From NCBI GenBank assembly GCA_964650085.1, contig CAZYSE010000002.1:4976-44669 (forward strand): a stretch of DNA of 39,694 bases, in the 5' to 3' direction. Positions 1 to 39,694 of the stretch are shown here, one piece after another. Numbering within the stretch: position 1 is the first letter of the stretch; the number at the start of each line of letters is the position of its first letter. The notes below the pieces were generated by a model. That model ran no database searches. It was not told where the DNA came from and worked only from the letters and a program-made list of their open reading frames with translations. This stretch comes from an uncultured Candidatus Saccharibacteria bacterium. GTDB lineage: Bacteria; Patescibacteriota; Dojkabacteria; J137. A program made the translations under genes and the position numbers.

Positions 1-449
1 TTCAAAAACATATTACACTATTCGATCTCAATCGAAATCTATCATTGCAATCTAAGTTAAGCGGTGATGTAATCTATTCTTCACCGGAAGCAACTCATCA
101 TATTGTTTCGAATTCTGATGGCATATTTGCAATTGGGTTTGAATATTCTATAGCTACAAGTGAATACAAACTTATTGAAGGCTCGTTACTAAAAGACCAA
201 GTTCTTAAACCGGAAGATATTGTAAGCTATGAGTTTTACAACAATAGTAAAAATATTCTTTACACAGCAAAAACAAATATTTTTACATCTGATGTAGATG
301 GTGGTAACTTTAGAGAGATTTCTATTCCAGAAGGATATAACGTATTGGAAGCGAACATTACTACAGACAATCAGTTCATATACACAATTCTAAGAGATGA
401 GGCCACTGGAGCTATTGAGATTTACAAGATCAGTATTGTGTTGAAATAA
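1..449 (+). CDS. C-terminal fragment of a hypothetical protein; the ORF is open to the left edge (codon phase starts at nt 3)
   Basis: There is no stop codon in this frame from nt 3 to the TAA at 447-449. That is a long open frame for an AT-rich genome. No recognisable motif. Confidence 0.5.
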   Translation, partial: QKHITLFDLNRNLSLQSKLSGDVIYSSPEATHHIVSNSDGIFAIGFEYSIATSEYKLIEGSLLKDQVLKPEDIVSYEFYNNSKNILYTAKTNIFTSDVDGGNFREISIPEGYNVLEANITTDNQFIYTILRDEATGAIEIYKISIVLK

Positions 450-560
450 CACCCTGCTCCGCTAACGCGGAGCTTTCCCCTCTTATCCTTCGAGTGCCTA
501 AGGATGACACGGTGAGGCAATTGGGAGAATTACCTGCGAAAGCCGGTATCTGCTTCCTAT
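450..560. other. GC-rich structured intergenic element (candidate small RNA or 3'UTR structure)
   Basis: Three local hairpins: GCTCCGC-TAAC-GCGGAGC (456-473), ATCCTT-N9-AAGGAT (485-505) and TACCtGC-GAAA-GCcGGTA (531-548, GNRA loop). GC content is well above the surroundings. The element shares the block TTTCCCCTCTT with the element at 21121-21131. Confidence 0.35.
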
Positions 561-589
561 TGTTATAACTGATGAGTACTAAAAAGAAA

Positions 590-622
590 GATCCCGATTT
601 TCATCGGGAATTCTTTACTTTT
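590..622. terminator. Bidirectional intrinsic terminator between convergent genes
   Basis: Stem TCCCGAT(592-598)/ATCGGGA(603-609) with loop TTTC. T-runs follow on both strands (TTCTTTACTTTT forward, CTTTCTTTTT reverse). Confidence 0.7.
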
Positions 623-665
623 GAATTTTGGTATTGGATATTAGATCTTCTTGCTTTAGCAAGTA

Positions 666-2402
666 TCACATCATGAATTGTTTTTCGTCTTCGATGTCTC
701 TAAGGTCGGTAACTCTTTTAGTCGCGTAGAAATTGTTCTTGTTATATCCCTCTTCTACTTTCTTTACAATACTCTGCAACTCTTCAACTGTGACTGCAGT
801 ATAAAGTTTGTCTTTTTCGTCTTCATTTAATAAAGCCTCTAGTGAAGGAAGCTTTTCTTTCCAAGCAGGTCCGAAAAGAATCACTGGTTTATGTTTTCCA
901 TAGTACATTTTTTGCATTGCTAATAGGAAAACGATGTCTGTTAAGTTAACAAGACCTTGTGATTCAACCACAATGAAAAGTTCTGCACTTGTGTAAAGAT
1001 ATCTTAATCGCTCTACAATATTTGAAAACAAAGTTTCTGTATAGTTCTTTAAGTCTGGAATATCTCCGTTTGGTTCATCAGAGTAGGCAGAGAAATACGG
1101 TCTAAGATAAGCACCGTTGATTTCTAAATTAGATGCATCTTTTAGTTCTTCCATAACAACACTTCCATAACCTCTAGAAGAGTCTAGGAATATTCTGGCT
1201 GTGTTTGCTTTTAAGCTTCCTACCAATTGTCTCAACAATGTTTTGTACGAATCGCTCTCTAATCCAGAGTTTAGACCAATTAACGCAATATCTTTAAAGT
1301 ATTTCAGTTCCATGTTTGCAGCTGCTGGTAAGTTTTCGACTTTTTGAGATTCTTCAGTTTTTAATGGCTCAACTTTCAGAGTCTCTGTTGGAACTGTTTT
1401 AGCTTCCATTACTTTAGGTTCAACAGGCTTTACAGCTGGTTTAGCCGACTCTACTTTAGATTCAGGAGCCTTTGCCACCATTTCATCAAGCCAACTTAAG
1501 TCTATACTTTCTTGCTTGATATCAGGTGCGGTAACCTTTGCTTCCACTTTAGGAGTTTCTGCAATTGGTTGTGATACATCAGGCACTGTAGGTGTCGATT
1601 GTACTGGCGCTGGTTTTGTTTCTAAAGCAGACCAATCTATTTGAGGTTGAACCGCAGGCTTTGGTGCTTCGACTACTGGTTCAGGTTTATTGAAATTTGA
1701 TACTGTATCTGCAACACTTGGTGATGGATAAAAGCTACTTAGATCTACTTCTTGAGTAGCAGGCCTCGAGTCCAATGACTGTGGGTTGTTATTAAACACC
1801 AAAGTATCCATTGGAGGATTAAAATCGTCATATTTGGGTGCGGCATTTTCTGTGTCTGATGCAACTTGTGTAGTTAATGACATGTTCTGCGCAGGCTGTT
1901 GATTCATTAATATATTCTCAGGGGGTGTTGTTAGTGGATTTGTAGCTGGCTGTACTGGATTAGGTGTATTCGAAAAGTTTACACTAGATAATTCGGCGTT
2001 AAAATCGAGTTCTTTATCTTCCAAATCTAATGAGTCCACTTTTTGTTGTGAATTCTCTGGTGTTGTCAGCTTCATTCCGCCATCTAGTACCGCGGTTTGA
2101 GCAGCAGCTGGTTGCAATGTATTAGGTAGATTTGTAGGTTGAAATTGGTTTGGGTCAGATCCAAACACAGGTGCAACTGGTTCTTGTGAAGGCGTTGCTT
2201 GTACTGCTGGTCCTCCATAGTTTGGTGTAAGTGGAGCTCCGGCTGATGGCAATGGATAAGATACGGATGAGTTTCCAAAAAAACTTCCGTAACTCGCCTG
2301 GACATCATTTTGATCGTCATCAGTTTGAGTCTGATAACCTGTAGTTGCTTGTTGAGTGTTGTTATTCTGTGTATTTTTCTTTAGAAAATCTAATACTCCC
2401 AT
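666..2402 (-). CDS. Protein with a long Pro/Gln/Thr-rich disordered N-terminal region and a C-terminal LOG/TIGR00730-like Rossmann domain whose catalytic motif is degenerate
   Basis: The C-terminal ~200 aa follow the LOG-family pattern (IALIGLNSG..., FIVVESQGLVNLTD in place of PGGxGTxxE, KPVILFG). The first ~370 aa are low complexity. Confidence 0.45.
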   Translation of the reverse strand: MGVLDFLKKNTQNNNTQQATTGYQTQTDDDQNDVQASYGSFFGNSSVSYPLPSAGAPLTPNYGGPAVQATPSQEPVAPVFGSDPNQFQPTNLPNTLQPAAAQTAVLDGGMKLTTPENSQQKVDSLDLEDKELDFNAELSSVNFSNTPNPVQPATNPLTTPPENILMNQQPAQNMSLTTQVASDTENAAPKYDDFNPPMDTLVFNNNPQSLDSRPATQEVDLSSFYPSPSVADTVSNFNKPEPVVEAPKPAVQPQIDWSALETKPAPVQSTPTVPDVSQPIAETPKVEAKVTAPDIKQESIDLSWLDEMVAKAPESKVESAKPAVKPVEPKVMEAKTVPTETLKVEPLKTEESQKVENLPAAANMELKYFKDIALIGLNSGLESDSYKTLLRQLVGSLKANTARIFLDSSRGYGSVVMEELKDASNLEINGAYLRPYFSAYSDEPNGDIPDLKNYTETLFSNIVERLRYLYTSAELFIVVESQGLVNLTDIVFLLAMQKMYYGKHKPVILFGPAWKEKLPSLEALLNEDEKDKLYTAVTVEELQSIVKKVEEGYNKNNFYATKRVTDLRDIEDEKQFMM

Positions 2403-2521
2403 AGAAATTTAGTTAACTTAGTTACTACATATAAAATACAGTAAAACCGATGTGACTACAAGAAAAATACTTGTAAAGATTCAAGGAAGAAGGTGAAAGG
2501 TACAGTGCTGAATCTTTGAGC

Positions 2522-2785
2522 TTATGTGAGAGGATCGTTATCAAGTTCAATCTCGAATTCGCCGTTAACTACAGATTCTAGATGCTCGAGCATATCTTCA
2601 AAATCTTGTCCTTCGACTCCATGAAGGCCTGCACCATCCTTAAGATTGTCAAAATCAGAGAAAAGACAGTTAACGCAGTGAAATTCGTAATCTTCGGTTA
2701 GCACATCTACCAATTGTGGGTAGGTATCTATCAGTTCAGATATTTGAATGTGTGGATCTATTTTTATTTTTTTACTTTTTTCCAT
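2522..2785 (-). CDS. DUF1858-like / hybrid-cluster-protein-associated redox disulfide domain protein
   Basis: 87 aa with the pattern I.ELIDTYPQLVDVL...HCVNC...L.DGAGLHG typical of this small family. It overlaps the upstream M16 gene by 22 nt. Confidence 0.55.
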   Translation of the reverse strand: MEKSKKIKIDPHIQISELIDTYPQLVDVLTEDYEFHCVNCLFSDFDNLKDGAGLHGVEGQDFEDMLEHLESVVNGEFEIELDNDPLT

Positions 2786-4095
2786 GCTTCAGTAATTTTG
2801 TCATTCATTTCATCAGGTTGCAATGTTGATACTGCGCCAATGTTAACTTTGCTCCAATCGTAAGATTCTTTTATTTTCTGAATAATTTCAGAGAACTCGA
2901 TACCTTTTACAAGATCAATGTACTCTTCAAGTTGATAGCTTTGGCCGTGCAATTCTTGTTCTCTGTCTTGCTTAATTATCCAATTTAAAACCTGTTCTGG
3001 ATTGTCATATCGCATTTCTTCAGTATCGATAACTCTCTTTAAAATCATTTTGAATATTTCTTCTCCTTCACCTTTCTCCTTTATTCTTTCAATTCCTGAA
3101 TAAGCCTCCTCCAGTACAGTCTGAAGATTATCTGGGGCGAAAGAAGTTTCGATATAATTCATAGATCTACTGAACAATCCCAAGTTATCTGCATAGACTC
3201 CATAAACCATTCCAAGCTCCTCTCGAAGTCTGCGCCACAAAATAGACTTCTGAAACTGCGGGTTAGCTACAACATAATTAGCAAATTTAGAAATTAATCT
3301 ATCTCTGAACGAATGATCTTTGAGAGTTAATCCTGGGAAGCTTAAAGTTAGATAAAGCTGATCAACGTCACCTTTATACTTAGAATCCACTGAAAACTCC
3401 GTGTATTCTGGGAACTTCGATTCGTATTCGTGAATAGCAGCAGTAGATTTTGTTAAGCCAGAAAAATGTTTTTCTAGGGATTTTTTTAAATCGTCGAGTT
3501 CAAAATTTCCAACTATAAAGATCTCGATGTTGTCTGTAGTGTAGTTTCTTTCGTAAAAACTGCGTAAATCTTCACGAGTATACTTTTTTAGATTTTCTTC
3601 TGTTCCAATAATTTGTCTGCTAAATGAAGTATTTTTCTCAGCAAATCTAGATTCTAAAAGAACTTCGATCACTTTTGTATCAACTGAGTCTGCATCTCTT
3701 TTTAGCTCGTCAAGTATGATTCCTCTTTCTTTTTCTACATCTTCTTTCGTATGTAGTGGGTGAACCACAAGCTGGCTATAGTATTTAATGGCATCATCTA
3801 AATATCTGTATGGATAAACTCCGTGAAATGAGGTTACATCAAATGTTGTGTAAGCGTTACCACTTCCGCTAATGGAATTAGAAAAGTCGTCAACCTCTTC
3901 CCATGTTTTAAACTCCTTTGTGCCGTCAAAAGCTAAATGTTCAAGAAAATGAGAAATACCAGTGTTTTTTTCATCTTCGTCTAGTGAACCAATTTTAACT
4001 GTAACGTTTATACTTACAGAGTGGATATCCGTAACGCGATAACAGATACACTTAATACCGTTACTAAGATAGAATTTATGGCTTTGACCCTTCAT
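2764..4095 (-). CDS. M16 (pitrilysin/insulinase) family zinc peptidase
   Basis: The inverted zinc motif HxxEH is present as HFLEH near the N-terminus. The 443 aa length is typical. A TGTTATAAT box lies upstream on the minus strand. Confidence 0.85.
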   Translation of the reverse strand: MKGQSHKFYLSNGIKCICYRVTDIHSVSINVTVKIGSLDEDEKNTGISHFLEHLAFDGTKEFKTWEEVDDFSNSISGSGNAYTTFDVTSFHGVYPYRYLDDAIKYYSQLVVHPLHTKEDVEKERGIILDELKRDADSVDTKVIEVLLESRFAEKNTSFSRQIIGTEENLKKYTREDLRSFYERNYTTDNIEIFIVGNFELDDLKKSLEKHFSGLTKSTAAIHEYESKFPEYTEFSVDSKYKGDVDQLYLTLSFPGLTLKDHSFRDRLISKFANYVVANPQFQKSILWRRLREELGMVYGVYADNLGLFSRSMNYIETSFAPDNLQTVLEEAYSGIERIKEKGEGEEIFKMILKRVIDTEEMRYDNPEQVLNWIIKQDREQELHGQSYQLEEYIDLVKGIEFSEIIQKIKESYDWSKVNIGAVSTLQPDEMNDKITEAWKKVKK

Positions 4096-4135
4096 ATAAT
4101 GTTCCTAATCGGTGATATTATAACACCAGGCGACG

Positions 4136-4152
4136 AAGCTAGAAGTTCGAAA
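4136..4152 (+). repeat. Dispersed 17-mer AAGCTAGAAGTTCGAAA, copy 1
   Basis: Identical to 36785-36801. It is one mismatch from the reverse complement of 16752-16768 and one mismatch from 6881-6897. Confidence 0.8.
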
Positions 4153-4259
4153 TTAGAAGATAGAAAATACGAAGAGGCGAAGATACTAAGATACGAGAAC
4201 AAAGATGTCAGGGATTAGCTTAACTTGAACATTACCTTAATAAACCGTAATATGGTTGT

Positions 4260-4925
4260 ATGATAGATATTAATAAGCTCAAAAGTGCAAAATTGTTCCG
4301 CTGGACTAGAGATTACTTGTTTGAAGTTGTAGCTAAGATTGTATTGGATGACCCTATTCTGCTATCGGGTTTTAAAGAAATTGATAGGGCTGACTTTGTC
4401 CCGGAAAAGCTAAGAGATTCGGCATATTCAGATACGGAAATCGAAGTGGCTTATGGCGAAAAACTCACAAGTCCAGTAATTCTTGCAGATATGCTTGCCC
4501 AACTAAAACCAGTTCCAGGTGGAGTTTATCTAGATATTGGTACAGGAACGGGTTATGCAGCTGCACTATTAGCCTACTGTGCTACAGATTCTGGTAAGGT
4601 TTACAGTATGGAAAGAGTCCAATGGCTTTGGGAAGCAGCAAGAGCAAGTATCAAAAAGTATAAGTTTAACAATATTGAGGTAGTTTATAGAGATGGTCTT
4701 GAAGGCCTACCACTAAAAGCTCCATTTGATGGGATTCATGTTTCATTTATAATAGAACCTAGTACTGTAGATAAGCTAAAGACGCAATTGAAGCAAGCCA
4801 ATGGTAGGATGGTTTTCCCCGACACGAATAATAATATTGTTGTTTTAGAGAGAAATGGCGACAACTACACACAAGAAATTGTAAGAGGTCATGTTTTTCA
4901 GAGTGGGAAAATTGGTTTAGCTTAA
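4260..4925 (+). CDS. pcm: Protein-L-isoaspartate O-methyltransferase
   Basis: SAM-binding motif I YLDIGTGTGYAAALLA and typical PIMT length and architecture. Confidence 0.8.
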   Translation: MIDINKLKSAKLFRWTRDYLFEVVAKIVLDDPILLSGFKEIDRADFVPEKLRDSAYSDTEIEVAYGEKLTSPVILADMLAQLKPVPGGVYLDIGTGTGYAAALLAYCATDSGKVYSMERVQWLWEAARASIKKYKFNNIEVVYRDGLEGLPLKAPFDGIHVSFIIEPSTVDKLKTQLKQANGRMVFPDTNNNIVVLERNGDNYTQEIVRGHVFQSGKIGLA

Positions 4926-5251
4926 TTAATCTTTGAAAGTTTTCCTTCGCCAACTAAATAAACTGCAGGTAGTGTAATGTCGTATTTAGATAGAGTTTCT
5001 TCTGCTAATTGTTCAGCCTTAATCTTGTATCCTTTTATAGATCTTAGTGTCGTTTCGCTTTGTAACTTAGAGTCGCACCAACCGCACCAATTAGTTTCTA
5101 CCACCAACACGCTCAGATCTTGTGAGCTGATAAGGGATTCAATCTCGGAAACTTGCTCAACAGCATCGTTGGAGTACACATCTACTTTCAAGTATCCCCC
5201 TAATGTAAGGGCTCCTAAAACTAAAACTGTGACTAAAATGTATTTCTTCAT
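4922..5251 (-). CDS. Membrane-anchored or secreted thioredoxin-like protein
   Basis: N-terminal hydrophobic signal or anchor, plus the CxxC motif WCGWC. Confidence 0.6.
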   Translation of the reverse strand: MKKYILVTVLVLGALTLGGYLKVDVYSNDAVEQVSEIESLISSQDLSVLVVETNWCGWCDSKLQSETTLRSIKGYKIKAEQLAEETLSKYDITLPAVYLVGEGKLSKIN

Positions 5252-5325
5252 ATTCGCGATATAAAGAATATCAACAAATAGAAGTTATGTAAAGTCTTTC
5301 CTGCAATCGTATTGTATAATCGGGT

Positions 5326-6114
5326 ATGTTAGATTTTAATAAAACCATTACCCTACTTGGCGGACAGGCTTTTAACTGGAAGCAGGTAGCAAACAAATAT
5401 ATTGGGTTTACCTCAACTTCAATTTTGGTATTATCTGAGCGTTTAGAGGTATTCGGAGACCAATTTTTTGAATTTAATAACTACTTCGGCTACAAAGCAA
5501 ATCTCAATTTCCCTCAAGATGAGAATATTATTCAGGCAATTAGAGAGTATGGTGACTTACGAATATTAAATCAAGATTTTGAACAAACCTTATTAAGTTT
5601 CATACTAACTTCACACAAAAATATTAAGGCTGTTAGAAAGTTAATTGGCGACATTTCAGAGAAATACGGTACTACTATTAAAACACCTTATGGTGATTTT
5701 AAAACATTTCCAACTGCCGAAGCTTTATCTAGCGCTAGCGAGGAAGATTTAAGAAAACTTGGTTGCGGTTTTCGTGCTCGCTATCTACTTTTAGCGGCGC
5801 AAAAGCTGGCTTCAGAAAGGGATGTTTACAAAAAGTTTCTTACAAGACAAGAATGGGAAGAATATTTGATTCAATTTGTTGGAGTTGGCGAAAAAATTCG
5901 AGACTGTGTTCTTGTGTTTGGACTTGGTTTTAAGGATATTACCCCTCTAGATATCTGGGGAAAACGAGTTCTTGTTCAATACTATGGTGTCGATCCAAAA
6001 CTGAGTTATAATGAAATGAGAATGAAATTTACAGAAATGTTTGGCGAGAACACAGCAATTGTGGGCCAATACCTATTTGAATACATAAGGGACGAAGCTC
6101 GAAGCTTTAAGTAA
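5326..6114 (+). CDS. 8-oxoguanine DNA glycosylase / AP lyase (OGG1-type HhH-GPD)
   Basis: HhH-GPD signature GVGEKIRDCVLVFGLG...PLDIW with the catalytic Lys and Asp in OGG1-like spacing. Confidence 0.7.
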   Translation: MLDFNKTITLLGGQAFNWKQVANKYIGFTSTSILVLSERLEVFGDQFFEFNNYFGYKANLNFPQDENIIQAIREYGDLRILNQDFEQTLLSFILTSHKNIKAVRKLIGDISEKYGTTIKTPYGDFKTFPTAEALSSASEEDLRKLGCGFRARYLLLAAQKLASERDVYKKFLTRQEWEEYLIQFVGVGEKIRDCVLVFGLGFKDITPLDIWGKRVLVQYYGVDPKLSYNEMRMKFTEMFGENTAIVGQYLFEYIRDEARSFK

Positions 6115-6176
6115 GAAGATCGAAAAACGAAAACGTAGTCAAACTACTACTCAAAATATTACCTGCTGAGAAAACT

Positions 6177-7082
6177 ATGAACAAAGTTGTTGAGGTCAAA
6201 AACTTTAGTAAATCTTTTGGGAATGTAAAAGCTGTATCGAATTTGAGCTTTGATGTTTTAGAAGGAGAAACTTTCGCATTCCTGGGTGCGAACGGTTCTG
6301 GTAAAACTACAACTATTAGAAGCCTTTTGGGGATATACTCCTCAGATGAAGGTGAATTAAAAGTGTTTGGTGCCCCATTCAGTACCGAAAAGACTAACTT
6401 AATTGGGTATTTACCTGAAGAAAGAGGTCTTTACCTAAACTCCACCGTAGAAGAAGTCATTTCGTATTTTGCAGAACTTAAGGGCGTTTCTAAGGCAGAT
6501 AGCAGTGTTTGGTTAAAAAATTACTTAGAAAGAGTAGAAATTCCAGATAAGGCAAAGACTAAAATTAAAAAACTGTCATCCGGACAGCAACAGAAAGTTC
6601 AGTTAGGAGTTACTCTTGTGAACAATCCTAAACTTCTGATTTTGGACGAACCTACAAAAGGTTTGGACCCTGTAAACAGAAGTATCTTCATGAACCTTTT
6701 CAAAGAAATGAATGCTAAGGGAACAACAATTATTTTTAGTACCCATCAGTTAGACGAAGTAGAAAGCATTGCAAATAGAGTTTTGATAATCAAACAAGGA
6801 AAAGAAAAAGTGTCGGGTACAATTTCAGAAATAAAAAAACAGTTTGCTGAAGATACATATCAGGTAAAGCTAGAAGATAGAAGCTTGAAGTTCGAAAGTG
6901 CGGAAATCATAACCGTTGTTTCGGAAAATAAAGGCAACTACTTTATAAAGCTGAATGCAAATAAAACGTTCGAAGATTTGTTGAAGTATTTTTTGGAGAA
7001 TAAAATTTTTCCTATTGAAATAAATAAGGACAAAATGACTTTGAATGAAATTTTTATAAAAGTTAACACCGAAAATGAATAA
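6177..7082 (+). CDS. ABC transporter ATP-binding protein (ABC-2 exporter type)
   Basis: Walker A GANGSGKTT, signature LSSGQQQK and Walker B LLILDEPT. Confidence 0.9.
   Translation: MNKVVEVKNFSKSFGNVKAVSNLSFDVLEGETFAFLGANGSGKTTTIRSLLGIYSSDEGELKVFGAPFSTEKTNLIGYLPEERGLYLNSTVEEVISYFAELKGVSKADSSVWLKNYLERVEIPDKAKTKIKKLSSGQQQKVQLGVTLVNNPKLLILDEPTKGLDPVNRSIFMNLFKEMNAKGTTIIFSTHQLDEVESIANRVLIIKQGKEKVSGTISEIKKQFAEDTYQVKLEDRSLKFESAEIITVVSENKGNYFIKLNANKTFEDLLKYFLENKIFPIEINKDKMTLNEIFIKVNTENE
6881..6897 (+). repeat. 17-mer family copy inside a CDS (AAGCTTGAAGTTCGAAA, 1 mismatch)
   Basis: It lies within the C-terminal region of the ABC ATPase. It is preceded by CTAGAAGATAGAAG, which also occurs at 4153-4166. 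Confidence 0.6.
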
Positions 7083-8277
7083 GCTACTTATAGTTGCAAA
7101 AAGAGAGTTTACAAAAGTTATAAAAACTAAGACTTTTTGGTTGTCGACACTTTTCTTCCCTATATTTATCGTTTTGGTAAGTGTAGTTTCCACTCTTTCT
7201 GCAAGTGAGTCGGAAAAACTGATTGAACGGTTACGTAGCGATGAAACTAAAATTCTAATTCAAGATGATTCTGGACTAGTTAATAAGCAATTATTTGAGA
7301 ATTATTATTCGTTCACAAATAAAAAAGAAGAGGCTGTAGATAAAGTAAAAAACGCTGAGTTCGACGCATACATTTATATCCCACGAGACCCGCTTACTTC
7401 CCAGAGTGAAGTTTACATTCAAGATAAAGGGCTGTTAGCCAATGGTAGATTTAATTCAGAAGCAAGTGAGTTATTAAAGCAAAGTGTGTTATCACATCTA
7501 GATAGCTCGTTAATAGCGATTGTAAATACTCCAAAAGAATCTACTGTAACAGTTTTTAAGGACGGAGAAGTTGTTGATTCTTCCTTCTCACGTTTCGTTG
7601 TACCGATAGTCTCTGTGGCTATTTACTTTATTCTAACAATGCTCGCTACCAATTATTTATTGATGAGTGTTTCGGAAGAAAAAGAAAATCGAGTCATTGA
7701 AGTTGTACTTTCTACAGTAACTCCAAGGCAACTAATCTGGGGAAAGATTCTTGGTCAGGTTCTAGTAATCATTACTCAACTAATTGTACTGCTTACACTT
7801 TGTATGTTTGCCATTGCCGGGCTATCAACATTTTCTACCTTACAAATTGATTTATCGAGCATTAATGTATCAATTCCACAGATTTTAGTTTCCGTTGTGA
7901 TAGTTATTTTAAGTTTCCTATTCATCGCTGCTACTATGGTTGGAGTCGGTGCTAGTACACCTACCTACAAAGAAGCACAGAACTTTTCTGCAATATTCAT
8001 AATGATTTCAATATTTCCGGTCTACTTCTTTACAATTATTCTTGCAGAACCGGCTGGACAATTAGCCCAAATATTAAGCTATGTTCCGTTTACTTCGGGA
8101 TTTATTCTTGTTTTTAGAAACGCTCTAGATGCTATTTCCCCAATAGAATTGATTTCAGGCATTTTAGCTTTGGCGCTGTATGCTTATTTAGCGTTTATTC
8201 TTGCGTACAAACTGTTCGAGAAGGGATCAATGGAATACGGAAAACGGTTGGGATTAAAGGACTTAAGATCGAAATAA
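7075..8277 (+). CDS. ABC-2 family transporter permease (NatB-like)
   Basis: Overlaps the ATPase gene by 8 nt. It has one N-terminal TM helix, a large extracytoplasmic loop and about 5 C-terminal TM helices. Confidence 0.75.
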   Translation: MNKLLIVAKREFTKVIKTKTFWLSTLFFPIFIVLVSVVSTLSASESEKLIERLRSDETKILIQDDSGLVNKQLFENYYSFTNKKEEAVDKVKNAEFDAYIYIPRDPLTSQSEVYIQDKGLLANGRFNSEASELLKQSVLSHLDSSLIAIVNTPKESTVTVFKDGEVVDSSFSRFVVPIVSVAIYFILTMLATNYLLMSVSEEKENRVIEVVLSTVTPRQLIWGKILGQVLVIITQLIVLLTLCMFAIAGLSTFSTLQIDLSSINVSIPQILVSVVIVILSFLFIAATMVGVGASTPTYKEAQNFSAIFIMISIFPVYFFTIILAEPAGQLAQILSYVPFTSGFILVFRNALDAISPIELISGILALALYAYLAFILAYKLFEKGSMEYGKRLGLKDLRSK

Positions 8278-8316
8278 GTTTTAGATATTGGGACTTGGAA
8301 ATTGAAATTTCTGATT

Positions 8317-8859
8317 TTAGATGTCTTTCGCTTCGTCTCGATCTCTTTTCTTAAGTTCTGCTGCTGTATATAACTCTTCTGGATCTTTTACGTAACTTAA
8401 AAATAGCTTTCCATCTAAATGATCAATTTCGTGCTGAAATACATGAGACTGGTAACCTCTTACTTTAACTTTCTTTTTCTTGCCGTTTACATCGAAGTAT
8501 TCAACCTCTACTTCCATTGGTCTTTCAACTTTTCCGAATAAATCTCCCTGCTTGATACTTAGGCAACCTTCCCACTCCACAGACTTTTCTTCTGATTTGT
8601 AAGTGATTTTTGGATTAATAACAACTTCCCAAATCATTTCTTTTGGTTTTGACTCTTCTAGATCGAATCGTCTTAGAACAGTAATTCTTTTGTCATAACC
8701 TATTTGTGGTGCGGCTAATCCAGCTGCGTGGTCAATTTTGCTTTCAATAGTTTCAAATAGCTCTTGAATTATCTCGGTAACTTCCGAGGACATAGGGTCT
8801 TTTATATCTTGAGTAGGAGTCTCCAAAATTGGATCGCCCATTTGTATTATTTGCTTCAT
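8317..8859 (-). CDS. def: Peptide deformylase
   Basis: All three signature motifs are present: GLAAPQIG, EGCLS and QHEIDHLDG. Confidence 0.95.
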   Translation of the reverse strand: MKQIIQMGDPILETPTQDIKDPMSSEVTEIIQELFETIESKIDHAAGLAAPQIGYDKRITVLRRFDLEESKPKEMIWEVVINPKITYKSEEKSVEWEGCLSIKQGDLFGKVERPMEVEVEYFDVNGKKKKVKVRGYQSHVFQHEIDHLDGKLFLSYVKDPEELYTAAELKKRDRDEAKDI

Positions 8860-8860
8860 T

Positions 8861-9259
8861 TTACTCTCTGCTTACCAGTATGAATGTTAGTACAGACGTG
8901 ATTATACTAAATACTAGTAGAGAAATGGTAGGGTCTGCGAACTCAATTGGTTGAATAGAGCTTAGACCTAAATTAATAGAAGCATCTGTGAACACCAAAA
9001 GTCTTAATACGTAAGCGCATACCAGGGAAAACAGTAGAGATAGCCCGAAAGTAGCAACAAATATTAGTACATTTGTGACTGGTAGTTTGAAAAATTTGAT
9101 AATATTTCGTCCGAAAGCCACGGTTATTCCGTAAATAAGCCCAACTAAAATTCTATCTAAGAGTCCAGAAGAAGTGTTTAATCTGACAGCACCCTCTAAA
9201 AGCGTGACTACAAAGAAAAATATTAGTGTATTTACAAGAATGTCGTTTAGTTTCTTCAT
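8861..9259 (-). CDS. Small 4-TM membrane protein (possibly holin-4/YvlD-like family)
   Basis: Four hydrophobic segments. It lies directly upstream of def with a 1-nt gap. Confidence 0.4.
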   Translation of the reverse strand: MKKLNDILVNTLIFFFVVTLLEGAVRLNTSSGLLDRILVGLIYGITVAFGRNIIKFFKLPVTNVLIFVATFGLSLLFSLVCAYVLRLLVFTDASINLGLSSIQPIEFADPTISLLVFSIITSVLTFILVSRE

Positions 9260-9300
9260 AAGATTATTATGATTAAAGTGAAAAGAAAAATCAAGGGGAA

Positions 9301-10245
9301 CTATTTAGTAGAATCAACTCTCACCCAAGTTTTACTGAATGACTTTTTTAAAACCTTTCTCTCCCAGAAAATAGTTATCCACAACCACAATCTCATTGGA
9401 TAAAGTATTAGAGACCAGAAAAATTCTTTAACATTAGTTGCATATTTAATTGGAAACCAAAAGTACTCAAGTTCTCGCCAGAATGATCTAGTTTTCGTTT
9501 CCTGTTTTACAATTCCATAATCCCAAAGTTGAACATACCCTCCGACTGATCGCTTTTTTTGCTTGAAGTAGTCGCCAGAATTCTTTGGATATTTTACATA
9601 AACGATTGCTGTTGGCTCGTATTCAATTCTAAATCCTCGATTAAAAATTTCGTAAGAAAAGAATGCATCTTCAACTAAAGTGTCTACTGGTGCTCGTATG
9701 TCAGATTTTCTCATTGCGAAAAGATATCCGCTAACTGGGAAAAAAGGTCTCTTCTTTACAAATGCAGAAGATTTTCCTGATGTTTCGTTTGATAAGTCAA
9801 TTGTTCTTTTGTGATGAGCAGCATCTGCAAGCAAGTGGCCAAAATACTCCATCATAGAGTCTTTAGAATCTGAAGATCTTGGTCTTCCTGTCACAGCAAA
9901 AACATCTGATTCTTCAAAATGCTTTAGCATTTTTTCGAGTACTCCTTCTCCATAATGAACATCTCCATCACCAAAAAACCAAACATCTCCTTTTGCATTG
10001 TCCATTAAGTAATTAAGCTCAGCTGGTTTCCCCTTTCCTTTCCCATCTTTTGCAAAATCAGAAATCCAAATTCTTTGTTCAATACCTAGTTCTTTTGCCT
10101 TTAACATTGCAGCATCTTTAGTTTCTTGATCTGGGATAGCTAGGAGAACTTCGAAATCGCCTTTGTAGTTTCCCACGAATGTTTCAAGGCATTTGCCAAT
10201 AGTTTCTACTTCGTGCCAAGCTGTTATTAAGATTGATATTTTCAT
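9301..10245 (-). CDS. Family 2 glycosyltransferase
   Basis: N-terminal MKISILITAW... GT-A fold pattern and a DGD acidic motif (FFGDGDV). Confidence 0.7.
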   Translation of the reverse strand: MKISILITAWHEVETIGKCLETFVGNYKGDFEVLLAIPDQETKDAAMLKAKELGIEQRIWISDFAKDGKGKGKPAELNYLMDNAKGDVWFFGDGDVHYGEGVLEKMLKHFEESDVFAVTGRPRSSDSKDSMMEYFGHLLADAAHHKRTIDLSNETSGKSSAFVKKRPFFPVSGYLFAMRKSDIRAPVDTLVEDAFFSYEIFNRGFRIEYEPTAIVYVKYPKNSGDYFKQKKRSVGGYVQLWDYGIVKQETKTRSFWRELEYFWFPIKYATNVKEFFWSLILYPMRLWLWITIFWERKVLKKSFSKTWVRVDSTK

Positions 10246-10333
10246 AGCGAAATTATACAGCGTTAAATCTACGCTGTCGAACCAAACAAAGTTTCAACAT
10301 AGAAGTATTTTGGAAGTTGATATAGAATGAAGT

Positions 10334-10819
10334 ATGCAAAAACCAGAGTTTGAAACAATTTTAAAATTATTATCCGATGTGGCTGGATACTTCGACGCTT
10401 TGAAAGTCGATTACCTAGTTTACGGTTCTGTTGCATATCTCTTATACACAAACGACCTTTCACTAATGATAAATGATATTGATATCATTGTTAGGAAATC
10501 TGACTTCGATACTATTAAGGAGATTTTTGAGAATAATAACTTACCCTATAATCTTGTAGTTACCGAAAACGCGATTCACGCTAATCATAAAGAGCTAATT
10601 GGGAATAATGAATCCCCTTTTGATATTTCTTTAGATTCTTACGAATACTATTTTAAGGATACCGATATTAAGTTTGAACATTTTACTCATGTAAAAATAG
10701 AAGGAACAGACGTTAAACTCTTGCCTAAAGAGCTGCTAATCAAAGTCTACGAGAACAAAAGTGAGAGTACAATAGTTACTAAGCAAAGAATCGAAACGCT
10801 TACAAACGGAAATGTTTAG
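10334..10819 (+). CDS. Small nucleotidyltransferase-fold protein (Lnu/ANT(2'')-like size and motif)
   Basis: YGSVAY...NDIDIIV matches the G[SG]...DxD pol-beta-type NTase motif. The 161 aa length fits. Confidence 0.5.
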   Translation: MQKPEFETILKLLSDVAGYFDALKVDYLVYGSVAYLLYTNDLSLMINDIDIIVRKSDFDTIKEIFENNNLPYNLVVTENAIHANHKELIGNNESPFDISLDSYEYYFKDTDIKFEHFTHVKIEGTDVKLLPKELLIKVYENKSESTIVTKQRIETLTNGNV

Positions 10820-10893
10820 TTTCTTGAATAGATGTATAAAAAGCTACTGACTATGATATAATTAACTTATCACGATGAGAGGACTACCAAAGG

Positions 10894-11415
10894 TTAACCT
10901 TGATTACCGCGGGAATGCCTCTCTTTTTTATGGCTTTCTCCCAATGTTTGCTTTTTCCCACTAATCGATACCACCGACCCAGCGTATTTTCTCAGCAATG
11001 AGGAATATTTTGTATTCGGTACAATTACCTTCTCCAACTTATTACTTTCTGCGAGATATTCCACTAAACAAAAGAAATCGCCATCACCTGAGACTACGAT
11101 GGCTTTGTCGTAAGTAGAATAATGGATCATAGCGTGCAGTACGAGCTCCGCATCGACATTACCCTTATAAGTTACCTTCTGGTCTTTTTTTATCGCCAAA
11201 ACGTTTTTAAACACGATAATAAAGCCTTGTTCTTGAAGCTGTTGGTACAGTTTTGCGTTTTCTGGGATGAAACCGATAAATAAGTAAGCCTTGCTCACCT
11301 TATATTTATTTTTCAAATAAAGTCTAAACTTTCCAAAGTCTAGTTTCCAATGCAGGGAGTTAATTCCTAAGTTTAAGTTTTGACTGTCGATAAAAGCGTA
11401 TATTATTTGGTTCAT
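10894..11415 (-). CDS. NYN (LabA/DUF88) domain protein, predicted PIN-like RNase
   Basis: N-terminal AFIDSQNL and the VSGDGDF motif are characteristic of NYN domains. Its ATG shares one nt with the upstream stop codon. Confidence 0.65.
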   Translation of the reverse strand: MNQIIYAFIDSQNLNLGINSLHWKLDFGKFRLYLKNKYKVSKAYLFIGFIPENAKLYQQLQEQGFIIVFKNVLAIKKDQKVTYKGNVDAELVLHAMIHYSTYDKAIVVSGDGDFFCLVEYLAESNKLEKVIVPNTKYSSLLRKYAGSVVSISGKKQTLGESHKKERHSRGNQG

Positions 11416-12323
11416 TATATTAAATTTTTCCAGTAAATTAATGTCTTTTCCTTATTTGTAATTGTATTGTTATCCCCCCAGATAGAAATTACTTTTTCTC
11501 TCATCTTTTTTTGAAATTCGAAAGTTGATTGCCAATTTCCAATAAACCATTCTAGGAAATCTTTGTGGTTTAGTATAGGTATCATACCATCTGAAAGCAC
11601 AAAAATATGATCTTGCGGTTCTAGTTGTATTTGATGTACCTGAAAAAAACTTTCGGCTTCTTCTTCCCCAGTAAAGCAACCCCACCCTACTCTATTATCA
11701 TTTTCGTCATGAATATCATTATTATTTCTTAAAACATTACACCAAATTGGCTCCCAAAAAGCTTCTGGTTTAAGGCTAGCCTTTAACTCTGCAGGATACT
11801 CTTTTTGATACTGCCCAGCTGCTACTAATGAGTCTAAGTATTTACTCGCTTTCATAATCTGATAATCTACTTTTTCTACGTTTTCTAGACTTGATCCTCT
11901 TAGTACAAAAACGTAGCAATCTTCCAAACCTCCGTAGATTAACGAATCGCCCACTTGTACAGCAGCCATACCAACAGTTTCGGCACAATCGTAGGTTAAG
12001 TAACCTTTTGCAGTTTTGTTAAGAGATTGGTTTAATACTTTTATACTTTTATTCGCATCTACTAAAGCTGAATTGAATGTTGTTGTAGAAATTGTTCCAT
12101 CTTGAACAAAACGCAGCAAGGAATTTAACATTGTGTTGCAAAAAACTTCGCCTGCTTCAAACCCGTGGTCATCTTGTGGGTATTTCCGTAAACCGGATCT
12201 TGTAAGTTCCCTTATGGGAGAGTCAGAAACGACTGCGATTTTATTTGCTTCGTCTAGTGCGTATACATCTCCTTGTTGTAAGAAAGATCCATCTCCGCTA
12301 ACGTTTTCGTGATATACAAACAT
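11415..12323 (-). CDS. PP2C/PPM-like phosphatase-fold protein
   Basis: PPM-like blocks are present: AVVSDS, GGLEDCYVFVLRG and FVLSDGM. Identification is by eye only. Confidence 0.4.
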   Translation of the reverse strand: MFVYHENVSGDGSFLQQGDVYALDEANKIAVVSDSPIRELTRSGLRKYPQDDHGFEAGEVFCNTMLNSLLRFVQDGTISTTTFNSALVDANKSIKVLNQSLNKTAKGYLTYDCAETVGMAAVQVGDSLIYGGLEDCYVFVLRGSSLENVEKVDYQIMKASKYLDSLVAAGQYQKEYPAELKASLKPEAFWEPIWCNVLRNNNDIHDENDNRVGWGCFTGEEEAESFFQVHQIQLEPQDHIFVLSDGMIPILNHKDFLEWFIGNWQSTFEFQKKMREKVISIWGDNNTITNKEKTLIYWKNLI

Positions 12324-12326
12324 ACT

Positions 12327-12794
12327 TTAAATTAATGGTAATTGTTCAATTTCTACTAGATGTTCTTGGATATGTTCTATATCAAGATTTATTGACCTGT
12401 GAGGTGTATCTTCTACACCCGGACCATATTGAGATTTCCAATGATCTTCATCAAGTGATTTATACTTATCAACTAGATCTTGCCAGCTTTTTACAAATTC
12501 CTCGTAAATTTCAGTCCACGACTTTGCAGACCTTTTCTCTACTTCATACTTATTAAAAGCATCAAGCTGACTTTCCTTAATCCAATTTATTGGAGGTTTT
12601 CCGGAAATTAACATTCCTAATTCCTTTATTGTAAGCAAATTCCATCCACAATAATGTGCCATTACATCTTTCAAGCTCCATTTTCCAAATAATGCCTCTT
12701 CTCTTTTGTATTCTGGGAAATTAGTTACAGCATTGGTTATTTCTTTTATTGCAGCCTCTAATTCGCTGATAAGTTGTTGAACTTCTTGATCCAT
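12327..12794 (-). CDS. DinB/ClbS(DfsB)-like four-helix-bundle protein
   Basis: WSLKDVMAHYCGW... and a C-terminal H-rich helix resemble the DinB-fold/ClbS pattern. 155 aa. Confidence 0.45.
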   Translation of the reverse strand: MDQEVQQLISELEAAIKEITNAVTNFPEYKREEALFGKWSLKDVMAHYCGWNLLTIKELGMLISGKPPINWIKESQLDAFNKYEVEKRSAKSWTEIYEEFVKSWQDLVDKYKSLDEDHWKSQYGPGVEDTPHRSINLDIEHIQEHLVEIEQLPLI

Positions 12795-12811
12795 ATTCTT
12801 TACGTGTATCT

Positions 12812-12845
12812 GTTCAGAATATCATTAGGAGAAATTTGAGTAAAG
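12812..12845 (-). promoter_or_regulatory. 34-bp promoter-like repeat, copy A (minus strand reads CTTTACTCAAATTTCTCCTAATGATATTCTGAAC)
   Basis: Perfectly identical to 13771-13804. It contains TTTACT-N17-TATTCT with a TG at the extended -10 position, 18 nt upstream of the ATG at 12794. Confidence 0.6.
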
Positions 12846-12901
12846 ATATTTATGAGGTTAACAGATTAGTAAAAGACTGCAGGAACTTTGATCCTTAACC
12901 C

Positions 12902-13741
12902 CTAAGAAATAAATTCTAAGTCCAAATTTGGAAAATCAGTTGAAATTACATTAGGTGTGCCATCGTTATTCCAATGTATCCCATAAAAATTCAGCCTTTG
13001 GTTGATACGAAATTTCATTTTATTTGCTTCCGCTTCATTTCCGTCAATCTTGGCTTGATTGTATTTAGCTTCAAACACAGCATCTAACGTAGTGTTATTT
13101 CTTACTCTGAAAAGTTTTACCTTTGAGCTTTTAGGCGCGTTTGATTTGCTGTTGTAATCTATAAGTTGCGATTTTGAAATTTCCCCTGATGCACCGATAT
13201 ACCACTGCTCGTACTTGCCTGAATCAATTAGATATTCGTTTTGTGTGAATTGACTATGATCGCCCGAGTAGGTATTGTCTGGAAAAAGGTATGTTACATA
13301 TTGTAAACCATTTGCGTTGTCTAGATTAAGTCCTGTCCTATCCTTCTTGTGCCAACTTTCTTTTTGCGCGGCAATAAAAACGACTCCCGCCTTTAAATTT
13401 CCAAAATGATCTATAAGCCTTCCTGCCACATACCCCAAATCAGGTTCGTCAGGACTATCGTAATCACCATCGAATAAGATTGTAACTTGACTAGTCTCTC
13501 TTCTAAGACTGTCAATCTGCGGAATAAGATAATTTTCTATTAAATTATCAATTTCATCTTTATCCATTCCGTTCCAAGCTCCTGCACCTCTAAGAGCAAT
13601 AATTCGAGAAGACTTCTCAACTATCTGCTTCATAATTTCATTCCATTTGGACATAGAGTCGTCGAAGATGGCTTTGCCAGATAAAAGGGATTCTTCTAGT
13701 AACGTCTGCCCTGGGACTCTTATTAGTTTTGATTCATCCAT
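12902..13741 (-). CDS. Hypothetical 279-aa protein (possible Rossmann/SLOG-like N-terminal half)
   Basis: Clean ORF. The strand-loop patterns IIALRGAGAWNG and ILFDGDYD only weakly suggest a nucleotide-binding fold. Confidence 0.5.
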   Translation of the reverse strand: MDESKLIRVPGQTLLEESLLSGKAIFDDSMSKWNEIMKQIVEKSSRIIALRGAGAWNGMDKDEIDNLIENYLIPQIDSLRRETSQVTILFDGDYDSPDEPDLGYVAGRLIDHFGNLKAGVVFIAAQKESWHKKDRTGLNLDNANGLQYVTYLFPDNTYSGDHSQFTQNEYLIDSGKYEQWYIGASGEISKSQLIDYNSKSNAPKSSKVKLFRVRNNTTLDAVFEAKYNQAKIDGNEAEANKMKFRINQRLNFYGIHWNNDGTPNVISTDFPNLDLEFIS

Positions 13742-13770
13742 AAATTATAAATAGTACTTGTTAGTCTTAA

Positions 13771-13804
13771 GTTCAGAATATCATTAGGAGAAATTTGAGT
13801 AAAG
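13771..13804 (-). promoter_or_regulatory. 34-bp promoter-like repeat, copy B
   Basis: Perfect copy of 12812-12845, located 30 nt upstream of the ATG at 13741. Confidence 0.6.
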
Positions 13805-13831
13805 GAAAGGAAATGTAATAGGAAGGAATAA

Positions 13832-14188
13832 TTATTTTCTTAGAATCTTTTCCATCACTTTGCCTTTCGCTAATTCGTCTACCATTTTATCTAAATACCT
13901 TATTGCCTGCATGGTTGGATTTTTAATATCCTCTACCCTAACTCCACAAATAACACCTTTTATTAGTGATCTTGCTGGATTCATTTTAGGCGCTTTATCA
14001 AAAAACGTTTCAAAATCTGTTTCTTTCTCGAGTTGAGCTTTTAATTCGGATTGAGAGTATCCAGTCAACCAACTAATGATTTCGTCGACTTCTGCTTTTG
14101 TTCTTCCTTTTTTCTCTGCCTTAGTTACGTAATGAGGGTAAACGCTTGCAACGCTGGTTTTGTAAATTCGGTGATTATCTTCGTTCAT
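13832..14188 (-). CDS. DUF2200 domain protein
   Basis: [33 protein letters not shown]...[15 protein letters not shown] matches my recollection of the conserved DUF2200 sequence. Confidence 0.6.
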
Positions 14189-14249
14189 AGTATTCTGTTT
14201 GCTTTATAAAGTAATGCATATTTTCTAACATACTTGTTCATAGACAACC

Positions 14250-14495
14250 TTACTTAAATCTATTTCCCTTCGCTAATGTATTCTCACCTTCGTCTAAAAC
14301 ATCTACATTATCAAAGCTATTATCTATAAATGTATTATTTTTCCCTTTATTTACAAACTGTGCCCTTGGATTAGTTACGATTGCTGATGGAGTTTTCCTC
14401 ACAAAGATTTTGACAATGACATAAATTATATATGTTGAAATTAGAGCAGCTAACACAGCAATGATGATCTGTAATACAATGTATGTAAGGTCCAT
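14250..14495 (-). CDS. Small single-pass membrane protein
   Basis: N-terminal hydrophobic helix (IVLQIIIAVLAALISTYIIYVIV). 81 aa. Confidence 0.4.
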   Translation of the reverse strand: MDLTYIVLQIIIAVLAALISTYIIYVIVKIFVRKTPSAIVTNPRAQFVNKGKNNTFIDNSFDNVDVLDEGENTLAKGNRFK

Positions 14496-14540
14496 TACAA
14501 AATTTAATAGTTACGAATTTTGATCTTGTAATTACAACTA

Positions 14541-14613
14541 GATGACTCGCGACTTCCTTGGCAAGGTGAGAATGCACGTTGTGCATTCGTAATTCTACCA
14601 ATTGAATCTACAC
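14541..14613 (-). pseudogene. Degenerate tRNA-Gly-derived fragment
   Basis: The minus strand keeps TAGATTCAATTGGTAGAAT (D arm), CCTTGCCAAGGAAG (anticodon arm) and GTCGCGAGTCATCT. It has a 25-nt hairpin insertion (GAATGCAC-AAC-GTGCATTC), lacks the T loop and has no pairing acceptor stem. Confidence 0.55.
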
Positions 14614-14626
14614 TTTATGTATAAAA

Positions 14627-14699
14627 AGCAGATGACGAGACTCGAACTCGCGACCTCTTCCTTGGCAAGGAAGCGTTCTACCAATTGAACTACATCTGC
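14627..14699 (-). tRNA. tRNA-Gly (GCC)
   Basis: The reverse complement folds as GCAGATG/CATCTGC acceptor, GTTC/GAAC D stem, CTTCC-TTGCCAA-GGAAG anticodon arm and GCGAG-TTCGAGT-CTCGT T arm, with discriminator U. No CCA is encoded. Confidence 0.92.
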
Positions 14700-14713
14700 A
14701 TTAAAACCAATTG

Positions 14714-14756
14714 TCACCCAGAGGGTGATCACTCTCCGAGTGAAACTACATCTGCA
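14714..14756 (-). other. Duplicated 5' end of tRNA-Gly followed by two tandem 6-bp hairpins in the tRNA leader
   Basis: AACTACATCTGCA at 14744-14756 repeats 14688-14700. The hairpins are TCACCC-AGA-GGGTGA (14714-14728) and TCACTC-TCC-GAGTGA (14729-14743). Confidence 0.6.
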
Positions 14757-14828
14757 TTTTACACACGTTTCCAGCAACTTTCAGATTATAGCAAAAGAAA
14801 CCGTTAATAATAAACGGCTATTTAAAAT

Positions 14829-15365
14829 TTACGCAATAAGTCTGTCTAATAGATCGAAAGTTGGATAATCCTGATCCGGTGCGCCAAAGTGACCTTCGTC
14901 CATAATTATTAACTTCCCTCCCAATTGATCAAACATCGCTCTACCCTGCTTATCATCACAACCGTATGGGTCGTTTGTTGAGTTTATAAAATAAATATCT
15001 TTTACATGTGATTTAATTTTTGCCCAATCGTAACTTGTTTGAAGAACTGGCTCTTCGCTTGTGTTCGGAAGTGTTGAGTAACCTGCAACAAGAATTGCTT
15101 GTTTAATTACAACATCTATATTTTCAAGAATACTCAAAATTACTGGCGCACCGCCAGAATGACCAACGAGAATAGTATTTTCATCAAAGTCGTGGTTAGC
15201 TAAAACTTTGGGAAGAAAATTCGCAATTGGCTCTGCATTTACTGTAGGATAATGAGGTATTTCAACAATAAAGCCCTTCGCTTCTAATTGCTTGCCTAGC
15301 CATGGATACCAACATACATTTGGATTTGCACCGGTTCCGTGGAATATTATTGCTTTTCTGTTCAT
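14829..15365 (-). CDS. RBBP9/YdeN-family alpha/beta hydrolase
   Basis: AIIFHGTGANP...WYPWL... and the nucleophile elbow GHSGG. The start is moved to Met58 of the tracked ORF (ATG at 15365) because the upstream extension is low complexity and overlaps the divergent gene. Confidence 0.65.
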   Translation of the reverse strand: MNRKAIIFHGTGANPNVCWYPWLGKQLEAKGFIVEIPHYPTVNAEPIANFLPKVLANHDFDENTILVGHSGGAPVILSILENIDVVIKQAILVAGYSTLPNTSEEPVLQTSYDWAKIKSHVKDIYFINSTNDPYGCDDKQGRAMFDQLGGKLIIMDEGHFGAPDQDYPTFDLLDRLIA

Positions 15366-15408
15366 AAAAATAATTATATCATTACGATTAGATTCAGACT
15401 TCTCCCTC

Positions 15409-15849
15409 ATGATATTATCGTCTATGGCAGAACTATGGGCAGACAACTTCAGTAATAATGCTCTTTTTAGAGGTCTTAAACTAGATCCTGCAGAATCACT
15501 TAAATTAACATACGAAAAACTTCTTGCTCGATTCAAAATTTATCGCTTTCTGTATATAGACGAATCTCCTGATAAACTCGTGGAGATGAGTGATCCTAAT
15601 TTCTACTTTTATAAGTGTAGAGGAAACTTTTTCACGGCAATTCAAGGATACCTTGAACTAATGCAAGAGCTAGGACTAGTTCTAGATAACGATGTAAATA
15701 GAGAAATAGTAGAGTTCTTTTTTGTCGTCCAGCAGCTTCCAATAACTAATAGGATTCTTAAAGAAAATATTGATTCAGCTAATCACATTTTAGATATATT
15801 AATAGTTTACATTAGTGCTCAACTTCATTCATTAAGTGATAAAATATAA
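15409..15849 (+). CDS. Hypothetical helical protein (start uncertain: 15409 or 15424)
   Basis: The ORF ends 2 nt before msrB. The 5' part of the tracked ORF overlaps the hydrolase gene and was trimmed. Confidence 0.4.
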   Translation: MILSSMAELWADNFSNNALFRGLKLDPAESLKLTYEKLLARFKIYRFLYIDESPDKLVEMSDPNFYFYKCRGNFFTAIQGYLELMQELGLVLDNDVNREIVEFFFVVQQLPITNRILKENIDSANHILDILIVYISAQLHSLSDKI

Positions 15850-15851
15850 AT

Positions 15852-16247
15852 ATGCCATACAACGAACTGACCGAAAAAGAAAAATATGTGATTGAAAATA
15901 AAGGAACCGAAGCCCCATTCACCGGTGAGTACGATGATTTTTACGTACCCGGAACTTTTACCTGCAGAAAATGTAATCTACCATTATTTTCTTCCGAGGC
16001 TAAATTTAACGCAAATTGCGGTTGGCCAGCTTTCGACGATACATTTCCAAATGCAGTGAAAAGAATTACGGATTCTGACGGATACAGAACAGAGATTGAG
16101 TGTGCAAATTGTGAAGCGCATTTAGGTCACGAATTTGTTGGAGAAGGATTTACAGAAAAAGATACACGACACTGTGTGAATTCAGTTTCAATAAAATTTA
16201 TTCCAGAAGGTGAAACATTACCGGAAGTTTTAACAGAAACAAAATGA
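15852..16247 (+). CDS. msrB: Peptide-methionine (R)-S-oxide reductase
   Basis: Zn-binding CxxC pairs (CRKC, CANC), CGWPAF and the catalytic RHCVNS motif. It ends with TGA. Confidence 0.92.
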   Translation: MPYNELTEKEKYVIENKGTEAPFTGEYDDFYVPGTFTCRKCNLPLFSSEAKFNANCGWPAFDDTFPNAVKRITDSDGYRTEIECANCEAHLGHEFVGEGFTEKDTRHCVNSVSIKFIPEGETLPEVLTETK

Positions 16248-16729
16248 AAGGGGAGGATTACATAACACAGGGGTTAATTTTAGAATTCCAAGGAAAGGCA
16301 GATTCTTATGGAGAACACACTAATCCTGACGGGCAAGAGATTAAATTTGCAGAAGTTAACAAACCAGATTTCAAATATACTGACAGATATTTAAATGCCA
16401 GGATTTCCAAGGGCATAGACGAAGCTACATTCCCAGGCGGAAAGATATCTAGGAAATACGGCGGGCAAACAGAAGACGAATCGATTTTAGAACCTTTGGG
16501 AATAACCGAAGCAGAAGTGTTTGAATTTCTTATTGAAATTATCTTAGCCCATGGTCCATTAACAAGATTAGCAAACGATTTTTCAACAACTGATGAAGAT
16601 TGGAAATACGAGTACGTAGTAACTTACAAGGACAAAGATGAGACAGAAGTTTTAGGAACAGAGAAAATTTTCTACAAAGGTGTACAGGTATTCTTTCATG
16701 AATTTAACATTTCAGTAAACGAAAGCTAA
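16244..16729 (+). CDS. Hypothetical protein, translationally coupled to msrB
   Basis: ATGA overlap with the msrB stop codon. No recognised motif. Confidence 0.5.
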   Translation: MKGEDYITQGLILEFQGKADSYGEHTNPDGQEIKFAEVNKPDFKYTDRYLNARISKGIDEATFPGGKISRKYGGQTEDESILEPLGITEAEVFEFLIEIILAHGPLTRLANDFSTTDEDWKYEYVVTYKDKDETEVLGTEKIFYKGVQVFFHEFNISVNES

Positions 16730-16751
16730 TCATACAAGCTCAAATTTCCAA

Positions 16752-16768
16752 TTTCAAACTTCTAGCTT
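16752..16768 (-). repeat. 17-mer family copy (reverse complement AAGCTAGAAGTTTGAAA, 1 mismatch)
   Basis: Embedded in a C-rich, G-poor low-complexity tract at 16730-16810. Confidence 0.7.
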
Positions 16769-16854
16769 CTAATTTCTAACTTCTATCTTTTCTTCATTCT
16801 GTCTTCTAAACTACGCTATTTTGATATAGTATATTAAGAGTCAGATCACAAACT

Positions 16855-18102
16855 ATGTATCACATTTACGATTGCATTGTAGTTGGGGGCGGAATTTCCG
16901 GTCTTGTTTGCGCGCATGAATTAAAAAAGAAAGGAAAAGATGTTTTAGTAATCGAATCCGGAAGTGTTGGCGGAAGAATGGAAAGTATCGAAATGCATGG
17001 TCATAAGATAGATTTAGCAGCAGGATTTATTCTGGATTCTTATAAAGAACTGCTAAAGGTAGCAAAAGAAGTTGGATTAAAGCCTGTTCAAAGTAAAATT
17101 GAGATGAATATTGGTATTGTAGAGAAACATCGAAAAATCAAAGATGCATCACCAATTCATACCAGCCTAACAACCAAAATTGAGCTTGTAAAAACAGCAC
17201 TTTTGAATCTACATCAACTCGCAACACACGATATAACTGAATATTCAACACTCGCAAAGCAAGATGAAAACTTGGCTTCTTGGTTAAACGAACAAATCAA
17301 TCACGAATTCCTTGATGAAATAATTAATCCACTTAGTAACGATTTGTTTTTCTATGGTGCAGAACATTTCTCAAAAAACCTTTTCTTTGGATTGATGCGT
17401 TACGTAATCGGTAGCAATCAAATGAATTTTCCTAATGGAATTGGCGAACTAAGTAAAAAGTTAGCTGAAAATATTCCAACTATCGAAAATACTAGAATTG
17501 GAAGTATCGATGAAAGGGCTGATCATGTAGAACTTACTTATGGATCCTTCCCTTTCAGAAAGAAAATCAAGGGCAGAAAAGTAATAGTTGCAGTGCAAGG
17601 AAACAAAGTTTTGAATTTGCTTTCTGTTCCTACTGAATCGCAGAAAAACTTTTTCAAGCAAATTCGGTATTCTTCTACTATCAAGCTTTTTGGGATAACT
17701 AAATCAGAAGAGTTCAAATCTCACAATCGAATTTACTTCAACGATCATAAATCTCTCGCATCGGTAAACGTAATTAAGCAAGAAGAGAACGAAACTTTAA
17801 TTTCAATTGGGTTAAAGCACGAATTTTCTAAACATATTCTTGACGAAAAATGGAGTGATAATCGAATTATCCAAGAAGTAAAAAAGCTAGATCCTAGTCT
17901 AGCAACTGTAAAGTTTATAAAAGTTCAGAGATGGGCTTCTGCAGTTCCAATGTTTACACCGAATCATGTACAAAACATTGATTCCTACCAAAACATGATC
18001 AACACTAGCGGGATTGCATTCTGCGGAGATTATTTAGTTGCACCTTTTGTTGAAGGAGCTGTAATTTCTGGGCTTCGCGCAGCAGCGAAAGTGTTGGGTT
18101 AA
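16855..18102 (+). CDS. FAD-dependent oxidoreductase (amine oxidase / protoporphyrinogen oxidase-like)
   Basis: N-terminal dinucleotide-binding motif VVGGGISGL...E. The C-terminal FCGDY...GAVISG pattern is typical of the flavin amine oxidase fold. Confidence 0.7.
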   Translation: MYHIYDCIVVGGGISGLVCAHELKKKGKDVLVIESGSVGGRMESIEMHGHKIDLAAGFILDSYKELLKVAKEVGLKPVQSKIEMNIGIVEKHRKIKDASPIHTSLTTKIELVKTALLNLHQLATHDITEYSTLAKQDENLASWLNEQINHEFLDEIINPLSNDLFFYGAEHFSKNLFFGLMRYVIGSNQMNFPNGIGELSKKLAENIPTIENTRIGSIDERADHVELTYGSFPFRKKIKGRKVIVAVQGNKVLNLLSVPTESQKNFFKQIRYSSTIKLFGITKSEEFKSHNRIYFNDHKSLASVNVIKQEENETLISIGLKHEFSKHILDEKWSDNRIIQEVKKLDPSLATVKFIKVQRWASAVPMFTPNHVQNIDSYQNMINTSGIAFCGDYLVAPFVEGAVISGLRAAAKVLG

Positions 18103-18159
18103 TTTTGGCGACTTCAATTTTTCTATAATAACTTTCCATTCTACAGAAAATATAAGATA

Positions 18160-19095
18160 ATGGCTCGTATGAAAAAACTTGCAGATTTAATCCGAGGCTT
18201 TGTAATGGGAGTAGCCGAAATTGTTCCTGGTGTAAGCGGATCTACCCTTGCATTAGCTATGGGAATTTACGATGATTTTATTGGACTACTTTACTCAGTA
18301 GCTGAATTTGCAAAGACACTTGTAAAGTTTGTAATTAGGAAAAGCAGTTTACAGGTTTTAAGAAAATCTTTTTATGACATTAAGTTCGCATTTGGTATCC
18401 CTTTGGTTATTGGAATGGGAATTGCAATTGCTCTACTAGCTGGTCTTCTTTCCCATCTACTCGAAACTAATAAGCCAGAAGTATATGCATTCTTTTTTGG
18501 TGATATGATTGTGTTTCGGATGTGTATTTATATATATCTTCCTTACAAAGAACTAACAAAGTTTGGTTTCAGAGAGTTTTTGATAATTGTAGTTACGTTT
18601 ACACTATCATTCATCATTTTCAGTCTAAACTCTGTTGCATTTACCGAGCTTCCCTCACCTATTTATTTCTTGGGAGCTGGAATGCTAGCAATCTCTGCAA
18701 TGGTTTTACCTGGAGTTAGTGGTTCATTCATAATGGTATTGCTTGGGGTTTACGACTTTGTGCTTGGGTTTATCAGAAAAGTAATGACATTCGAAATCTC
18801 TCAAGCCGAATTAATAGCTCTGGTCTTTTTCACACTAGGCGTTGTATTTGGGTTTCTTTTGTTTGTAAGGTTACTCAAGTACACTTTAAATCACTACTCA
18901 AATATTGTATTCGCTTTTCTTGTAGGAATAATGATAGCTTCACTAAAAGTGCTCTGGCCTTTCGAGAACACAAATTCTTCACCTTTAGCTCTAATACTTT
19001 TGATTGCAATCGGAGGTTCGGTAACATTCTTGATTACTTGGGTTTCTAATCAGAGTAACAAGGATAAACTTGAACTAAAGCCTCACGAAGATTAA
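18160..19095 (+). CDS. DUF368 family polytopic membrane protein (family linked to undecaprenyl-phosphate translocation)
   Basis: The PGVSGS motif occurs twice (VPGVSGSTLAL and LPGVSGSFIM). Multiple TM helices. Confidence 0.75.
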   Translation: MARMKKLADLIRGFVMGVAEIVPGVSGSTLALAMGIYDDFIGLLYSVAEFAKTLVKFVIRKSSLQVLRKSFYDIKFAFGIPLVIGMGIAIALLAGLLSHLLETNKPEVYAFFFGDMIVFRMCIYIYLPYKELTKFGFREFLIIVVTFTLSFIIFSLNSVAFTELPSPIYFLGAGMLAISAMVLPGVSGSFIMVLLGVYDFVLGFIRKVMTFEISQAELIALVFFTLGVVFGFLLFVRLLKYTLNHYSNIVFAFLVGIMIASLKVLWPFENTNSSPLALILLIAIGGSVTFLITWVSNQSNKDKLELKPHED

Positions 19096-19174
19096 ACCGA
19101 GTTTCTTCTTGAATCCTCGTATTTTCCTTTCTATATGTGCCAACTAATAGGCTTTTACTGTATAATCCGACAGT

Positions 19175-21088
19175 ATGAATCACATTAGAAACTTTTGCAT
19201 AATTGCACACATCGACCACGGCAAGTCTACTCTTGCAGACAGACTTATTGAACACACCGGTGCTGTTGTTCGTAGAGAAATGAAGGATAGGATGATGGAC
19301 ACTCTCGAGTTAGAACAGGAACGAGGTATTACTATAAAACTTCAAACCGCTAGGCTTGTATATCCGTATAAAGGCGATAAGGCAGAAAAGGGCGAATATA
19401 TCTTGAACATGATCGATACTCCTGGACATGTTGACTTTAGTTACGAAGTTTCGAGGTCTGTTGCTGCTTGCGAAGGTTGCCTCTTACTTGTTGATGCTAC
19501 CCAAGGAATTCAAGCTCAAACTCTGACTACAGTTTACAAAGCTATGGAATACAACCTCCAAATTATTCCTGTATTGAACAAGGTAGACATGGATATTGCC
19601 GAAGTTGATAGAGTAAAAAAAGAAATGATCGATACTTTTGGTTTTAAAGATGAAGATATTATTCTTGCTTCTGGTAAATCAGGGATTGGAGTTCCCGAAA
19701 TTCTAGATACTATTGTCGAAAAAGTTCCTGCTCCAGACAGAGATATGAGCATAATTTTTACGCCCGATTCTTCGTTTCCTACCCAACCAGCTAAAGCTGT
19801 AGTTTTCGACGCTTTTTATCACGATTACAAAGGTGTAACGGCACTTGTTAAAGTATTATCTGGTGAATTTAAGTACGGGGACAAAATGTACTTGCTCGGA
19901 ACCGATAATATTGTTGAACCAATAGAAGTTGGGTATTTAACTCCGAAAATGTTGAATTCAAAAGTGATTCACGAAGGTGAAGTAGGTTACATTGCAACAG
20001 GTTTTAAAGATATTCACAAAGTACACTCTGGAGATACAATTACCAAGTTTTTGGATAACGATGCTCATCTTAAAATTACACCTTTGAGTGGTTACAAGTC
20101 CCCTAAGCCAATGGTGTTTGCGAGTTTATATCCTGTAGAAGCAAATGACTATGAACAATTCAAAGAAGCATTAGAAAAATTATCTTTGAACGATGCAGCT
20201 CTTACCTATGAGAAAGAATACTCAACAGCGCTTGGAACAGGTTTTGTTTGCGGGTTCTTGGGATTGTTACACTTAGAAATTACTCAAGATAGATTGGAAC
20301 GAGAATATGGAATCGATTTAATTGGAACTACGCCGACTGTAGAATTCCAAATCAAGTTATCCACAAATGATTACTCGAAGGTTAGTAATATCAATGTATC
20401 AAATATAAACGCAGAAACAAATATCGCAACAATTCGAACAGCAGCAGAATTTCCTGATGGAAGTTTGTTTACTGAAGTTTACGAACCGTGGGTTACGTTA
20501 GAAATATTGACTCCAGAAGAGTACATTGGGCCAATCATGCAGTTGTGTCAAGAAAAACGAGGTGTGTACAAGTCTATGAGCTTTCTAACTAAAACAGCTT
20601 CGGAAATGAAACACGCAGTTTTAAATTATGAAATGCCAACAGTTGAAATCATTGTTAACTTTTTTGATAAGTTGAAGTCAATTTCTCATGGATATGCCTC
20701 TATGGATTACGCATTTTTAGAGAATCGAAAAGGCGATATTGTTAAGGTGGGTATGCTTGTAAATGAAGAACCTGTTGAAGCCTTATCTTTCTTAACGCAT
20801 CGAACTAATGCAGCGAGACGAGGAAAAGATGTAGTTGAAAAATTGAAAGATATTATTCCAAAACAAAACTTCAAAGTGCCTATACAAGCTGCGATTGGTG
20901 GACAAATTATTGCTCGAGAGACTATTCAAGCGTATAGAAAAGATGTTCTTTCGAAACTGTATGGTGGAGACGTTACTAGAAAATTGAAGCTCTTGGAGAA
21001 ACAGAAAAAAGGAAAGAAAAAGATGAAGATGTTTGGAAGTGTTGAGATTCCAAAAGAAGCTTTCTTAGAGGCGTTGAAGGTAGATTAA
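19175..21088 (+). CDS. lepA: Elongation factor 4
   Basis: G-domain motifs AHIDHGKST, DTPGHVDF and NKVD, plus the LepA-specific C-terminal region. A TATAAT box at 19161-19166 ends 8 nt before the ATG. Confidence 0.97.
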   Translation: MNHIRNFCIIAHIDHGKSTLADRLIEHTGAVVRREMKDRMMDTLELEQERGITIKLQTARLVYPYKGDKAEKGEYILNMIDTPGHVDFSYEVSRSVAACEGCLLLVDATQGIQAQTLTTVYKAMEYNLQIIPVLNKVDMDIAEVDRVKKEMIDTFGFKDEDIILASGKSGIGVPEILDTIVEKVPAPDRDMSIIFTPDSSFPTQPAKAVVFDAFYHDYKGVTALVKVLSGEFKYGDKMYLLGTDNIVEPIEVGYLTPKMLNSKVIHEGEVGYIATGFKDIHKVHSGDTITKFLDNDAHLKITPLSGYKSPKPMVFASLYPVEANDYEQFKEALEKLSLNDAALTYEKEYSTALGTGFVCGFLGLLHLEITQDRLEREYGIDLIGTTPTVEFQIKLSTNDYSKVSNINVSNINAETNIATIRTAAEFPDGSLFTEVYEPWVTLEILTPEEYIGPIMQLCQEKRGVYKSMSFLTKTASEMKHAVLNYEMPTVEIIVNFFDKLKSISHGYASMDYAFLENRKGDIVKVGMLVNEEPVEALSFLTHRTNAARRGKDVVEKLKDIIPKQNFKVPIQAAIGGQIIARETIQAYRKDVLSKLYGGDVTRKLKLLEKQKKGKKKMKMFGSVEIPKEAFLEALKVD

Positions 21089-21090
21089 AA

Positions 21091-21168
21091 GAACTCCCCT
21101 ACTGAACAAGTATGTTCAGGTTTCCCCTCTTTTGAAGAGGGGATCCCGATTCATCGGGTGGGGAGTTC
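21091..21168. other. 78-nt four-way-junction (cloverleaf-like) structured element, not a canonical tRNA
   Basis: A 9-bp closing helix GAACTCCCC/GGGGAGTTC encloses three perfect hairpins: 21102-21119 (7 bp), 21123-21143 (9 bp) and 21145-21158 (5 bp). Confidence 0.6.
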
Positions 21169-21198
21169 GTGTATACTATCGAATCTTAAATCTACTAT

Positions 21199-22218
21199 AT
21201 GAATTATAAAGAAAACAAAAATGACAGCGAACAAATAGAATGGTTGGATTTGCAGATTCCTCTAGAACCACTTGGTATTAAGCCCGTTGTGGAAAAGATT
21301 AGAAAACTAAATGACTTTTTTGCGAAGTTCTATGAGTTCCGAGATGATCTTTTAGTTAATACCAACCAGGTATACTACAGAGTTAACGAACAAATTCGGC
21401 AGGATTATACGGAGGCTCGTTATCAGTTGCTCTCTAGAAGTGATTGGGATCAACTATTAGCCGAAAAGCGATACGGAAAGATTACTGAAGTAATCCGGGG
21501 TGCAAACGACAAAATAAACTCAATTATTCACACTATTCAAGAAGCTGCCCGACAAGAGAGCTTTATATTTTCTTACATACTAGGTAGTAATAAAGATGTA
21601 GATAATTTAAAGTCGACACTAACTAATCTAAATAAACAGGCCTTGCATAATTTAGAGGATATCGAAAAACTTAAAACTAATGCGCTTGCGCTTGAGTCTA
21701 ATTATATAAGCGAAAGTCAACAAACATTTCTAAAATCATACGAGAATCAGTTTAACGACTTTGCGAACGGACATAGAAAGCAAGCATTTGTTTGGTTAGT
21801 CGTTTTGATTGCGGCATTAATTATTTCTCCTGTAGTAATTGCCTTTCTAACGCAACATGTCGATTGGACACTCTGGTCTCAAAAAGTTAATGAAGATCTA
21901 CGACAGGTTTTGAGAGTACCTATATTTGTCGTTTGTACAAGTTTTTATGCATGGTTTATATTCTTTTTAAGCAAAAACTATTCAGTCAACAGAAATCAGC
22001 AAATAATATACAGACAGAAACATACAATGGTCATCACGTATATCCCCTTCATACAGTCAATCCAATCTGTAGACGTTGAAAGAGGGTTGCTTTCCGTAGA
22101 AATAGGTAAAGTGATATTTAATGTAGTGCCATCAGGACTTGTTAAGCAAACAGGCGAAGCTGACGACACAACACCCTCTGGAGTTGTGGAACTTGCAAGA
22201 CTTATTAATGGTAAATAA
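21199..22218 (+). CDS. Hypothetical protein with an N-terminal coiled-coil/helical region and C-terminal TM helices
   Basis: Heptad-like helical N-terminal ~195 aa. Two clear hydrophobic helices follow (VWLVVLIAALIISPVVIAFL and IFVVCTSFYAWFIFFL). Confidence 0.55.
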   Translation: MNYKENKNDSEQIEWLDLQIPLEPLGIKPVVEKIRKLNDFFAKFYEFRDDLLVNTNQVYYRVNEQIRQDYTEARYQLLSRSDWDQLLAEKRYGKITEVIRGANDKINSIIHTIQEAARQESFIFSYILGSNKDVDNLKSTLTNLNKQALHNLEDIEKLKTNALALESNYISESQQTFLKSYENQFNDFANGHRKQAFVWLVVLIAALIISPVVIAFLTQHVDWTLWSQKVNEDLRQVLRVPIFVVCTSFYAWFIFFLSKNYSVNRNQQIIYRQKHTMVITYIPFIQSIQSVDVERGLLSVEIGKVIFNVVPSGLVKQTGEADDTTPSGVVELARLINGK

Positions 22219-22247
22219 AAAGGCAGATGCTTATTAGCGAACAAAAA

Positions 22248-22631
22248 CTAAGCTTTTAGTCTTATCATGCTATTAACTAAGTAGTCTAACTCACTTTCTG
22301 TGAAAAAATGTAATACCTTACCAGTTAATTGTTCCCAGATTGCACCTATTAAAATTATAGGTAATAAGCCATAACTAAGTACAGTCAATAACGTCGTAAC
22401 CAGTGCTTCGAAAAAGCTAACGTTTAAGTTTGCATTATCAAAAAAGCTCATACTTAAAAGAAAAGCTATCATCACTGTCACTACACCTAGGATAAATAGT
22501 TTTCCTAGGAAACCTTTGAGGGTGAAAGCTTTTGTTGTGATGTAGAGTTCCTGTGTATCTGGCAGTTGTTCACATTGTCCATATGCATACTTCACCGCTT
22601 CAATATACTCATAATTAGTGTGTTTACTCAC
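22248..22631 (-). CDS. Small two-TM membrane protein
   Basis: Two long hydrophobic segments. Convergent with the 339-aa gene. Confidence 0.45.
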   Translation of the reverse strand: MSKHTNYEYIEAVKYAYGQCEQLPDTQELYITTKAFTLKGFLGKLFILGVVTVMIAFLLSMSFFDNANLNVSFFEALVTTLLTVLSYGLLPIILIGAIWEQLTGKVLHFFTESELDYLVNSMIRLKA

Positions 22632-22713
22632 AAGTTTCTTTTCTAAATATAAGGATTCTACAATAATTTAATATGCGTCGCTAGTATATAATATCTTTCC
22701 TTAAACTCTCATT

Positions 22714-22767
22714 ATGAAAATCATCGTATTCGCGGGAGGTATAGGGAAGCGTTCTTGGAGGCGTTGA
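22714..22767 (+). pseudogene. Truncated 5' end of a sugar-phosphate nucleotidyltransferase gene
   Basis: Encodes MKIIVFAGGIGKR, the canonical G-x-G-x-R N-terminus of NTP-transferases, and then runs out of frame into the lepA relic and stops after 17 codons. A TATATAAT box lies at 22685-22692. Confidence 0.55.
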
Positions 22768-22778
22768 AGGTGGATTAG
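22746..22778 (+). pseudogene. Relic copy of the last 10 codons plus stop of lepA
   Basis: 29/33 nt are identical to 21056-21088. It encodes the identical peptide EAFLEALKVD*. The differences are three synonymous third positions and TAA versus TAG. Confidence 0.8.
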
Positions 22779-23845
22779 ACTCCCTTTTCTAATCTTTGGA
22801 GAATCTCTTTTACATCTCCAGATCTATCTTTTCTACACACAAATAATGCTTCGTCTGTATCCACGATAACTAAATTATCAACTCCAAGGGTCGCAATGAG
22901 CTTACCCTTTCTGCCTTTAATTAGTGAATTGGTTGTGTCGATATCTAAGATATCACCATCCTTGTAATTTAAACTTTTTCCTTGCGAAAAATATTCATAC
23001 ACAGAATCCCATGTACCCACATCTGTCCATCTAAAAGGTAGCATAAATACGGCACCAGATTCCTCAAAAATATGACTGGTCACCTCTTCAATATTTCCAG
23101 GATTAGGAATTTCTGAATACAGTTTTTCTGTTAACTCCTCTTCGTTATTCTTTCCGAATGTATCTCTAATTTCAATCATCTTTTCGTACCAATCGTTATG
23201 AAATTCTTTTGTAGCTTCCAGTAGTAAATCAGAATACCAGCTTAAATGATTACAGTGTATTACCACATGATAGTTATCCACCATTGTTTTAGTTTCCTCA
23301 AATGTAGGCAATCTACCAAGAAATTTTTCGACTTCAAATATCTCAAGATTACCTTCAGAATCAATCTGCTTTGATAACTGAAAATAATCTACGCCCATTA
23401 CAGGGTAAAGCGGGTTACGTACCCCGGTAGTTATTTTTTTATGTGTCGATACAAATTTGTCTACCTCTCTAATCATTTCAAGAAATTTGTGGTTTGGTTC
23501 TCTCAAGCAATCTGATTGGACTACAAAAAATGGTTCGCCAGGATACATATAGTCTGTTTTCATTGCTGAATAAAGAGTTCCTGGGCCTTGATTCTTCTTC
23601 GCATCTGGTTCGGCAATAATATTTTTTCTCAAAATTTCTGGGGTTTGAGTTAGAACAAAGTCAACATACTTTTTCTTTGTGGAAATTATTATATCTTCAA
23701 GATTAAAACCTTCTAGTAATCCGTATACTGTAGTTTGAAATAGAGTTTGCTCACCTATTACTGCTTGAAACTGCTTAGGCTTATCTTCTGTGCTGTATGG
23801 CCACATTTTTGTGCCTTGTCCTCCTGCTAGTACAATTATTTTCAT
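22775..23845 (-). CDS. Sugar-1-phosphate nucleotidyltransferase (mannose-1-phosphate guanylyltransferase-like)
   Basis: N-terminal MKIIVLAGGQGTKMWP motif. 356 aa. Confidence 0.7.
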   Translation of the reverse strand: MKIIVLAGGQGTKMWPYSTEDKPKQFQAVIGEQTLFQTTVYGLLEGFNLEDIIISTKKKYVDFVLTQTPEILRKNIIAEPDAKKNQGPGTLYSAMKTDYMYPGEPFFVVQSDCLREPNHKFLEMIREVDKFVSTHKKITTGVRNPLYPVMGVDYFQLSKQIDSEGNLEIFEVEKFLGRLPTFEETKTMVDNYHVVIHCNHLSWYSDLLLEATKEFHNDWYEKMIEIRDTFGKNNEEELTEKLYSEIPNPGNIEEVTSHIFEESGAVFMLPFRWTDVGTWDSVYEYFSQGKSLNYKDGDILDIDTTNSLIKGRKGKLIATLGVDNLVIVDTDEALFVCRKDRSGDVKEILQRLEKGV

Positions 23846-23851
23846 AGTTTT

Positions 23852-24313
23852 TTAATTAAACTCTAATGTAAACTTATAACCCAAATTTTCTCCAACCAAT
23901 TCTTTGTTAACAAACTTTAACTGTTTTGGAGTAATTTTAAATACCCCAATCTTGTCTCCGTTTGCAGTCTCTTCTGCGTTGTACTTATCGGGAGTATCGG
24001 TCCACTCATTTATAAACCACTGTACTTTATCAACATCCGTAACTCTTTCAATAGTTCCCCATGCTTGAACGGCTTCTTTATCCCCGTGTTGATCTTGTGG
24101 AGAGTCGGCAACTGTAAAAGCGACTTTATTATTTTTCAAACTTTGCTGAACATGAATTGTGGATAATGCAGAGTAAAAATATACATTAAAATCTTTATCG
24201 ATTACATACCATACTGTACATATCCAAGGATGACTATCGTCTGATGTACCAAGAACCACTTGCTTTCTAGATTTTAAATAGTTGTGTATGTACTCTCGTA
24301 GCTCCATAAACAA
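23852..24313 (-). CDS. Pyridoxamine 5'-phosphate oxidase-like FMN-binding split-barrel protein
   Basis: The size and pattern (VVLGTSDDSHPWICTVWYV...VYFYS...) are typical of PNPOx-like family members. Confidence 0.5.
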   Translation of the reverse strand: MFMELREYIHNYLKSRKQVVLGTSDDSHPWICTVWYVIDKDFNVYFYSALSTIHVQQSLKNNKVAFTVADSPQDQHGDKEAVQAWGTIERVTDVDKVQWFINEWTDTPDKYNAEETANGDKIGVFKITPKQLKFVNKELVGENLGYKFTLEFN

Positions 24314-24859
24314 TTATATCAAAGTCGACATTAATGAATTAAATATTTCATCCCCCTCAGATAGTTCCGCAAATCTTTCTGGATGAAATTGAAATCCTAT
24401 TTGATTCTTAGACTTATGCTTTACAACTTCAATGCATTCTTCAGATTCTGCAAGGATTTCTAATTCCTGTGGAACTTCCTTAACTGCCCACTTGTGAGTT
24501 TCTACTGCAGTAAAAGTACGTCCGTTTGTTAAAGTAATTGTTGTAATATTGTTTTCTGGGCGTAATAATCGTGTAACCTCAGCTCCGTATGATTTAGCAA
24601 TCAACTGGAATCCAAAACAGATACCCACAATGGTTTTATCGGTTGTTCTTATGAATTCGTAGATATGCTCAAACTCTTTTTCATTACTGTTAACGTTGTA
24701 TTCGCTGCTACCCGAGAAAACTACTATGTCAGCAGTCACGTTTTCGGGATAAAAGTACTCTACTCGATCTATTGTCACAGTTCCCCACCTTGACAATAGC
24801 TTTTCCAGTTCTGAAATGTACTTCGTTCCGTTGTCTACAAGTAAAATTGATTTGTTCAT
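24314..24859 (-). CDS. Class I glutamine amidotransferase
   Basis: Nucleophile elbow GICFGFQL and the FQFHPE His/Glu motif. Confidence 0.75.
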   Translation of the reverse strand: MNKSILLVDNGTKYISELEKLLSRWGTVTIDRVEYFYPENVTADIVVFSGSSEYNVNSNEKEFEHIYEFIRTTDKTIVGICFGFQLIAKSYGAEVTRLLRPENNITTITLTNGRTFTAVETHKWAVKEVPQELEILAESEECIEVVKHKSKNQIGFQFHPERFAELSEGDEIFNSLMSTLI

Positions 24860-25563
24860 TAATATTTCTCTCCGAAAACGTTCATATATCCTTTAATTAA
24901 CAACATTGTTCTCACATCTTCAACCATTTCTGGATTGCCGCAAATGTAAAATTCATCTGTTTTACTATAGTTCACCAAATTTTGTTCAAGGTATTTTGTC
25001 ACTCGTCCATTGAAGAATAATGCATCTGGGAACTTTTCAGTATTTGGATTCTCCTGCTTGGTAATGCATTGAATGTACTTAAAATTTAGGTTTATGTATT
25101 GTGCAAAAAAATCATAACTTATTTCGTTCTCAAAAAAACGACAACCAAAAAGGAAATCAATTTGAATATTCTGAATTTCGCTTTTGTTTTTTAGCTGGTC
25201 CACCATTGGATAAAATGGAGCAACACCAGATCCTGTGGAGATAAAAACCTTCTTGTTCTCTGTTGGCTTTAGTGTAAATCTTCCATATGGTCCGACTATC
25301 AAGTTTTCTGCGCCTACTTGGACTTCCTCAAAATATTTCGAAGCGATTCCTCCTGGAATTGTGTCTATTAGAAACCAGATACCGCCTTCTTCAACTTTAA
25401 ATATTGAGTAAGCTCTTCGATGCGTTGGGGTTGTTTGAATTCCTACGTACTGTCCTGGCTGAAAAGTGAAGTTTGGGTCTATTGAATACTTAAGTAGATA
25501 AGTAGTTTCCGCGATTTGTGTTTTTTCTAAAAGTTTTTCTGTTTTGTTATAAAAGTTCAGCAT
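24859..25563 (-). CDS. FNR-like FAD/NAD(P)-binding oxidoreductase
   Basis: RAYSI (RxYS), PGGIAS, GPYG, STGSGVAP and ICGNPEM motifs occur in the canonical order. Confidence 0.75.
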   Translation of the reverse strand: MLNFYNKTEKLLEKTQIAETTYLLKYSIDPNFTFQPGQYVGIQTTPTHRRAYSIFKVEEGGIWFLIDTIPGGIASKYFEEVQVGAENLIVGPYGRFTLKPTENKKVFISTGSGVAPFYPMVDQLKNKSEIQNIQIDFLFGCRFFENEISYDFFAQYINLNFKYIQCITKQENPNTEKFPDALFFNGRVTKYLEQNLVNYSKTDEFYICGNPEMVEDVRTMLLIKGYMNVFGEKY

Positions 25564-26375
25564 TATCCAAAAAGTGTAAGTTCTGTTAAATATTCATACT
25601 CGTCTAAGTATGCTGTAATTGTTCTTCCAATTATATAATTAATATCAAAAGCTTTGTTATTCTGATTTTCGATTATCAAATACCTTCCCCGTAATCCTTT
25701 GAAAGTCCCTACTAGATTTAGATTATCACTTATGATTGTGTAGTCTTCAGGATAGAAATATGCTGAAGTTAAATCTACAACTTGCGGCTTTTCTGAGATA
25801 TTAAGAATATCGAACTTGGATTCAAATATTTTTTCTACATTTTCCGAGTTCGGTTTAATTCCTAAATATTTTGACTTGTGCACGGATTTGACGGCTGTTG
25901 TTAGGTTTAATTTGATGGATGTATCTTTTTCCTTTTTTGGAATCTCAAAACCGTCTGCAGAATCAATAAATGAATAAAATTGAGCGTCCTGTTCAAGCAA
26001 ACGGGTTTCACCTCGATCGATATTTGCTGTTCCTACTTTTAGAATTCCTGGTTCAAAATATGCTAGGTAAAGAAAATGTTTCTTTCTGAGATATTCGTTC
26101 ATGCTTTCGTTCGGAGTTGCATTCATAAAAAAGGCAGACTTGAATCCGATTGCTCTTTCGCAATCATCACAAAGAACAGCCTTGTCACCGATCTTATTAT
26201 TTCTTATGCACTTATTGTACTTACTGTTCTGAAAATATCCTGGGCAGAATTTTTCGCTAGAAAGCACAAAGTTGAATTGATACGATTCGAGTGGAATAGT
26301 CGTAAGAGTTTCGTTTTCTAGTAAATCTAGATAAACCTTACGATCTGATTTGTAGTAAATGTCAAAAATCTTCAT
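25563..26375 (-). CDS. Hypothetical protein with a Cys4 zinc-ribbon-like cluster (possibly DUF2797-like)
   Basis: C-x11-C-x12-C-x2-C cluster near residue 45-75. The 270 aa length fits. The family assignment is from memory only. Confidence 0.35.
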   Translation of the reverse strand: MKIFDIYYKSDRKVYLDLLENETLTTIPLESYQFNFVLSSEKFCPGYFQNSKYNKCIRNNKIGDKAVLCDDCERAIGFKSAFFMNATPNESMNEYLRKKHFLYLAYFEPGILKVGTANIDRGETRLLEQDAQFYSFIDSADGFEIPKKEKDTSIKLNLTTAVKSVHKSKYLGIKPNSENVEKIFESKFDILNISEKPQVVDLTSAYFYPEDYTIISDNLNLVGTFKGLRGRYLIIENQNNKAFDINYIIGRTITAYLDEYEYLTELTLFG

Positions 26376-26433
26376 AAATCTGAAATGTTAAATTTTTAAG
26401 ATTTAGGATTTGAGATTTGTAAATTTGGAGGCC

Positions 26434-27789
26434 TTAGCCGACACTTCCTTTCATCGACAATTTGATCAATTCGTTCATTTCCATCGCATATTCCATCGGT
26501 AGCTCTTTTGCTATTGGTTCCACAAAACCAGCGACGATTAGTCCCCCTGCTTCTTCCTCTGTTAGCCCTCTACTCATTAGATAATAAAGTTGAGATTCGC
26601 TAACTCTTGAGACACTTGCTTCATGCTCCACTCTAGCCAATTTTTCGTTGATTTCGTTGTATGGGTAAGTATCTGTTTGTGAAATGTTATCTAATATTAA
26701 TGCGTCACAAACAACTTTCACTTTTGCATTCTTGGCTCCTTTTGTAACTTTCACTAACCCTCGATAACTAGTCCTGCCTCCGTTTTTACAAATTGACTTA
26801 GTTGTAATTACTCCACTTGTATTTTTTCCAATGTGGATTAGTTTAGCTCCTGAATCTAAATGCTGACCTTTATCTGCAACTGCTATCGACAAAATTTCTC
26901 CATGTGACCTATTTCCAACCAAAACAACGCTTGGATACTTCATAGTCTTCTTTGAGCCCATGTTGCAGTCTACCCATTCAATTGTTGCATCGTCATAGGC
27001 TAAGCCTCGCTGTGTTACCAAGTTATAAACATTTTTTGACCAGTTTTGGATTGTTGTGTATCGAATTCTCGCCCCTTTTAATGCAATCAATTCTATAACA
27101 CCTGAGTGTAAAACATCTGTTGAATAAGTTGGTGCGGAGCAGCCTTCAACATATTGTACTTCTGCACCTTCATCCGCAATGATTAAAGTTCTTTCAAACT
27201 GACCCAAGTTTGCAGTTTTTATGTAGAAATACGCTTGTAACGGAACTTGGACCTTTACTCCTTTCGGAACATATACGAAACTTCCTCCACTCCAACACGC
27301 CGTATTTAAAGCGGCGTATTTGTTATCTGTATACGGAATTGATTTGCCGAACCATTTTTGAAACAACTCTGGATATTTTTTAATCGCAGTGTCTGTATCT
27401 GTAAAAATTACACCTTGCTTCTCCCAAATTTCTTTAACCCTGCCGTACACAACACTTGAGTCATACTGTGTCTCTACTCCGGCTAGAAATTTTCTTTCTG
27501 CTTGTGGAATTTTCAACTTATCGAAAGTGTCTTTCATCTCATCAGGTACTTCGTCCCAGGTTCGTGTTTTTTTAGATTCAGGAGTTACGTAAAAACGAAT
27601 GTCGTCTTCCTTTAATTCAGATAAATCCGCTCCCCAAGCCGGCAAAACTCTTTCTGTATAGTGGTCGTAGGCTTTTAAACGTATTTCAGTCATCCAGTCC
27701 GGCTCTTCTTTAAATAGAGATAAAGCTTCAACTACTTCTCTACTTAGTCCGGGTTTCGATAAAATTTCTTTTGCCTTTGTAATATTCAT
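26434..27789 (-). CDS. sufB: Fe-S cluster assembly protein SufB
   Basis: Full-length match to the conserved SufB pattern (…YPSVVLVG…GAKLIHIGKNT…VEHEASVSRVSE…). TGGTATAAT ends 6 nt upstream of the ATG. Confidence 0.93.
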   Translation of the reverse strand: MNITKAKEILSKPGLSREVVEALSLFKEEPDWMTEIRLKAYDHYTERVLPAWGADLSELKEDDIRFYVTPESKKTRTWDEVPDEMKDTFDKLKIPQAERKFLAGVETQYDSSVVYGRVKEIWEKQGVIFTDTDTAIKKYPELFQKWFGKSIPYTDNKYAALNTACWSGGSFVYVPKGVKVQVPLQAYFYIKTANLGQFERTLIIADEGAEVQYVEGCSAPTYSTDVLHSGVIELIALKGARIRYTTIQNWSKNVYNLVTQRGLAYDDATIEWVDCNMGSKKTMKYPSVVLVGNRSHGEILSIAVADKGQHLDSGAKLIHIGKNTSGVITTKSICKNGGRTSYRGLVKVTKGAKNAKVKVVCDALILDNISQTDTYPYNEINEKLARVEHEASVSRVSESQLYYLMSRGLTEEEAGGLIVAGFVEPIAKELPMEYAMEMNELIKLSMKGSVG

Positions 27790-27913
27790 TATTTGATTAT
27801 ACCACTTGAGAAATCGATGAAAGTTTCTGATTCAAAAATTGAAATTTGTGTTGCAATACAATGTCTTTAAGTTTTGTGACCTCTATATTGAAAGAAGTTA
27901 TTAATATATTTTT

Positions 27914-28717
27914 ATGAAAAATCCTACAAAAAAGGTAATGACTTTTTTTGCAATAGGGACGATTATGTTTTCGATGTTACAAGCGCCTGTTCATGCAGTT
28001 GCAGGACAATGGTCCTCTAAAGGAACATCTATTTTTTACAAAGATGGCGGTGTCAGCATCGGTACAAACACACCAAGGAGCAACTTTGATGTCACCGGGG
28101 ATGTTATTTTCGGAAGAGCGGGTGGATCCAAAGTAACCATCCAAACCCCGTCAAGTGATGTTCGACTCCATACATACGGTTCACCACTAGTTATCCCTGT
28201 TGGTAGCGTTGGAATTGGAACTCTAACACCACGTAGTAATTTTGATGTAACTGGAGACGCAATATTTGGTAGATCTGGAGGGTCAAAACTAGTTATCCAA
28301 ACGCCATCGAGTGACGTGCGGCTTTACACTTACGGTCATCCATTGGTTATTCCAGCTGGAAATGTTGGAATTGGAACTTTAATGCCTACTAAAACGTTAT
28401 CGGTCAATGGAACCGTATTAGCAAAAGAAGTAATTGTCTCTACAATTGGAGCCTACTGGCCAGATTATGTTTTCGAAGAAGGGTATGACTTGATGTCTTT
28501 AGCTGAAGTAGAACAGTATATTGAAGAAAATGGACACTTACCAGGAGTGTCCCCTGCTGCTGATATTGAAGAAGATGGCCTTTCTATTGGAGAAATGCAG
28601 AGAATTCATATGGAAAAAATTGAAGAACTTACATTACATTTAATAGAAAAGGATAAAGAAATTGATGGGTTAGAAGAAAGGTTGGAGCGATTGGAATATT
28701 TACTTAGTTTAAATTAG
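27914..28717 (+). CDS. Secreted tail-fibre-like repeat protein with a conserved C-terminal WPDYVF...GHLPGV...coiled-coil domain
   Basis: Signal peptide and 52-aa tandem repeats. The C-terminal module resembles one seen in surface or tail-fibre-like proteins of Bacteroidota. Confidence 0.55.
   Translation: MKNPTKKVMTFFAIGTIMFSMLQAPVHAVAGQWSSKGTSIFYKDGGVSIGTNTPRSNFDVTGDVIFGRAGGSKVTIQTPSSDVRLHTYGSPLVIPVGSVGIGTLTPRSNFDVTGDAIFGRSGGSKLVIQTPSSDVRLYTYGHPLVIPAGNVGIGTLMPTKTLSVNGTVLAKEVIVSTIGAYWPDYVFEEGYDLMSLAEVEQYIEENGHLPGVSPAADIEEDGLSIGEMQRIHMEKIEELTLHLIEKDKEIDGLEERLERLEYLLSLN
28052..28417 (+). repeat. In-frame tandem repeat, 2.3 units of 156 bp (52 aa)
   Basis: The units VSIGTNTPRSNFDVTGDVIFGRAGGSKVTIQTPSSDVRLHTYGSPLVIPVGS and VGIGTLTPRSNFDVTGDAIFGRSGGSKLVIQTPSSDVRLYTYGHPLVIPAGN are followed by a partial third unit. 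Confidence 0.85.
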
Positions 28718-28723
28718 TAATAT

Positions 28724-29353
28724 ATGAATAAGAAAGCCAAATTTCTTGTAATGATACTGTTGTTGGTAGCGATTGTACCTGCGGGAATGTATACGGTTGT
28801 GGAAGGACAGGTTGTGAGTGGTAGCATCGTTGATAATATTGATGAAGCATTAAAAAGTATAGATGTGGGATTGTACAAAGATGTTTATAAAGAAACCATT
28901 TATCCCAAAAATACTTTTGTTATCTCAAACAATAAGTTGGACATAGATGTTATCCCTTTTAGGACATCAGGTATAGAAGACCAAAGTCAGGTTCTAGATG
29001 ACTTCATACTAGAAATGCACGGTGCTGCTGAAGTGCTTTCTCAATCCCACGATTCGGTTGATCCTGATATTGTAATCAGAATCTATAATCTGCATTCAAA
29101 TTATTACGAGGTATTTGTACTTAAGAGTTTAGACGGCACAGCTGCAGTATTCCACGCTCAAATTCAAGCAACAGATTTAAAAAACCTACTAAATGGACAC
29201 CAAAATAAAAGCCTACTAGAGATAGTTCGAAAATCAGATGCAATTCTAAGAGATTCAAAGCTAAACCTCGTAGAGCGTCAACCAAAAAAGATTTTGCAAG
29301 AGTTGCGAGACATTAATAATCAACTTAATTCTAAATTAGAAAATAGTATATGA
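28724..29353 (+). CDS. Secreted or anchored hypothetical protein
   Basis: N-terminal signal or anchor. 6-nt gap from the upstream gene. Confidence 0.5.
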   Translation: MNKKAKFLVMILLLVAIVPAGMYTVVEGQVVSGSIVDNIDEALKSIDVGLYKDVYKETIYPKNTFVISNNKLDIDVIPFRTSGIEDQSQVLDDFILEMHGAAEVLSQSHDSVDPDIVIRIYNLHSNYYEVFVLKSLDGTAAVFHAQIQATDLKNLLNGHQNKSLLEIVRKSDAILRDSKLNLVERQPKKILQELRDINNQLNSKLENSI

Positions 29354-30060
29354 AAAAAATATCTATCAAAATACTAGTTTTATTTACGTTTGGAATTCTT
29401 AACGTAACCCCCATATTGGCTTCTCCTTACATGTGGCCCTCAGACGGATTTGTCGGGTATAGATTTGGTGATACAACTACATATATTAGCCCTCATACAA
29501 ATCCAGATGGGTCTTTGAATAACCATTTCCATAATGGAATTGATATCTGGTCAAATGCCAACGGTGGATGGAATGATGGTCATTCACAATCTAGTAACCC
29601 AGTTTACGCTGTAAGCTCAGGTGTAGTTATCTGGATAGGTGGAGGTGGACTAATAATTAGGAATTCAGATGAGAAGTACTCTAACTATTGGCATGTTAGA
29701 AATCTACAGGTTTCCATAGGACAATCTGTTAATACTTCTACTGTTCTAGGTTACCAGGATAATGATGTAGTGGTGCATGTTCATGTGACTTTATCTACAA
29801 CAGCTAGCGATGCAGGCCACATCGATCCCACACCGTATTTTGAAACAAATGGATATAGTCTTCATGTTGGTAATTCGAATTTGATGCCATGGGGAACACG
29901 AATTCAGAGAGATACAGATTCGTGTGAAGTTGATGAAGCAGTACTCACAAATTTAAACATTCCAAACGGAGCAACTTTTAATTGTGGTAGCGATATTGTA
30001 ACAACTATCAGGAACTCTACCTTTATGCACGGCAGTAATGTAAGATTATATAATTATTAA
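29350..30060 (+). CDS. Secreted M23 family metallopeptidase
   Basis: Signal peptide, HNGIDIW (HxxxD) and the HVHV (HxH) motif. ATGA overlap with the upstream gene. Confidence 0.65.
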   Translation: MKKISIKILVLFTFGILNVTPILASPYMWPSDGFVGYRFGDTTTYISPHTNPDGSLNNHFHNGIDIWSNANGGWNDGHSQSSNPVYAVSSGVVIWIGGGGLIIRNSDEKYSNYWHVRNLQVSIGQSVNTSTVLGYQDNDVVVHVHVTLSTTASDAGHIDPTPYFETNGYSLHVGNSNLMPWGTRIQRDTDSCEVDEAVLTNLNIPNGATFNCGSDIVTTIRNSTFMHGSNVRLYNY

Positions 30061-30071
30061 TTTATCAACAG

Positions 30072-30710
30072 ATGAAGAAAAAGTATTTGATCTTTGCAAT
30101 TTTTACGATAATTGTATCCGCATTAATATTAACGTTGATTTACCTGTATGCTCAAGCTAAAGAAGTAAGCCTTCAACCAATAATTAGTGGGTCAACTTCA
30201 AACCCCGAAGACAACAGCTCTGAAGCATCAAAATTCTCACTCAATATTCCCAACCTTGGATTAAACCAGGGGGGTACTCTTGAATTTGAAACAACAGATC
30301 TACCGAACAACACTACTATTACCGAAGAAAATAGTAAAATCACTTTCGAAAATGATTCATTCGAATTAATTTTATCTCTAGGTTTAGGAGAAAGTGGTGG
30401 ACTTTACGATGGAATGATAAAAGAGGTTACAATAGCTAGCGGCATTAGTGGAGAAGTAGATCGTTATAAGACTACCCAGGGGCAGTTACCTATTGAAGAA
30501 CTCTTCAACAATACAAACTCTAGCTATTACTTCTACACCAACATGTATGCACAGTGTACTATCGAAGTATCTTTCTGTGGAACTGCTGAAATTTCATTCA
30601 ACACCGTAAATGATTACAATTATCAAGGCCATCTAAAAGCATACTGCAATGCCTCTGAAGAATCAGTGAAGTTTTGCGACGAAATACTTGAAAACCTAAA
30701 GCTTGATTAG
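30072..30710 (+). CDS. Membrane-anchored hypothetical protein
   Basis: N-terminal TM helix. Last gene of the secreted cluster. Confidence 0.5.
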   Translation: MKKKYLIFAIFTIIVSALILTLIYLYAQAKEVSLQPIISGSTSNPEDNSSEASKFSLNIPNLGLNQGGTLEFETTDLPNNTTITEENSKITFENDSFELILSLGLGESGGLYDGMIKEVTIASGISGEVDRYKTTQGQLPIEELFNNTNSSYYFYTNMYAQCTIEVSFCGTAEISFNTVNDYNYQGHLKAYCNASEESVKFCDEILENLKLD

Positions 30711-30723
30711 AAAGTTTTACTAA

Positions 30724-31062
30724 CTACTCAACCGGAAAAATCATGTCTCCCGTTTCTTTGTCAAAAATCTTAATGGCAAAGACGGGACATGATTGAGCTC
30801 CCATCAGAATAGTATCATCATCATCAAAATCACCTGAATCCGTATTAATCTCGGCCCTATTTTCGTCATTCATAAAGAAAGTAAGCGGTGCAATTACAGC
30901 ACAACTTGCAGCACCAATGCACTGATTTTTATCGTACTCTACTATAAACTTAGAATTTTCAGATGTAGCTCGATAAAGGCCTTCTCCTATTTCTTCTACA
31001 GTTATATTTCCTTTTTTAAATACTTTTTTTGCCGGAGTCACTGCTCCATTTGAATTATCCAT
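30724..31062 (-). CDS. Small ferredoxin (single Fe-S cluster type)
   Basis: C-terminal CIGAASCAVIAP...CPVFAI pattern of single-cluster ferredoxins. Confidence 0.6.
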   Translation of the reverse strand: MDNSNGAVTPAKKVFKKGNITVEEIGEGLYRATSENSKFIVEYDKNQCIGAASCAVIAPLTFFMNDENRAEINTDSGDFDDDDTILMGAQSCPVFAIKIFDKETGDMIFPVE

Positions 31063-31149
31063 TTTACAATTTTAACAAACATTGACCTAGATAAGGGTTT
31101 TTATCTTAGAATTTGGATTTCATATCATATTATATGATAGACTATAGGA

Positions 31150-32466
31150 ATGCTTGAATTTAATCACGTATCAAAAATCTACGATAACAATATAGTTGCT
31201 GTAAACGATATTTCATTCAAAGTTAAGGACGGCGAGTTCGTTTTCCTTATCGGTGCATCCGGAAGTGGTAAAACTACAGCTATAAAATTATTAATCAGAG
31301 ACGAAAACCCAACTTCTGGAGCTGTGTACTTCAAAGATAGAGACATTACAAAAATCAGCCGTTCACGAGTATATAAAGTAAGAAGAGAAATTGGCGTCAT
31401 TTTCCAAGACTATAAACTTATTCAGGATAAAACCGCTTACGAAAATGTGGCTTTTGCTATGGAAGTTGCAGGAAAAAAGAATAAAGAAATTAGGGAGACA
31501 GTGCCTTATGTATTAGACATCGTTGGACTTAATCATCGATCGAGTTCTTTTCCAAGACAACTTTCTGGAGGCGAACAACAAAGAGTAGCTATTGCTAGAG
31601 CAATTTCTAATAGCCCGCAAGTTCTTATTGCAGACGAGCCTACCGGAAACTTAGATCCTTCAAGTGCATGGGATATTGTTCAAATATTAAACAAAATCAA
31701 CAACTGGGGAACTACAATTATCATGTCGACTCATGGTACAGACATCGTGAACTCGTTAAACAAAAGAGTTATTCAGATGGAAAACGGTAAGATTATTAGA
31801 GATGATAATAAGGGACAGTACGAGCTAGCCCAAAAGCAACAATTTGAAGAACAAATGTCGGGAAACGCAGATGAGGTAGTGAAGAAAAAAGAGAAACTTA
31901 AAATTAAAATCGACTTTGAGGAATCCCCAGAAGAACCTGAGTTGGAAGTAGAAGAAGGATTAGAAATTGAAGCAGCTCCAAAAAGAGGAGGAATCTTTAG
32001 TTTCTTCCGAAGATCTAAGCCTGTTACTACCAATTACAACGCTCTAGAGCAAATTTTAGGAGAACGACCTAACCCAGAACATCAAGAAGAAGTTGAAAAT
32101 GAAGATCAAGATTCAGAAAATGTCGAAATTGAAAATATTGTTGAGGATCAAAAACCTGAAAAGAAGAGTACACCTAAGAAATCAGTAAAAAAGGAAGTTA
32201 AACCAAAGAAAGCAACCACAAAGAAAACTAGACCTCTGAGCATGGATGGTTCGAATGGAGAAATTCATACAGAGCTAGGCGATACTTCGCTTGACCAGTT
32301 AGACTTAGAGCCTGAATTGATAGAAGTATTAAAGGAAGCAGGTTACAATAATGTAGAGGAAATAGTTAATGATGGAGTTGAGATATTGAGTGAGAAAGTT
32401 GACCTTAGTAAAAGAGAATTATTAAAAATTGCTCGATCTATTAAATCTAGTCATACAGAAGAATAA
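31150..32466 (+). CDS. ftsE: Cell division ATP-binding protein FtsE with a ~215-aa C-terminal extension (acidic/Lys-rich linker plus HhH domain)
   Basis: GASGSGKTT, LSGGEQQRVAIARA and LIADEPTGNLD in the first ~220 aa. These are followed by a KKSTPKKSVKKEVKPKKATTKK tract and an LDLEPELIEVLKEAGYNNVEEIV...LSKRELLKIARSI module. ftsX lies immediately downstream. Confidence 0.85.
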   Translation: MLEFNHVSKIYDNNIVAVNDISFKVKDGEFVFLIGASGSGKTTAIKLLIRDENPTSGAVYFKDRDITKISRSRVYKVRREIGVIFQDYKLIQDKTAYENVAFAMEVAGKKNKEIRETVPYVLDIVGLNHRSSSFPRQLSGGEQQRVAIARAISNSPQVLIADEPTGNLDPSSAWDIVQILNKINNWGTTIIMSTHGTDIVNSLNKRVIQMENGKIIRDDNKGQYELAQKQQFEEQMSGNADEVVKKKEKLKIKIDFEESPEEPELEVEEGLEIEAAPKRGGIFSFFRRSKPVTTNYNALEQILGERPNPEHQEEVENEDQDSENVEIENIVEDQKPEKKSTPKKSVKKEVKPKKATTKKTRPLSMDGSNGEIHTELGDTSLDQLDLEPELIEVLKEAGYNNVEEIVNDGVEILSEKVDLSKRELLKIARSIKSSHTEE

Positions 32467-32468
32467 AC

Positions 32469-33470
32469 ATGTTCTCAAGAATATTAGCGAATACAAAAAA
32501 GCAAATTCAAAGAAGTGGCTGGGCTGGTTGGGGTTCAATCAGCGTTATGACACTTGCACTTTTGGTTGCAATTATTTTTGGTGGCCTAGCTTACTTTAGT
32601 AACCTTTGGATTCAATACATTGAATCAAGAAGTAATATTCTTGTTTTCTTTGAAGTTGGAATGGACGAAGAGATAATCCAAGGCTTAAAAGATAAGTGGG
32701 AATTAAATCCTCAAATTAAATCAATTACACACACCACAGAAGCAGAAGCTTACTCAATTTATGGAGATTACTCCTCAAAAGTACAACCGATTCAATATGA
32801 AGTTTTAAGCACAAATCAGTTTATAGATGGTAAATTGCCATCTAGTCTTGATATTCAAATATTTACTCTAAATGACCTCCAATCCGTTACAGATTTTGTA
32901 AAGAAAGATATTGATACCGAAGTCAAGAAACTAGAAATAATCCCTGCTGATGCGAGTAAACCAGTTGAGTATAAGTTTTCACAAGATCCGACTGTACCTC
33001 CGGTCACTTTAAGAGTCGACAGCGAAAGTTTAGACAAGTTAAGAGAAGTATTATTAACATTGAGAGTTGCTGGACTTGCTGTGATCACTCTGTTATTCGT
33101 CGTTATCTTCTTCTTCACATTCATGACCGTAGAATTTAGGCTTTACAATCAGATGGAAGAAATTGGTGTCATGCAATTAGTCGGAGGAAGTCTCTACTTT
33201 ATACGTACGCCTTATATATTTGAAGGTGCGTTTTATGGCTTCATCGGATCCCTAATATCCACGTTCTTGATAGGTACAGTCCTAATAGTTGTGTTTGTAT
33301 TAAACCCAACCTCAGCGATTAGCGTGTTCTTATATGAAAACTTTGCCCGACTTCCTTGGCCACAAGTAACACCTTTTGGATGGGTTGGTGTTGTTGCTTT
33401 CGTAGGTTTTATCGGAGCGTTCATTGGAGGCTTCAGTACATGGTTCTCAATTAGAAGATATATCCGATAA
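32469..33470 (+). CDS. ftsX: Cell division permease-like protein FtsX
   Basis: 2-nt gap after ftsE. It has one N-terminal TM helix, a large extracytoplasmic domain and 3 C-terminal TM helices. Confidence 0.8.
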   Translation: MFSRILANTKKQIQRSGWAGWGSISVMTLALLVAIIFGGLAYFSNLWIQYIESRSNILVFFEVGMDEEIIQGLKDKWELNPQIKSITHTTEAEAYSIYGDYSSKVQPIQYEVLSTNQFIDGKLPSSLDIQIFTLNDLQSVTDFVKKDIDTEVKKLEIIPADASKPVEYKFSQDPTVPPVTLRVDSESLDKLREVLLTLRVAGLAVITLLFVVIFFFTFMTVEFRLYNQMEEIGVMQLVGGSLYFIRTPYIFEGAFYGFIGSLISTFLIGTVLIVVFVLNPTSAISVFLYENFARLPWPQVTPFGWVGVVAFVGFIGAFIGGFSTWFSIRRYIR

Positions 33471-33571
33471 TTAGTTCCCCTACAATACTATTTTCCAATT
33501 TCCTTTTTTAGTCATCTTTAACCCTATCGCCCTACTTTGTCGTATAATTGTTTTATTATTGATAACCCATA

Positions 33572-35023
33572 ATGATCGAATTTACAAAGAAAACATTTTT
33601 AGAAAATATCCCGGATTACATTATCGACATTGCTGAAACACTACAGAAAGCCCACTTTCAGTCATACTTAGTGGGAGGTAGTATTAGAGACATTCTGCTT
33701 GGCAAAACACCTCTTGATTTTGATGTAGCAACGAATGCTTATCCTGAAGAAATTCAAAAAATATTTCCAAAGAACGTTCCAACAGGAGCGAAGTTTGGAA
33801 CAGTCACCGTTATTGGAACTTCTAAATCCGGTGAAAACTATGATGTTCAAATAACCACATACAGAAACGAAGCAGATTATTTTGGTGGCAGATGGCCAGC
33901 TAAAGTTGAATTCGCAAGAACTATTGAAGAGGACTTATCTAGAAGAGACTATACAATCAATGCAATCGCGTTAGATCTACAGAACTTTGATGACACAAAC
34001 AAAGATGTGACTGAATTGCTCGTAGATCCCTTTAACGGAATTTCCGACCTAAAATCAGGTATTTTAAAAGCTGTTAGGGATCCTATGGAAAGATTGACAG
34101 AAGATGGCTTGAGAGCGGTTCGAGCGTGCAGGTTAGCATCTCAGTTGGGCTTTCAAATCGAACCTGAGACATACAAAGCTATTACCGAAACCAACCACAT
34201 AACTGCTCAAGTTTCAGTAGAAAGATTTAAAGATGAGTTAGTAAAAATACTTTATAAAAGCGCAAAACCTTCGGTTGGACTTAAACTATTAAAGGAATCT
34301 GGAATTCTAAAAATCTTTATCCCAGAACTGCTTGAGGGAATTAATGTTGTCCAGCCAGAATTCCATACCGATGATGTTTTTGAACATTCGCTAAAAACTT
34401 GTGATCTAGCAGAAGACAGAGTTAAGCTTGCAGCGCTTTTTCACGACATTGGTAAATCTAGAACTAGAATGGAAGATAATAAAGGTATTCACTTTTACGG
34501 GCATGATGTAGTTGGAGCTCAAATGACAGAGGAAATAATGCGTAGATTGAAATTTTCTAACGAAGAAATAGAAAGGACCACACGATTAGTTCGATGGCAT
34601 ATGTTCTACTACCCTTCAGCTGACTGGAGAAAGTCAGAAGACGATTTGAAGAAAGGTGAAGACAAAGGCTGGACAGATGGAGCAATCAGAAGATTAATTA
34701 TTAATGTTGGTGGAGAAGAAGGAATTGACGATTTGTTACGTTTACGAATTGCAGATGCAACGTCCAACCCCAAGAATGATTTTGATCCTAAAGAGCTCGA
34801 TGAATTAGCTTCCAGAGTTGCTGCTGTAAGAGCAAACGATATGGCACTTAAAATCACTGATTTAGACATCACAGGACAAGATCTTATGAGCAACTTCAAT
34901 CTGGAGCCGGGTCAAAAATTAGGCGAGACTCTGAAGTATTTGCTAGAGAAAGTGCTAGATGAACCCGCATTAAACAAAAAATTGGATTTGCTACGACTTG
35001 CTAAAGATTACTTGAAACTATAG
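33572..35023 (+). CDS. cca: CCA-adding enzyme (tRNA nucleotidyltransferase with HD domain)
   Basis: GGSIRDILLGKTPLDFDVAT, RRDYTINA and the HD motif LFHDIGK. This is consistent with tRNAs here lacking encoded CCA. Confidence 0.85.
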   Translation: MIEFTKKTFLENIPDYIIDIAETLQKAHFQSYLVGGSIRDILLGKTPLDFDVATNAYPEEIQKIFPKNVPTGAKFGTVTVIGTSKSGENYDVQITTYRNEADYFGGRWPAKVEFARTIEEDLSRRDYTINAIALDLQNFDDTNKDVTELLVDPFNGISDLKSGILKAVRDPMERLTEDGLRAVRACRLASQLGFQIEPETYKAITETNHITAQVSVERFKDELVKILYKSAKPSVGLKLLKESGILKIFIPELLEGINVVQPEFHTDDVFEHSLKTCDLAEDRVKLAALFHDIGKSRTRMEDNKGIHFYGHDVVGAQMTEEIMRRLKFSNEEIERTTRLVRWHMFYYPSADWRKSEDDLKKGEDKGWTDGAIRRLIINVGGEEGIDDLLRLRIADATSNPKNDFDPKELDELASRVAAVRANDMALKITDLDITGQDLMSNFNLEPGQKLGETLKYLLEKVLDEPALNKKLDLLRLAKDYLKL

Positions 35024-35092
35024 CTATAAAATTCGGGATAGCCTTACCTACTTCATTAATGAGCGGGAAAATGGTATAATTGAACACAACTT

Positions 35093-36763
35093 ATGGCAAA
35101 AAACATAAACAAAACAAACACAGATGTATTACTGGAAAAGATACCACCACTACTTGGGGTTGCTCTTTTAATCACTCCCTTAGTTCTAAGCTTTTTCAAT
35201 CCAGAACTGTCTGCAATACTAATAATCTTATTAAACGTATTCTTCCTTTATAAATCATTCTCATTCGCAGTACTTTTCGCGATTTCCTTAGCTAGAATCC
35301 GAAGGGAGGAGTCTGTGAATTGGAGAAAAAGATTAGACTCAATTCTTGATATCAATTCTGCCCTAGCCCAAATAGAACAAAGCATTGAAGGTGCTAAAAA
35401 GCTTTCATATAAAGAGTATCTGGCTACAAATAGTAATAAAAAAGTTTCGCGATTTCGTTTCATGCTTGATAAATACGAAACTATTAGATTCTTAAAAATT
35501 GAAAGAAATGAACTAAAACGTGTTCAACCAACCGTATCTGATTGGCGAGACATTCAACACGTGGTCATTGTTCCGCATGTCAAAGAACCTGAATCAATCT
35601 TAAGAGCTACAATGCAGCATTTAGCTGACCAAACATTTCCTGCAAAGCAAATAAGCGTAGTTTTAGCTGCAGAAGCGGCCGATCCTAATGGAGTTATCGT
35701 TTCCGAAAAGTTACGTGAAGAGTTCAAACAAATATTTTGTAACATTTGGGTAACCAATCATGTTCTTCAGGAAGGAGAAGCTGTTGGAAAATCAGCAAAT
35801 ATGGCTTGGGCGGGCAAAGAAGTAACTAAACAGATTGACCTGCTGGGCTGGGACAAGAAGAGAGTTACTATAACTAGCTGTGATGCTGACTCAAAATTAC
35901 CTTCAGAATATTTCTCATACCAGACATACCTTTTCTCAACCACTCCAGATAATGAGTACCTCTACTTCAACGGGGCTTTAGTTTTATACAACAACATTTG
36001 GAGATTACCATTCTACGCAAGAGTGAAGAACTCTATGTCTACAATTTACAACGTAGGTAGACTTGTTCGAACCGATAAACTAGTACCTTTTTCTACTTAC
36101 ACAACTACATTGTGGTTAATTGAAGAAATCGGTTACTGGACTCCTTGGGTAACACCAGAAGATTTCCACATGTTCTTTAAGGGCTTATTTAAATATCCAA
36201 AGAAAGTTCGAACTATTCCTATGTATATAAAAATTATGTCCGATGCTGCTGAGGGAGAATCGCATTGGGAAACAATTAGGAACAACTATCTTCAAGAACG
36301 AAGATGGCAGTGGGGAATTTCCGATGATGGTTGGGTTTTAAAAAATCTATTCTCAACAAAACTATCGAAACTTTCACCAAGAATGGTCTATCTTTCTGTT
36401 CATACTGTGTTTGATCACATATTTGGACCCGTAGGTTCACTTATGATATTAGTGGGAGGAAACATTCCTGCGTTAATTAGTCCTGAATTTGGCTTTACAG
36501 TATTTGGTGCAAATTTACCAAGAGTGTCCTCAAGCATTATTCAACTAACTCTATTCTGCTTTATACCTGTAATAATTTTGGATATTTTCCTAAAGCCAAG
36601 TGCAAATCATAATATTATAAGCCGAATTAAGCATCTTCTGGAATGGGTGACACAACCCTTCGTTGGCTTTATACTGTCCGTTCTACCAGGTCTAGAGGCT
36701 CACACAAGGCTTATTTTTGGTAGATACCTTGAGTACTACGTTACTAAGAAGAAAGGCGAATAA
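35093..36763 (+). CDS. Membrane-embedded processive-type GT2 glycosyltransferase
   Basis: N- and C-terminal TM helices, VIVPHVKEPE..., an SCDADS acidic motif and QERRWQWG (QxxRW). Confidence 0.6.
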   Translation: MAKNINKTNTDVLLEKIPPLLGVALLITPLVLSFFNPELSAILIILLNVFFLYKSFSFAVLFAISLARIRREESVNWRKRLDSILDINSALAQIEQSIEGAKKLSYKEYLATNSNKKVSRFRFMLDKYETIRFLKIERNELKRVQPTVSDWRDIQHVVIVPHVKEPESILRATMQHLADQTFPAKQISVVLAAEAADPNGVIVSEKLREEFKQIFCNIWVTNHVLQEGEAVGKSANMAWAGKEVTKQIDLLGWDKKRVTITSCDADSKLPSEYFSYQTYLFSTTPDNEYLYFNGALVLYNNIWRLPFYARVKNSMSTIYNVGRLVRTDKLVPFSTYTTTLWLIEEIGYWTPWVTPEDFHMFFKGLFKYPKKVRTIPMYIKIMSDAAEGESHWETIRNNYLQERRWQWGISDDGWVLKNLFSTKLSKLSPRMVYLSVHTVFDHIFGPVGSLMILVGGNIPALISPEFGFTVFGANLPRVSSSIIQLTLFCFIPVIILDIFLKPSANHNIISRIKHLLEWVTQPFVGFILSVLPGLEAHTRLIFGRYLEYYVTKKKGE

Positions 36764-36784
36764 ACAATCAAAGTTTTAAGCTAT

Positions 36785-36801
36785 AAGCTAGAAGTTCGAA
36801 A
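36785..36801 (+). repeat. Dispersed 17-mer AAGCTAGAAGTTCGAAA, copy 2
   Basis: Identical to 4136-4152. Confidence 0.8.
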
Positions 36802-36929
36802 ACAAGACGGTGGTTCACTTACTCTTTGATATTGGTCCGGCACTTGATGTCGGATTTTTAATCTTCTAACCTTTAATCTTTTTTTAGATATTTGGATTTG
36901 GAATTTGGAGATTGGAATTTATTTTATTA

Positions 36930-37001
36930 AGGTAACGGCGGGATTCGAACCCGCGAATAAGAGTTTTGCAGACTCTCGCCTTACCACTTGGCCACGTCAC
37001 C
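36930..37001 (-). tRNA. tRNA-Cys (GCA)
   Basis: The reverse complement folds as GGTGACG/CGTTACC acceptor, AGAGT-CTGCAAA-ACTCT anticodon arm and GCGGG-TTCGAAT-CCCGC T arm, with discriminator U. No CCA is encoded. Confidence 0.92.
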
Positions 37002-37044
37002 AATTTTCCTTTGAATTATACCTTCAAGTAGAAGAAATCCAAAG

Positions 37045-37704
37045 TTATTTATCTAACACCCAAAGAAATCCTTCATTAGTAATAAAGACAGTATAGTCGT
37101 GTGGCTGACTTGTTATTGGTTGCCCTTCAGAACTAATCTGAGTAGAATCGACTATGCCTCTAACTATCCAGCCCCAGAATCCACCATCGTTTTGATAAAA
37201 TTCGAATACGCTTTGCCATTCAGAAATTCCACCATTAATATCAAAAGAGGAGAATGCTTCTGCTGGACGGTTTTCTTCTGCATCATTGTTAAAGTTATAT
37301 CGGCCATAAAGCTGTCCCAGCTTGAATATAGTCTGAAAGTTTACAAATATTAATTCGTTTCTAAACTTGATTACTGGCCCAGAAACATGAACAGTATCGC
37401 CATAAATTTTAAAGCTGTATTCATCAAAGTTAGATTCTGGTGTGGTTGAACTTCCTATGCCAAATAGCTGACCAAAAGCGGTATTTTCGGATTTCTTGAT
37501 TTTGATATAGACATCTGCGTATTGCCCTAAAGAATCTTGTTTTCTTTCGGAAATTGTTACCTTGGCAACTTCTTCTCTTTGGGTAAATACAGAATATGTT
37601 CGTAATAATAAGGCAGTATAGCCGCTAACTGTTATAATGAAACAGATAATTAGGAATAAACAGAATAAGAGCAACGTTGAGGTAAATTTTACTAGGTTGC
37701 GCAT
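37045..37704 (-). CDS. Membrane-anchored hypothetical protein
   Basis: N-terminal TM helix (LLLFCLFLIICFIITVSGYTALLL). Clean 219-aa ORF. Confidence 0.5.
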   Translation of the reverse strand: MRNLVKFTSTLLLFCLFLIICFIITVSGYTALLLRTYSVFTQREEVAKVTISERKQDSLGQYADVYIKIKKSENTAFGQLFGIGSSTTPESNFDEYSFKIYGDTVHVSGPVIKFRNELIFVNFQTIFKLGQLYGRYNFNNDAEENRPAEAFSSFDINGGISEWQSVFEFYQNDGGFWGWIVRGIVDSTQISSEGQPITSQPHDYTVFITNEGFLWVLDK

Positions 37705-37738
37705 ACGAGATTTTTAAACTATATTTTTATTATACAAG

Positions 37739-38245
37739 ATGACCAAGTTTATAGAAAGGCAAAAGGAATTCAGAGGTGAGTTCTTAAAACGAAGAAAGAA
37801 CAAGATCATTCTTGTTTTGGACAACTTCAGAAGTGCGACCCATGTGGCACAGGTTTTCAAAATTGCTTACGCTATAGGTGTAGACAGAGTTTACCTTGTA
37901 GGAACGACTCCTAAGCCACCCTTTGGAAGAGAGCTATCTGCTATGTCAGATGGTGCAGAAGGCAAACTTGATGTGCGAGAAAGTGCTTCGACAAAAAAAC
38001 TAATCCAACAACATAGCGCAAAAGGCTTCGCTACAATTGCCATGGCGATGACTAAGGAAACTCAAATAATTGAAAATATTGAGATAGATGCGGATGTGCT
38101 TCTTGTTATGACTGATCAGAATCAAAATTTATCGAAGGAAATTATGAAAGAATGTGCCTACTTAGTCGGGACAAGTAAGTTCAGGAAATATACAGATGCA
38201 GGAATTATTAATGATTTAGCGATTGTGCTTTATCATTTGAAGTAA
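37739..38245 (+). CDS. SpoU/TrmH-family (SPOUT) RNA methyltransferase
   Basis: ILVLDNFRSATHVAQVFKIAYAIGVDRVYLVG and a C-terminal ...INDLAIVLYHL pattern, both typical of TrmH-like enzymes. Confidence 0.6.
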   Translation: MTKFIERQKEFRGEFLKRRKNKIILVLDNFRSATHVAQVFKIAYAIGVDRVYLVGTTPKPPFGRELSAMSDGAEGKLDVRESASTKKLIQQHSAKGFATIAMAMTKETQIIENIEIDADVLLVMTDQNQNLSKEIMKECAYLVGTSKFRKYTDAGIINDLAIVLYHLK

Positions 38246-38288
38246 GCCAGATACCTAACGATTAAGTTCATTCACGCTTTTAAAACAC

Positions 38289-38313
38289 AGATCCCGCAAT
38301 TACTGCGGGATCT
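38289..38313. terminator. Bidirectional intrinsic terminator between convergent genes
   Basis: A perfect 10-bp stem AGATCCCGCA/TGCGGGATCT with loop ATTAC and T-rich flanks on both strands. Confidence 0.7.
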
Positions 38314-38331
38314 TCCTATTATTGGGAGTTC

Positions 38332-38808
38332 TTAAAACGGCAAGTCCGATGGATCTATATCATCATCTCCACCTGTTGATTCAGGTAAAATCTCTGAATT
38401 TTCCTCTGAACTCGAACTTTTACTTGGCTTAGACTTAGGTGTATAAGTTCCTCCTGATCCGCCTTCGCTAGTATCTCCTTCGAATCTAGCTATTAGAATC
38501 ACCTTTTCTGCAACAATTTCTGTTTTATACTGTTTCTTTCCATCTTGTCCATCCCAACTTCTAGTTTGAACTCTTCCTTGAATTAAAATTCTAGTTCCTT
38601 TTCTTATTCTTTGACCTAATGACTCCGCGTTGTTCCAAACAACAATATTGTGAAAGGCTGGTTCATCTACCCACTCTTCTCCCTTTTTGTATCTTCTATT
38701 TGTAGCAACACTAAATGAAAGAACGGCTGCTCCGCTTGGTGTAAATCTTAAATCTGGATCTTTTGTGATGTTACCTAATAAGGTTACTTCGTTTAAATCG
38801 CCGAACAT
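38332..38808 (-). CDS. ssb: Single-stranded DNA-binding protein
   Basis: OB-fold N-terminus (NEVTLLGNITKDPDLRFTPSG), a Gly/Ser-rich linker and an acidic tail ending DDDIDPSDLPF. Confidence 0.93.
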   Translation of the reverse strand: MFGDLNEVTLLGNITKDPDLRFTPSGAAVLSFSVATNRRYKKGEEWVDEPAFHNIVVWNNAESLGQRIRKGTRILIQGRVQTRSWDGQDGKKQYKTEIVAEKVILIARFEGDTSEGGSGGTYTPKSKPSKSSSSEENSEILPESTGGDDDIDPSDLPF

Positions 38809-38866
38809 AATATTTTTTTAACAGTTAGTAACTTATTATAGTTTATAAAGTCGATTTAGTAAAAGT

Positions 38867-39367
38867 TTATGGCTCAGGAAACTCAACTTCTACTCCTGCA
38901 GCAGCTAATGCCTGGATATTCGTCCAATAGCGATAAAGTGGAAGCAACATTGTTTGATTTGGATCGACCCAATGAGGATCAAATTCCGAATCACTTGGAA
39001 CTTTGGATACTAGTACAGGTTTATTAGGCAACCTAATTACAAAGAATGCGACTTGCTCAGTTGATGTGGGATGTTTTTGTATAGCAAAAAGCGGCGTAAT
39101 CAGATTTGGAGAAACAAGAATGCCAGTTTCTTCCCAAATCTCCCTTAACAAACACTCGATCAATGTCTCTAGCCTACCTGAAGATAGCAGTTCTCTTTTT
39201 CCACCGATTAGCGATAACATTTTAATATTGTTAGTTTTTGTAATTCGATGTTGAAAACAAAGTGAGCCATCAGATGCGATAATTATTGCCACGCAGCCTC
39301 GGATTGACTTGTATTCGAGTTCAGTGCTGAGTTCTATTGTTGTTTTGGGGTAGTTAGGAATTTTCAT
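38867..39367 (-). CDS. NUDIX hydrolase
   Basis: Nudix box E-x7-REIWEETGI. Confidence 0.75.
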   Translation of the reverse strand: MKIPNYPKTTIELSTELEYKSIRGCVAIIIASDGSLCFQHRITKTNNIKMLSLIGGKRELLSSGRLETLIECLLREIWEETGILVSPNLITPLFAIQKHPTSTEQVAFFVIRLPNKPVLVSKVPSDSEFDPHWVDPNQTMLLPLYRYWTNIQALAAAGVEVEFPEP

Positions 39368-39411
39368 TGGAGTATTATACCCTCACATTGCTTAACTGGT
39401 ATAATAAATTT

Positions 39412-39570
39412 ATGAAGAAGGTAATTAAGTACATTACGATAGCGCTTTTACTCCTAATAGTAGGTACTTTAATACTTTATGTATCAAGGGGAAATGCGAG
39501 AAATACTGAACCAGTCATAGAAGAATTAAAGTACGTTACACCACAAAATTTCCAAATATTACTAAGTTAG
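39412..39570 (+). CDS. Small single-pass membrane protein (tentative)
   Basis: MKKVIKYITIALLLLIVGTLILYV... TGGTATAAT at 39397-39405 ends 6 nt before this ATG. Confidence 0.3.
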   Translation: MKKVIKYITIALLLLIVGTLILYVSRGNARNTEPVIEELKYVTPQNFQILLS

Positions 39571-39694
39571 AACTCAAAGTAACTTTCCTTCACCTTACCT
39601 CCTTCGTACAGTACTATTCCCTCCACTCGTTTTCCTTCAAGTATTTTCGGAAGAAACAACCGATTGTCTTCCCACATTTCGTCATAAGGAATAT
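39567..39694 (-). CDS. C-terminal fragment of an MTH1-like NUDIX hydrolase (continues beyond the right edge)
   Basis: The minus-strand translation ...IPYDEMWEDNRLFLPKILEGKRVEGIVLYEGGKVKESYFEF* resembles the C-terminal IPFDEMWPDD..WFPLLL..KKF.GYF.F block of MTH1-type enzymes. Confidence 0.5.
   Translation of the reverse strand, partial: IPYDEMWEDNRLFLPKILEGKRVEGIVLYEGGKVKESYFEF

Follow-up and report, generated by a model that had tools for sequence, protein, structure and literature searches.

Two neighboring units on the minus strand of a bacterial contig are preceded by exactly the same 34 nucleotides of noncoding DNA. What is this repeat, how did it come to stand in front of both units, and does it join them into a functional system? 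The locus lies in a stretch of 39,694 nucleotides (the window, meaning the whole of the DNA that we analyzed), whose host is one lineage of the uncultured Candidatus Dojkabacteria. One unit consists of a single gene for a 279-amino-acid (aa) protein, and the other of three genes, for a DinB-like protein of 155 aa, a PP2C-like protein of 302 aa, and a predicted NYN-domain RNase of 173 aa (Table 1). A first-pass annotation, made from the sequence alone, had explained the repeat as a shared operator or promoter or as a recent promoter duplication, and had taken the trio for a candidate stress-response, toxin-like, or defense module.

Table 1. Features of the repeat locus and of a third, similar promoter, by position in the window
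Feature	Position	Strand	Basis
Third promoter, TTTACA-N17-TATTCT with TGA	5265..5293	-	Boxes and spacing identical, spacer different
173-aa NYN-domain (LabA-like) predicted RNase	10894..11415	-	Pfam NYN
302-aa PP2C/PPM-fold protein	11415..12323	-	AF2, Foldseek
155-aa DinB-fold protein, DUF1706 (ClbS-like) family	12327..12794	-	Pfam DUF1706
34-mer copy 1, putative promoter of the DinB-like/PP2C-like/NYN unit	12812..12845	-	Exact repeat; L028-L031 ortholog
Boxes of copy 1	-35 TTTACT, 12844-12839; TG, 12824-12823; -10 TATTCT, 12821-12816	-	
959-bp segment of the window that the sister lineage lacks	12812..13770 (= 12846-13804)	-	L028-L031 comparison
279-aa gene, predicted stand-alone SLOG-like (TRPM MHR1/2-like) Rossmannoid protein	12902..13741	-	AF2 and Foldseek
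34-mer copy 2, same putative promoter, before the 279-aa gene	13771..13804	-	Exact repeat; blastn against L028
DUF2200 gene, upstream neighbor	13832..14188	-	Pfam, 1.9e-53
tRNA-Gly(GCC), with decayed tRNA fragments downstream	14627..14699	-	Rfam

Sequence and position of the repeat

The two copies of the 34-mer (GTTCAGAATATCATTAGGAGAAATTTGAGTAAAG) are 100% identical, and their starts lie 959 nt apart. From the end of copy 1 it is 17 nt to the ATG (12794) of the 155-aa gene, and from the end of copy 2 it is 29 nt to the ATG (13741) of the 279-aa gene. The perfect repeat, which had been described as lying just upstream of two minus-strand start codons, was confirmed in its coordinates, its identity, and its position before each ATG. 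When the two intergenic regions are aligned, identity begins and breaks off abruptly at the two ends of the 34-mer.

These two copies are the only ones in the window at up to three mismatches, where shuffled sequences give an expectation of zero. A search of 653 kb (the window and 95 related loci, with orthologous single copies set aside) recovered no extra copy at up to 10 mismatches, and we therefore rejected a dispersed repeat or the end of a mobile element. The 24-nt core of the 34-mer was found in neither the metagenome nor the viral contig collections. A structured RNA, terminator, or riboswitch was rejected as well, given that Rfam recovered two tRNAs only and that both intergenic regions, in which we detected no terminator or RNA structure, fold no better than their shuffled counterparts.

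Promoter assignment

Read on the minus strand, both copies have the form C-TTTACT-N17-TATTCT-GAAC with a TGn extended -10 element, in agreement with the first-pass annotation. The 34-mer would then be a core promoter, made up of a -35 hexamer, a 17-nt spacer that carries the extended -10 TG, a -10 hexamer, and four further bases, and transcripts that start from its two copies would have short leaders of ~15 and ~27 nt. Each hexamer, TTTACT as well as TATTCT, matches the sigma-70 consensus at four of six positions (8/12 together), in a CPR host whose promoters are unmapped, and this is why a promoter scan with a threshold of 9/12 does not list them. To our knowledge, no promoters have been mapped in Dojkabacteria so far.

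The motif TTTAC-N15-TGATATTCT occurs three times in the window against an expectation of 0.06, in every case just upstream of a start codon. Its third occurrence precedes an unrelated 109-aa gene (4922-5251), and in the ortholog of this promoter in loci L024 and L025, TTTACA, TGATATTCT, and the spacing between them are kept and the spacer has diverged. Conserved boxes around a spacer that is free to change point to a generic promoter; nothing in them suggests a special operator. The sole substitution that separates the 34-mer of the window from that of L028, a contig of the sister lineage described below, falls in the spacer too, and the 34-mer has no dyad, internal symmetry, or direct-repeat substructure. 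Judging from these sequence patterns, the 34-mer is best read as an ordinary, generic promoter, probably of the sigma-70 type. The motif TTTAC-N15-TGATATTCT should be usable as a promoter motif for Dojkabacteria, alongside the TATAAT at -12 of leaderless genes, an arrangement that many other genes of the window use instead.

Comparison with a sister lineage

Four contigs (L028 to L031), with ~86% nucleotide identity to the window, represent a sister lineage in which the genes run SerHyd, DUF2200, 34-mer, DinB-like, 302-aa, NYN, a reversed 161-aa gene, and GT314. The DUF2200 gene there directly precedes a single 34-mer, identical to that of the window at 33 of 34 positions, and the DinB-like gene follows it at once, with no 279-aa gene between. 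Since the sister lineage has one 34-mer and no 279-aa gene, the window differs from it by a 959-bp indel: the 279-aa gene with a new leader of 29 nt and a 3' flank of 56 nt, and one 34-mer. With blastn, positions 14188-13770 of the window align to 1726-2143 of L028 and positions 12845-8861 to 2109-6154; because these segments overlap on L028, both copies of the window map onto the same 34 to 35 nt (2109-2143). A presence/absence polymorphism of 959 bp separates the two lineages, and the repeat forms its junction.

In the alignment, the flanks of the single L028 copy find their counterparts to the left of copy 2 and to the right of copy 1, and the spacers that adjoin the 34-mer show weak similarity to the L028 spacer. 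The sequence downstream of copy 1, which L028 to L031 share, appears to be the ancestral leader, and the upstream flank of copy 2 (the 3' end of DUF2200 and its spacer) would represent the ancestral left junction. In L024, the one deeper outgroup, the locus is rearranged and lacks both the DUF2200 gene and the 34-mer. The region around the repeat is variable, mosaic, and fast-changing; the 155-aa gene, by its pattern of identity, is a recombination mosaic, and on its upstream side the variable block is bounded by the tRNA-Gly(GCC).

The 279-aa protein

The AlphaFold2 (AF2) model of the 279-aa protein has a pLDDT of 92.7, and Foldseek ranks 1 to 18 are all TRPM N-terminal regions (probability 0.99 to 1.0, TMq 0.41 to 0.50). 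The N-terminal domains of TRPM proteins are SLOG domains (PMC7306681), and the protein is predicted to have a TRPM-like SLOG fold. It has no Pfam match above the cutoff, and the LSDAT/SLOG family of Pfam was found in none of the family members searched (16/16) up to an E value of 1; 10 of the 16 have weak matches to DUF3854. The protein has an invariant LRGAGxxNG loop and a DGDxD motif, and its family is rare, with 68 representatives only among 1.84 billion. Most of its longer members have no Pfam domain, two have ankyrin repeats, and one has PP2C_2. A stand-alone TRPM-like SLOG family is hereby defined at the level of the fold.

The three downstream genes

The DinB, PP2C, and NYN assignments of the first-pass annotation were all borne out, if by different routes. 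The 173-aa protein matches Pfam NYN over residues 8 to 147 (5.7e-15; 56.5 bits against a cutoff of 24.2). The 155-aa protein passes the DUF1706 model marginally (26.2 bits against 24.2) and falls below the cutoff for DinB_2 (18.0 against 24.8); two homologue clusters only were found for it. For the 302-aa protein, Pfam PP2C_2 stays under its cutoff (21.1 bits against 24) and covers the C-terminal part only, and the fold was recognized with AF2 (pLDDT 96.1) and Foldseek, whose top matches are all PP2C phosphatases such as PstP and tPphA (probability 1.0, TM normalized to the target ~0.7). Residues D19, D34, and D245, which align with the metal ligands D18, D34, and D193 of tPphA, are invariant or nearly so; the fourth metal ligand is unaligned, and the invariant E292 near the C terminus is a candidate for it. 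NCBIfam gave no match for any of six local proteins. The 302-aa family comprises 36 clusters, found almost only in Dojkabacteria; it is a second rare family, of PP2C fold and nearly confined to this group, that is now defined at the fold level.

The tight coupling of the trio was likewise confirmed in the sequence: a 3-nt gap (12324-12326) separates the 155- and 302-aa genes, and the 302- and 173-aa genes share a 1-nt TAATG stop/start overlap at 11415. The three genes are very probably cotranscribed. Tight spacing is normal in the window, where 14 of the 31 same-strand gene pairs lie no more than 10 nt apart. As for synteny, the trio was recovered in the sister lineage (L028 to L031) and nowhere else. 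The 17 other loci of the 302-aa family have unrelated, heterogeneous neighbors, among which an NYN gene appears once, 1.9 kb away, and the 64 loci of NYN relatives hold no homologue of the PP2C-like, DinB-like, or 279-aa genes. The more distant DinB-like ortholog of L024 is solitary, with neither a PP2C-like nor an NYN gene beside it. With PADLOC, the 173-aa protein matches generic NYN models only, and the other three (279, 155, and 302 aa) match no model. With synteny confined to the sister lineage, no system match, and a spacing that is usual for this genome, we could not uphold the suggestion of a functional, defense, or toxin module. The data give no support to a conserved functional system either: in a variable region by the tRNA-Gly that is prone to recombination, the three genes form a juxtaposition specific to the lineage, and no new defense system is revealed here.

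Origin of the repeat

Which of the two lineages changed? We favor an insertion in the window over a loss in the sister lineage. The closest relatives of the 279-aa protein are at most 54% identical to it, while its neighbors reach 89 to 97% identity with L028 proteins, a discrepancy that favors acquisition. Our preferred reading, to which we give a probability of roughly 0.7, is that an ordinary promoter was copied by the insertion of the 279-aa gene and that the downstream trio is a lineage-specific juxtaposition with no conserved system behind it. A 925-bp piece with the SLOG-like gene sits between the putative promoter and its operon, and the resulting order, DUF2200, promoter, 279-aa gene, promoter, DinB-like, PP2C-like, NYN, gives each unit a complete, identical promoter. 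The insertion was probably recent. An incoming DNA that shared the 34 nt could have entered through a single crossover or site-specifically, or the target could have been duplicated during the insertion. The two explanations first offered for the repeat have thus fared differently: the promoter duplication is borne out by the sister-lineage comparison, and the shared operator finds no support, in view of a 34-mer without symmetry and of the recurrence of the same boxes, with another spacer, before an unrelated gene.

No recombinase, integrase, or mobile-element gene was found among the Pfam-scanned genes near the repeat, and homologues of the 279-aa family elsewhere have no flanking repeats. 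Several vehicles were considered and rejected: an integron cassette or att site, for want of an attC-like palindrome, of core sites, and of an integrase in the scanned neighbors; a phage origin, because no relative of the 279-, 302-, or 155-aa protein was found in viral contigs; and a compositional island, because GC content is flat (0.34 to 0.39).

The polymorphism can also be read in the opposite direction, with the arrangement of the window ancestral and the 279-aa gene lost from the sister lineage by homologous recombination between the 34-bp repeats, one of which was left. Deletion between direct repeats would yield exactly the single-copy structure of L028 to L031, and genes of the 279-aa family lie within 1.3 to 3.5 kb of a DUF2200 gene in two other genomes, L021 and L023, so that such a gene may be an old resident of the neighborhood. 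An earlier duplication would still be needed to make the repeats, however, and the copies agree at 34 of 34 positions whereas the lineages differ at 1 of 34, and by ~14% overall, as fits a young duplication; nor does the 279-aa protein have any relative above 54% identity, although its neighbors have theirs at 89 to 97%. We consider this history unlikely. We give still less credence to an artifact of assembly, in which a short repeat common to two loci or strains, or to a small circular molecule, threaded the 279-aa gene into the contig. At 34 nt the repeat is indeed short, and a mixture of strains with and without the gene would produce a loop in the assembly graph. Yet most metagenome assemblers end with k-mers longer than 34, so that each junction should have been bridged by real reads; the segment shows no shift in GC content, and the 279-aa gene is co-oriented with its neighbors and sensibly spaced from both promoter copies. 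The artifact is accordingly the least credible of the alternatives.

A different objection concerns function. Were the 34-mer an operator or regulatory site that selection holds identical, the 279-aa gene and the trio could form a coregulated stress, toxin, or defense module. The two units necessarily have the same promoter strength and would respond to any factor that binds the 34 nt, and a SLOG-like sensor fold, a PP2C fold, and an NYN nuclease all have the flavor of conflict systems. Against this, the 34-mer has no operator-like substructure, the trio of the sister lineage runs from one copy without the 279-aa gene, the third promoter has the same boxes around a different spacer, outside the genus no two of the four genes are conserved neighbors, and PADLOC matches no system; we regard coregulation of this kind as improbable. 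Highly improbable, too, is a young four-gene nucleotide-sensing conflict module, in which the insertion was not neutral and the SLOG-like protein, as a sensor of nucleotide signals, was recruited under a promoter shared with the PP2C-like phosphatase and the NYN RNase. A 4,746-aa protein elsewhere, in which a 279-like domain is fused to PP2C_2, would hint independently at a functional link between SLOG and PP2C, but the PP2C part of this fusion shows no sequence relationship to the 302-aa family, and we therefore rejected the domain fusions of the 279-aa family as a clue to function. The insertion of the 279-aa gene remains our preferred reading, and the repeat is a real but ordinary feature. 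It offers a clean natural case of how a compact CPR genome may gain a gene without silencing its neighbors, the newcomer landing behind a promoter that was already there and that ends up on both sides of it.

Comparison with known systems

The 279-aa protein shares with the TRPM-type (LSDAT) members of the SLOG (SMF/DprA-LOG) superfamily a predicted Rossmannoid fold and a loop rich in glycine that follows the first strand; it differs in that no Pfam LSDAT or SLOG model matches it and that its TM-scores reach just 0.42 to 0.50, and, unlike known SLOG systems, it stands alone, without an effector domain or a conserved partner. The 302-aa protein resembles the PPM/PP2C phosphatases (PstP, tPphA, Stp1, SpoIIE) in its fold, and its acidic residues D19, D34, and D245-G246 align with their metal ligands, but it has DSP in place of their DG(H/M)GG motif and, unlike them, has a helical insertion of ~60 residues and E292 as its invariant C-terminal acidic residue. 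With ClbS and the other DUF1706 proteins of the DinB superfamily, the 155-aa protein has in common a helical bundle of fitting size and conserved His residues, whereas its gene lies outside the colibactin-type context of ClbS.

The 34-mer agrees with sigma-70 promoters that have an extended -10 (TGn) in its TG, in hexamers 17 nt apart, and in its position 15 to 30 nt upstream of a start codon, and the promoter at 5265-5293 and its ortholog agree with them in keeping their boxes and freeing their spacer; the hexamers of the 34-mer depart from the consensus, which they match at 4/6 each. Finally, in flanked gene-cassette insertions, whether Campbell-type or site-specific, with integron cassettes as the extreme, as in the window, a gene sits behind a promoter with identical sequence on both sides. 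Integron cassettes have the imperfect palindrome of attC and the core sites GTTRRRY/RYYYAAC, neither of which the window matches, and the window also differs from cassette insertions in that its flanking repeat is itself the putative promoter.

Gene order and the repeated 34-mer

The 34-mer GTTCAGAATATCATTAGGAGAAATTTGAGTAAAG occurs as two identical copies 959 nt apart, one ending 17 nt upstream of the 155-aa start codon (ATG) and the other 29 nt upstream of the 279-aa start codon, and exact matching thus confirms the perfect repeat upstream of two minus-strand starts reported in the first-pass annotation. These are the only copies at ≤3 mismatches in the 39.7-kb window (0 in 100 shuffles), and when the two intergenic regions are aligned to each other, identity switches on and off sharply at the 34-mer edges. 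On the coding (minus) strand, the element reads C TTTACT (17 nt, ending TGA) TATTCT GAAC.

Features of the window considered in this section
Feature	Position	Strand	Assignment
GAAGCTAGAAGTTCGAAATTAGAA, dispersed intergenic repeat	4135-4158	+	
GAAGCTAGAAGTTCGAAATTAGAA	16746-16790	-	
GAAGCTAGAAGTTCGAAATTAGAA	36758-36801		
Third box-pattern site	5265-5293	-	TTTACA-N17-TATTCT with TGA, 13 nt upstream of a 109-aa gene
tRNA-Gly end repeat, distal copy	10832-10851		
173-aa gene	10894-11415	-	Pfam NYN, 5.7e-15
302-aa gene	11415-12323	-	Pfam PP2C_2, 21.1 bits, under cutoff 24
155-aa gene	12327-12794	-	Pfam DUF1706 (ClbS family, DinB fold), 26.2 bits versus cutoff 24.2
Divergent segment of 155-aa gene	12366-12635	-	
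34-mer, copy 1	12812-12845	-	
279-aa gene	12902-13741	-	No Pfam family
34-mer, copy 2	13771-13804	-	
DUF2200 gene	13832-14188	-	
Second window-specific segment	14189-14542		
81-aa gene	14250-14495		Membrane protein
tRNA-Gly last 10 nt + next 10 nt	14617-14636		

A 959-bp indel between sister lineages

Through homologue clusters of the 155-aa protein, we reached contigs of a sister lineage in ENA and Logan (L028-L031). Their order is MsrB - Ser-hydrolase - DUF2200 - 155 aa - 302 aa - 173 aa - (161 aa, reversed) - GT314, which equals that of the window, including the gap (4 nt as counted here) and 1-nt overlap among the 155-, 302-, and 173-aa genes (the trio), but without the 279-aa gene. Two window segments align with L028 by blastn (~86% nucleotide identity overall): 14188-13770 with positions 1726-2143 and 12845-8861 with positions 2109-6154; because the two L028 ranges overlap, both window 34-mers map to one 34-35-base stretch of that contig. 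Each sister contig has one 34-mer, with a single A-to-G change located in the spacer. Downstream of it, the leader and 5' coding sequence are near-identical to those of window copy 1, and upstream lies the DUF2200 3' end, as at copy 2. Since a single copy carries the flanks of both, the lineages differ by a 959-bp indel comprising the 279-aa gene, its own leader, its 3' flank, and one additional 34-mer, with the repeat as the junction. "Recent promoter duplication," which the first-pass annotation had offered as an alternative reading, is the correct one, the duplication being the product of a single-gene indel.

The same single-copy picture would be expected if a deletion between the 34-bp repeats had occurred in the sister lineage and the window state were older, and two other genomes do have a 279-family gene within 1.3 to 3.5 kb of DUF2200. 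The next outgroup contig, L024, cannot polarize the direction, because its locus is rearranged and has no DUF2200, 302-aa gene, 173-aa gene, or 34-mer. Sequence comparison favors recent acquisition of the 279-aa gene by the window's lineage, because its neighbors share 89 to 97% protein identity with L028 (68% for the mosaic DinB-like protein) whereas the closest relative of the 279-aa protein found anywhere is 54% identical, because the window copies match at 34/34 positions, and because the gene is missing from 4/4 sister contigs shown. The lineages differ at 1/34 positions in the 34-mer and by ~14% overall. Pfam scans of neighboring genes found no integrase, the 34-mer contains no palindrome, and homologues of the 279 gene at other loci lack repeats on their flanks.

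A candidate promoter motif

That the 34-mer is a promoter is an inference well supported by comparison. A consensus promoter scan of the window does not list it because it matches at just 8/12 positions. The box pattern TTTAC-N15-TGATATTCT, however, has three occurrences in the window versus 0.06 expected, the third preceding an unrelated gene whose product has no Pfam match. Orthologues of this third site in contigs L024 (11261-11289) and L025 (5708-5736) preserve TTTACA, TGATATTCT, and the exact distance between them but differ in the sequence of the spacer, the signature of a real promoter. Given that divergence, the identical spacers of the two 34-mers reflect recent copying and not operator selection, and the earlier proposal of a common operator kept by selection is not borne out. 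Neither intergenic region folds better as RNA than shuffled sequence, and no terminator was found between the 279 gene and copy 1. A strong TATAAT, often with TG before it, begins ~12 nt ahead of the ATG of many window genes (for example, upstream of 5326, 10245, 19175, 27789, and 39367), which suggests that leaderless or near-leaderless mRNAs are common in the window's genome.

The trio as a proposed system

Synteny of the DinB-like/PP2C-like/NYN trio, on which its candidacy as a defense or stress module depended, holds in part: the genes are adjacent in the sister lineage, but the arrangement is absent at the other 302, NYN, and DinB loci compared. Searches with the window's proteins (tblastn) at 17 other 302-homologue loci recovered no DinB or 279 homologue and a single NYN gene, 1.9 kb from a 59%-identical homologue, the interval holding a NUDIX gene and, on the opposite strand, a gene for a metallophosphatase. 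Housekeeping genes surround a 42% homologue, and a 39% homologue sits with a T4SS-like ATPase, an unknown gene, and an integrase; Pfam annotation of 49 neighboring proteins revealed no recurrent partner. No 279-, 155-, or 302-aa homologue lies ≤5 kb from NYN relatives at 64 metagenome loci (28 to 69% identity), and the L024 DinB-like orthologue (72% identical) stands alone, flanked by the 161-aa gene and GT314. By these comparisons, the trio is conserved just within one genus-level lineage, which shared ancestry explains. The tight coupling is as first described (3 nt separate the 155-aa gene from the 302-aa gene, which in turn shares a 1-nt TAATG overlap with the 173-aa gene). Co-transcription is likely, but the spacing is not special, because 14/31 of the window's same-strand neighbor pairs lie ≤10 nt from each other. 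PADLOC matched local proteins with generic NYN models at most, and NCBIfam with none. Lacking a shared neighborhood outside the sister lineage, the undescribed three-gene system is unsupported, as is a dedicated functional module. PP2C-fold homologues (loci L004-L018) often occur amid genes of accessory or conflict type (AbiEii, Fic, Cas2, integrase, PLD nuclease, AAA_14-DUF4143).

A recombination-prone variable region

This part of the window is variable and prone to recombination, with identity to L028 swinging between 52% and 100% across 60-nt windows; GC is flat along the window (0.34 to 0.39). The DinB-like gene is a recombination mosaic: its divergent segment has 52 to 63% nucleotide identity to L028 versus 80 to 100% in the flanks, and its product is 87% identical to L028 and 64% to L024 over residues 1-55, versus 53% and 74% over residues 56-145. 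The second window-specific segment, with no flanking direct repeat seen, carries the 81-aa gene missing from L028, where ~76 nt that include GC-rich palindromic sequence stand instead. Palindromes of this short, GC-rich type (e.g., CCTGCCTGTCGGCAGACAGG) at L028 ~1585-1605 and 1655-1700, beside a tRNA-Gly remnant and absent from the window, may be a small REP/MITE-like element.

The variable block begins at tRNA-Gly, with decayed tRNA fragments adjoining. The tRNA end with its 10 downstream nt recurs (17/20, 13 contiguous) 43 nt beyond the NYN stop codon, so that the pair encloses everything between the 81-aa gene and NYN, both included, and resembles attL/attR; L028 shows a weaker match, no integrase was seen, and the repeat may be due to chance. 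Three copies of GAAGCTAGAAGTTCGAAATTAGAA lie within 3 mismatches versus 0 expected, and the window also has a related inverted pair of 44 nt.

Protein families

The DinB, PP2C, and NYN folds guessed from sequence were right, by Pfam for NYN and DUF1706 and by AlphaFold2 and Foldseek for PP2C, and the "unknown" 279-aa protein is, by its model, SLOG-like. That model (16-sequence alignment, pLDDT 92.7) has TRPM channel N-terminal regions as Foldseek hits 1-18 without exception; these regions are SLOG (SMF/DprA-LOG) domains with a proposed role in nucleotide binding (PMC7306681). An LRGAGxxNG loop is invariant among the 16 members; none matches SLOG/LSDAT Pfam models, and 10/16 match DUF3854 weakly. 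Most longer relatives have no recognizable additional domain, two (P0081 and P0083) are fused to ankyrin repeats, and in one of 4746 aa (P0096) the 279-like domain (residues 3-241) precedes Pfam PP2C_2 (397-534). Nothing apart from this fusion hints at a link between SLOG and PP2C, and the PP2C portion of the fusion bears no sequence relation to the window's 302-aa family.

The 302-aa model (32-sequence alignment, pLDDT 96.1) has as best Foldseek matches only PP2C phosphatases, bacterial and eukaryotic (PstP, tPphA, PppA, Stp1, SpoIIE; probability 1.0, TM to target ~0.7). A profile search of PDB sequences pairs the metal ligands D18, D34, and D193-G194 of tPphA with D19, D34, and D245-G246 of the 302-aa protein, residues that vary little or not at all across its family. 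The family is small (36 homologue clusters, with named members from Candidatus Dojkabacteria); 15 GTDB loci (one genome per species) hold a clear homologue, mostly labeled Dojkabacteria, with a few MAGs labeled Saccharibacteria, Patescibacteria, or just "bacterium," and Mucilaginibacter contributes two more hits, each a match of 35 residues. The 155-aa protein has just two homologue clusters.

What novelty is left is modest and comprises a Dojkabacteria promoter motif, a SLOG-like family that is rare (68 representatives among 1.84 billion) and stands alone, and a PP2C-fold family nearly confined to Dojkabacteria, whose member in the window carries DSP in place of the DGxGG motif usual in PP2C phosphatases.
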